From Octopus vulgaris (lineage: Eukaryota), in contig OX597814.1 of NCBI GenBank assembly GCA_951406725.2, forward strand, positions 201,190,001 through 201,254,000: a stretch of 64,000 bases of DNA, given 5' to 3'. Below the pieces are notes generated by a model, which searched no databases, was not told where the DNA came from, and worked only from the letters and a program-made list of their open reading frames with translations. This document shows, piece after piece, positions 1 through 64,000 of this stretch. Each line of letters begins with the position of its first letter. Position 1 is the stretch's first letter. The position numbers were made by a program, and so were the translations under genes.

Positions 1-1315
1 GCATGTATGTATATATATATATATATATATTATTTATGATTTATATATACACACACATGTGTATGTATGTATTTATGTATATATATATGTGTTTGTGTGT
101 ATATATATATTGCTAGTGCGTTTATGTCTCTCTCTCTCTATATATATATATAGACTTTTTGTCTTCTTTATAGTTTTGATTGCGCAGCTGGTATATTGGT
201 ATTGAGAATGATTGAGTGATTAGTTGGTGTAGATGAGGAATTTCTCAGCTACTCTCGAAGCCTACCACAGCTTTTGCCAGGTTTCAAAGCAACCATTTTA
301 TTCTGTTACCAGGAGTAGGATTTGAAGTCAGAATTCACAGAACTTGAACGAATATCACAAGATACTCTCTCCGATGCCATTACCACATTGCCAATTCAAA
401 GCTGCACATGCACACAGATACAAACACAACACATACAACAACAGCACACATATATGTACAGACACACCACACACACATGAAAACGTGCATGTGCATGTAG
501 AAACACATGCATACAGCCATGCCAACACACTCCTATGAATGCATTCCAACATACGCAGAAACATTTCTAAACAGACATTTAGTGATTCACAGAAAGGAAA
601 CGCAAGACGCATTTGACTGGGAGAAATTAGCTGGAAATGATGGAATCAGAGTAAACACAAGAAAACATAGATTTAAACATAAGGTTTATAACTTGTGAGA
701 GATTACTCAGAGAAAGCCAAGTGAAAGTCTACATTCTCACTAGAAACGGTGATTCCAATTAATGGGAAACACTTGCAATCCTATTATAATGTGTGGCCTG
801 ATAGGCCTTTTAGTGTTTTCTGCATAAAATCAGCTTAGATATCGATTTATTTCAAAGGGAAAATTGTTTCTTTGCTGTGAGAAAGATGAAAATTGTGATG
901 GATTCAGTGCAATGAGATAACAGGTTGGAAACGATTGACCTCTTAGCTGCTGTTTGACTGGGATTTATAAATGGAGGTGCAGTTTTACAACAGCTCACCA
1001 AAATTCTTTCTACAGATGAGGGAGCTAACGATGGAGTTTTTATTTGATCTGCTTGAAATAGCAGCCTGTATCTCTATCACGTCACAGCTTGCCTTCTAAA
1101 AAAATGGAAGGATACATTGGAAGAGGTAGAAATAAAAATATATCATCATCATTATAGATGCAGCAGTGGCTGCGTGGGAAGAAGCTTGCTTCCCAACCAC
1201 ATGGTTCTGGGTTCACTCCCACTGCGTGGCACCTTGGGCAAGTGTCTTCTACTATAGCCTTGGGCCGACCAAAGCCTTGTGAGTGGATTTGGTCCATTGT
1301 ATATATATATATATA

Positions 1316-2449
1316 CTAGCAGTATCGCCCGGCGTTGCTCGGGTTTGTAAGGGAAATAACTATATAAGCATTTTTAGAGAGTTATAGCCAAAAAGTAGCA
1401 AAAAAATGCATTAAAAATTGAAAAAAAATTAAGGTAAATTTTTCTTTAAATCGTTGACACATCGTAGATATTTTTAGAGAGTTACTTCCCTTATATAAAA
1501 GCGAAAAAAATGCATTAAAATGGAAAAATATGATGGTAATTTTTTTTTAAATCGTAGACTCATCGTAGACGCGCGCTAATACCCAGAAGGGCTCGTTTGT
1601 TATTCTGGGTAACTTTCTGTAAAATTATTAAAATTTTGTTCAAACATCGCTATAGAAAATGGGTTATTAGCTAATATTCAATTGGGTATACAACAAAATT
1701 TTACGATAGAATTTGTTATTCTGGGTAACTTTCTGTAAAATTATTAAAATTTTGTTCAAACATCGCTATAGAAAATGGGTTATTAGCTAATATTCAATTG
1801 GGTATACAACAACATTTTACGATAGAATTTGTTATTCTGGGTAACTTTCTGATACCCATAATAATATTTATGGCAAAATAGGCCTTAATTTCATTTAAGA
1901 TTGTGGGAAATAACAAACTATCCTTTCTTTCGGTTTGTTTACGTTTAGCGTAATGATTTCAAATAGGCTCATTCGAAAAAGTAAATAGAAATAGTCTAAG
2001 GCTTTACTCTTCTGGGAAAGTCTGTGGCTTGGTCCAGTTTCTTCAGAAAACTCACCGAAAGAAACAGTTTTTAAATTTTCACTCCATTCAGGTACCAATT
2101 CGTTTTCTTTATCGCTGTCGGATTCACTGTTTTCACTTTAATAGCTGCAAACTTGCAAAGACAAAGGTGGAGAAGGGTGATAGCGTCAGTGAAACAATTC
2201 GCTCCCTTTGTGTGTGTGTGTGTTTGCGTGTGCTGTAAACCAGACTAAGAAAAGCATTTGACACACACACCAGAATGTGAGTTTTCTGTAAATTTTGCTT
2301 AATTGGAGTTTAAATTTTAAAACTGGACCTGGCATGACGCGATGCATTGTACTCTTAAAATTGCCAGGTAAATTGTAATTGAAGAAATCCTATATTGTAG
2401 ATTTGTATAACTCCCAAAGGGAGGCAGATAAAATCTGCCTTTTATAATA

Positions 2450-2454
<5 letters not shown>
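1316..2454 (-). mobile_element. Non-autonomous Helitron with a composite 5' end
   Basis: On the minus strand it starts A|TC (2454) and ends CTAG|T (1316), with the subterminal hairpin cccgagcaacgccggg. No TSD; it sits in (TA)n. 1316-1595 matches the 3' part of the Helitron at 37208-37590. Confidence 0.85.
1596..1851. repeat. 116-bp tandem repeat (~2.2 units) inside the Helitron
   Basis: Near-identical units starting tttgttattctgggtaactttctg at 1596, 1712 and 1828. Confidence 0.95.
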
Positions 2455-2506
<52 letters not shown>

Positions 2507-2527
2507 TATATATGTACATATATATAT

Positions 2528-2753
2528 AAAAGCACCATTTGAGTGTGGTTGATGCCAGTGCTGCTTGACTGGCTCCCATGCTGGTGGCGTGTTAGAAGCA
2601 CCCACTACACACTTGGAGTGGTTGGCATGAGGAAAGGTATCCAGCTGTAGAAACATTGCCAGAACAGCCTCCTGACTTGCCTGTTCTCAGTCAATAAGTC
2701 CAACCCAATAAGTCCATCATGGAAAGTAGACGTTAAACGATGATGATGATGAT

Positions 2754-2755
<2 letters not shown>
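2528..2755 (+). mobile_element. RTE-type LINE 3'UTR fragment
   Basis: aaagcacc module, ggagtggttggc..ggaaaggtatccagctgtagaaac, and the terminal gacgttaaac(gat)n shared with many copies in the window. Confidence 0.7.
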
Positions 2756-2799
<44 letters not shown>

Positions 2800-3477
2800 G
2801 TGTGCATGTGTGTGTGTATTTGTGTGTCTGTGTTTGTCTCTCCACCATCATTTGACAGCTGACGCTAGTGTGTTTACGTCTCCATAACTTAGCAGTTCAG
2901 CAGAAGAAATCAATAGAATAAGTACTAGGCTTAAAAAGAATAAGTCCTGTGGTCAATTTGCTTGACTAAAAGGTGTTGCTCCAACATGGCCACAGTCATA
3001 TGACTGAAACAAGTAAAAGAATAAAAGAATATCTTTTTTATTTTCAGTTTAATGACCACCCAGAATGACTTTGATCATAGCTCTGATTGATCAGGGATGG
3101 CCATGGGCAATATGATATCTACTAAACTCTATCATCATCATCATCATCTCTGTATCATCATCATCATCATCACCATCCTGTGTTTTAAATCCGGGTTTTG
3201 TTGCCATTAATAGGGGTGGTTGGATCTACCTCAATGCCATAGCAACCGAGGTAGGCAGATGCAGCCCACCCCAACCTTTGGGCTGGCTTGTGCCCATTCT
3301 CCTTTGCTACCATCAGGCTTTCTTTGGAGCTGGATTTTCTACGGGGAGCATGCCCTTGATAGCCCCCAACCTCAGTTTTTAGATATGAGTGGTTCTGAGA
3401 CCAAGGCCTCTACCAGGATTTTTAAGAAATTTAGTGGAAAACTAGCTCAGGAAGCTACTTACCTACCTACATATATA

Positions 3478-3701
3478 ACACCGTGATCACCGTGACCGAC
3501 CAGGCTATCAGATGTTGCTACACATCGCTGATCACAATGCGCTTTGCATTGTTTTAGCATTCAAATGACGCCACCCCGCTGGCTAAGCGAGCAGGCCAAC
3601 AGAAGAAAGAGTGAGAGAAAGTTGTAGTGAAAGAGTACAGCAGAGATCGCCCCCCCCACCTGCGAGTTCACTGCCCTAACCACTGGGCCATTGCGCCTCC
3701 A
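3478..3701 (-). mobile_element. tRNA-derived SINE (family C), internally deleted
   Basis: Minus strand begins tggaggcgcaatggcccagtggttagggcag (A box), and the B-box region is missing. A related head occurs at ~31925-32010 (minus). Confidence 0.65.
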
Positions 3702-3703
3702 TA

Positions 3704-3737
<34 letters not shown>

Positions 3738-3769
3738 TATATGTAGGTATAATTATATATATATATATA

Positions 3770-4043
3770 TGCCAGCCTCGCTTGGCCCCCGTGCCAGTGG
3801 AACGTAAAAAGCACCATCTGTCCGTGGCCATTTGCCAGCTCCATCTGGCACCTGTGTGGGTGGCACGTAAAAAGCACCCACTACACTGACAGAGTGGTTG
3901 GCGTTAGGAAGGGCATCCAGTCGTAGAAACACTGCCAGATCAGACTGGGCCTGAGGCAGCCTTCTGGCTTCACAGACCCCAGTTGAACCATCCAGCCCAT
4001 GCTAGCATGGAAAGCGGACGCTAAATGATGATGATGATGATGA

Positions 4044-4047
<4 letters not shown>
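3770..4047 (+). mobile_element. RTE-type LINE 3'UTR fragment
   Basis: Two ..ggcacgtaaaaagcacc modules, then gttaggaagggcatccag, ending catggaaagcggacgctaaat(gat)n. Confidence 0.75.
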
Positions 4048-4087
<40 letters not shown>

Positions 4088-4197
4088 TGTTCCCAGATGG
4101 TGTTATTATAGTCATTTTATTTTGGTTCTCTAGTTCATAACTTATTCTAAACTAAAAAAACAAAAAATCCCACAAAAAACATATATATATATATAGT

Positions 4198-4237
4198 GCC
4201 TCGGTAGCACAGTAGGCAGCGCATCAGTCTCTTAATC
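4198..4237 (+). pseudogene. 5' half of elongator tRNA-Met (retrocopy fragment)
   Basis: gcctcggtagcacagtaggcagcgcatcagtctcttaatc closely follows the metazoan tRNA-Met(e) 5' half (GCCTCGTTAGCGCAGTAGG.AGCGCGTCAGTCTCATAATC, recalled). It stops just after the anticodon loop, and CAT reads CTT. Confidence 0.7.
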
Positions 4238-4253
4238 AAACTAAACACAAAGA

Positions 4254-4295
<42 letters not shown>

Positions 4296-4299
<4 letters not shown>

Positions 4300-6289
4300 C
4301 AAAATAAGCAACAAGGATATCTAAAGGTAGTGCAGTACGATTGTTTCATGTGACTTCATTTAATTAAACAATGCAAGTATTACATCAATTTTAAAATGTA
4401 GAGCAATCTTCAGCTGCATATAAAAAATATAGAATTTTAGTTAAATTGAAAAGATTTATATTTATACTTATTCCATTTACCAACATCACAAAGACGGTAA
4501 ATAGATAGACAGAGAATCCAGTTTCATCAGCAGAAACATGGTAGTAATTAATATTTATTCATGGAGACACTGCTTATTCCTGATTTTACTTTGCTATTTA
4601 GATTTACTATTGGGGGAGGGGGTTTAATATTATTCTATTAAGTCTAGTGGAGACAACACCAAGAACCTATCTTTTATAGATAGCTGAATAGACAGTTCAG
4701 GTGGCAGAGCCATAAATCAAGTTCTCTTTAAAGAACCCATTTGGTACAGTTGAATGTATTTCAGCTAAAATTAGTAGGCCAAAGCTAATGGAGTAGGGAG
4801 AATAGAAACTTCTAATACTTAACTATTTAACAGCCAGAATCCTACTTGTGATTTGAAATAAATAGATAAATCTTAGATAGTTTTTTTAAAGAATTCGAAT
4901 AATTTTAGTATCTTATACAATATAGGGATGGAGAATATAGAAATAATTTCATATTTATATAAATATAAATCAAATTAATATAAATTTATAGTTAATTAAT
5001 AAATAGTAATTTATTGGTATTAATGAGTTAAATTAAAGGAATAAGCTAAACATTTCATATATTATCTGCATGTTAATGATTTTAGAATGTATTTACTTGA
5101 GTTATAAAATAGATAGTGAATTATAACAGTATGGTTCTGTATAGGATAAGTGTGAACTTAATAGAAATGTATTATCGGCAAGATGATATAGTGGGTAAAT
5201 GAGTAAGATAAAATGGTTTAAAATTTTAGTGAAGGAAATTTAAATCAGTAAATTGAAAAATGAAATTATTTTAGAATATAGTAGATAAGGAGTAGACTAG
5301 ATTTGCATTCCAAAATCTTATTATAGGATATATCTAGCTTATTTATAATAGGTGAGGTAAGCTGCTATAAGAAAATGCTTAATAATTACATTAAAATTTT
5401 ATAATTACTAGACTAAAATTAATATTCATTTATCATGGGAGTTGTCGTGTAAGATTAGTGTTTCATATCGGGTGAAGAAATGATCAAACTATTGGTTAAA
5501 AATTATATTAATAATAAGACCATTATAGAAATAGAGACTAAATAAAATACATATTATTTTCTATTCATTATCAGGTTTTGAATATTAATTAAGGGGATTT
5601 AGAAGAACTTTTTATGAGAATATTCTTAGTAAATAAGGTATTGATTGGCAAACATATCAAAAAATTTTAAATATAATGGAAGGGAGGCAACCAAGATGAA
5701 AGTTCTTAGAATTAGGAATATTTAAATTTAGTATTCAAGAATGAAGTATGGTTTATATGGGGCATAATAATTTAGGCTAGTTAGGGGTAATATTTATAAA
5801 ATAAAAAAAAAAATTAGGTGTAGTAGAATTCTTGCAGAAAGAGATATGGACATTACCAATTCTTTAAACCTTTTGTGGATTAAGTTTACAACTTAATACT
5901 TTTATTAGATATATGGAATTTATGTAATAGTTATAGAAATTTTTAAATATTTTATTCAACTTCATTTAATTTATTTATGTTACTAAATTTTTTTTACTAA
6001 ATTTTTTTAAACTAAATTTAAAAAAAAAAAAAAATTTTTTTTAATAACTAATGTTGATTAAATAAAAACTAGCAGGGTGTATTATTTCCTTATTTTGATT
6101 TCAAAGTATTTAGATTTAAAATTTAGGAATAATTAGAATGCTATTCATTAAAATATTTAAAGGTATGGGTAATACAGTGTATGCAAGACCCTCCTAGATC
6201 AAAACGGTTATTTAATAAGTTTACATTATCTCTATGTTTCAAAATTTCATATATCTCCATAGAACAAAGTCCACATCCATCTCTACTAG

Positions 6290-6290
<1 letters not shown>
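4296..6290 (-). mobile_element. Decayed Penelope-like retroelement (GIY-YIG C-terminal remnant, HHR-bearing tail)
   Basis: Minus 6290-6165 reads TSRDGCGLCSMEIYEILKHRDNVNLLNNRFDLGGSCIHC, matching the PLE endonuclease C-terminal pattern C.LC..E...L....LLN.R.EL...C.H. HHR at 4331-4418, (TA)n flanks, and an inverted internal copy at 6478-6566. Confidence 0.6.
4331..4418 (-). ncRNA. Type I hammerhead ribozyme motif with long branched stem II
   Basis: tgcag-CTGAAGA-[~59 nt]-GAAAC-aatc-GTA-ctgca. Stem I is a perfect 5 bp, and the cleavage triplet is GUA. Confidence 0.65.
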
Positions 6291-6317
<27 letters not shown>

Positions 6318-6320
<3 letters not shown>

Positions 6321-6470
6321 GACGGGCTTCTTTCAGTTTCCATCTACCAAATCCACTCACAAGGCTTTGGTCAGCCTGAGGCTATAGTAGAAGACACTTG
6401 CCCAAGTTGCCACACAGTGAGACCGAACCTGGAACCATGTGGTTGGGAAGCAAGCTTCTTACCACACAGC
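6318..6470 (-). mobile_element. SINE family A, 5' half
   Basis: Reverse complement of the family A head and CORE region. Confidence 0.8.
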
Positions 6471-6574
6471 TATTAATTATTTCTATAATGGTCTTTTAAC
6501 CAATAGTTTGATCATTTCTTCACCTGATATTAAACACTAATCTTACACGACAACTCCCATGATAAAGAGTTTAA

Positions 6575-7340
6575 TCAATGCCTGCACTTGACCGGTACTT
6601 TATTTAATTAACCCCAGAGGGATGAAAGGCAAAGCTGACCACAGCAGGGTTTGAACTCAGATTGTATAGATTGAGAATAAATACCGCAAAGCATTTTGTC
6701 CAACACTGATTTCAAATTTTGGTACAAGGCCAGCAATTTATGAGAAGTGGGTAAGTGAATTACATCGGCATCAGTGTTCAAATGGTACATTTTTTATTGA
6801 CCTCGCAAAGACGAAAGTCAAAGTCAACCCCAGTGACATTTGATCTCTGAACATAAAATCAGGGAGATACCACAAAGCACTTTTTTTCCAGCTCAGTACT
6901 GATTCTGCCAGCTTGCTGCTTTCTATAGAGGAACAAATTCTTTTCTACTCTAGGCACAAGGCCTGACATTTTGGGAAAGAGAGCCAGTTGATTAGACCAA
7001 CCCCAGTATGCAAAGTCGAACTCAGTAGAATTTGAACTCAGAACGTAAAGACATGAAATACCGCTAAATATTTTGACCGGCATGTTAACGTTTCTGCCAG
7101 CTTGCTGCCTTGAATTTACCAAAATATTCTTTTCTACTCTAGGAACAAGACCTGAAATTATTGGGAAGGAGGCCAGTCAATAAGATCAACCCCAGTACAC
7201 AACTGGTACTTAATTTATTGATCCCGAAAGGATGAAAGGCAAAGTCGACCTCAGTAGAATTTAAACTCAGAACGTAAAGACAGATGAAATACTAAGCATT
7301 TTATCCGGTGTGTTAACAATTCTGCCAGCTTGCTGCCTTC
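6575..7340 (-). mobile_element. Cluster of about 4 tRNA-derived SINE family B copies (Meta-domain-like core)
   Basis: Repeated ggtacttatttt..atcgaccccgaaaggatgaaaggcaaagtcgacc..tttgaactcagaacg blocks. On the minus strand these give B box gagttcaaa followed by core gcctttcatcctttcggggtcgataa. Confidence 0.75.
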
Positions 7341-7799
7341 TGAAGAGGAAAATATTACTATCAGCAATTATTCTGATTTGCAGACTTGCTCAATGAAGTA
7401 TTTTTTTATTATATACTTTAGATTTTTATTGATCTCTATTGAGTGACTGTTTACCAGAGTTACATAATGTTGAGTATTTATCTCCATTGTATGGACTTAA
7501 TCACCAATTTAAATTGGGATACACAAACACAGACAACGCACGCATATACAAATACATGCAAATACACACAAATACACACATACATACACAAACACACACA
7601 CACAAACACATACACACACACACAAAACACACATGTATACACATACATGCATGCACACATATCTATGTATGTGAATATGTGTGTTATTGGCTGTGTTCTT
7701 AAGACGTTTGTTATCTAACCTCATGGACTTGGCTCCAGTGCCACTGTATGGTACATTGTGCAAGGGCTTTTTTACTATAGCTATACGTTGACTAAGCTT

Positions 7800-8030
7800 T
7801 CATCATCATCATCATCATCATCATTTAACATCTGTTGTCCATGCTGGCATGGATTTGATGGTTTGACCAGGGCTGGCAAGGTGGAAGGCTGCACCAGACT
7901 TCAGTCTGATTTAGCATGGTTTCTATGGCTGGATGCCCTTCCTAATGCCAACCACTCCGAGAGTGTAATGGGTGATTTTACGTGCTACTTGCACAGGTAC
8001 CATTTGCATGAAACCAGTATCATGTTATAG
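7800..8030 (-). mobile_element. RTE-type LINE 3'UTR fragment
   Basis: (cat)n, tttaacatctg..ccatgctggcatgg..ggatgcccttcctaatgccaaccactcc. Confidence 0.7.
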
Positions 8031-8379
8031 TTGGAAACAAGTTTCACCATCATACAAATGAAGTTGTTTGTTTTCGGTCTTTTGTAGAAGCATTAACTTG
8101 CTTGAAAGCATGTGAAGGTTAGTGAGAGGAAGGGCATCCAGCCATAGATAATCCACCTCATCTAATTTTCACTGATCCATGCAAGACTGGAGAAGTGGAC
8201 ATTAAAACAATTGTAATGATAATGACGATGACAATGATGATGATTGTGCACCAGCATGGCCTCAGCCTTTGGCTGAAACCCGTAAAAGATACTAGATGTA
8301 CTTGCTATGACCCACTGGGTACAACCACCCCAAGTTGAAAATGTCAATGCATAGCAGGAAAGGAAAAAAAATACTATTT

Positions 8380-8790
8380 TGAACTTCATACAATAAATTC
8401 TTAGATAATACAGTTGTCCTGCCTTTGGTGGGACAATGTAAACAAGACCAAGCATTTCTTCTTTGAAAACTTTCAAATTGTCTTCAACTTTGGTTCCTTG
8501 CTTTCTTCTTTGCCATTCTTTGTTACTACTGTTTCAAGTGAACTACATTGGTATTTCAGCATAAAGCAATGTCTTTTTGCAAAGTCGTCATTCTGTCAAC
8601 ATTCTGTCAACATTCTGTCAATGTTGTTCTCATATGATGTTCATTGACAGCCATATATATCGTCAGTATTTCTGAGCAATGTTCTTTGCTCATTTGATAG
8701 ATGAAATTGCAGTCTAACTATTGCAGGTGCTTTTTCATGAATTGAAAATCCTAAAATGGGTGCAACTGCTTCGGATGGTCCAAGGAGGCA
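8380..8790 (-). pseudogene. Helitron Rep/helicase coding remnant
   Basis: Minus-strand frames give SEAVAPILGFSIHEKAPAIVRLQFHLSNEQR, DDFAK/TLLYAEIP, WQRRKQG and LGLVYIVPPKAGQLYYLR. These match Helitron RepHel motifs EA.WRI.GF.IHER.P.V.RL..HL and GR.Y.V.P..GE.YYLR. Stops and frameshifts are present. Confidence 0.8.
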
Positions 8791-8794
8791 AAAT

Positions 8795-8920
8795 GGCTGA
8801 GGTCCTTTTTTAATGTTGGGCCTCAAGGAGGCAGTGACCGAGACCGTTGGTATTATGTTGTGCTTGAGAAGAAGACTCTTCAAGCCAAGTAAAACTGCAA
8901 CCATGGCAGACACTGGTGTA
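8795..8920 (+). mobile_element. RTE LINE ORF end and start of 3'UTR
   Basis: gaccgagaccgttgg..gtgcttgagaagaagac..aagtaaaac, homologous to the ORF-end/UTR junctions at ~20480-20510 (minus) and ~59975-60010. Confidence 0.5.
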
Positions 8921-9534
8921 AATATTGACTAATTTCGTTATCATTGTTTATTTAAACAGTTTGGTCATTTCCTTTCAGTGTGTACTTAATGACATACTTA
9001 ACTCACCTCACTGAGGCAATGATATCAAGATACAATCTGATTGTTGTTTGTTTTCCCATTCTTATGAGATTTGGTTCCCCTCATTGCAACTGACCTTAGT
9101 CTATGAAGAGATAGACTCTCCATCTGTTTCTCTGCCTTTTGATTAAGATGATAAAGATTAATTTTTATTCTAAATAAAACAGTAATTTTTCCCTTTAAGA
9201 AAAAAAAAAATTCATTTACCTGTGATTCAAAAGTATTTCATAAAAATATAGGGAGAAGTTTTATCTTTCAAGTTCAAAACACTCCAAAAGTTGTATAAAT
9301 GATTAAGGGAATGAAAAGAAAAGAAAAACAACAAACAGATGACGACTCTTTGAAGTGTCGGCATTTTCAAGTTGATTTGTTTTTTCTTAAAGGGGGAAAT
9401 GACTATTTTATTTGTAATCATTATCATCTTAATGAAATGGCACATAAATGCAAAACAAGGTGGAAAATATAGTACTAGAATACTGAAGGTAGAGTAATAC
9501 GCTTTTTTATTAAAACTGCAAAATTGTTACAAAG

Positions 9535-9572
9535 CTGTTACTAAGGGTTTCATGTTTCCATTCATCAGACAG
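9535..9572 (-). ncRNA. Minimal type I hammerhead ribozyme in a PLE-like tail (~9440-9577)
   Basis: ctgt-CTGATGA-atg(gaaa)cat-GAAAC-cctta-GTA-acag. The core is intact, with a 4-bp stem I and a 3-bp stem II. Confidence 0.75.
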
Positions 9573-9577
9573 TTGTG

Positions 9578-9925
9578 AACATCTTAGCTTGGATTTGTGA
9601 ACGAAGATAAAGAAGGGGCTGGTCCATGTTGACTACAGGCATGTTCAAGGCTGACCAGGACAATATAGGACAGGCAGGCGTAACCACAATGACAGCAATT
9701 GAAGATCTAGTCAGGATTTGATGACTGGTGTTGCAGTTCTTTCGCTTGCGCCTTTTGTCTTTGAAAGCGGTGCTGTAGGAGTTTTCAAAGAAGACAGCAC
9801 AGATGATAGTGAGATGCCAGGCATGGCGGTTCTCAACCAGGATGGCCCAATGGTGATAGTCAATGAGATGAAGATGCAATTCAGGATAAATTCCTTGTGT
9901 TAAGCCCACACAGAGGAAGTCTCTG
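9578..9925 (-). mobile_element. RTE-clade LINE 3' fragment with a C-terminal zinc-finger remnant
   Basis: WAILVENRHAW..FFENSYSTAFKDKRRKRK, then in a shifted frame FNCCHCGYACLSYIVLVSLEHAC. This resembles the RTE C-terminus W..LA.DR..WR...KR.RRK...C..C.R.C.SRIGL.SH.R.C. Confidence 0.7.
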
Positions 9926-9952
9926 TTTAAAATTATGTAACTCTAGTTAACA

Positions 9953-10530
9953 ATTTGCATCACCGGTCTGGAACCCCTATCTTGCCCAGGATATTAAATT
10001 GTCTGGAAATCGTTCAGCGACGTGCAACCAAGAGAATACCCTCCATCAGGCATTTGCCATATTCTGAACGCCTTACTTCCCTGGGCATGGATACATTGAA
10101 ACCCTGACATCTAGCAGCTGACTTGGCAGACACCCATAAAATTATTAACCATCTTACAAACAATAACTCTGAGCACCTTTTCAAACTCCACCTGTCTAAC
10201 ACCTGTGGACATGTTTACAAAGTCAGAAAACAGCACAGCTCCCATGACTTTCGGAAACATTTTTTCATGCTAAGAGTTGCTGAAGCATGGAACAAACTGC
10301 CGGCATCAGTTGTTAGTTGTCGGAGCACTGCATCCTTCAAAACTTCCATGCTTCCTGAGATTCGCCAACACTACACCTGATTTTCTCCCTCCATACACAC
10401 GCAAGCATGTATCTGATTCATTCACTGTTCACTTCCCAGACATTTGTACATTACTGCATATGCTCTATACGCACTTTTGACAAGTTGGGGTGCACCTGAG
10501 CACTGTATACAATAATTTCATTATTATTAT
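9953..10530 (+). mobile_element. CR1-clade LINE, 5'-truncated 3' fragment
   Basis: SPVWNPY..VQRRATKRIP..TCGHVYKV..RKHFF..RVAEAWNKLP, then a 3'UTR ending gcacctgagcactgtatacaataatttc(att)n. Nearly identical to 48458-49275. Confidence 0.9.
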
Positions 10531-11449
10531 AGCCATTCAATGAAGTGAATTTCAAACTACACACTGGAGTTGATAAAGCTGACTAAAACCCTTGAAGGTA
10601 ATTGTCTTAGCAGGGCTCAATGCAATGATTGAAGCCTGAACTTGTTAAAGTACCAAAGAATAAAATTATCTATAACATATGTCTAGTTATTCAGAGACAG
10701 CAGGTTCTAATCTAAGCTCACTCCTTCTCGCAACTAATTCTGTAATAAGATATGTCATAGACAAAAATTGAAATAAATCTTAAACAAATTAAAACACCAT
10801 ATATCATAAATCTTGGCATTTATACAACAATTGATTAGGTGATTTTATTTTCTAATTGAACTCTCAAATATACAAAAGTAATATATTTCACTTGTATTGA
10901 TTGTTCTTTGACTGCTTGCCAAATCTAGACAACTGTGTTTCTCGATTCTTGAAATTTGCATTTGGTGATTTCTTCAAACTAATGATTGTATTCAAGTTGT
11001 AAATTTGATCTCCTTTTAATTTATGGGAGACAGATTGAATAACGAAATTTACATCATAAATGCCTATATTTAAAATTTCAACGCTGCATAATTATTTTGA
11101 ATCAGATTTTGTAGAGATTATTTGAGTAATTCCTCTCTAAGTATAAGATTTACTTTCAAGTTATTGTTTCACTTTAAAGATTGTGATAACAGAGAGAGAC
11201 AGAGTAAACAAGAAAGAGAGAGAGAGAGAGATGGGAAGACAAAAAAAGAGAATGGAAGAGAAAGTGAGAGAGAAGAGTGGAGATTGTTATTTTTCAGTCA
11301 GGAATATCATTTAAAAAGTTTTATGAAAATTCCTGTTCTTTCAAGTGATTTGTTTCTGAATTTCTTTTCTTTCAGTCAATTAATTTATACCAGATTGAGA
11401 TATATATATTTTGACATTTAGATATATTTTAGGAATTGTAGATCATATA

Positions 11450-11590
11450 AATACACACACACACAAACACATACATGCACACACACACACATACATGCAC
11501 ACACAAACACATACACACACAATTACCCCACATGTTTACATGTACATACAAGCACACAAGTGCATACATACATCATGCATACACACATGC

Positions 11591-11624
<34 letters not shown>

Positions 11625-12245
11625 TGAGAGACAGACAGATAAACAGACAGGCAGACAGACAGATAGACAGATAAATTCATGTAAGCATACACACATACAT
11701 AAATACATACGTACATATGTACATACATACATACATACATGCATGCATGCATGCATACATATATACATACATACATACATACATACATACATACATACAT
11801 ACATACATACATACATACATACATACATACAAAAATATGCAAGACTTTTCTCAAGTTCCAAATGTGAATTTGTCTGTGTTAACTACATCCCAAAGATGGA
11901 GCCTTGTATCTTTGTTGGAAACTGGCTCCCTCCTCAGTGGAAGATTTATAATAATTAAAGAATAGAAGAGAAATACATATATAGATACATGCATGTATAC
12001 ATACATACATACATACAAACAAAAGTACCCTGTTGTTGATGTTAAAATTCCAGTGAAGGAACCTTGGATTGGGTTAGAAACCGATACTTTCTCTTTTGGC
12101 AAGAAATCTTGAAATAAACTGAATAATGACATACATATATACATAAGTACATACATACATACATAAGTACATACATAAATACATACATACATTCATACAT
12201 AAATACATACATACATATACATGCACACAAACATACATACATTAA
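11450..12245. repeat. Compound (CA)n/(GATA)n/(GACA)n/(TACA)n microsatellite block
   Basis: Directly visible simple repeats. Confidence 0.9.
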
Positions 12246-12457
12246 GATACCACCACCAAAGGCAAACTGAATCATGAAATGTCAAGCCACCAGCTGTGGC
12301 ATTATGATAGATTGTTCAAGACTTACAGGAACCACTGACGAGAAACGCAAGGAAATTAATTACCTTTAATCAGGAAATATGTGCAGTATCATAAGAAATT
12401 ACATGAATGTAGGTCTAGGAACCATGAATTTCCATAAAACTCCAGACTCTATAAACT

Positions 12458-12780
12458 GGGATTCCATCAGTTATGACAATAAAGGTTCCAGTTGATCTGA
12501 TCAATGGAACAGCTTGCTTTGGGAACCAATGTGCAAGTGGCTGAGTACTCCATAGACACTACGACTTAATGTAGTTCTCATGGAGATTCAGTGTGACACA
12601 GAATGTGATAAGGCTGGCCCTTTAAAATAAAGGTACTCCTCATTTTTGCTAGCTGAGTTCACTGGAGCAATTTGAAATAAAGGATCTTGCTCAAGGACAC
12701 AGCATGCCACTGGGATTTGAACTCCTGACCTTATGATTGTGCACTGAATACCTTGCTCACCAAGCCACAGGACTTCACCA
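12458..12780 (-). mobile_element. tRNA-derived CORE-type SINE (family D)
   Basis: Minus strand: gtggcttggtg..ggagttcaaatccc, then tgtgtccttgagcaagatcctttatttc (CORE-like). Confidence 0.65.
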
Positions 12781-13232
12781 AACTGTTTTTCACAGTATGA
12801 ATGGACATAACATGAAGGTTTTAAAACCCCCTTCTTGGGAAAAATCTAGGGTCATTCTTAAAGGGGCTTGAGACATTTTGTCTCGGCCATTTTTGGCGCA
12901 GCTATTTTCGTGCCACTTATTTGGCCTCCATGAATCCTTACTGAGTTATTTGACATTAGATGCTATGATGTTTCTTTCATTCTCTCCTTTCTCCTTTCTC
13001 TCTCTCCCTGCCTCTATCCATTCATCTCTTCCTCCCTCTCTCCCTTCCTCTCTCTCTCCCTTCCTCTCTCTCTCTCCCTTCCTCTCCCTCCCTTCCTCTC
13101 TCTCTTTTTCTCTCTCTCTTTCCCTCTCTCTTTCTGTCTATGCATATATATTTCTGCATGTACACAGAAGAATTGGCGTAAGCTTAAATAATAAACCACG
13201 ATAGAAGGAACATGATATGGTGAGGGTTTACA

Positions 13233-13285
<53 letters not shown>

Positions 13286-13295
13286 TGTATATATA

Positions 13296-13816
13296 TGTAA
13301 GAATCTAGCTTGATCCTGCCTGATCCACTGGCTTGTTGCTTGTCAAACCAAGTGGGGAAATCCTCTCCACATCAGATGATTGATGAGGAAACACTTGATC
13401 CCCTAGGACCTGTACTGGTCAAGGAAAGGTCAGTCCTTTGTTTAAGGTTTGACCTACATTACTGACCATAATCTTTGGTGTCAGCCAGACCAAGGAGCAA
13501 CACCCACTTTTGCATCATCCTTAACCAAGAATAGCACATCCCAAGAAAGACAATGCCAGCTCTATCCTTTCTTCCTTTCTAGTCAGCACCATGCATTCCT
13601 TACCCTTTCACTCTCTACTGACAGACAACCTTTTTCTACACTATCAACTACTAACCAGTGAGCCATCCTTGTTGTTACTATCACTAGAATTGCTCCTGTC
13701 TCTTTAACTACCTGTCTGGTAACGAATAAACATATGTAAATAACATTTCTTCCTTCTTGGTGTTAATTCTTCGATGCTCACTGGTTACTCCAATGCGAGA
13801 ACCTTGAAGTGTTACA
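13296..13816 (+). mobile_element. Solo LTR (521 bp)
   Basis: TGTAA...TTACA termini, AATAAA at ~13725, and flanks tata/tcta (4-bp TSD with one mismatch). Confidence 0.65.
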
Positions 13817-13889
13817 TCTACACACTACATTTAGTATTGGGCTGCATCATATTGAATTGATATGGCACATCACATCTAGCCCACCATAT

Positions 13890-14135
13890 ATATCATCATC
13901 ATCATCTACATCGTTTAACGTCTGTTTTCCATGCTGGCATGGGTTGGACGGTTCGACTGGGGTCTGGAAAGCCAGGAGGTTGCACCAGGCTCAAGTCTGA
14001 TCTAGCAGTGTTTCTACAGCTGGATGCCCTTCCTAATGCCAACCACTCCAAGAGTGTAGTGGGTACTTTTTACATCCCACTGGCATAGGGACCAGATGGG
14101 GCTTGCATCGACCACGATCACATGGTGCTTTTTAT
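13890..14135 (-). mobile_element. RTE-type LINE 3'UTR fragment
   Basis: (cat)n, cgtttaacgtc..ggatgcccttcctaatgccaaccactcc, plus modules. Confidence 0.7.
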
Positions 14136-14164
14136 TATAATATATATATATATATATATATAAG

Positions 14165-14195
<31 letters not shown>

Positions 14196-14337
14196 AAAGT
14201 AGTGTACATTTAAACACAAAAGAGGCGACCCTTGACAGGCAGCCTTACATGTTAGAAGGAGCAGTCGAAACGACCAAAACCACATTTAAGAGCAGTTTCG
14301 AAGGGAATGAAAACTAAAAACTTTTACCTTGTTTTTT

Positions 14338-14412
14338 ACAGCCATACCAAGATTTCAAACTCTAATTAGCAAATAAAATAATTTGCTAGACGAAGTTCTC
14401 ATCAGTGGCTAC
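14338..14412 (-). ncRNA. Type I hammerhead ribozyme in a PLE-like tail
   Basis: gtagcca-CTGATGA-gaactt..[tagcaaat/atttgcta hairpin]..agagttt-GAAA-tcttg-GTA-tggctgt. Stem I is 5 Watson-Crick plus 2 GU pairs. Confidence 0.75.
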
Positions 14413-14678
14413 GTCAAAACATTAACATATAAATATATATAAATAAATAAATAAATAAATAAATTAATTAATTAATTAATTAATTAATAAATAAAATAAT
14501 ATATAAATATAAAAATATACATACATATATATATATTTGTATATATATATAAAATTTATTAGTTTAAATTATTTAAATAATTTTTTATTTTTAACTTTTA
14601 TATTTTTAAATTAATTTTATGTATTGGCTTATGTTTTTCACTGTTTTTCTCACTAATAGTGGTTTTATCTCTAATTTA

Positions 14679-14748
<70 letters not shown>

Positions 14749-15359
14749 ATGAATACACTTTAATATAAAATTCTCAAAGACAACAGATCCTGCCACTCTT
14801 TGGTTTATATGGGCTTTTACTTTCTCGTTATGAATTCCTATGTTTTGCAATTTTAACCCCTTATGGAAAAACTGAAGTTTTAGGTATATTTTGCCCATCC
14901 CCATAGTTAAACATGAAAAAGAACCCCTCCTCTTTTTGCTTTTCATTGCAGTTAATAGCATTTTGGTTTGTCTTCAGGTCATCTTTTATGGGCTAATGGC
15001 CTCTTGGGGTTTCTGGAAATGTATTGATAATATTCTGCAAATATAAATAGTTATTAGGTTCATGTTATGAGTAAGTTCTCTTTAATTCTGGTTACATACA
15101 TACATACAAACAAGCATACGCATACTCACACACACACACACACACACATATATGTATACATATGAGAAGCCTTGTCATTTAAAATTTCTAATCTCAGAAT
15201 CAGGACAAGAATTGATTGATTGAAATGTGTAGCATTTTACGACACAAATGTAGAAGATTTATGAAGGAGAAATCTAAATTGTCACTATAAATGCAAATTG
15301 TCGATGCTTTTATTCCATATGGTGTGATTCTAGACGAAAGTATTAATTTCAGTATCCTA

Positions 15360-15870
15360 TTCATCATCGTCGTCCTCATCATCATCATCGTCGTCATCAT
15401 CGTCATCGTCGTCGTCGTCATCGTCATCGTCGTTGTCGTCATCATCATCATCACTGTTGTCATCATCATCACTATCATCATTGTCGTCAGTGTAATCATT
15501 ATCGTCTCCGACGTCGTAATGGCTATCAACATCATCATCGTCGTCATCGTCATCATCATCATCGTCGTCATCGTCATCATCATCATCATCATTGTCGTCG
15601 TCGTCGTTGTCGTCATAGTTGTCAGCATCCTCATCATCATGATCATCACCACCATCAGCATCATCATCATTGCCCTCATCATCATCACCACCATATTCGC
15701 TGTTATCACCATCATCATCATCATCATCATCATCACCATTGTTGTCATCATTGTTGTCATTGTTGTCATTGTTGTCACTGCAATCATCATCATCTCCGAT
15801 GTCATTGTAATAGCCATCACATCATCGTCGTCATCATCATCATCATCATCATCATCATTATTAATCATCA
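15360..15870. repeat. (CAT/CGT)n trinucleotide expansion
   Basis: Directly visible; it abuts an RTE-type 3' end at ~15870-15970 (minus). Confidence 0.9.
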
Positions 15871-16404
15871 TTTTAACTTCCACTTTCCATGCTTGCATGA
15901 GTCAGATGGAATTTTGTTGAGGCAGATTTTCTACAACCAGATGCTCTCCCTGTCACCAACCCTCATTTGTTTCCAAGTAATGTTACATTTCCCCATGACC
16001 AGACATATTTTTCACAGACGAATGCATGCAACACACTATAATTTGTGTTACACTGTAATTTTTATTATTATTTCAGATATTGTAAGGTGATAAGCCAGCA
16101 AAATCTTTAATCCACCAGGCAAAATGCTTAGCAGCATTTCAGTCAGCTTTATGTCCTGGGTCCAAACTCCATTGAGGTTGACTTTGCTTTCGTCTTTTCA
16201 AGGTCAATAAAATGAATACCAGTTGTGTTCTGGGGGTCAGTGTAATCAACTACCCCCTCCTTTAAAATGCCAGGCCTTGAGCCTATAGTAGAAAAAAATG
16301 TATTGATTTCTTGGGAAAGGGATATATGATTAAATTAACCCCATTATATCACTGGTGTTTAGTAAATCACAAATCTACAGAAGGATGATAGGATATTAAA
16401 TACC

Positions 16405-16627
16405 TATTTCTTTACTACCCACAATGGGCTAAACACAGAGGGGACAAACAAGGACAGACAAACGGATTATATCGCCCCCAGTGTGTAACTGGTACTTATT
16501 TAATCGACCCCGAAAGGATGAAAGGCAAAGTCGACCTCGGCGGAATTTGAACTCAGAACGTAACGGCAGACGAAATACCGCTAAGCATTTCGCACGGCGT
16601 GCTAACGATTCTGCCAGCTTGCTGCCT
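16405..16627 (-). mobile_element. SINE family B, full-length with 20-bp TSD
   Basis: Perfect direct repeat atgataggatattaaatacc at 16385-16404 and 16628-16647. Confidence 0.9.
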
Positions 16628-18124
16628 ATGATAGGATATTAAATACCATTTGGCATTTAGTTCCATCTACTACTATTTCCGACATTTCTTCACCCTTGAT
16701 TAGACTAGAATTTAATTCTAGACACTCAAAATACAATATCTAAATTTTAATTATTGTAAACTAAAAAGAAAAATTACAATAAAAATCAACAATGTTTTCA
16801 TTGGAATTTGAGTAAAGATTTAATCCATAAAGTAGTTTATCTTTCAGCGTGTTGTTACAAGATTCAATACTAAAGACATGTCTGCAAGACAAACAATCAG
16901 AAGTCACTTGACTAAATAGAATTAGTGTTAAATTGTCTCAGACACATGACACTTATTATTAGCTTAGTAGTTAATGCAAATAAAAAATAGTTATGATAAT
17001 AATATAAGCTCAAGAACTTGTTTAAAGTGGTGTGAATCAGTTAATATTTATAGTTAGAATAGAATTATTTCCATTCTTTAAAGGCATCACAGATAATTGG
17101 TTTATAAATGACATCGTGAACCACTCATAATTATTTCACTGCAATTAATTAGTTAGTACACAACATCTTATGGACCACGAGTAATATTTTCATTACAGAT
17201 GAGTCATATCAAGAATGGTAGTTTGAAGCTTGTGTGTTCGTTTTCAAACATGATGTAAGCCATCTCTGTGATCTGATACAAAGCACTAGATGAATGGGTT
17301 TTGCAACATTTTATCGCTCAGCATTAAAAAGGACCAAAAACCATCAGCTACTAAAACACCAGAATATTTTCTTGCAATCCAAATCTGGAGTACATATCTC
17401 CAGACGTAAAGTATATGATTCTATGAGAAGCTGAATGCTAAACTGTGAATGTAATAAATATATTTATTTTCCACATTGCACATGTAAATTGCAGATTTTT
17501 TTCCCTTTCTCTCACTATTTTTTCATAAGTTTCTAGTAATATGCAATAAGCAGAAAATTTAGTGACTAAAACTGATTGTTGGCAGAGTTACCAGAGTGCC
17601 GGATAATGGCTAAATAAGAAAAGCAATATGCAGATTGAAACTATACTAGTGGTTTCTTATCTGTAAAGAGTATCTTACAGTTCCCATAAAACATGATTAT
17701 ATAAAAATTGATTATTCTTTGGTTACTAATGTCGTTTCCTTCGTTAATGCCTTGGGAGCTTTCTGCAGTTTTCCAGTAGTGTATAAGATTGAGATCCACC
17801 TGTTTGCATTAGTGGTATCAAGGTGAGAACATATTAGGGAAATATATTTGATAATATATAACTTATATGTGCCATTCACATAAAAATAAAAAAAAGAAAC
17901 TTGGATAAGTTGATGTTCACGGATTTATTGCACCGGGTTTTAAAACACCAACGTAAAATAAATATGCAGGAAGAATAAAAATATAGCACTATTGTTCTGC
18001 AACAATTTTCATTTTACCAGCAAATATCAATACTGTATCTGGATTTGTTTCAGTATTATTCTGATCTCATCAGTGAAAGTTAACATTTGTCATATTTGAT
18101 GAAATATTGAAGTAAAAAAATCAC

Positions 18125-18201
18125 GGGCATATGGCATAGCGGTTAAAAGCATGGGCTACTAACCCCAAGATTCCAAGTTCGATTCCAGGCAGTGACCTGA
18201 A

Positions 18202-18242
<41 letters not shown>

Positions 18243-18388
18243 TTCAAAAAATACCTTAGGAACGAGAACCCAGGTTTGAAATTTCCCTAAGACACCTGAT
18301 GAGGGCTGGAGGGTATATCAGGCGAAACGTGTTTACAACAAACAAGATGAGGACAAATATCCATCAAATGTGAATAATGTAAATAATG
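18125..18388 (+). mobile_element. tRNA-headed SINE with (AAT)n linker and hammerhead-bearing Penelope-type tail (family E)
   Basis: A box tggcatagcgg, B box aagttcgattcc, (aat)n, then gacac-CTGATGA-gggctg..caggc-GAAAC. Homologous copies at 33699-34119, 40100-40333 and 63710-64000. Confidence 0.8.
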
Positions 18389-18397
18389 AAAAATAAA

Positions 18398-18487
18398 AGT
18401 TTTCTGAATTTCCTCCATCCTATTCTTATTCTAGCTATCACATTCTCTGTGCATCCTCCCCCACTACTAACTTGGTCCTCTAGGTTG
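18398..18487 (-). mobile_element. RTE RT fragment
   Basis: LEDQVSSGGGCTENVIARIRIGWRKFRKL resembles the RTE post-RT motif YLGD.IS..GGC...V.AR...W.KFREL. Confidence 0.65.
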
Positions 18488-18830
18488 TGTGACACCTTGG
18501 GGAAATGTCTTCTACTATAGCCTCGGGCTGAGCAAAGCTTTGAGTGGATTTGGTAGACGGAAACTGAAAGAAGCTTGTCGTATATATATATGTGTGTGTG
18601 TGTGTGCGCGTGCGTGTGTATGTATGTTTGTGTGTCTGTGTTTGTCCCCACAACATCGCTTGACAACCAATGTTCGTGTGTTTACATCCCCGTAACTTAG
18701 CAGTTCAGCAAAAGAGACCGATAGAATAAATACTAGGCTTACAAAGAATAAGTCCTGGGATCGCCTAAAGGAGGTGCTCCAGCATGGCCACAGTCAAATG
18801 ACTGAAACAAGTAAAAGAATAAAAGAAAAA
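18488..18830 (+). mobile_element. SINE family A, 5'-truncated
   Basis: CORE region, (TG)n, and the family A 3' end. Confidence 0.8.
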
Positions 18831-18890
18831 TGAATAAACTTATGTTTGTATGTAGTGTATTCATATGGCATTAATTAAAAGTAGACTGGA

Positions 18891-19539
18891 GAAGAATAAT
18901 TAAAAATTAAGGAAAAATAATTAAAAATAAAAGAAGAATAATTAAAAATTAAGGAAAAATAATTAAAAATAAAAGAAGAATAATTAAAAATTAAGGAACA
19001 ATAATTAAAGATAAAGGAAGAATAATTAAAAATTAAGGAAAATTATTAAAAATAAAAGAAGAATAATTAAAAATTAAGGAACAATAATTAAAAATTAAGG
19101 AAGAATAATTAAAAATTAAGGAAAAATAATTAAAAATAAAAGAAGTATAATTAAAAATTAAGGAAAATTATTAAAAATAAAAGAAGAATAATTAAAAATT
19201 AAGGAACAATAATTAAAAATTAAGGAAGAATAATTAAAAATTAAGGAAGAATAATTAAAAATTAAGGAAAAATAATTAAAAATAAAAGAAGTATAATTAA
19301 AAATTAAGGAAGAATAATTAGAAATTAAGGAAAAATGATTAAAAATAAAGGAACAATAATTAAAAATAAAGGAACAATAATTAAAAATTAAGGAAAAATA
19401 ATTAAAAATAAAGGAAGAATAATTAAAAATAAAGGAAAAATAATTAAAAATAAAGGAAGAATAATTAAAAATTAAGGAAGAATAATTAAAAATTAAGGAA
19501 GAATAATTAAAAATTAAGGAAAAATAATTAAAAATAAAG
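18891..19539. repeat. 21-bp minisatellite (aataattaaaaattaaggaag), about 30 units
   Basis: Directly visible tandem array with unit variants. Confidence 0.95.
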
Positions 19540-19713
19540 CTATAGGAATTTAGATTTTACACTTCCATATACATAGCTATGTGGTAAGAAAGTTGCTTGC
19601 CAACCACGTGATTCTGGGTTCAGTCCCACTGTGTGATATCTTGGGCAAGTGTTTTCTACTATAACCTAGGGATGACCAAAGCCTTGTCACTGGTAAATGG
19701 AAACTGAAGGAAA

Positions 19714-19744
<31 letters not shown>

Positions 19745-20510
19745 CATCATCACCACCATCATCAACATCATCATTTTATATCTGTTGTCCATGTTGGCAC
19801 AGGTTGGACAGTTTAACTAGAGTTGGTGAGCCAGGGAACTGCACCAGATTCCTGTCGCATTCAGCATGGTTTCTATGGTTGGATGCTCTTCCTAAAGTCA
19901 ACCATTCCACACAGTGTGCTGGGTGCTTTTGCATGGCGTCAGAAGGGCACTTTTATGTGGAACCACAAGGGCACTGTTATGTGGAACTGTAAAGGCACTT
20001 TTACATGGCACCACCACAAATGCTTTTTTACAGGTCAATCCTTGCCACAGGGTAGGAGGCGGTTCTTAACAATTCTACTGTGAAACACAGGACTTCTTGA
20101 ATACAGCAAGGCACCAAGTATCTTGGTCTATTGTCATCTCATCTGAAAGGTTTAGCATCCTGAGATCATTCTTCAGTTTTTCATCCCATGTTGTCCTGGG
20201 TCTCCCTCTCCCATGTGCATTTTATGTGCCACCGGCACAGGAGCCAGTTAGGCAGGCCTGGTATTGATCACATTCAGATAGTCGTTTTTATGTGCCACAG
20301 GCACGGGAGCTAGTCAGGTGGACCTGGCATCAACCACATTCAGATGGTGCTTTTTATGTGCCACCGGAACGGGAACCAGTCAAGGGGCACTGGTATCAAC
20401 CATATTTGGATGGTGCTCTTTACATGCCACTGGCACAGGAACCAGTCAGGGGGCACTGGCCACAGCTACGATTTTGGTTTTACTTGACTCAACAGGTCTT
20501 CTCAAGCATA
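19745..20510 (-). mobile_element. RTE LINE 3' pieces: ORF C-terminus and modular 3'UTR
   Basis: Minus ~20212-20080 reads GRGRPRTTWDEKLKNDLRMLNLSDEMTIDQDTW (RTE C-terminus GRP..TW...D...DR..W), flanked by UTR modules and a (gat)n tail. Confidence 0.7.
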
Positions 20511-21090
20511 TCATAACGCATTATGTTGAATTTAAAATAATTATCCAAAAAGAAAGTTTTGTATGTAACTTAAAACTACTTTTGTCAACAGATTAACAAC
20601 TGAGTGGGGTTGGAGCTTGTATTCCAGAAAAGATTTCAATATACTTCAAATGGTGCGGTGAAGGTGGTGGTGGTGGTGGTGGTGATGGGAGTGAGATTTT
20701 GTTTTGGTTTGTTTTGTTTTGTTTTTTGTTGTGTTGCTGTTGTTGTAACTGTAATGCCTACCTTTAATATATTATCAACAACTGACAATATAAATATCAA
20801 GAAATATTTTTGTAATATAAATATCATAAATATGAAGAAATATTTCTGTAATATAGAGTTAAAAAATAAAGCAAATACAAATGCTCATATCATCAGTAAT
20901 AAATAATAAGACACAAGTTTATGTTGTAAGTAATATGTTTTGTTGTCAAATAAAGTCATATTTTATTTGGGGCTTGTTCAAAATGCAATAATGTATAGAT
21001 GTTCACTTGAAAAATGATAATATTGTCTGGCTTTTATATTAAATGAACATTTTCCTGACTTTGTGTTTGGAATCACTTTAGCAATTGAAG

Positions 21091-21121
<31 letters not shown>

Positions 21122-21379
21122 GGAGATGAGGGGGGAAAGAAAGGAAGAAGGAAAGAGAAAAACTAATAAGATATGTGATTTTGGTCAAAGTCCAATATTT
21201 TTAAACAATTTCTCAAATATCTGCAAATATTTTAGAAAAGTTTCCAGTTGAATAATTCACTTTTTCTTACATGTACATACATATTAAAAGTTGTGGTGCT
21301 CATACATGCAAATATGATATGTACTTAAATTTTCTGAGTTCAAATCAATCTACAGCCCATAGCATAACATCGATAAGGT

Positions 21380-22650
21380 ATAGCAACCACATGGTTCTGG
21401 GTTCAGTCCCGCTGCATGGCATCTTGGGCAAGTGTCTTCTACTATAGTCTTGGGCTGACTAGGGCCTTATGACTGGATTTGGTGGATGGAAACTGAAAGA
21501 AGCCTCTTGTATATATATATGTGTATGTGTGTGTGTTTGTGTGTGTTTGTGTGTCTGTGTTTTTCCCTCCAACATTGCTTCACAACCAATGCTGGTGTAT
21601 TTACGTCCCTGTAACTTAGCGGTTTGGCAAAAGAGACTGATAGAATAAGTACTAGGTTTCCAAAGAATAAGTCCTGGGGTCGATTTGCTCCACTAGAGGC
21701 GGTGCTCCAGCATGGCCACAGTCAAATGACTGAAACAAGTAACAGAATAAAAGAATAAAATTGAGCCATCACTCACAAGCATGACTGTGTGGTAAGAAGC
21801 TTGCTTCCTACCCACATGGTTCTAGGTTCAGTCCTACTGCATGGCAAGTATCTTCTACTAAAGCCTCAGGCTGATCAAAGCCTTATGAGTGGATTTGGTC
21901 GATGAAAACTGAAAGAAGCTCATCAAATATACATGTGAGTGTATTTGTGTGTGTATGTGTGTGTGTGAGTGTGTGTGTGTCTTTGTGTCTGTGTTTGTCC
22001 TCCACCAATGCTTGATAACCTGTGTTGGCATGTTTACGTCCCTGTAACCTAGTGGTTTAGCAAAAACGAAAACACTAGTAGAATAAGAACCAGACTTCAG
22101 ACAACAAAAAAAGGTACTGGGGGTTGATTCATTCTAGTAAACATTCTTCAAGGCGGTGCCCCAGCATGGCCACATTCCAAAGACTGAAACAACTAAAGGA
22201 TGAAAGATAAAAGATAAAGTATGACCTGGAAGTTTATACCCTGTTTAATTGTTTTGGGGTATACTCTCTTACTTGTTTCAGTCATTTGACTGTGGCCATG
22301 CTGGAGCACCACCTTTAATCTACCAAATCAACCCTAGGACTTATTCTTTGTAAGCCTAGTAATTATTCTATTGGTCTCTTTTGCCGAACTGCTAAGTTAC
22401 GGGGATGTAAACACACCAGCATCAGTTGTCAAGCGATGTTGGGGGGACAAACACACACATATATATATACATATATACATATATACAACAGGCTTCTTTC
22501 AGTTTCAATCTACCAAATCTACTCACAGGGCTTTGGTCGGCCCAAGGCTATAGTAGAAGACACTTGCTCAAGATGCCACAGAGTGGGCCTGAACCCGGAA
22601 GCCATGTTGTTGGTAAGCAAGCTACTTACCACACAGTCACTCCTACGCAG
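21380..22650. mobile_element. Three adjacent SINE family A copies (21380-21760 plus, 21775-22220 plus, 22262-22650 minus)
   Basis: Family A head, CORE and 3' motifs in each copy. Confidence 0.8.
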
Positions 22651-23101
22651 TCATTAGTAGGCATAGACACCCTCTCAGTTCCCACTCCTACCCTTCAACC
22701 AGTGGCTCGTCAATGACTTTGCTGATGAAAGAAGAGAGAGAAGGCTGTACCAGCAGCTACCTCTTACTCATTTGAACTGGAATAGACTAGGAGTAACATG
22801 AAACGAAGGGCTTTGCACAAGAACTCAATGCACTGCTCATTGCTGGAATCGAAACTGCGAACTTACGAGCTTCAGCCAAACTTTCTAACCACTAGGCCAG
22901 TATGTATAATGACCATTCTGGCAGCACAAAACATGTCCTTGAGTGTCAGAGGAAAGTCATTATATATTCATAAATTTAGCCAGTGAGGTGGCTTCTCGAA
23001 AATCTGCTTCAACAAATTCTGTCTGATCCATGTAATGATGGAAGAGTGGACGTTAAAGCAATGAGGATGATAATGATGGTGATGATGATGACGATGATGA
23101 C

Positions 23102-23139
<38 letters not shown>

Positions 23140-23140
<1 letters not shown>

Positions 23141-23690
23141 CATCATCATCATCATCATTTAATGTCCACTTTCTATGCTAGCATAGATTGGACGGTTTGA
23201 CTGAGGACTGGCAAGCCAGGAGGCTGCACCAGGCTCTAATCTGATCTGGAAAGGCTTATACAGCCCTTCCTAATGCCAACCACTCTGAGAGTGTGGTGGG
23301 TGCTTTTTACGTGCCACCAGCGTGGGGACCAGGCGGGTGGCCCTGGCATCGACCACACTCAAATGGTGCTTTTTACGTGCCAGTGGCACGGGAACCAGTC
23401 AGGTGGTTCTGGCATTGACCATGCTCAAATGAAGCTTTTTTTACAGTCCACCAGCATGGGAGCCAGTCAGGTGGCACTGGCATCAATCACACTTGAATGG
23501 TGCTTTATATGTGCCACCGACATGGGGGCCAGTCAGACAGCACTAGCATCGACCATGCTCAAATGGTGCTTTTTATGTGCCACTGGCATGGAAGCCTGTT
23601 AGGTGGATCTGGCATCGACCACGCTTAAATGGTGCTTTTTAGGTGCCACCAGCACAGGTACCAGTCAGGTGGCACTGGCATCAGCCATGC
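23140..23690 (-). mobile_element. RTE-type 3'UTR with about 7 tandem hairpin modules
   Basis: Repeated aatggtgctttttacgtgccac.ggcac units of ~55 bp following the (cat)n end. Confidence 0.75.
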
Positions 23691-24312
23691 TGAATAATCT
23701 TATTCATGTTTCTGTTCGCTATTAACGTACAAAGTCTCACTCATATTCTTAACTCTACAAATATGTTTTTGAAAACGGGTATGAAATATGAACACTGTAT
23801 TTGGGTTAGATGTTTTGATGTGACTTGTGAGGATCATTCTGCCAATAATAACACACACACTGGTTGAATATCACTTGTTAATTGTTCGTCAATTTGTTAA
23901 ATATCTAACCAATTAATGAATCTATTGCCTGTTTCATGTGCCAGTTAAATAATCAGTTAGTTGTTTGTTATTCAAGGTCCGAAAAAGAAAGAAGTGGTAC
24001 TGAAACAGTGTGTGTGTTACTATTGGCATAAAGACCCTCCTAAGTTACAACAAGATTTGTTTCAATACACAAAATCCAAGTTTAAATATTTTATTTCCAA
24101 GAAAAATGACAGCACTTTTAAATATCTAATGTCCACCATGGCACCCTTTTTCAATATGTTGTCCCCTTGTAATCTGACAACATCCTCCTCACCAAAGGGG
24201 TACAACCATTCAGGTTAAGAAATATTCTTTAAAACCAATAGTATTCCTATCCTGTGTCTATGTGCTTCTGCATAATACCTTTTTGTTCATCTTTTCTCAA
24301 TTAATTGCTTAA

Positions 24313-24533
24313 CCCTTTCATTACCAACCCGGCTGAAACCGGTTCTGGCTCTATAGTACAAATGTCTTGTTTTCATAAGTTTTGAATTAAAATCTTCCAC
24401 CAAACCTTAGTCACAATTTTTGTTCCTAACACCAGCTTAAAGATAACTAAGTTATTTTACTAAATTCTTTGTTATATTTAACGTAATTGAAAGAAACACA
24501 GAACATCTCAAAATAAATACAGTAACGAAAGAG
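24313..24533. mobile_element. piggyBac-type MITE (221 bp)
   Basis: TTAA at 24309-24312 and 24534-24537, with imperfect TIRs ccctttcattac / gtaacgaaagag. Confidence 0.8.
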
Positions 24534-24948
24534 TTAAACAGAAATAAATTCTAATAAAGCTTGAGGAGAGAATGAAAGCAACAGTAGTTCCTCTCAGCCA
24601 ATTGCAGAAAGAAAAAAAAAAGTAATATAGAAGGGAGAATTCAGTACTAAAAAAATAAATTCAGATTTTGAAAATAAATCGAAATTCCATTCTCTGAAGG
24701 AAAATTGAACAGAGTAAAATCCATATGGTTTGATTTATTATTTTTTAGTATTGCTTTGGTATATAATTTTCAGTATTTCAATATTTCATACTTGCTTGGA
24801 AATATATTGTTATTACTTGGTGACTGTTATTAATAAAATTGCATATGATTTTCTAAGTATATATGAAAGTGTGTTGGCATTACTATGATGGACTCGCACT
24901 TACATGTTTCACTGTATTCGCTTTCTAGCAAGTACACTAACACACACC

Positions 24949-25009
<61 letters not shown>

Positions 25010-25439
25010 TGGAAATCGATCGATCAACATCAATGGAAATTGCAGTTGTGATACCAGTGCCAGTGGCACGTAAGGGAACCATCCGAACGTGGCCGTTGCC
25101 AGTGCCGCCCCGACTGGCCTCGTGCCGGTGGCATGTAAAAAGCACCATCCGTTTGTGGCTGTTGCCAGCCTCGCCTGGACCCCATGCCAGTGGCACGTAA
25201 AAAGCACCATCCGATCGTGGCCGTTTGCCAGCCTCGTCTGGCACCTGTGCCAGTGGCACATAAAAAGCACCCGCTACACTCACGGAGTGGTTGGCGTTAG
25301 GAAGGGAATCCAGCCGTAGCAACATTGCTAGATCAGACTGGGCCTGGTGCAGCCTTCTGGCTTCGCAGACCCCAGTTGAACCGTCCAACCCATGCTAGCA
25401 TGGAAAGTGGACGCTAAACGATGATGATGATGATGATGA
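25010..25439 (+). mobile_element. RTE-type 3'UTR with 4 modules
   Basis: gccagtggcacgtaaaaagcacc modules and a ggacgctaaac(gat)n tail. Confidence 0.75.
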
Positions 25440-25725
25440 ATATATATGCATATATATGTACATATATGTAAATACTTAGATCTATACGCATATCTATAAG
25501 CATATGTGGGAACAGGACATTATGAAACATGTACAAGGCATGAGTACATGGAACATGAACTTTTCTTTCAAACAACGAAAGACACAAATGGAAAACAAAA
25601 CAAACAACAAATGACCCTTCATCAGTTGTTGGCTGTTTTTCTAGTCTCGTATTTTGAGCATTTAACAACAATATATGCTTTTGATTATCATATTATATGA
25701 TTGAACACCACGCATCCTCTCAACT
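25440..25725 (-). mobile_element. Penelope-like tail fragment (family F) with a rearranged hammerhead
   Basis: Shares blocks with 44325-44810 (gttgttt..agaaaa, tgtcctgt.c.ca.atatgc). An inverted piece of the family's 3' end sits at 25686-25725. Confidence 0.55.
25609..25678 (-). ncRNA. Candidate non-circularly permuted hammerhead ribozyme, decayed copy
   Basis: gcataTA-ttgttg-tt-aaatgctc-[A]AAA-tacg-(16 nt)-caacaa-CTGATGA-a-gggtcattt. See findings. Confidence 0.55.
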
Positions 25726-25829
25726 CACCATGACTGGCTCCTGTGCTGGTAGCACATAAAAAGCACCATCCGAACATGGCCAATGCCAGTGCCGCCTGAC
25801 TGGCTCCTGTGCAGGTGGCATGTAAAAAG

Positions 25830-26836
25830 CATCATAAATGTTCAATAATTATTTCTTTATTGCCCACAAGGGGCTAAACATAGAGTGGGACAAACAAAAG
25901 TATTAAGTTGATTACATCGACCCCAGTGTGTAACTGATACTTAATTTATCGACCCCGAAAGGATAAAAGGCAAAGTCGACCTCGGTGGAATTTGAACTCA
26001 GAATGTAATGGCAGACGAAATACAGCAAAGCATTTCGTCCAATGTGCTAACATTTCTGCCAGCTCGCCACCTTAAATGTTCAATAATAATGAGATCTGGG
26101 GACTGTAGTGGCCAGATAAGATGTTCAGCTGTGTGAATTGGTGCATTATCATCCTGAAAGATTGCGTTTCCCTCTGGAAACAGTTCCGTAACCATAGAAT
26201 GAATTTGATCTGATAAAATGCTTAAATAATCTTGACTATTAATTATGCCATGAAGGGAAACAATTGGGCCAGCCGATTTCCAAGATATAGCCCCTCCCAC
26301 CAGATCATCATAGGTCCTCCTCCATGTTTAACAGTTGGAAGAAGGCAGTCTAGGTCAAATGCTTCTTTTTGCTGTCTCCACACGTATACTCAGCCAGTAG
26401 TCAGAAATAAGGTAAAGGATGACTCGTCTGAAAGAATAACATTCCTCCGCTGCTCTAGGGACAAATTCTGTAGGTTTTTACTCCACTCTAAATGCTTTGC
26501 AACGTTTGTTTTTGACTGTAGTGGTTTTCTGATTGCAGCCCTCCCGTGAAATCTGGGTTTGTGCAGCTCCTGGCAAACAGTTTTTGTGGAAACTGGGTTC
26601 TCGAGATGCTCTGCAGTAATTTTGGGAGCTGTACTTTTGTGATCCTTTCTAACAGTTTGCATAAGAGTCCGATGGTCCCTATCTGAAAGTTTTGGTTTCC
26701 TTCCGGAGTTTTCTTTGAATGAGGAAGTTTTCCCCTCTTTCTCAAAGGCTGTCATTACTTTCGAGACAGTACTTCTTGATACACCAAACATTTTGGCTGT
26801 TTTTGTTACACTAGCACCTGCCATACAAGCACCAAC
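25830..26836 (-). pseudogene. Tc1/mariner transposase pseudogene, truncated at both ends and interrupted by a SINE
   Basis: VGACMAGASVTKTAKMFGVSRSTVSKV..SGRKPKLSDRD (HTH), ILSDESSF, FQDDNAPIH and WPLQSPDLIIIEHL. The D..E spacing is shortened by a deletion, and stops and frameshifts are present. Confidence 0.9.
25850..26072 (-). mobile_element. SINE family B inserted in the Tc1 element, 15-bp TSD
   Basis: taaatgttcaataat at 25835-25849 and 26073-26087. Confidence 0.9.
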
Positions 26837-29453
26837 GGCGGCGTTTTTCAAGAGAATAAAGGTCGAGCGTCCTCAGCCTTTCTTCGTAGGACAAATTTTT
26901 GAGACCATGAACCATGCGGGTAGCCAGCTTCTGGACTCTTTCGAGATGCTGTATGTCTTTGAGGAGATAAGGAGAAGAGGCTTGAATCCCATACTCCAAT
27001 ATGGGTCTCACCAGCGTGACATAGAGTGGTAGGAATATGGCTGCTGTGAGCATTCCGAATGACCGTCGAATCAAGAACAGAATTCCGCGTGCTTTGTTGG
27101 CAGCATGGACACACTGGGCCGAAGGCGAAAAGGAGGAATCCACCAAGATACCATGGTCCTTTACCTGATCGGTCCTCTCCAGCAGCAGACGACCCGGCTC
27201 GAAATCAAGTTGAGTTGCAGGAGTAGAGCCGACAGGCAGATGACAGCACTTTGACACGTTCAGACACAGGTCCCAATCGTTAGACCACTTCCAAATTTGG
27301 TGGAGGCATCGACGAAGATCCTCTATATTACCGCGAGGAGCGACCAGTTTGATATCGTCGGCAAATAGAAGGGTGTGTTGCGTGAGGTCGTCGGGCAAGT
27401 CATTTATGAAGACTAAGAACAACAAGGGCCCAAGCACTGAACCTTGAGGCACGCCACTGCTCGCACTGGAGACGTCGGACCGCGAACCATTAACTTGGAC
27501 TTGGAAGGAGCGATCTGAGAGGAAGGCACCAACCCATCCTACAATATCCGGATGGAAACTATATGCTTGAAGCTTGACAAGTAATAGGCGGTGGTTTACC
27601 GAGTCAAAAGCTTTGGCAAAGTCCAATAAAACGATGTCAACAGCATCACTATCATCGAGGATGCGAGTCACCAATTCTTCCATTACTAGTAAGTTGGTCA
27701 AGCATGATCTCTTCGGCACGAAGCCGTGTTGGGAATCAGAGATAGAGGCTGTGTTTAGGAGGTGGAGCATCATACTTTTCTTAAGGATGGTTTCGAACAT
27801 CTTGCTGATTATTGATGTAAGGGAAACCGGTCGGTAGTTAAGCGGGTCTTCGCGGCTCCCTTTCTTGAAAATTGGGCAGATTATCGCTGTTCTCCAGTCT
27901 GCAGGTATAACACCCGTCGCCAATGACATATTGAATAGTCGTGTTAAGGGCTCGCAGATGACCGGAGCCAACGCTTTGATAACCCGTGGGTGTATGCCGT
28001 CAGGGCCGTGACACTTGTTGACATCGAGGCCTTGAATAACACGTTTGACTTCGTCCCGCGTGATGACCAATCGAAGCATTGGAGGTACCGATCTATCAAA
28101 TGGAGGGGGTTCACGACCATCATCTTGTTTGAAAATAGTTGAAAAAGCCTCGGCAAATAATTGACTCTGTTGATAAGGGTCCTCAATCGATACGCCTGTT
28201 GAGTCTACCAACGTTGCAATCTGGTTGTTCAAGCGGGAATTCCGCTGGACATGGGCAAAGAAGGTTTTTGGATTGCTACTGGCATTTGCCGCGACTTTGT
28301 ATTCATAACTGAAGCGTTCTTCCTTTTCAATTTTCACGGCTCGGTCTCGTTGAGTTTTGTACACCTCAAAAGCTGCAGTCGAATTCAGATTTTTGAATTC
28401 AGCCCAAGCAATATCTCCAAGTCGACGTTCTCGTTTAACCTTCTTCGTCACCCAGGGCTTGTGTTTCTTCCTCTTGGGAAGCCCAACGGGAACTGCCTGG
28501 TCAGTCAAACAGATTACGTATGCTTTGAGGGATGACCATAGTTCGTCAACTGAGGACAACGTCATCAGGGATCGCCAGTCCAGAAGCGCGGAAGCCTCGG
28601 TTAGAATTTCAAGATTAATTGCAGAGAAGACTCTACGTGGCAGCGATGTAGTCGTGGGCGTAGAAAAAGTTGTGTGCATGACGAACTTCAGGACCGCATG
28701 ATCACTCTTGGCAAGAGGGGCGCACACAGATACGTCTGACACTGATCTTGGATAGCGGGAGAATACCAGATCTAGCATAGATGGCTGCTGCCCAGACCGA
28801 TGCCTTGCCGGATATTCAACATGTTGCGATAGAAAACAATCTTCAGCCACGTCAAGAAGGGCCTGGCCGAACCGGGAAGATGTTGTACAAATTGATGCGG
28901 GCCAATCGATCGTGGGAGCGTTGAAGTCTCCTAGTACCAAACAGTCATGCGAAGCTGAAACGAATCTTATCGCTTCGAGTAAATGAGCATCGTCATGGGG
29001 GTCGGCAAGAGGCGTCCTGTAGACAGCCAACACGGGCAGGCAAAACTCAGATAGGCTCAGCTTGCAATAGACGGCATCGAATTTTGTTGTAGGTTGAGCA
29101 TTAGTGGGTAGAATACCGCTGGACGGTTTGTGCTCAGACTTAACATACACAGCAACACCTCCACCTCGCCTTTTTCCTCTGTCACATCTGAAAAGGACGT
29201 AGCCCTGCAGGTGGATTTCTGAGTCCTTTACTGCTGGAGTCAGCCAAGTCTCGGTGATAGCTATCACATCAGGGGAGTCACGTATGGCCAGTGTAAATAG
29301 TTCACTGAACTTTGGGAATAAGGAGCACGAGTTGGTGTAGACGATGCTGAGCTGTGAAGTCCTAGGGGCGGGAGTTGGGGAACAAGCAGAATAAGGGGCA
29401 TCAGAGATAGCATCGTTGACGGGGGTATCAACTTCACTTCGATTTGCCCTCAC
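26811..29453 (-). CDS. CR1-like LINE ORF2: APE endonuclease plus reverse transcriptase; 3' end lost, last codons derive from Tc1
   Basis: APE motifs YTN, ITETWL, GGGVAVY, VYRTP, GDFN and SDH. RT motifs GPDGI, NYRPVSLTS, QHGF, LDFAKAFDSV, GVPQGSVLGPLLF, FADD and LERVQKLAT. 880 codons without a stop; the listed start is GTG. Confidence 0.95.
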   Translation of the reverse strand: MRANRSEVDTPVNDAISDAPYSACSPTPAPRTSQLSIVYTNSCSLFPKFSELFTLAIRDSPDVIAITETWLTPAVKDSEIHLQGYVLFRCDRGKRRGGGVAVYVKSEHKPSSGILPTNAQPTTKFDAVYCKLSLSEFCLPVLAVYRTPLADPHDDAHLLEAIRFVSASHDCLVLGDFNAPTIDWPASICTTSSRFGQALLDVAEDCFLSQHVEYPARHRSGQQPSMLDLVFSRYPRSVSDVSVCAPLAKSDHAVLKFVMHTTFSTPTTTSLPRRVFSAINLEILTEASALLDWRSLMTLSSVDELWSSLKAYVICLTDQAVPVGLPKRKKHKPWVTKKVKRERRLGDIAWAEFKNLNSTAAFEVYKTQRDRAVKIEKEERFSYEYKVAANASSNPKTFFAHVQRNSRLNNQIATLVDSTGVSIEDPYQQSQLFAEAFSTIFKQDDGREPPPFDRSVPPMLRLVITRDEVKRVIQGLDVNKCHGPDGIHPRVIKALAPVICEPLTRLFNMSLATGVIPADWRTAIICPIFKKGSREDPLNYRPVSLTSIISKMFETILKKSMMLHLLNTASISDSQHGFVPKRSCLTNLLVMEELVTRILDDSDAVDIVLLDFAKAFDSVNHRLLLVKLQAYSFHPDIVGWVGAFLSDRSFQVQVNGSRSDVSSASSGVPQGSVLGPLLFLVFINDLPDDLTQHTLLFADDIKLVAPRGNIEDLRRCLHQIWKWSNDWDLCLNVSKCCHLPVGSTPATQLDFEPGRLLLERTDQVKDHGILVDSSFSPSAQCVHAANKARGILFLIRRSFGMLTAAIFLPLYVTLVRPILEYGIQASSPYLLKDIQHLERVQKLATRMVHGLKNLSYEERLRTLDLYSLEKRRRWCLYGRC

Positions 29454-29782
29454 ATCACTTTCCCTGTCAGCACTACAGCATGGGACCAGAGGTAGGACTT
29501 GATTATCTGTCCATCTTGGATTCGTAAACCCTTCTCTCCCATTTGTTTCCTCATCTTTAGTTCGGATATTAGGTTTCTCCGCCGAATTCTCTCTCTTAGT
29601 GAGTATTCCTCGCGAAAACCCATATTGGGGTCCTCCCAGGCATGCGTCTGAGCTCTGTTCAGAAAGACTGAAGCCTCCCGATCGGAAGAAAAGATTACCC
29701 TTATTGGGCGTGGTCTAGTATCTGAGGTTGGGTTCGCTTGGAATCTTCCTAGCCGAGCGACCTTATGGACACTGACATTATC
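29450..29782 (-). CDS. LINE ORF1 C-terminal part (5'-truncated element)
   Basis: Open frame DNVSVHKVARLGRFQANPTSDTRPRPIRVIF..ERIRRRNLISELKMRKQMGEKGLRIQDGQIIK..GKVM*. It matches the CR1-type ORF1 C-terminal pattern RLG..RP..V.F / ER..R..L..ELK.R..GE..L.I..G.I. Absent from the ORF track. Confidence 0.85.
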   Translation of the reverse strand, partial: DNVSVHKVARLGRFQANPTSDTRPRPIRVIFSSDREASVFLNRAQTHAWEDPNMGFREEYSLRERIRRRNLISELKMRKQMGEKGLRIQDGQIIKSYLWSHAVVLTGKVM

Positions 29783-32597
29783 TTAATAATAAATCTCTGA
29801 ATGAGGTATACCTCACAATTATATCTTAAAAATATAAGAATGCATTTTTTCACATTAGATTCTCAAAAGTGTATAGTATATGGGGCTGTGTTACGAATTA
29901 TATTTATTCTGGCTGTTGTTATGAAATATATTTTTACGATGAAAAATCTTGAAAAATCTTATTACAAAAAAAGAAGATATTTCTAATTTCTGTTCAAATG
30001 GAAGCTATGAAATTCATTTTGCAAAGGTGTCTATTCTTCGCAGACGTTCAGAAAGAATAGCTTCATGTAAAACATTTCAGACTTAAAAACACTTCCAGCT
30101 AATCTCAGAACACAAAGTGTAAGACATTTTCCTGGAGTTGAACTCTATTTTGACCAGTTTCAACAAAATTCATCCTTGCTGTACAATTTTACACATCTAT
30201 TGCTTAATAATCTACCTGTTATTCAAGTAAATACATACAACTATGAAACACAGCATTATATTATAGTTTAAGGAGGAATTCTGTATTTCTGTATCCTCCT
30301 ACAGTTTTCTCCTTATAAATATATACATACATCATCATCATCATCATCATCACACATATATTTATATACATATAGGCATACATACATACATACATGACCC
30401 AGAAGAACCAATACATGATTTAATCAGATATGTACGTTTCAAATAGGATGGTATAGCTCAAAATGCTACAATGCATCAATTATGCATATGAAATTGATCT
30501 CTTATTTGATAGATTAAAACGCTAAAATTGCTTTATCAGATTTCTCTTATCCAAATTTAGAATAAACGTATTCCTAATATATAGTCTTCTAATGTGTAAT
30601 GTAATATTCCCTGTAGTGAATATTGCCTTTCCAATTTTTCCATTAGAATTCTCATTAATCCAGCCACTCTTCTATTCATTGTATATTTATTGAGTGACAA
30701 TCTACTTCAAATTACACTTCTATGGTGACCTGAATAATATATCTACTAAATGGGTTTATTTCAACATACCCTACCATTTCTTTGATGAACTGGTCAGTTA
30801 AAATATTGGATTGGGAAGTGCTGTGTACAGCTGTTTGTATTCATTTAACCGTTGTGTTTGTACACAATATATTTAATCACAATTCTAAAATGATCTAATA
30901 AATATGAATCCTAAAGAGATCTATATAAGACGCCTCCCTACCTATTTAGACAAGGGAAATGGTCAAATAAAAGTGTAGCGATGAGCTAACCCAAATTTAC
31001 AACTAACTTCCTTTTAAAATGTCCAACAATATAAGCAGTGATAACATAGCTTTCATAAGAATAGGATGGTGTAGAATTCCTCTCTTCTTGTAACATTTAA
31101 ATTAATCAAATATGGGATCAATTAGATATGCATAATTGATGATAGCAGTATTTTGAGGTATGTCATACTATTTGAAACATACATAGCCGATTAAATCATG
31201 AATTAATCTCTTTCATGGATTTTCTATTATTCCTTGTGACTACATACTGAATCTATACTGGATTCATTCCATATTTAAACTTCAAATTTTCAAATTGAAC
31301 TGGTGACAGAATGTAAATTTGCAGCTTACATGGATTCCTGTGGCATGCACTGGACAATGTAGTTAACTGAGCCTGATCTCTACAGAGTGCTTAGAAATCA
31401 TACACTTCGATTCCTTCATCTTTTTCCCCTCACGATGTGCATGTGTATGTGTGTATGCATGTATATGTGTGTGTATGTGTATGTATACATTAAATTTTAG
31501 AAGGCAAAATGGTTGACAATGGCTTCGATGTTTCACTCTTGCATGTCCACTGATTGTACTTTATTTGAATTTCGTTGGCTGAGTTTGTTTTTTCAGTGGA
31601 TAGGTGGAGCCAGTGGTGGACTGGCCAGGTTGCCAGCTTGTCCGATGGCAAGTGGGCCCCTGTGCCATTAGACTCCATATATGGGGACCCATGTTAGTAT
31701 CTATTTTTTTTCTCTTTACCTACATGAATCAAGAGTATTGCTCTCTGGAAGATATCTTATGGTAGTGGAATAGTATTTAACTGCTATTTCTAAATTTCGG
31801 TATGTGGTGAAGCAATTTGCTGAACTTTAATTATAATTATGCTTATAATTATAGAATTTTTGTATAAGGTTACCAACCATGGTTCTTTTAACATACCGAA
31901 CTACTTGGTAAATTTTGCTCATAAACACACACATTGCCCAGTCTGAGATTTGAACTCGCGATCCTTCAACCACAAGTCTGCTGCTCTAACCACTAAGCCA
32001 TGTGCCTCCACAACTTGACATATAAAAATCATTAATCTATGCGTGTGTATATACAAATGAGTCTATATGAGTGTGTATATGTGTATGCATATATGTGCAT
32101 GTATATACATATGTGTATATGTGTGTATATGCATGCACATGTAGATGTGTGTGTGTGTGTGTGCGTACATTCATTTGAAATTGTTTATAAATAAAAGCAA
32201 AACCTTCAGGTCAGTGAGTGTCAGTCGGTCAGCCTTTTATGTTATATATTTGTCAGTTGCTAACATTTGAACTCAGTGCCACTTTAATTAACATTTCAGT
32301 CAAGTTTTATGGTGCTAAAGAGATGTTTATCTGTGGCACTGATAACAGTTTTGACCATTGTATACTTAGAAACAATAACTAACAACATTATGTTATCTTC
32401 TCAATTATTTCATCTTAATTTTTTTCTGTAAATATTTGCCTGTTATGTATGTAACTACAGTAACGAGAAAATATATTGAGATAAACTCTAATGACGTGAT
32501 GATCTAATTTATATTTACGGTCAGGATTATATAATTCGGCTTTACGTCCCTTCCTGAAACACATCACGTGCAAGAATGATGTAGATAAATAATTTAC

Positions 32598-33105
32598 AAA
32601 GTGGCTAACTGGCTTCCGACAGAGCAGCTGACTGGCTTCCATGCCAGTGGCACATAAAACACACCATTCGACCATTCGAGTGTGATCGTTACCAGCATCG
32701 CCTTTCTGGCACTTGAGCCCTGTGCTAGTGGAGTGCTAAGAGCACCATCCGAGCATAATTGTTGCCAGAGCAGCTAACTGGCTTCCGTGCCAGTGGTACA
32801 TAAAAGGCACCATTCGAGCATGATCATTACCAGCGTCACCTTACTGGCACTTGTGCCGGTGGCATGTGAAAAAAACATTTGAGCGAGGTCATTGCCAGTA
32901 CCGCCTGACTGGCCCCCATGCCGGTGGCACATAAAAGCACCCACTACACTCTCGGAGTGGTTGGCATTAGGAAGGGCATCCAGCTGTAGATACTCTGCCA
33001 GATCAAGATTGGAGCCCGGTGCAGCCATCTGGTTTGCTAGCCCTCAGTCAAATCATCTAACCCATGCTAGCATGGAAAGCGGACGTTAAACGATAATGAT
33101 AATGA
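32598..33105 (+). mobile_element. RTE-type 3'UTR with modules
   Basis: gccagtggcacataaaa.cacc modules, gcattaggaagggcatccag, ggacgttaaacgat. Confidence 0.75.
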
Positions 33106-33698
33106 GGAACCTCAAAAACTAATTCTCTCATCTTATATGTGTAAGAGCTTTTCTCTTAAATGTGTTGTATTGGAAGCGCAACAAGGTTCTAATTTAATCT
33201 CATATTTCGTTTCAAACTATAATGCTTCTAAATTCATCTTAAAATTTCCAGCTTGTCTCAACCTCAAAATGTTGAGGTTTTTGGCTCCTGTGCTGCATCT
33301 TTTATAGTGAAAACCTAATATTCATAAAAATCTTTTCACCAGACCTGGAAAATTACAGCATTCATATTCTTCTCCATTGGATTTGCTGTTGTGATGTATG
33401 TACGTTATATGTTAACTGCAGCTTTGTGTTCTGATATTCCTATTTCTGTAAAATATTCTATAAAGCATGGAAATTTGTTCTGTTAATGTATTGGGTGACG
33501 CAGTGTATCGCTGTTGTTCCTTGTTTTAAATCATAGTGATTTACGCTTGTCTTGGAGTTGTGAAGATTGCAACATTCAGTTCTAATCAAATTTCTTAATA
33601 ACATTGGTCATTCTAAGATTTTCTGAGGTTTACATTTCCATGGTGTGTTGTTAACAGGGAAGTTCCCTATAGCATTGTTTTTGTAATATATTACTTAT

Positions 33699-34236
<538 letters not shown>

Positions 34237-34984
34237 TGGCTCTTATCTGGCCGCTGTATACAGACACGGGTGTTTCCATACACATATGTATAGATTCCAA
34301 AACTTTAGTGCTCACAAACAAAGATAAAAGCTTAATAAATAAAGTTGAGTTGTAAATTCTTGTATCATAACTGAGCTTTGCATTGTCAATCATTCAAATG
34401 GTTAATATACATAATCAATATAAACAAAATTTTTGCAAAATCTTCGAAATATTGTTTTTGATTGGTTGCCACCGAGAAGCCCTCAAAAATTGCCTCTCAC
34501 ATTCATCTATTCATTTTGCCATACGTGAAACATTTTATGTCTTCAGTATGTAAAGAAAAACATAAAGTTAAAGACTACGGTTATTGTTAACGCGGTTACA
34601 GAATTAATGGACAGCTGAATAGAGTTTCACTGGATGACCGACCAATTTTGAATATTAAGTTTGTTGGTAAAAGAAATTCTTATCAATAAAAATGAGCCAA
34701 AATTATCAAAATAGAAAACAAATGTTTCCTGGTTAGCATTGTGTAGATTTATGTAATATTATGTGGTTCGTTAATTGTGAAAATTTTATGATTAATTTAT
34801 GATAGGCGTTGGAGTGGCTGTGTGGTAAGTAGTTTGCTTACCAACTACATGGTTCTGGGTTCAGTCCCACTGTGTGGCACCTTGGACAATATGGAGTATT
34901 GAAGTGGTTTTTAGAGCCATTTGGCATCTATTTCTAGCGTTTTGGTATTGTCAATCTGCACCCTTTAATGTAATTATCTATATT

Positions 34985-35510
34985 CTTTCATTCTTTTATT
35001 TGTTTCAGTCATTTGGCTGTGGCCATGCTGGAGCACCGCCTTTAGTTGAGCAAATTGACCCCAAGACTTATTCTTTGTAATCCTAGTACTTATCCTATAG
35101 GTCCCTTTTGCCAAAACACTAAGTTACAGGGACGTAAACACACCAACATCAGTGGTCAAGCAATGATGGCGGGGACAATCACAGACACAGAAGCACACAC
35201 ACATCATCATCATCATCGTCATCGTCGTTATTGTCGTTTAACGTCCGCTTTCCATGTTGGTATGGGTTGGATGGTTTGACTGAGGGCTGGTGAGCCACAG
35301 GACTGCACCAAGCTTTACTCTGATCTGGCAGAGTTTCTACAGCTGGATGCCCTTCCTAACAGGCATACGACAGGCTTCTTTCAGTTTCCATCTGCCAAAT
35401 CCACTCATGAGGCTTTGGTCAGCCCGAGGCTATGATAGAAGACACTTGCCCAAGGTGCCACGCAGTGGGACTGAACCCAGGATCATATGGCTGGTAAGCA
35501 AGCTACTTTA
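34985..35510 (-). mobile_element. SINE family A with a nested RTE 3' end (~35200-35360)
   Basis: Family A motifs flank a (cat)n-cgtttaacgtccgc block. Confidence 0.75.
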
Positions 35511-37207
35511 TTTTATTAAATTTGCCATAAAGGCAGTACATAGAGTAAAATAGCTTTGTGGGCTGGACACGGACATTAATGAGATGAATGATAATGATAC
35601 AAAAGGATGATAAGGAAGGGAGAAGACAGAAAGCACCCACCGACCCTCTGCTTCTCTATAACATTGTTCTTTCATAACCATACATTTGAGGTATTAAACA
35701 TCTTACAATTTTTCAATATTTCAACATGCATTGCAGTATTAAACCTCTTATAATTTTTTGATATTTACAATTAATTTGGACTAAAAAGTCCATTACAAAT
35801 AAAAACTATTTAAATGCACACTTGATGCAATAAACCTCTTATACTAAGGCTCCCTTTCACCATCCCCAATTAACTCTCTTGTGGTCTGCAGGCAATCCCG
35901 CACCTGCAAGTCGGGGCCCCAAAAGAGAATTCTGAGATCCTCCTTAACAGAGTCTGTTATATGGACTAATTCCCTTCTTTCCAGTACCAGAGAAGCCACC
36001 TGCGAAGGCCACTCTACTTACCATGCAGCCACACCTGCACCTATGCATGCAAATGTTGATGTGATGTATAAAATATAAATAACAAGATTATGAAATGCTG
36101 TAAACGAATGGAATGAACAGCTATTCTCTCACCCCACTTCTCTAATCTGTCCTCTTATATTTATGTGTAAGTGTGTGAGTGTGTATGTGTGTGTGTGTGT
36201 GTGCATGCATGTGTTTGTGTGCATGTGTGTGTGTCTGTGTGTATCAGAATTTTTAGTGTAATGTATTGACCGTAATACTTATGTTTTTAAAGCCTGGTAC
36301 TTATTCTATTGCTCATTAGTAGAACCGCTAAGCTACAGGGACATAAACACACCAACACTGGTTGTCAAATGGCGGTGGAGTGGACACAGCAACACACACA
36401 CAAATATATATCCATATATATATATATACATATGATGGGCTTCTTCCAGCTTCCATCTACCAAATCTATCCATGAGGCTTTGGTCTGCCCAAGGCAGATC
36501 TAAGACATTTACGCAGGGTCCCGCACAGTAGGACTGAACCCTGAACCATGTGGTTGGGAAGCAAGCTTCTTACCACATAGCCACACACACACATACACAC
36601 ACACACACACACATGCAACCACACAGCCACTCACTCACACACACACGCACACACACACACACATACATGCACACGCACACACACACACACACATACACAC
36701 ACACACACATACCATCTTGTCTCCTTCCATCCCTTCCATTTTCTGTAACCCTCTCTTCATTTTATTTCTCTCAGCTTTTGCACCTTTCTGCTTTTCCTTT
36801 CTATTATTTCTTTCTTGTTTTACTTCCTTTCTTCTTCTTTTTCTTGTTTTCTTCCTATTACCACCAGATTTACCCAGTCAACCAATTTCCTTCATACTTG
36901 TGGCGAAAGAGGTAGAATGGAAGACGAGAGTGAAAGGAAGTGCAACAGGCTTGTTCATCTCCAGTCTTGAGCTAATCAACATTTTCGTTTTCCACATGAA
37001 ACGGAAAATAAGGCTGGTGAAGAAATGCCTGTCGCAAAGTGTGTTTCGTAAAAGATGGAAGTCTATAGCAAGTATGTTGCGAGTGAAAGAACCTGTTTAA
37101 ACGAGAATATAAAAAAGAGAAAGCAAAGTCTTCAGTGTGAGTATGTGGTTTGTGGGGTCGACCGTGTCCTCCGCTTCATTTTTGGTAAATCATTCATTCT
37201 CATTTAA

Positions 37208-37590
37208 TCTTTATATATAAAAGTGAAGTTGTGTGTCTGTCTCCTACGATTTAGATTCCTAACTACTCCCACATTTTGCGGTGCAGTTTAACCAAAACCG
37301 GGTATCTTATAGTCGTGATTCATATCGAGCCCTTCTGGGTATTAGCGCGCGTCTACGATGAGTCTACTATTTAAAAAAATTTTTTCCATTTTAATGCATT
37401 TTTTCGCTATTATATAAGGGAAGTAACTCTCTAAAATGTCTACGATGAGTCAACGATTTAAAAAAAATTTACCATAACTTTTTTTCCATTTTTAATGCAT
37501 TTTTTTGCTATTTTTTGGCTATAACTCTCTAAAAATGCTTATATAGTTATTTCCCTTATAAACCCGAGCAATGCCGGGCGATACTGCTAG
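37208..37590 (+). mobile_element. Non-autonomous Helitron (383 bp)
   Basis: A|TCtttatatataaaag ... cccgagcaatgccgggcgatactgCTAG|T, with no TSD. Confidence 0.9.
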
Positions 37591-38704
37591 TTTAATATAT
37601 TTTAATTATTTATTCATACATTTCGTCTCATTCGATACCCTGACCCCAATGTTTGTTTTGTCTGTCCTCGTATCGTCCCCTCTTTTTCTCAACCTTATAG
37701 TAAATAAAGAAATTCTCTTTCTTCACTCACAGGTTCATACCTCACACCTCCCTCCATCCCTATACACACTTCTGACTTCATCTTCCTCCTACGTGTTTTT
37801 CTTCCAGGCTTCTTTCTCGCTTCAACTGCTTCAACAACCTGATGTCATTTTAACTCTCTCATGATACATTGCTTAAGACCATAATGCATTCTACTTATCT
37901 CCACACATCTTTATATTTATCGTCTCTGTCTGAACACCATTTTGTTATTAGTCCCTTGTGCGCTAAGTTTTATAATCACATCGTATGGCCAGATATACTT
38001 CGTTTCAGCTTATTTTTCTTTTGTAATGTCACTGTTCTTCTCAAAATTTGTTTTATTCTTGCTTTTGGTTTGAAAATACTTTGTTTTCTTCCTTTGTTTT
38101 GTTTTGCGTTTTATCATAATCATCTCAGCAAACTCGTCTTTTTCTTGTTTCTTAGTTTTCGAGTGTGTGTGTCTGTTTCTTTACAACCAGTTCTAGGTAC
38201 TGTTGGAATAAATAGTAATATTTTAGGTGTCGAAATTGTAATGATTTTGGATTGACAACTGATGAAGCAATCAGGTTTGTACATGTCTGTTTGAGCAGCT
38301 TTTAAGCTTTTCTTGAAAATTTCATATTTGCCTATCTGTGTTACATAAGATAGAATGTGTGTGTATGTGTTATAATACACACACACACACACACACACAC
38401 ATACACATTCCACCAGTGAAGATCCTGTCACCTTGGATCTGGTTTCACTATTTAAGCATTTCACCTGCTTTGAGCCTTTTATCCCCTTTTTTAAGCAGTG
38501 TTTCCAATGCTTGTTATAAACATATATGAGTGCGTACATGTGTGTATATATATGTGTGTGTGTGTGTGTGTGTGCAAATGTGTTAATGTACAAATATATA
38601 TGTTTATACACACACACACATATATATATATACACAAATATATGTATATATAAATATATATATGTGTATATACATATCATAGAAGCATACACACACACAC
38701 ATTT

Positions 38705-39140
38705 GCACATGGCTGTGTGGTAAGTACCTTACTTACCAACCACATGGTTTCGGGTTCAGTCCCACTGCGTGGCACCTTGGGTAAGTGCCTTCTACTATAG
38801 CTTCAGGCCGACCAAAGCCTTGTGAGTGGATTTGGTAGGCGGAAAGTAAAAGAAGCCCATCGTTTATATATATATATATATGTGTGTGTATGTGTGTGTG
38901 TGTTTGTGTGTCTGTGTTTTTCCCTCCAACAACGCTTGACAACCGATCTTGGTGTGTTTATATCCTCGTAACTTAGTGGTTCGGCAAAATAGACCGATAG
39001 AATAAGTACTAGGCTTACAAAGAATAAGTCCTGGGGTTGATTTGTTTGACTAAAGGTGGTGCTCCAGCATGGCCACAGCCAAATGACTGAAACAAATAAA
39101 AGAACAAAAGAAAATAAAAGAATAAAAGAATAAAAGAATC
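38705..39140 (+). mobile_element. SINE family A, full-length
   Basis: Head, CORE, microsatellite and a (taaaagaa)n tail. Confidence 0.85.
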
Positions 39141-39585
39141 CGTGGCTTTTGCCGATTGCCAGAGATTGCTACATAAAATTCTTACGGCCAAATATTTTGG
39201 CACCGTGTTTGATTCCACTCCAGATCAAGCACATCGGAAGTAAATGACCCAAACATTTCTTTCTATTGATATTGATTTTAAAGAGAAAACAAATAAATGT
39301 TTGTTTGTTTTTTTTTTGTTATATACATAAACGATTCTTCTTTTGGATTTATCCAATTAAAACTAAAGGATGGTGAAAACGTTGTGGAAGTAATTTTAGA
39401 AAAACTTGTAAAAGACGAAATGTCATTATAAGATTTTTCGATTTCAGTGTTATATAACAATGCTGCGGCTATAACAAACGTAATGTTCAAGAATGGATTA
39501 ATAGAAAACAATTACGAAACTATTTTGGTAAAGTGCAATAATCGTTCTCTTGAGCTGGCTGGAGAATCTGTTGCTAACAGTGATG
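39141..39585 (+). pseudogene. hAT transposase remnant
   Basis: AKYFGTVFDSTPDQAHRK*MTQ, SFGFIQL, ILEKLVKD, NNAAA and ILVKCNNRSLELAG. These match hAT motifs KY.S..FD.TPD.SH.EQ, Q.YDNAA.M and F..C.NHSLNL. Confidence 0.8.
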
Positions 39586-40099
39586 TATTCTTTTGTATCA
39601 TTTAAGGCGGCGAGCTGGCAGAAACGTTAGCACGCCGGGCGAAATGCTTAGCAGTATTTCGTCTGCCGTTACGTTCTGAGTTCAATTCCGCCAAGGTCAA
39701 CTTTGCCTAGCATCTGCCACGTTTGGACAGATGTGGCACCGGCACAGGTATCTTTTACGTTTTATGACTAGTATTCTGTCAGTCTCTTTTGCTGAACCGT
39801 TAAGTCATTAAGTTATGGAGACATAAACACAACAATACCAGTTGTGAACCAGTGGAGAGGAAGACATACACACACACTCAAAATAGGCTTCTTTCTGTTT
39901 TCATCTACCACATCTACTGAAGACCTTTGGTCGGCCTGAGGCTATAGTAGAAGACACTTGCCCAAGGTGCCATGGTGCCATGTGGTTGGGAAGCAAGCTT
40001 CTTTATTTCAATATTTTTGCCATGACGGCATTACATAGAGGGGACACTACAACACATGTGGGGACATATAACAATTAAAAATATATAAAAATAAAATAT

Positions 40100-40125
40100 A
40101 TGATAATAATAATAAGAATAATAAC

Positions 40126-40187
<62 letters not shown>

Positions 40188-40333
40188 CATCGAAAATTAC
40201 TTTAGGAATGAGAACCCACATTCGAAATTTCCCCAAGACACCTGATGAAGGCTGGAGTGTATATCAGCCGAAATGTTGTGTTAACAACAAACAAGATGAA
40301 GCCAAATATCCATCAAATGAAAATAATGTAAAT
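40100..40333 (+). mobile_element. Family E SINE tail, head absent; HHR motif at 40237-40282
   Basis: gacac-CTGATGA-a-ggctg..cagcc-GAAA-tg-TT-gtgtt. Confidence 0.8.
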
Positions 40334-40655
40334 CATCATCATCATCATCATCATTATCATCATCATCATCGTTTAACATCTGTTTTCCATGCAGGCATGG
40401 GTTGGATGGTTCGACTGGGGTCTAGGAAGCCAAGAGGCTGCACTAGGCTCCAGTCCAATCTGGCAGTGTTTCTACAGCTGGATGCCCTTCCTAATGCCAA
40501 CCACTCCGAGAGTGTAGTGGGTGCTTTTTACATGCCACTTGCACAGGGGCCAGAGGAGGCTGGCATCGACCACGATCAAATGGTGCTTTTTACATGCCAC
40601 TGGTGCAGGGGCCAGAGGGGCTGGCATTGACCACGATCGGATGATGCTTTTTATT
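40333..40655 (-). mobile_element. RTE-type 3'UTR fragment
   Basis: (cat)n-cgtttaacatc..ggatgcccttcctaatgccaaccactcc, plus modules. Confidence 0.75.
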
Positions 40656-41379
40656 TTAAATATAGAACTGTAATATTGGTTTTTATTGGTATTTCATCTG
40701 TCTTTAAATTATGAGTTCAAATTCCGCCAAGGTCGACTTACTCTCTCATCCTTTCGGGGTCGATAAATTAAGTACCAGTCATATACTGGGGTTGATCTAA
40801 TTGACTGACCCCCTCCACAAAAACTTTGGGCCTTGTGCCTAGAGTAGAAAAGGCATATGAGTTTTTCCTTGGGTGCAATGCACCCTACTTTCACCTCTAA
40901 GTGCTTCTTGAGTTTATTTTCATTTTTCAAAATCTTGTTTCAAAAAATTTATAAAAATATTCCAGTCTGTGTTAAGGATATTCACAGTAAAAGCAAACCC
41001 AGGGGACTAAATACTTAACTGATCACTACTAGATAGGCTGCTTTCTGCAATAATGTTTTCCAGCTTTTCATTAAAAAAAAATAAGGCCTATCTCATTGTG
41101 GTAAATAATTTATTTACTCCTCATGATTTAAAAAAAAATTTGTTGTTACGGCTATGCTGGAGCATCATATCTCATGTCGTTCCTTCTGTTATGACATATT
41201 TATTGAAGTTAGTGCATTGTGTTGTTTGTTTGTAGACCCATAGATAAATGTTCGTATGCACTCATATGTTTCCCTTTTCCGTCAGTTTATCATCAATATC
41301 ATCATCTTCATCATAATCATCATTCTCATCATATTCGTTATCATCGTCATAGTCATCATCACCATTCTCATCATTCTCA

Positions 41380-42160
41380 TCATCATCATCATCATCATCA
41401 TTTAACAGCGATTGTCCAGGCTGGTGTGGGTTGGACAGTTTGACAGGAACAGGCAAAGTCGGGAGCTACATCAAGTTTCATTCTCTCTCTTGCTTTAGTT
41501 TCTACAGTTGGATGTCCTTCCTAATGCCAACCACTTTCCAGAGGGTACCGCGTGCTTTTCACATAGCACCAGCACCAGTGCTTTATATGCAGCACCATCA
41601 GCAGTGCTTTTTACGAAGCACCATCAGCAATACTTTTTACAAAGCACCATAAGCAGTCCTTTATTTGTGGCACCATCAGCAGTGCTTTTAAGAAGCACCT
41701 TCACCAGTGCTTTTTACATGGCACCATCACCAGTGCTTTATATGTGACACCAGCACCTGTGCATTTCATGATGTACCATCAGCACTGCTTTTTACGTGGC
41801 ACCATCACAAATGCTTTTTACAAAGCACCAACACCAGTGCTTTTTTCAAAACACCATTGGCATCGCCAGTGCTTTTTATGAAGCAACATCAACAGTGCTT
41901 TTTACGAAGTACCATCATCATTATTATCATCATCATTGTTTAACGTCTGCTTTCCATGATAGCATTGGTTGGACTATCAGCAATGCATTTTATGTTGCAC
42001 CATCGACAGTGCTTTTTATATGACAGTTACCAATGCTTTTTATAAAGCACTACCACCAGTGCTTTTTACGAAGCACAATCACCCGTGCTTTTTATGTGGC
42101 ATGATCACCAGTGCTTTTAACGAAACACCATTAGCAGTGCTTTTTATGTGGCACCATTTT
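41380..42160 (-). repeat. RTE-type 3'UTR variants with a short (~28-bp) tandem module
   Basis: Repeated cagtgctttttac..agcaccatca units in two runs, each following a (cat)n-tttaac end. Confidence 0.7.
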
Positions 42161-42770
42161 GATATCGTCACTATTCAAAAAGACGATACGATGTTCTGAT
42201 GGACAATGTTCTATCGTTCCCAGTATTACTTGTAGATAATAAAGATTTCTCTTTGAACATTATTTTCTTTCAAGAGAATCTTTATAATTTATTACGTTAT
42301 ATTTTGTACTTTTTGTGTAGTTCCTTAGGTCCTCGATTATATATTATTCAGCTCCTAAATAACTTACATTTTCCCACTTCAACACAGCATCTCTTATCAC
42401 AATGTGATGATCTACAATAATCTCTGTTTTACCTTTTTTTAATAAGACCTCAATAGTTTGCCATTGTTTGCTTGCTAATTTCTAAAATGTACTGAAATGA
42501 ATGATTAAACATAAGAATATTCAGCAAGTTTTTCTGGTTTTTGTTTTTGTTTTTTTTTGTTTATTTTGATACTGTTACGCACTTCATGGAAGAAGCATGG
42601 CTGGAAGTAAGAAGCTTGCACCCCAACCACATGGATCTGGGTTCAGTCCCACTGTGTGACACTTTAGATAAGTGTCTTCCACTGTAGCTTCAGGCCAACC
42701 AAAGCCTTGTAAGTATATTTGGTAGACAGAAACTGAAAGAAGCCTGTTGTATATACATACATACATAAAT

Positions 42771-42817
<47 letters not shown>

Positions 42818-42818
<1 letters not shown>

Positions 42819-42889
42819 CAACTACAAATAAGGGTATCTGAAAGACACCGGCATGCTGGTGTCTCTCAGACACCCTTATTTATAGTTGT
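42818..42889. repeat. 72-bp spacerless palindrome
   Basis: 36-bp arms with 4 mismatches, centred on gca|tgc. Confidence 0.9.
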
Positions 42890-42974
42890 AAAAAATTATT
42901 ACCTTTGTATGGTATATATTCCCATGCTGGCCACTTGATATTATCAATATTTAAATATCGATATTATCCTTATT

Positions 42975-43037
<63 letters not shown>

Positions 43038-43950
43038 TTATTTATATATATATATTTATATTTAAGATCTTCAAATTGTAAATTTTAATATTGTATAAGT
43101 CTTTGGTGTAATAATATTTTCCTTATTTAAATATCGTTGTTTATGTAATGATCTAATTATCGTAATTTTCAATATTATTAGATATTAAATTTAAGTTTAT
43201 TCGTAAGATACTACTTAGCGATAGATTTGTTATTTGATAGCAAGCATACGAGGTGTATTAAGTTAGGCTTTTGTATATACATGTTTTAATAGTATTAATT
43301 GTAGTTTTAAATTTATAATTAAATTAGATAAACTTTGATAAACTTAGATATGTTTCGACTAAAGATTGGTCCAGGCCATGTCTAATTTAATAGCATAACT
43401 TAGTTATTTCTTTAAATTGATATTCGCTAGTTATTCCCATTGATAATTATATTTATAGTATTTATAGTATTTATTCGATACTATATTACTACGAATTGAT
43501 TATTTCTATAAGTATTTTACATAAGATTTCCGAAAGTTCGTTTAAGTTTGTTTATTTGTATTTTGAAATTAGCTATTTCATCTTTCAATATGAAAACTTA
43601 ATTTATTAGGTTTTTATTATATGTGAATATATATTTATTTATAGAGATTATTTTAGATCTTAATATTTATATACATTTATATATTTTCATTGATAATTTA
43701 TATATATTAGTCATTTTTAAATATTTATGTAATTAGATATAGACTAATACCGATATTAGATTATTGGTGGGTTTCCTACCTTATAAATTAATATTAATAT
43801 TTAACATTATAGTCGACTTTGATATAATCATAATTGTTAAGTTTTATGTTTCTAGTTTGATAATAGAGTTTGTTATAAGTAAAATTATTATATTATTTAT
43901 ATTTTAAAAATATTGTTTAAATATTTCTGATTATATTTTAGATATTTCAA

Positions 43951-44023
43951 TTAACCTGAAGATTGACTGTAACCATAACTCGAATTATTACGAATTGTAC
44001 AGCCATGAGACGATCGTAGTGTT
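43951..44023 (+). ncRNA. Decayed type I hammerhead in a PLE-like remnant (~43035-44170)
   Basis: CTGAAGA-ttgactgta..tacagccat-GAGAC-gatc-GTA. The GAAA box is mutated, and stem III is the palindrome ACGATCGT. Confidence 0.55.
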
Positions 44024-44252
44024 TTACTCTTTATCTTTTATTAAACTTTTAATACTTTTGATATATATTTAAAATAATATAAATTAATTAATTTTATGTA
44101 TTGGCTTATGTTTTTCATTGTTTGATTTGCCCAATAGTGGTTTTATCTCTAATTTAATATAATATTATATAATATATTTATACTATAAAATTGGATTTAA
44201 TCCTAAATCTGATTTTTCCCTGTAAGTTTGGATTTATTCCCTAATATTTTAT

Positions 44253-44326
<74 letters not shown>

Positions 44327-44482
44327 CGTTCGTAATACTTTTTTCCGTTCGGCTTAACAGCCCTTCTTGTCTTGTTATTTTCCTTGTCCTGTCTTTTACT
44401 GTTTATATTTTGTACTGTCGTTACTGTCCTGTTTTTGTTACCATTTTTACCCCTCCGCAAAAAGATCTCAAATTTTATTGTA

Positions 44483-44564
44483 TTTGCTTTTCGCAGGAAG
44501 GAAAGTTTCTTCGAAATGTAGAGTAGATGAAACCATGGCGACTGAAGAAGGGTTTTTTTTCCTT
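44483..44564 (+). ncRNA. Candidate non-circularly permuted hammerhead ribozyme (family F)
   Basis: tttgctTT-tcgc-agg-aaggaaag.tttc.ttc-GAAA-tgtaga-(15 nt)-gcga-CTGAAGA-a-ggg.tttt.ttttcctt. Confidence 0.55.
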
Positions 44565-44806
44565 GTGTTATTTGTCCTGTACTCTATTTTTTTGTTGTTT
44601 AAGAAAAATGTCCAGTTTGTGTCTGTGTTTTCGTTTCTCATTGTGTTCGACGTTTTTTTGGTGTCCTGTACTCATATATGCGTGTATATATACATGTAGA
44701 GGTAGGTACGTACATATATGTATATATATATATATATGCATATGTTTTATTTATTAATATATTATATGACGGAACGCACACATCCCTTTCTAAGTAAGAT
44801 TGCTCT

Positions 44807-44869
<63 letters not shown>

Positions 44870-45214
44870 CATATATATATATACATATATCTCTGTGTTT
44901 GTTTGTCCCCCGCCACTGCCTGACAACTGGTGTTGGTGTGTTTCGATCCTTGTAGCATAACAGTTCAACATGAGACCAGTAAATTAAGCACCTGGCTTTA
45001 AAAAATTATTTCTGGGGTCAGTTCTGGGATCATTTTGGGAGTCAGTTTTGGGGTCAATTCTGGGGTTAATTCATTTGACTGAAATTCTTCAAGGCAGTGT
45101 GCTCCAGTATGGCCATGGTCTAATGACTGAAACAAGTAAAAGAGGAAAAAAACCCAAATATTTTGGTCGAAAACAGTGATTTTCCACCGGATTTATATTG
45201 TGGCATGTTTCTTC

Positions 45215-46000
45215 TGTTTTATTCTTTTATTCCTTTGATTGGTTTGGTCATTTGACTGCGTCCATGCTGGAGCACCACCTTTAGTCGATCAAATTGACCC
45301 CAGGACTTATTCTTTGTAAGCCTGGTACTTATTCTATCGGTCTCTTTTGCCAAACCGCTAAGTTGTGGGGACACAAACACACCAACATTGGTTGTCAAGT
45401 GATAGTGGTGGGGACAAATACAGACACATAAACACATACACATACACACACTCACATACACACACACGCACACACACCCACAACCACATACACACACACA
45501 CAAATATGGCACGTAAAAAGCACCATACGAATGAGGCCAATGCCAGCGCGGCCTTGACTGGCCTCTGTGCCAGTGACATGTAAAAAGCACCAACCAATCG
45601 TGACCGTTTCCAGCCTCCTCTGGCCCCTGTGCCAGTGGCACGTAAAAAGCACCCACTACACTCACGAAGTGGTTGGCAGTTGGAAGGGCATGAAGCTGTA
45701 GAGACACTGCCAGATCAGATTGGGGCCTAGTGCAGCCTCCTGGCTTCCTAGATCCCAGTCGAACCGTCCGACCCATGCCTGCATGGAAAACGGACGTTAA
45801 ACGATGATGATGATGATGATGATGATATATACATATATACGACGGGCTTCTTTCAGTTTCCATCTACCAAATCCATTCACAAGGCTTTGGTCGCCCTGAG
45901 ACTATAGTAGAAGACACTTGCCCAAGGTGTCACACAGTGGGACTGTACCCAGAACCAAATGGTTAGTAAGCAAGCTACTTACCACACAGCCACTCCTGCA
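45215..46000 (-). mobile_element. SINE family A with a nested RTE 3'UTR (45505-45825 plus)
   Basis: Family A halves at ~45215-45500 and ~45838-46000. Confidence 0.75.
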
Positions 46001-48457
46001 CCTGTTGCAGAAGATTCTCATGAAATGCCATGATATTCAGGATATTTTTTCAAAGTTCTCTTCAAAGACTAAGCATGTTATTTTGTTATTAGTTTCGAAA
46101 TATGTTTAATGAATTTGTTACTAATTGTAATCTTTTATCTTTTATCTTTTACTTGTTTCGCTCATGAGACTGTGGCCATGCTGGGGCACCACATTGATGA
46201 ATTTTTAGTCAAAGGAATTGACCTGCCTCACTTATATTTGTTTAAGCCTCGTACTTACTCTGTTGGTTTGTTTTGCCAAACTGCTAAGTTACAAGGATGT
46301 AAACACACCAACACCGGTTGATAAGCATTGATGAGGGACAAACATAGACACAGAGACACACACTGTGTGCATACATCAATGACTGATGCATCTGGACACA
46401 TCTTCAGTGATGTGCTTGGTGTCATCAGGGGGTGTTGGTGTTAGGAAGGGCATCCAGCTGTAGAAACCATGCCAAATCGGACTGGAGTCTGGTGCAGCTC
46501 TTCCAGCTTACCAGCCCTGGTCAAACCGTCCAACTCATGCCAGCATGGACAACGGATGTTAAATGATGAAAATGATAATGATGATGATGATGATAATGAC
46601 GATGACAATGATAATAATGATGGTGACGACAACGATGGCAACGATGATGATGATGATGTCGATGATGACGACGACGACGATGATGACAATGATGATGACG
46701 ATGATGAGGATGATGATGATGACGACAATGATGATGATTATGATGAGAACAAAGGTTTATAATTCAACCTTGGCTAAGACTGGATATGCTGATGACATGG
46801 TGCTGGCCGCTATAGTCAATTGATAGATAAAACTGGATTCCAGTTTTGTAATCTCAGAATTAATTGTTTTTTTTATATGAAAATAGCTAAAAGATGCTTA
46901 TTAACGTTTGACATTGTAATTGTAAAATATGGTCAATGAACTAAATATTAGTAAGGAATATTACAATTTATAAGCTTGGTCCTCATCCACAATAAGTTAT
47001 ATAATTCTATTTGCAATGACTATTAAACAAGCATGAGTAAACGAAATGAATATGAGCTGAAAAGATATGCAATGTATCAAACCATTATTTATAACTATAT
47101 GTTATAAACAATGTAAAAAACAACAACACCAGCTCTGTAAATTCTAATTATTAACAATTAATTTAACCATAAATGAACTTTCAAAGAAATTTCTCCTGTA
47201 CTTAAGAGCAATTTCTATATAAGACCAAGATTATTTTAGCCATAATAATTCTCTTTTCTGACACATTTGTTTATTTTTTCCCCATATTTTCACATCAAAT
47301 ACATTGACATGTAGCAAGATAAAAGAAACAAACAAACTTTAAATGCTTTTGATCTGCTTTCCAAAAGAATTTTATTTCTGCAACAGAATGCTAATTTCTC
47401 TTACAAGAGAACATTCTCTGCCAATACTTTATCAAATGCTTTGAACTATTTCTGACTTTAAAAACAGAAAAAAATATAAAGAAAAGTAAAATGATTTACA
47501 TTAATTTGTCTATAAAGCAGAGCAGAATTTTCTAAAACTGAAATAATTTATCTGCTCTACTTTGTGCTACCAAACCAGTATTTTGACATGATTCTTAGAC
47601 TTCCATATTAGTTCAGCAATTGTAAGCATCAAATTTGTTCTCATTCCATCATTACTACTAGCATCCTCATTTAAAAAAGAAAAAAAAAATGGTATCAATT
47701 TTCAGAATATTTAATACTGAGTCTGTAGAAGCAATGTGGAAAAAAAACCCCATCTCTTATGACCTCTGACTAGCTGTAATAACAGTTGTCTTAATATTTA
47801 TGCTAGTCAAACAAAGTGGACAGATTTTTAATTAATAGATTAAATATTCTTCTAATTTACTCAACAACTCAATCAAATAACAATAAATTAAAATAAACTA
47901 AATTATTTTTTAAAAATTGTATTTGTATTCTTAAATAAACTCTTCGATTTTTTTCCTTCACTGTTTCTTTTTTTCATTCATGATTTTATTTGCTATTTAA
48001 GATTATTCTGCAAAATATTCTACATAATTTTTTTATAGCAATTAACTAGTAAATTGGATTTTAATTAATAGAATAAAAAATTAGGGCAACTTTATTGAAA
48101 ATTAAACTACTTTCTTTCCATAACTTCTTTAAGTACAAAATTCTATTTTCATCAATTTAAATGACTGCAAACATCAATCTAAATGTTTTTGAATTAGACA
48201 TCTCATCATTAAAATGTAATACATGTCTTCCATTAGATGCTTACATATAAAAGCTTTCAAATTAATTACTTTAAATATTAAGAAAAATTTATGCTAAAAA
48301 TCATTTGTGTCATTAATCATAATTTGCAGTATCAAGTGATAGACTCTACATATTCACTTGCTTTATAATTTACAGAGTGGTAAAAGACACTGTAGGAAAT
48401 TACTTGTGATATTATATTATATGATATGATTTATATCATGATATAATCTATAATTTC

Positions 48458-49244
48458 ATGCAGTATTTACATAGAAATGGTTTACAGTGTATCACAAAGT
48501 CTTTGTGTGAACATGACCTGGGCGTTATTGTCGACAGCGATTTGCGTTGGACAAAACACATCGCTAAAATTGCCAAGAAGGCTGAGGGTGTCTTGGCATC
48601 ACTCACCAAGTCCTTTGTGAGCTGCTCTCCAGCTATCTATCTGCAGCTTTATATAACTATGGTACGACCTCACCAGGAATTTGCATCACCGGTCTGGAAC
48701 CCCTATCTTGCCCAGGATATTAATCGTCTGGAAGCCGTTCAGCGACGTGCAACCAAGAGAATACCCTCCATCAGGCAGTTGCCATATTCTGAACGCCTTA
48801 CTTCCCTGGGCATGGATACATTGAAACTCCGACGTCTGGCAGCTGACTTGGCAGACACCCATAAAATTATTAACCATCTTACAAACAATAACTCTGAGCA
48901 CCTTTTCAAACTCCACCTGTCTAACACCTGTGGACATGTTTACAAAGTCAGAAAACAGCACAGCTCCCATGACTTTCGGAAACATTTTTTCACACTAAGA
49001 GTTGCTGAAGCATGGAACAAACTGCCGGCATCAGTTGTTAGTTGTCGGAACACTGCATCCTTCAAAACTTCCATGCTTCCTGAGATTCCCCAACACTACA
49101 CCTGATTTTCTCCCCTCCATACACACGCAAGCATGTATCTGACTCATACACTGTTCATTTCCCAGATATTTGTACATTACTGCATATACTTTATATGCAC
49201 TTTTTGACAAGTTGTGGTGCACCTGAGCATTGTATATAATAATT

Positions 49245-49275
<31 letters not shown>
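48458..49275 (+). mobile_element. CR1-clade LINE 3' fragment (RT C-terminus plus 3'UTR)
   Basis: EHDLGVIVDSDL..LYITMVRPHQEFASPVWNPY..LEAVQRRATK..RVAEAWNKLP, followed by an (att)n tail. Confidence 0.92.
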
Positions 49276-50562
49276 AAAGTCGAACTTGTTACTATTGTAA
49301 TTAGTCAATATGAAAGTAATTAGCAAAGCAGAGAGGTGGCAGAGTCATTACTGTGCTGGAAAAACAATTGTTTAGTGGCATTTCTTCTGAAGTTATGTTC
49401 TGAGTTCAAAGGTTGCAGGAGTCAACTTTGACTTTCGTCCTTTTGGGATTAATAAAGTAAGTACCAGTTGAGTACCTGGGTTGATGTAATCAGTTGCTCC
49501 TTCTTCCCAAAATTGCTGGCCTTGTGCCAAAATTTGAAAATAGTATGAAAGTAATTATATCTCACATGGCTATGTCTACTTTGGCATTTAAAAGACCAAA
49601 TGTTTTTATTTGATAATCGTGTTTTTAACAGAACAATTTGATGAAACACACTGGTTATATTCTATGATTGAATGATCCATTCATATAACACATCTGTTAG
49701 TTTACTACACAGCAGAGTAAGGGGAATATGCTTTAAAATTTATGAATAGAGTTTGAACTGTTTAATAATAATTAATCCATGATGTTACAGAAAGACATTA
49801 GCCCCAAACTATTATTTATAATATATTCCAAATTTATGGTATTCCTATGCATAAACTAATGCACATAAAACTGATTATAGCTTCAGAGTAAATAAGATAA
49901 GAAAACTATTTCAGATAGGAAAGCATTATTATTATTATTATTATATAAACTTATTTAGGTCTGTTGTTTTTAATATTTTACAGGAATTATTGAGATACCT
50001 TTAATCTTTATATTTAGATGTCACAACAGCATAAAAAAGTCAATTTTTTAACTCATTTACTTTTTGTCTAAATATCAAAAGTTTTTTTCCAACCCATATA
50101 AATAAATTCCAGGTATTTTCTCATCTATCATCGCCTAAACTTTCTTTTTAAACTAGAACAACATTTATGTTCAAAACAAATGCTGCTAGTCATGAATTTA
50201 TTGTAGACAAATTGTGGTTAAATTAGTAAAAATGGATGTGACAAAAAAAACAAAAACAGCTGAAATGATATTTGGCCATTAAAACGATATATAAATTGCT
50301 AATAAAAGGTAAGTGACTTGTAGTTGTAGAAATACTGACACACACAGCATAACCTTTTAATGATTAAATATTTTTTTCATTTTTTCACTGTGGAAATATA
50401 CATTTGTTTTCTTTGTACATGATTTATTAAACTGCAAGTCTCTTCTGTCTGGTTTAGGAATATATTACTCACATTTTGAAATTGTTATATAAGTAGTTTA
50501 AGAACAAGGTGAGGCAAAAAAACTGGAAGCAATTTGTGCTTATGCTACATGTAAATAAAATT

Positions 50563-50886
50563 TTTCCGTGTTAGGTTGTCCACAGGACTGTATCAATAAT
50601 CAGCTTTTGCTTGGTGACCAATAGAATAAATATCAGATTTAAAAATTAGAACTGGGTTCAATTTGTTCCATGAAACAGCGGAACAAGCAAGATAAATGTA
50701 GTTATGGTTGTGTGGTTATTTGCATCCCGACCATATTGGATTTTCTTTTTGGTGAAGTGTGGGGTCAGCCCCACTTCATAACACCTTGGGAGAATGCCTT
50801 CTACTTTAGTTATGGGGCAACTAATACCTTGTGAGAGGATTTGGTAGATAAAAACCGAAATAAGCCTGTTATTCACACTCACACAT

Positions 50887-50923
<37 letters not shown>

Positions 50924-51212
50924 TATCATCAAACATCAATATGCGATGTGTGTATGTGTAATTATATATACAAATATAAATATGTGAATAGCTGCGTGTG
51001 CATGTGTGTGTACAACAGGCATGTAGAGGTGAATGAGGCAATGGCACAAGAGCGTTAATGAGGGTTGTCGGGTATTTGACCCAAGCATTCAAGTATTTCC
51101 ATGTTAGGGTGGCCACAGGACTGTTTCAATAATCAGCTTTTGCTTGGTGACCAATAGAATAAATATCAGATTTAAAAAAATTAGAACTGGGTTCAATTTG
51201 TTCCATGAAACA
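50563..51212 (+). repeat. ~115-bp direct duplication (50563-50677 and 51096-51212) of part of an old SINE
   Basis: cacaggactgt.tcaataatcagcttttgcttggtgaccaatagaataaatatcagattt...ccatgaaaca occurs twice. Confidence 0.85.
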
Positions 51213-51354
51213 TTTTTAGGCAATGCCCCAGCATGGCCACATTCCAATGACTGAAAAAAGTAAAAGATAAAAAGATAAGCTCAAATATCAAGTGACTGAG
51301 CAATGTTTCATAATTAAATTATTACAATTAAGAGCTAATAGTCCTTTCTACTAT

Positions 51355-51775
51355 AGGCGCAGGAGTGGGTGTGTACTCAAATGGTAAGTAGCTTGCTTAC
51401 CAACCACATGGTTCTGGGTTCAGTCCCACTGCATGGCAGCTTGGGCAAGTGTCTTCTACTATAGCCTCGGGTCGACCAAAGCCTTGTGAGTGGATTTGGT
51501 AGATTGAAACTGAAAGAAGCCCATTGTATGTATGTATATATATGTATGTGTGTGTATACGTTTGCGTATCTGTGTTTGACCCCCAACATCGCTTGACAAC
51601 CGATGCTGGTGTGTTTAAGTCTCCGTAACTTATCGGTTCGGCAAAAGAGACCGATAGAATAAGTACTAAGCTTACAAAAGAATAAGTCCTGGGGTCGATT
51701 TGCTCGACCAAAGGCGGTGCTCCAGCATGGCCACAGTCACATGACTGAAACAAATAAAAGAGTAAAAGAGTAAAC
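51355..51775 (+). mobile_element. SINE family A, full-length
   Basis: Head, CORE and 3' end motifs. Confidence 0.85.
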
Positions 51776-52682
51776 TATTTTATGCATTTTACAAGTATAA
51801 CCAATTTTATTATGGATTGGCATCAAAATCTTCTGTGGAGCCTGGTTGAGAGCCAGTGCTTTAGATCATCAGATAAACGATGACTACTCGATAACATTGA
51901 GATCACCAACAACAGCCCACACATTCAGAAGATGTCTTTGTACATCCTTTGCTAATGGATGTGACGTTACTTATTGACTATACAAAGGACTCTGGAGAAT
52001 CTAGAGGATTTTCTTTGAGCAACAATATTGAAGTCTTCTATCTGTAGCAGACATTTTAACACTTTGAAGTTTTGACATTCAGACTGAGATCTTCTGCTAG
52101 GATTTCAAACAATTCTGAAGCATTACAGTTTGTAAGAAAATTTGGAAAGGTTTTAGAAATGGCATCATTATTGTTCTTAGTTGTGATATCATCATCATCA
52201 CCACCGCCACCACCACCACCACCACCACCGTCATCATCATGATGATGAACATCATCAATTAATGGCTGTTTTCCATGCTGGCATGGGTTGGATGGTTTGA
52301 CCAGAGCTGGCAAGCAGGAGAGCTGCTCCAGGTTCAAGTCTTATTTGGATTGGTTTCTACATCTGGATGCCTTTCCTGATGCCAGCCATTATACACCATG
52401 AATCATTATCATCATCATCCTTTAACGTCCATTGTCCATGCTGGAGCACTGCCTTTTGTCAAACGAATCAACCCCAGGACTTATTCTTTGTAAGCCTGGC
52501 GACATAAAGACACCAACATTGGTTGTCAAGCAATGGTGAGGGGACAAACACAGACACATAAACATATATACATAGTAAACCTCACCAAAAAAACGAAGAA
52601 CTAATACAAGAAAAAAAAACAGTAATGCAAGGACATGGTACATGTAAAGTATTAGCAGACGCTCAGGGAAGGAAACAAAGGG

Positions 52683-52720
52683 GTGCTTACGTTTTGAGCA
52701 AAGCTCTTCTTCAGAAACAG
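52683..52720 (-). ncRNA. Decayed minimal hammerhead in a PLE-like tail (~52575-52800) nested in a SINE
   Basis: CTGAAGA-a-gagc(ttt)gctc-[A]AAAC-GTA. G12 is replaced by A in a CpG context, and stem III is the palindrome ACGT. Confidence 0.55.
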
Positions 52721-53573
52721 GAGACAGTAGAAAGTCCAAGAGAAAAGAAAGACGGAGGAAAAAAATCGCCATCAATTCACATGTGGTTACATTTTGAAAT
52801 ATATACATATATACGATGGGCTTCTTTCAGTTTTCATCCACCAAATTCACTCACAAGGCTTTGGTTGGCCTGAAGCTGTAGTAGAAGACACATGCTCAAG
52901 GTGCCATGCAGTGGGATTGAACCCAGAACCATGTGGTTGGTAAGCAAGCTTCTTAACACACAACCACGCCTGTGGCCATACTGGTGCACTGCTTTTAATG
53001 ATTTGGTTTAGTTGGACGAATTGACTCCAGTAATTATTTTTTAAATCTGATGCTTATTCTGTCAGCCACTTTTGCCAAACCGCTAAGTGATGAAGATGTA
53101 AACAAACCAATACCGGTTGCCAAGCAACATTAAAAAGACAAACACCAACACAAAGACACACATTCATACGATGGGCTTCCACACAGTTTCTGCTTACCAA
53201 ATTCACTGACAAAACAGAATTTCCACTTCTTTCTTTTTTATTTTCCCAAAATTTTCGTTGCATCTAGTAACCTTTAAAACTATGGAAAAGGTTGCAAGAT
53301 GCAATGAAAATTTTAGAAAAATATAAAAGAAAAAAGTGGAAATTTTATCGGTGAGTGTGTTTCATTATAAGGCACCAAAAGAGAATGACTCTCCCCAGAC
53401 ACAAAAGAATATAACAATTCAGATTTGTTTGAAAATATGGTTGAAGGCAATTAGAAAATCTGACTCAACATATTCTGTCTGACCCATGCAACATTGAAAA
53501 AGTGGACCGTGAAACCATTAAGATGATGATGCCGATGATGACAATGATGGTGATGACACCACCGTTAATGATA

Positions 53574-53611
<38 letters not shown>

Positions 53612-54517
53612 AATGATGATGATGATGATGATGTGATGATAATCTATTTTATATTTTCTGAAGCAGTGATGATAATTTTCTAAATGTGTATTTCTCATCC
53701 AGTAATACAGCTTCTCCACGCTTGTACCTGGTTTATCTGATTAGATAACTGTACCGATCCCAATTAATTTCAGGTTGAAGTATCTTAACAGACGTTTGAG
53801 ACTGTCAGATACGTGAAAACATAGATGACCTGTAGAGAAAGCTATTACTAACATTGAACATAAATGTCACATGCATTCATTCTCAGGTCACGATTCATAA
53901 AACACAAACAATTTCTAAGTGAAATTGCAAATGCAATATTCTGCTGAAATCTCGCAGCAGTGTGTTGTATGCTACAAGTAGGGATTACCTAAAAATGCTT
54001 ATCTATTCACATTGTTTGAATCAATGATGCATTATCTCGTAGCTTCAAGATTTTAATGATGGGATTGTTTATTTTTACAATGATATTGTAGGGTAAGTGT
54101 GAGAAGCCAAATCTGGTCAGTTTGATCGTAAAACAGGTAGAATATTTTGGTCAGGTATGACCAGTTTAAAGGGTTATACAAATGAAGACCAAATATATCG
54201 TGTGCGTGTTTAATGGTCAAAAATATGACCATCCCTGAATACAAGAATCAAAAACCATCTCTAATTGACACAGAAAATGTTTAAATTGAATGGAATAAAC
54301 TAAAGCTTTCATGTTTAATTTGTTCAGTAATTCAATTTGCGTACCAAGGTTGAAAACAGAGGCACATAAACTATCAGTTCAATACTGAAATTGATTGATT
54401 GATCGAATAAATCAATCATTTGTATCAATATATACAATTTATAAAACAAGAACAAGGCTTTGATGAAATCTAAAAGAAAATGTCTTTTAGTATACAATAG
54501 TTAAGATATATAAATTA

Positions 54518-55056
54518 TAGGCATAGGAGTGGCTGTGTGGTAAGTAGCTTGCTTACCAACCACATGGTTTCACGTTCGGTCCCACTGTATGGCACCTTGG
54601 GCAAGTGCCTTCTACTATAGCCTTGTGAGTGGATTTTGTAGACAGAAGCTGAAAGAAGCCCGTTGTATATATGTGTGTGTGTGTGTTTGTGTGTCTGTGT
54701 TTGTCCTCCCCAACATCACTTGAGAACCGATGCTGGTGTGTTTATGTCCCCATAACTTAGTGGTTTGGTAAAAGAAACCAATAGAATAAGTACTAGGCTT
54801 GATTTGCTCAACTAAAGGCAGTGCTCCAGCATGGCCACAGTCAAATGACTGAAACAAGTAAAAGAGTAAAAGAGTAAAAGAATATAATTATTATAGGTGC
54901 AGGCACGGCTGTGTGGTAAGTAGCTTGACTACCAACCGCATGGTTCTGGGTTCAGTCCCATTGCATGACACCTTGGGTAAGTGTCTTCTACTATAACCTT
55001 AGGCTGACCAAAACCTTGTGAGTGGATTTGGTAGAGGGAAACTAAAAGAAGCCCAT

Positions 55057-55119
<63 letters not shown>

Positions 55120-55450
55120 AATATTAATTAGAGACAAAACCACTATTTTTCAAATCAAACAAAGAATGACTTAATCCAATACATAGAAAAATTTAATATA
55201 AATTAAATAAAATTAAATTCGCCACTACAATTGTTTCGTGTCTCTTCTAAGGACATTCATCATATATATATATGTGTGTGTGTGTCTGTGTTTGTGCCCC
55301 TCCATCACTTGACAACTGATGCTGTTGTGCTTACATTCCTGTAATCTAGCAGTTCGGCAAAAGAGACCGATAAAATAAGCACTAGGCTTACAAAGAATAA
55401 GTTCTGGGGCCACAGTCAAATGACTGAAACAAATAAAAAAATAAAAGAAT
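54518..55450 (+). mobile_element. Two tandem SINE family A copies; the second contains a PLE tail (55120-55262 minus)
   Basis: Family A motifs at 54518-54885 and 54893-55450. Confidence 0.8.
55221..55262 (-). ncRNA. 5'-truncated hammerhead in a PLE tail
   Basis: [c]TGATGA-atgtc..gacac-GAAAC-aatt-GTA-gtggc, with the palindrome ACAATTGT. The tail end tagtggttttgtctctaatt is shared with 14610-14690 and 44085-44165. Confidence 0.6.
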
Positions 55451-55705
55451 AGGTATTGATTTCAAATTTTGGCACAAAGCCAGCAGTTGTGGAAGAGGGG
55501 TTAAGCCAATTACATTGACCCAGTGTGTAACTGGTACTTATTTTATTGACTCCTAAAAGATGAAAGTCAATCCCAGTGCCATTTGAGCTCAGAAAATATT
55601 TTCGGAAGAAATGCCGCTGAGCATTTTTCCCAGGATGCCGACAACTCTGTCAGCTTATTGCTTTAATTATTATAGATATTGTTATATTATTATTATTATT
55701 ATTAT

Positions 55706-55964
55706 TGAGTGAGAGAGCAGTGCATGCCATCAAAGTGACACTGGGGTAAAATATACGAAGCCCAATATACCCATCATGACTACCCGTCTGATAAAGGTAC
55801 ACCAGGCACATGCATCACAACCATATGTGCGCGACATGGTGATCCCATATCAAGATAAACAGCACATGACCTTGCAGTTGGGGCCCAGTTAGAATTTTCT
55901 TCAGGTTGAGTAGCCCATCCCGCTCAAAAGGTCCCTGAATAAGGGTTGTTTAAGGATGTTGAAA

Positions 55965-56009
<45 letters not shown>

Positions 56010-56315
56010 ATATTTATATTCGTGTGGGTGCTTGCATGGCTGTGTGATTAAAAGTTTTACTTTTCTATTTTACAACCATGTGGTCTCATGTTCACTCCCA
56101 TTCTGCAGTAATTTGGGGAACGATCTTTAGCGCTGGATTAATCAAAGGTTTGTGAGTGGATTTGGTAGAAAGAAACCGAAAGAAGCCTCTCATCATTGTC
56201 ATCATCATAATCATCGTAATCATCATCATCCTCCTCATAATCCTCCTCCTCCTACTCATTATCATCATCATCATGCAAGATCAAGAAATAAACATAATAA
56301 TAATAATGATGATGT

Positions 56316-56364
<49 letters not shown>

Positions 56365-56936
56365 AATAATAATAATAATAATAACAACATGCCCTGATGC
56401 AGTACCAGATAGTGGCTCTCTGATCTTAACTGATTGGAAGTGTTATCATGTACATTGTTTTGTCTTCATATAAAAGATGGTCTACAGCAAATATTCTGCT
56501 AAATACCACAGATTTGTTTGTCAGTTGTTTGACCATAACCAGTTGAGCATGTCCCTTAGTGGATGATGATATGTGCATCTCTGATCATGAGCAGGAGTAG
56601 TGGGGGAGCAACATAACCATGTGTTGAAAGGAATTCTTGGAGGTTTGGATAATTCACCTTTGGAAACATGGGTGGTTCATTCATCATCCTTAAACAACCC
56701 TTATTCAGGGACCTTTTGAGCGGATGGGTTACTTGACCAGAAGAATATTCTAACTGGGCCCCACCTGCAAGGTCATGCGCTTTTTATCTTGATATAAAAT
56801 CACCATGTCGTGCACATATGGTTGTGATGCATGTGCCTAGTGTACCCTTATAAGATTGGTAGTCATGATGGGTATACTGGGCTTCGTATATTTTACCCCA
56901 GTGTCACTTTGATGGCATGCACTGTTCTCTTACTCA
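55706..56936. repeat. Inverted pair of an interspersed repeat inserted in (TAA)n (55706-55963 and 56389-56936)
   Basis: 55706-55963 is the reverse complement of ~56677-56936, and both copies are bounded by (TAA)n. Confidence 0.85.
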
Positions 56937-56952
56937 ATAATAATAACAACAA

Positions 56953-58018
56953 CATACTGTTTCACCCCTCTCACCAATGTAGAATGCGTGGTGAGAGGGG
57001 TGAAATGGTATGGCACATCGTTAGTGAATGCCCCAAATTGGCACATCGCAAATACAAAAGACACCATATTAATGTGGCAAGAATGATCCATTGGGAGCTC
57101 TGTAGAAATTATGGCCTACAAAGAGCAAAGTCATGGTATTAGCAAACCCCAGAAGGAGTCACTGGAAATGAGAATTACAAAATCTTATGGGATGCAATCA
57201 TCCAGTACGACCACCTGACCAGACATTGGAAACTGGACATTATTGTGGTGAATAAAAAGGAAAGAACACGTGTGATAATCGACATAGCATGTCCCAGTGA
57301 TAACAGGATCAATGTGACAGAAGAAGATGACGATTTGAAGTAGGAAATATGGATGCTGTGGTCAATGAAGAGAGTAGTCATGATACCAACAGTAACTGGC
57401 GCACTAGGAAATATCAGCACTCAACTACCGACATGACTGAAAGAGAATGGTGCAAGTGTGAAGATAGAAGACCTACAAATATCATCATTGCTTGGAACTG
57501 CAATAATTTTTTGCAAGAGTGGCTGTGTGGTAAGTAGCTTGCTTACCAACCACATGGTTCCGGGTTCAGTCCACTGTGTGGCAACTTGGGCAAGTGTCTT
57601 CTACTATAGTCTCGGGCCGACCAAAGCCTTGTGAGTGGATTTGGTAGATGGAAACTGAAAGAAGCCCATCATATATATGTATATGCATATATGTGTGTGT
57701 TTGTGTGTCTGTGTTTGTCCCCCTCAACATCACTTGACAACCGATGCTGGTGTGTTTACGTGCCTGTAACTTATCAGTTCAGCATAAGTGACTGATAGAA
57801 TAAGTACTAGGCTTACAAAGAATAAGTCCTAGGGGCGATTTCCTCGACTAAAAGGCAGTGCTCCAGCATGGCCACAGTCAAATGACTGAAACAAGTAAAA
57901 GAGGGTTCTTGAACATGACCAGTAAACAAGCGTCACTTTAGTCTGTTGACTGAGGACAGCTGACATTTTCCATACCCTGTAAAATAAGCTGGGAGTTTAT
58001 ATTTAATAATAATAATGA
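56953..58018 (+). mobile_element. R4/Dong-type non-LTR retrotransposon 3' fragment (restriction-like endonuclease), interrupted by a family A SINE (57513-57903)
   Basis: CRMRGERGEMVWHIVSECPKLAHRKYKRHH.NVARMIHW (CCHC knuckle plus RH), KILWD, KLDIIVV..IIDIACP (PD..D), GALG and LLGTA. The 3'UTR ends in (aat)n. Confidence 0.85.
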
Positions 58019-59394
58019 TAGTTATTGCATTATTATTTCACACATGGACAAAAAGAGAAACCTTCAGTACAAGAACTTTGTTGCATTAATGAGCTTCTTA
58101 AATAGCATCATTGTGAACGATAGCAAACAAAACTACTTAGGGACATCTTCTTTGATGAAATGGTTAATTGAAAGAAGGAAATTAAAAGATGCATTTCTTT
58201 ACAATTTCCTCGTGAAATACCAAGAGAAATCATTTATTTATTTATTTATTTATCTATTTATCTTTTCTTTTTTATTTTTTACAAAATCAGTTTTATTGAA
58301 ATTGGTAAGAAAAATATTCTGAAAAGATGAAAAGCTTTCAAAGAGAATTGAGTCTTCACATTCTTTGATATTTGTTTGGTTGTTTAAGTAAAATTAAATC
58401 CTATTAACAAATACTTTAAAATCACTAAAGAAGAAATTGCTTACTTCCTTAGCACTAATAATTCTAAGGCATCAACATTTATGAAACATATTCAAACTAA
58501 TATTAAAATGTCGATTTATAAATAGTCAAAACAAATATTCCCCCAAAAATTTCTAAAAATTCTAATAGCAAAGAAACACACTGCTTTGATCTCAAAGCAC
58601 CTTTTTCTTGACAAAATTTTCAAAATCTCTGACACTTAATGCTAACATTGAAGTAAAAGGTTGGCTGTCTCTCAATAAAAGAAAATTATTCAAAGGCTTT
58701 GGTATTTTTTGGCATTGATATAAAAAATATATCTTCTGAGGTTTTAATTTTTATAAGTTCATTTGAAATATTGTACCATCTCTCTTACAGCCAGCTTCCT
58801 TATCATTCCATCCTCATCATAATCATCGAAATAAAAATTTATATTTATGCTGTTTGGTTTACAAATTTGATTCTCTGAATTGAACTCAAAACCAAGAGGC
58901 TGCGAAGCAAATTTGTTAACCAAACAGCATAAATCAATTATTTCTTTTTTCCTGTGGCTTCAGTTTGCCTGCAATCAAAGCACATATTTCACACCAGGTC
59001 AGAAGATTAATAACCAACAAATATTTATCTACATCCAATGCAGCTGTTTTTGTTGATGTCACTAATATTGGGAGAAAGTCATAAACTTCCTTATTAACAG
59101 TCATCTCCTCGTTACACATAAATATGAGGCCTTGTAATGTAGTGTAAGAAATCAATATATATCCAGCAAGGATTTTAACTGCCTGAGTAATAAATTTAAT
59201 GTAAGCACCACTACTCAATGGTTCCATACAATAATTTTATTTGCTAAATAGGATTCTATATATTAATCCAATTTATCTGAAAATCTAATCATTATCTTAC
59301 CTGAAAATATTTACTCATATATGGACTTTCAATATTTACATTTTATGACAAAAGTCAATGGAAATAATTATGAAACCATCAATAATAATAATAA

Positions 59395-59890
59395 TTCTTT
59401 CTGCTTAGGCACATGGTCCCAAATCTTGGGGAGAAACTAGTCAATTATTGATCCCAGCACTTAACTGGTACTTATCTTATTGACCCTGAAAGGATGAAAG
59501 TCAAAGTCGACCCCTGTGGAATTTGAACTCAGAATGTACAGACAGATGAAATGACACTAGGCACTAGGTGTGGTAATGGTTCTGCAAGCCCAACAACAAC
59601 AATTTCAAATTTTGGTACAAGGTTAGCAAGCTAGCTGGGAAGGGAGCTCGATTACATCAACGCCATTGCTCAACTGGTACTTATTCTATCGACCCCAAAA
59701 TAATGAAAGGCAAAGTTGAGTTTGATGGGATTTGAACTCAAAATGTGAAGACAGACAAAGTGCCTCTAAGCATTTTGCCCAGTGGGCTAATGATTCTGCT
59801 TGCTCAATACCTTCACAACAACAGGAATGATTTCAAAATTTGGAAGAAGGCCAGTGATTTTCGGTAGAGAAAATTACTCAACTATCTCAA
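59395..59890 (-). mobile_element. Cluster of SINE family B copies
   Basis: Repeated ggtactta..gaccc.gaaaggatgaaag.caaagtcgac..tttgaactca blocks. Confidence 0.7.
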
Positions 59891-59969
59891 CTCAAGTGCT
59901 GAAACATTTTAACCTACACCAGTTCTGCATAACCAGCCCATTTAAAAAGTACCCTTGAATTGTCGGGCG

Positions 59970-60480
59970 ACATGCCATACTTGAGGAGACCTACTGAGTC
60001 AAGTAAAATCAAAATCAAAATCAAAAATCAAATCACAATAAAATGGAAATTGTAGTTGTGGCCAATGCCGGTGCCACCTGACAATCTCTCGTGCTGGTGG
60101 CATGCAATAAGCATCATTCATGCGTGGGTCATTGCCAGTGCTGCCTGACTTGCTCCCCATGCTGGTGGCATGTAAAAAGTACCATCTAAATATGGTCAAT
60201 GCCAGCTTCACCGCCCTGACTGGCTCCTGTGCCAGTAGCATGTAAAAAGCACCATCCGAGCGTGGCCGATGCCAGTGCCACCTAACTGGGTCCTGTGTCA
60301 GTGGCACATAAAAAGCATCCACTACACTTGTGGAGTGGTTGGCATTAGGAAGGGCATCCAGCTGTAGAAACATTGCCAGATCAGATTGGACCTGGTGTGG
60401 CCTCCTGACTTGCCATCCCTCAGTTAAACTGTCCAACCCATGCCAGCATGGAAAAGGGACGTTAAACAATGATGATGATC
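59970..60480 (+). mobile_element. RTE ORF-end junction plus modular 3'UTR
   Basis: cttgaggagacctactgagtcaagtaaaatc, then about 5 modules, then gacgttaaacaat(gat)n. Confidence 0.7.
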
Positions 60481-60840
60481 ACACAAATGTTTTTTCCACA
60501 ACCACTAAGTTAAGAGAAAATTTCCCACTCTTTCTTGTGAAAGGAAGGCAGGAGATCAGTCTTCTCAGACTTAGCTAATGGCCTTTTCTGTCTCACATAT
60601 GACAAAAGTGGTTGAACAAACTTCAACAGATCAGAACTGCCCCATCACAGTTCAGAGATTATAATCTCAAAAGAGAATGTTCTCCAGAAGAGATTTCTCA
60701 TTTTGTTTTTGTGAATTCTCAAGATTACTCCTGGGTCAATGCCACTTTTACCTTCCATTAATTTCTTGAAAATGACCCTTCACCAGCCATATTCTTAGAA
60801 TGCAAAACCTTGGCAAGTTCCTGTTAACAGATGTGGTGTA

Positions 60841-61054
60841 GGCGGTGAGCTGGCAGAAACGTTAGCAGTATTTCGTCTGTCTTTACATCCTGAGTTCAAA
60901 TTCCGCCAAGGTCATCTTAGCCTTTCATCCTTTCGGGGTCGATAAATTAAGTACCAGTTACGCACTAGAGTCGATGTAATCGACTTAATCCCTTTGTCTG
61001 TCCTTGTTTGTGTCCCCTCTGTGTTTAGCCTCTTGTGGGCAATAAAGAAATAAA
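60841..61054 (+). mobile_element. SINE family B with a 12-bp TSD, inserted in an RTE C-terminal remnant (~60790-61180)
   Basis: TSD agatgtggtgta / agatgtagtgta. The flank reads RTRFSGDIKEASGGSFAELYKPTQDRHGWRAAV (RTE-type ..W.D.IKE...QDR..WR). Confidence 0.8.
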
Positions 61055-61191
61055 AGATGTAGTGTATAGCATAAGAACAAGATTTAGTGGTGACATTAAA
61101 GAAGCAAGTGGTGGAAGTTTTGCAGAACTCTACAAACCAACACAGGACAGACATGGGTGGAGGGCTGCAGTGAGTCAATTATTTGAGTCTT

Positions 61192-61378
61192 TGTTATGTC
61201 ACACATTCGGATGCCTCTACTACTCAACTCTACTCTGTTCTAGTCTGCTACTCTTCTACTCACTTCTAGTCTACGACTGCTACTCTACCCTGTTCTGTGC
61301 TCTTGACGTCTAGACTTCTCCCTCTACATCTACGTACTGGGTTAGCCTACTTCATCGTCTGGGGGCGTCCACACAACA
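61192..61378. mobile_element. Small solo LTR (187 bp) with a 5-bp TSD
   Basis: TGTTATGT...ACACAACA termini, with a perfect GTCTT at 61187-61191 and 61379-61383. Confidence 0.8.
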
Positions 61379-61937
61379 GTCTTCTGTCTTGAGAAGATGA
61401 ACTTTCTATTGAATGTAAAGGTCAATTTCACATTCTAATTGCTTTGACCAGCTTGTTAGAACATAGTGAGCACCTGCCAACGTTTCAAAATATTAACTTG
61501 AAGGAAGAGATTTGCTAATGAGTTTTGTAAAATGGAAAAAAGAATAAGCTTTAACTTCAACATAGAATGAATTGCTCCAGGTGTTTAAGCTGTGACATGT
61601 TTCTTTGACTAGCTGCGGGTTTCATGTCAATTCTGTTTGCTAGTGCTTTTGCTTGTATATAAATATCGTGAAGTATATAACCATGTCTCTGGTCTGCATA
61701 AACTGATATTAATCTTTCACTTGATTCTGCATAGCCAATGGGACACACCGAACTTCTAGCAAGGTGAATGATAAAAGGCAGCTAAATCCAGACAAGCACA
61801 CATTGATTATCTCCAAAAATACAAAAACTGAAAAATGTCATCAGTAAATGTGTGTATGAGACAACATCGCTACTGTAAAATGAAGCTTTGATTCAAAAGT
61901 AATTCTGTATGATATTGTTGACACATCAATATATCAA

Positions 61938-62400
61938 GGCGTGGGAGTGGCTGTGTGGTAAGTAGCTTGCTTACCAAGCACATGGTTCCGGGTTCAGTCC
62001 CACTGCGTGGCACCTTGGTCAAGTGTCTTCTATTATAGCCTCAGGTGGACTGAAGCCTTGTCAGTGGATTTGGTAGATGGAAAACTGAAAGAAGCCTGTT
62101 GTATATATGTTTATATATATATAGGTGTGTGTGTGTATGTATATATATATATATATATACATATATTGATGATGATGATGATATATATATATGAATGTAT
62201 GTGTTTGTGTGTCTGTGTTTGTTCCCCCAACATCACTTGTGTTGGTGTGTTTACATCTCTGTAACTTAATGGTTTGGCAAAAGAAACTGATAGAATAAGT
62301 ACTAGGCTTACAAAGAATAAGTCCTGGGGTCAATTTGCTTGACTGAAGGTGATGCTCCAGCATGGCTGCAGTCAAATGACTGAAACAAATAAAAGAATAG
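61938..62400 (+). mobile_element. SINE family A, full-length
   Basis: Head, CORE, microsatellite and 3' end. Confidence 0.85.
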
Positions 62401-62632
62401 CAAATAAATGTCCAAAGAGTGCCTGATTGAGAAAAGTATCTTCTTTCAAAACGTATGTACATGGTTGACAGCTGTTAATGAAATAAATAATTCTTTTGAT
62501 GAAAATAAACAAAGTTTTCTTTAGAAGCTTTGAGATGTATTGAAAGATACAGAAATAGTTATACTCAAATGCATGATAATAAAATAGTGTGAACAGGATA
62601 AATTATCCATACAATGCAGAAAAATACATTAC

Positions 62633-62706
62633 TGGCCAGCCATGAGACTTGAACTCACATCTCTATGATTACATGTCAAGTGCTTTACCACTAAGCTAAA
62701 CTGCCC
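62633..62706 (-). tRNA. tRNA-like sequence, probably a pseudogene; anticodon position reads TGT (Thr)
   Basis: gggcagt/gctggcc acceptor, gctt/aagc D stem, gtgag-ttcaagt-ctcat T arm, A and B boxes, and a T5 run 8 nt downstream. Position 33 is A and the anticodon stem is imperfect. Confidence 0.5.
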
Positions 62707-63709
62707 AGTAACGAATCCTTCTGCAATTTTAGAATTTATAAATTTAGCTCTATAAGACGCTAATGTTAAATTTAAATTATGATGAAAACAAACAAATAAA
62801 GTTTGCATTAGAAGAATTGAGATGTATTGAAAGATACAGAAATTCTTTGTTTTGGATATCAAGTCAAAATTGAATTGTTTCATTTTTATTCTTATGTGTA
62901 GATATCAATTCCCAATATTGTTTTATATTTGCACAAAAGGAACTGACATAATCCTGCTAATTAATCCCTGGTAGTCATGTTCAGTATATTTAATGATTGA
63001 ATAACAAAAATAATTATCTTCAACAGTTCACTAAACAGCTTTTATATGCATAACAAATAATTTTTTTTAAATGCATGTGATGTGTCTGAATAAAGAAATA
63101 GTGAAGTTATCAAAAGATTGATTTGAATCCAAACATATTTGATGTGAGGAAAATTATCTTATTACATATTAGCCCAAAGAAACATACCTACCAGCCACAA
63201 TAAGAAAGATTCCTTAAAGAGAACTGAGCTCCAAGTTTTTTTATGAACCTACCAAAACAGTCTGGAATGTTCCATGCAGTTTTTAGGCACAGAAACTAAA
63301 CTTTTCTCTTTGACTGTCACTGAATATCACAAACTGACACCAAAGATGATTCCCTGGAGAAAATGTCAGTAGGCTTATAGCACAGTTCCGGTCAATATTA
63401 CCAAATAAAGAAATATTTGCCAAAGATTTTGCCAAAGATTTTAACTTTTGATGTTTGAATTCGAGGAAGGCTGTCTGTTATATTCCGAGAGTGGGTATCA
63501 CATTACAAGTTTCCACTAACACCAGCTGTATTTGATGATATTCACAAAATATTTTACTTTAAGGCATATAGTTAGGATTCTTTTCCTAATCCCCCATACT
63601 TTACAATGCATTGGAGACAATGTTTTTATATCAGAGTCTGTGGGTCAATGGCTATGCTTCAATCTTCAAAGTTTTTATTCATTGTTGAAATAACGAACAC
63701 AAATTCAGA

Positions 63710-64000
63710 ATTATTTACATTTGATGAATATTTGTCCTCATCTCATTTGTTGTTAACACAACGTTTCAGCTGATATACCCTCCAGCCTTCATCAGGTGTC
63801 CTGGGAAAATTTCGAATCTGGGTTCTCGTTCCTAAGGTATTTTCCCAATGTTATTATTATGGCATAGTGGTTAAGAGCACGGGCTGCCAGCCCCAAGATT
63901 CTGAGTTCAATTCCAGACAGTGACCTGAATAATAATAATGACATTGGAAAAATACCTTAGGAATGAGAGTCCAGATAAATTTTCCCAAGACACCTGATGA
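63710..64000. mobile_element. Family E SINE: inverted tail (63710-63857 minus) joined to a plus copy (63858 to window end); intact HHR at 63755-63800 (minus)
   Basis: Minus: gacac-CTGATGA-a-ggctg..cagct-GAAAC-GTT-gtgtt. Plus: A box tggcatagtgg, B box gagttcaattcc, and a tail running off the window at ctgatga. Confidence 0.8.

Follow-up and report, generated by a model that had tools for sequence, protein, structure and literature searches.

A permuted hammerhead motif of type SGC in ORF-less Penelope-like repeats of Octopus vulgaris, and a copy of it broken by deletion

A non-circular hammerhead of type SGC (HRIMA-1 and its variants) was described from metatranscriptomes by Eckert et al. 2023 (PMC10085705, accessible text), and the minimal type I hammerheads of Penelope-like elements (PLEs) are, in the available portion of Cervera and de la Pena 2014 (PMC4209133), described as dimers with a 'usual bulged base'. 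According to the accessible text of Craig et al. 2021 (PMC8557442), the Naiad PLEs lack canonical hammerheads, with eight 'half cores' marked, and PLE hallmarks include partial tandems, inverted 5'-truncated copies, a 30-40 nt tail and microsatellite targets. Animal non-LTR retrozymes, in turn, have been proposed to be non-autonomous derivatives of PLE pseudo-LTRs (bioRxiv 10.64898/2026.07.22.740005, accessible text). For an Anolis PLE, insertion in vitro did not depend on the hammerhead, which itself required protein (PMC11167929). A literature search for SGC or otherwise rearranged hammerheads in retroelements, subscription papers and the supplements of PMC10085705 and of the bioRxiv preprint aside, found only PMC10085705. 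The SGC topology is already known, and what is new, with respect to the accessible text of that paper, is its presence in an animal retroelement.

The DNA analysed, here called the window, is a stretch of 64,000 nucleotides from the genome of Octopus vulgaris. We consider it quite probable from comparative sequence analysis that the locus at 44483-44564 belongs to a copy, broken by a deletion, of an ORF-less Penelope-like repeat whose intact copies carry an SGC hammerhead that would cleave the element's own transcript. The features referred to below are as follows.

44323-44808, plus strand: 5'-truncated copy of repeat family A (end of an ORF-less Penelope-like unit), about 490 nt, between two (TA)n runs
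44454-44497, plus strand: upstream hairpin P0, whose 3' arm contains the S block of the first-pass annotation
44483-44494, plus strand: the cleavage block of that annotation, rejected here (pair test: 116 of 500 shuffles as high)
44494-44497, plus strand: splice-acceptor-like CAG/G, bordering the ribozyme domain on its 5' side
44498-44509, plus strand: 5' strands of helices a (partner 44557-64) and b (partner 44529-33)
44509-44510, plus strand: site of a private 26-nt deletion, the breakpoint being ambiguous by a base or two
44510-44520, plus strand: G block, i.e., remnant of a stem II strand, GAAA and a stem III strand (C15.2 replaced by U)
44521-44536, plus strand: AGUA and the 3' strand of the stem III extension, helix b
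44537-44553, plus strand: C block, i.e., stem I strand GGCGA, CUGAAGA, an extra A and a stem II strand
44768-44808, plus strand: 'tail' of about 40 nt, found at the 3' end of some copies only
25613-25678, minus strand: copy 1 (family B), an S-G-C motif with the S block present, 54.0 bits with model R1

Comparison with other family-A copies, of which a search of the octopus's own 2.8-Gb genome turned up 3,173 first-look candidates (the 40 that were scored being 80-89% identical), reveals what the window copy has lost. In 27 of 29 other aligned copies the true S block, UACG-UC or UGCG-UA followed by UCGCC, lies between the bases corresponding to 44509 and 44510; the two exceptions are L030, with a larger deletion of its own, and L020, with a partial one. 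The 26-nt deletion in the window removed this block, the 5' strand of stem I, the linker and half of a stem II strand, and the exact junction that it left has a single match in the genome. In the relatives, the missing UACG-UC pairs with GAAA-CGUA to form stem III and the missing UCGCC pairs with the GGCGA preceding CUGAAGA to form stem I, and a subfamily with UGCG-UA opposite CGCA represents a compensatory change. Further, in the minimum-energy fold of the window copy, 44489-93 form a helix with CGAAA that locks away the GAAA catalytic box. As the S block is gone and this box is sequestered, the window copy is predicted to be inactive. An Rfam scan of the window returned no hammerhead match at E<=5. 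Elsewhere in the window, 62634-62705 on the minus strand match a tRNA at 38.5 bits, above the Rfam gathering score, and 42800-44240 hold a repeat rich in A and T that includes a long hairpin near 42817-42890; ends related to this repeat adjoin family-A copies at L021 and L033.

Copy 1 retains all three blocks, with a predicted cut after A25672, but its G12 is changed to A and one stem III pair is broken; a genome search with its family, B, gave 2,702 candidates. Search patterns that specified only the G and C blocks, leaving the S block unspecified, had 93, 2,034 and 2,459 matches in the genome as against 0 in reversed controls, which puts G and C blocks in this order far above chance; the matches fall into no fewer than eight diverged families (A-H). 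Although it was no part of the patterns, the S block stood where it was expected in 24 of 30 loci and in 16 of 24, in some with single mutations. Of the 14 loci without it, 13 break off at a 5' junction or an inversion no more than about 15 nt from the site (L118 is unclear), and one locus without it, L180, has an internal deletion. From these sets, L074, L076, L098 and L099 were excluded by eye as G..C matches without an S block, and L091, L092 and L094-L096 as unclear; rows whose C block had been forced into a mutated form by the first search pattern were likewise kept out of the alignment. Among the excluded loci, L074, L076 and L098 are palindromic repeats in which CUGAUGA-A-GGG is followed by a local CCC stem, and they possibly represent another hammerhead-bearing family with an inverted arrangement.

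In alignment A7 (21 rows), 95.5% of cells are paired and 9 of 14 pairs show double changes, with 49 such cells; none of 500 shuffles was as high in percent paired and slid controls gave 35-61%, though the rows of A6-A8 are hand-picked, mostly intact and related by descent, and the shuffle counts are not probabilities. The companion alignment A6 is 95.2% paired, with double changes in 10 of 15 pairs, and in A8 pairing reaches 100% in stem I, 98.3% in stem III and 98.0% in stem II. Stems I and III each show double changes in four of five pairs (A7). Stem II, paired at 92.9-98% across A6-A8, comprises four pairs of which one or two are G.U, two are invariant and one shows a double change. Its register includes a bulged base, namely the one extra A that follows CUGAnGA in the intact copies; a register without this A, starting on an A.C pair, was set aside because it breaks in families B and D. 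Neither A6 nor A7 shows any variation at U16.1, G12-A15.1, C3-A6, G8, A9 or G10.1-C11.1, the U16.1-A15.1 pair is U-A in 24 of 24 and 21 of 21 rows respectively, and H17 is never G in either alignment. The intact copies thus have the conserved core (CUGAnGA, GAAA, U16.1-H17 and the A15.1-U16.1 pair), with predicted cut triplets GUC, GUA, AUA, GUU or AUC. The block order is SGC, which is none of the canonical circular orders CGS, GSC and SCG. By anatomy, the motif of the intact family copies would be a type-SGC hammerhead.

With model R1, the two window copies score 54.0 and 35.9 bits, whereas a metagenome scan yielded 119 pattern matches, the best of the 80 listed reaching 16.6 bits, which we treat as chance. 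Both hammerhead block orders coexist in the window: canonical-order minimal type I hammerhead cores occur at 18296 and 40242 (plus), 33790 and 63795 (minus) and 63994 (plus, cut by the window end), all in copies of another repeat and with an extra base after CUGAUGA.

The repeat that carries the SGC motif occurs as (TA)n-flanked, 5'-truncated and often inverted copies, with or without the tail of about 40 nt, and as head-to-tail ORF-less units of about 0.8 kb, as at L014, which holds two ribozyme domains; in tandem copies the tail runs on into the start of the next unit. On these PLE hallmarks it can be classified, from its sequence features, as a putative non-autonomous Penelope-like element. 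No autonomous partner of families A-G was found: the copies examined have no ORF, and in L001-L090 the 1.5 kb around the unit contain no PLE ORF that is joined to it. An ORF of Neptune type (RT/GIY-YIG) at L109, first suggested as the parent by L077 and L109, was rejected: 28 of 30 loci with the Neptune endonuclease carry their own, different, canonical-order motif, the G..C pattern occurs in only two of the 30, one of them L109 itself, and L109 holds its SGC piece as a nested insertion. The Neptune piece adjoining L069 and L110 is a separate insertion. This Neptune-type PLE (L109, L184-L213) is itself young and very abundant, with 17,726 first-look candidates of which 150 were scored at 97-100% identity, and ends in a canonical-order minimal hammerhead (e.g., L186 2831-2847). 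The core of that hammerhead reads CUGUUGA, A6 being replaced by U, in five aligned copies and in the upstream repeat of L109.

Octopus Naiad 3'-end fragments are present in the genome itself (L097, L148/L214). In a search upstream of outlying motifs, the Naiad-like 3' fragment L214 proved to have no ORF left, and no ORF was seen by eye at L215-L217. A further S-G-C-like motif lies at 5080-5160 of L093/L215, where the upstream flank resembles the octopus Naiad end, and probably belongs to a second decayed Naiad family. In the accessible part of the consensus supplement of PMC8557442, the S-G-C order with clean stems I and III can be discerned by eye at the 3' ends of Naiad_Obim, Naiad_Ovul, Naiad_Esco and three Acropora Naiads, the names being assigned from record order, as well as in two unnamed records of that file; stem II looks weak or absent by eye in several of these ends (squid, coral). 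[quoted passage not shown] SGC and CSG are circular permutations of each other. For the CTGATGA core these readings take in 60 of its 62 places and for six other cores the first five places each, besides part 25 of the supplement; by eye, the remaining places are mostly coding sequence or canonical motifs, and many Naiads show no motif in the parts covered.

The distribution of insertion 5' ends offers a view of what the motif may do. Of 48 unique sites among the matches listed, 40 have their 5' junction in a zone of 10 positions at the predicted cut or 3' of it, and the other eight in the 21 positions 5' of it. Again among the matches listed, junctions with (TA)n fall in that 10-position zone in 20 of 23 cases with the family A pattern and 20 of 25 with the E/F/G pattern, these junctions having been counted by eye over the first 100 of 987 and of 639 matches. 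On the minus strand, the totals among the matches listed, one row per site, are 125 at the predicted cut as against 35 at an upstream and 15 at a downstream anchor, control anchors which differ in conservation. Junctions within a base of the predicted bond are seen at L078, L164, L166 and L167, and inversions turn at stem I in L063 and L160. Most junctions, however, lie 5-9 nt 3' of the bond rather than at it, and trimming of the end must therefore be assumed. The pile-up 0-9 nt downstream of the predicted cut suggests cleavage in vivo; a stop of the reverse transcriptase at a structure is another possible explanation.

A mechanism along the following lines can be envisaged. Head-to-tail transcripts would be cut at the motif to release unit-length or 3'-end RNAs, which an autonomous Penelope-like element acting in trans, with Naiad as the candidate, may then copy into (TA)n by reverse transcription; the cut end would then become the 5' end of the insertion after loss of 0-9 nt. 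With stem III extended by helix b and only 0-3 nt left to stem I, cleavage would require either melting of helix b or an exchange of C blocks.

Of the sequencing runs, none is registered as RNA. Contigs of two runs from two studies (X4, X6) join a host exon, with donor G/GTGAGT, to the family-A acceptor CAG/G just 5' of the ribozyme domain, and read through the S block; the joint lies at L183 1501-1526 (G000:C6:11093601) and at L003 1667. For one host transcript, the element's own RNA aside, this suggests sense RNA that has been spliced and whose site is uncut, and it is possible that exonisation has placed the ribozyme domain into a host transcript. Contigs of four presumed-RNA runs share no common ends, and a dip in depth near the predicted cut in contigs of such runs was not counted as evidence.

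Around the core, the families conserve an additional set of helices. The closing helix a and the hairpin P0 flank stem III and helix b; P0 is 92.3% paired, with double changes in three of four pairs, in the same 13-row alignment as was used for the S block of the first-pass annotation. In families A-D stem III continues past an internal loop, AGUA/GAA, which we take to be loop-E-like, into helix b, itself 76.4% paired (two families being one column out of register) with double changes in three of seven pairs. Between helix b and the stem I strand there are 0-3 nt only. Given the shape of the hammerhead, this seems too short for a core formed within one molecule, and helix b appears to conflict sterically with such a core. 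Whether the core closes by melting of helix b or by a swap of the C block between two copies we judge about equally probable either way. Folding z-scores, computed without pseudoknots, are unremarkable at -0.32 to 0.80. For a helix 'I' that would connect the flanks of stem I with those of stem II, only 3-4 possible pairs are seen by eye, and the flanks where it would form are taken up by helices a and b.

This rod of P0, a, b and stem III could alternatively be the entire functional structure, a conserved non-catalytic fold serving as a docking or stop signal for the reverse transcriptase, or a hammerhead relic, with the hammerhead boxes kept for protein binding or by descent. Such a rod is just what the minimum-energy fold of intact L003 recovers, the core being absent from it; it would also agree with the short connection of helix b to stem I and with a junction peak lying off the bond. 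Yet stem I, for which a rod has no place, is the fully paired helix with double changes in most of its pairs, the catalytic nucleotides and U16.1-H17 are kept across families whose mean column identity is 70%, and Naiads of other phyla show this core again, in two orders (accessible supplement of PMC8557442). We accordingly rate a rod devoid of catalysis as unlikely and favour the self-cleaving SGC hammerhead.

The first-pass annotation, in contrast, had drawn a rearranged hammerhead on the window copy as it stands. The letters and pairings that it quoted are present, including intact GAAA (44513-16) and CUGAAGA (44542-48) boxes and an 8-bp pairing of the stem II arms, AAGGAAAG/UUUUCCUU; it was also right that the helices covary between the families of the two window copies. 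The rearranged order it proposed is real, as S-G-C, in both copies, but in 44483-44564 the S block was misassigned. Its stem I (UCGC 44491-94 with GCGA 44538-41) and stem III (six of seven pairs, two of them G.U, with a U.U mismatch next to the core) do pair, each with the wrong 5' strand, and the 3-nt linker is likewise misassigned, so that the match to the linker lengths of copy 1 compared non-homologous segments. The supposed cleavage block is the 3' arm of conserved P0, shows no covariation across families and, in the 13-row cross-family alignment, is 68.7% paired as against 67.1% when shuffled. Its suggestion of a likely active ribozyme here conflicts with the deleted S block and with the pairing of the GAAA box in the minimum-energy fold. 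Thus, while a 4-bp stem I and a 6/7 stem III can be drawn between intact boxes, it is very improbable that the window copy is itself an active hammerhead with cleavage block 44483-44494 and a cut after U44490: that segment belongs to a P0 arm without covariation, the U.U mismatch falls beside A15.1-U16.1, the minimum-energy fold pairs 44489-93 with CGAAA, and the deleted junction is unique in the genome and was therefore never amplified.

Equally hard to credit is a canonical order assembled across tandem units (C from unit n, G from unit n+1 and S from a later one), which would make the rearrangement only apparent: units do occur head to tail and PLE hammerheads are described as dimers (accessible text of PMC4209133), but the S-G linker of 3-6 nt and the local pairing of stem III and helix b place S before G within one unit, and a two-copy swap yields SGC and CSG cores, not CGS.

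The self-cleaving SGC reading has wider implications, if borne out. Tentatively, and with somewhat less than even confidence, we propose that mirror-order hammerheads (SGC, CSG) are the missing ribozyme of Naiads and their non-autonomous derivatives in molluscs, cnidarians and nematodes, with thousands of genomic copies, the SGC form being a domain-swapped dimer which would cut only multimeric transcripts and set the 5' ends of insertions. For Penelope-like elements thought to be ribozyme-less, the predicted motif would explain the apparent absence, and it would offer an answer to the puzzle of Naiads that 'lack canonical HHR' and have 8 'half cores' in the accessible text of PMC8557442. Non-circularly permuted RNAs have so far come from a few hundred environmental sequences that lack a host; a set from animal genomes, spread over several families, would supply one, along with a likely job and natural variation on which structure work can draw. 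The pile-up of 5' junctions would, moreover, be a rare genomic sign of a PLE ribozyme acting in vivo, a role that is disputed. Rfam-type standard hammerhead searches miss the whole class, and hence counts of animal ribozymes are probably low.

Set against the known systems, the octopus motif resembles type SGC of PMC10085705, as far as the accessible text of that paper describes it, in its S-G-C block order, full conserved core, stem I of 5-6 bp and two pseudoknots, with a linker between stems I and II of 3-6 nt here and about 3 nt there. It differs from that type in residing in the DNA of a high-copy animal retroelement, in the extra A after CUGAnGA, in having no clear 'I' helix around the C block and in its stem III extension, closing helix and upstream hairpin. 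With the PLE minimal type I hammerheads, on the available portion of PMC4209133, it shares its location close to the 3' end of a PLE-type repeat, high copy number, a bulged base at the start of helix II and a possible dependence on dimers; those hammerheads, however, are canonical C-G-S with a palindromic mini stem III, whereas the octopus motif has a non-circular permutation and a full stem III of 5 bp. The carrier repeat is like the Naiad PLEs of PMC8557442, within its accessible text, in (TA)n targeting, tail, tandems and inversions, and by eye its motif has the same S-G-C order as the ends of Naiad_Obim and Naiad_Ovul, although the examined copies of families A-G show no ORF that could encode the N-terminal GIY-YIG, CxC linker and C-terminal RT of a Naiad. 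Finally, like the animal non-LTR retrozymes, it consists of non-coding tandem units with a hammerhead; the accessible text on these retrozymes (bioRxiv 10.64898/2026.07.22.740005) does not contain the term 'SGC', and the units described here, at about 0.8 kb, carry the permuted motif.
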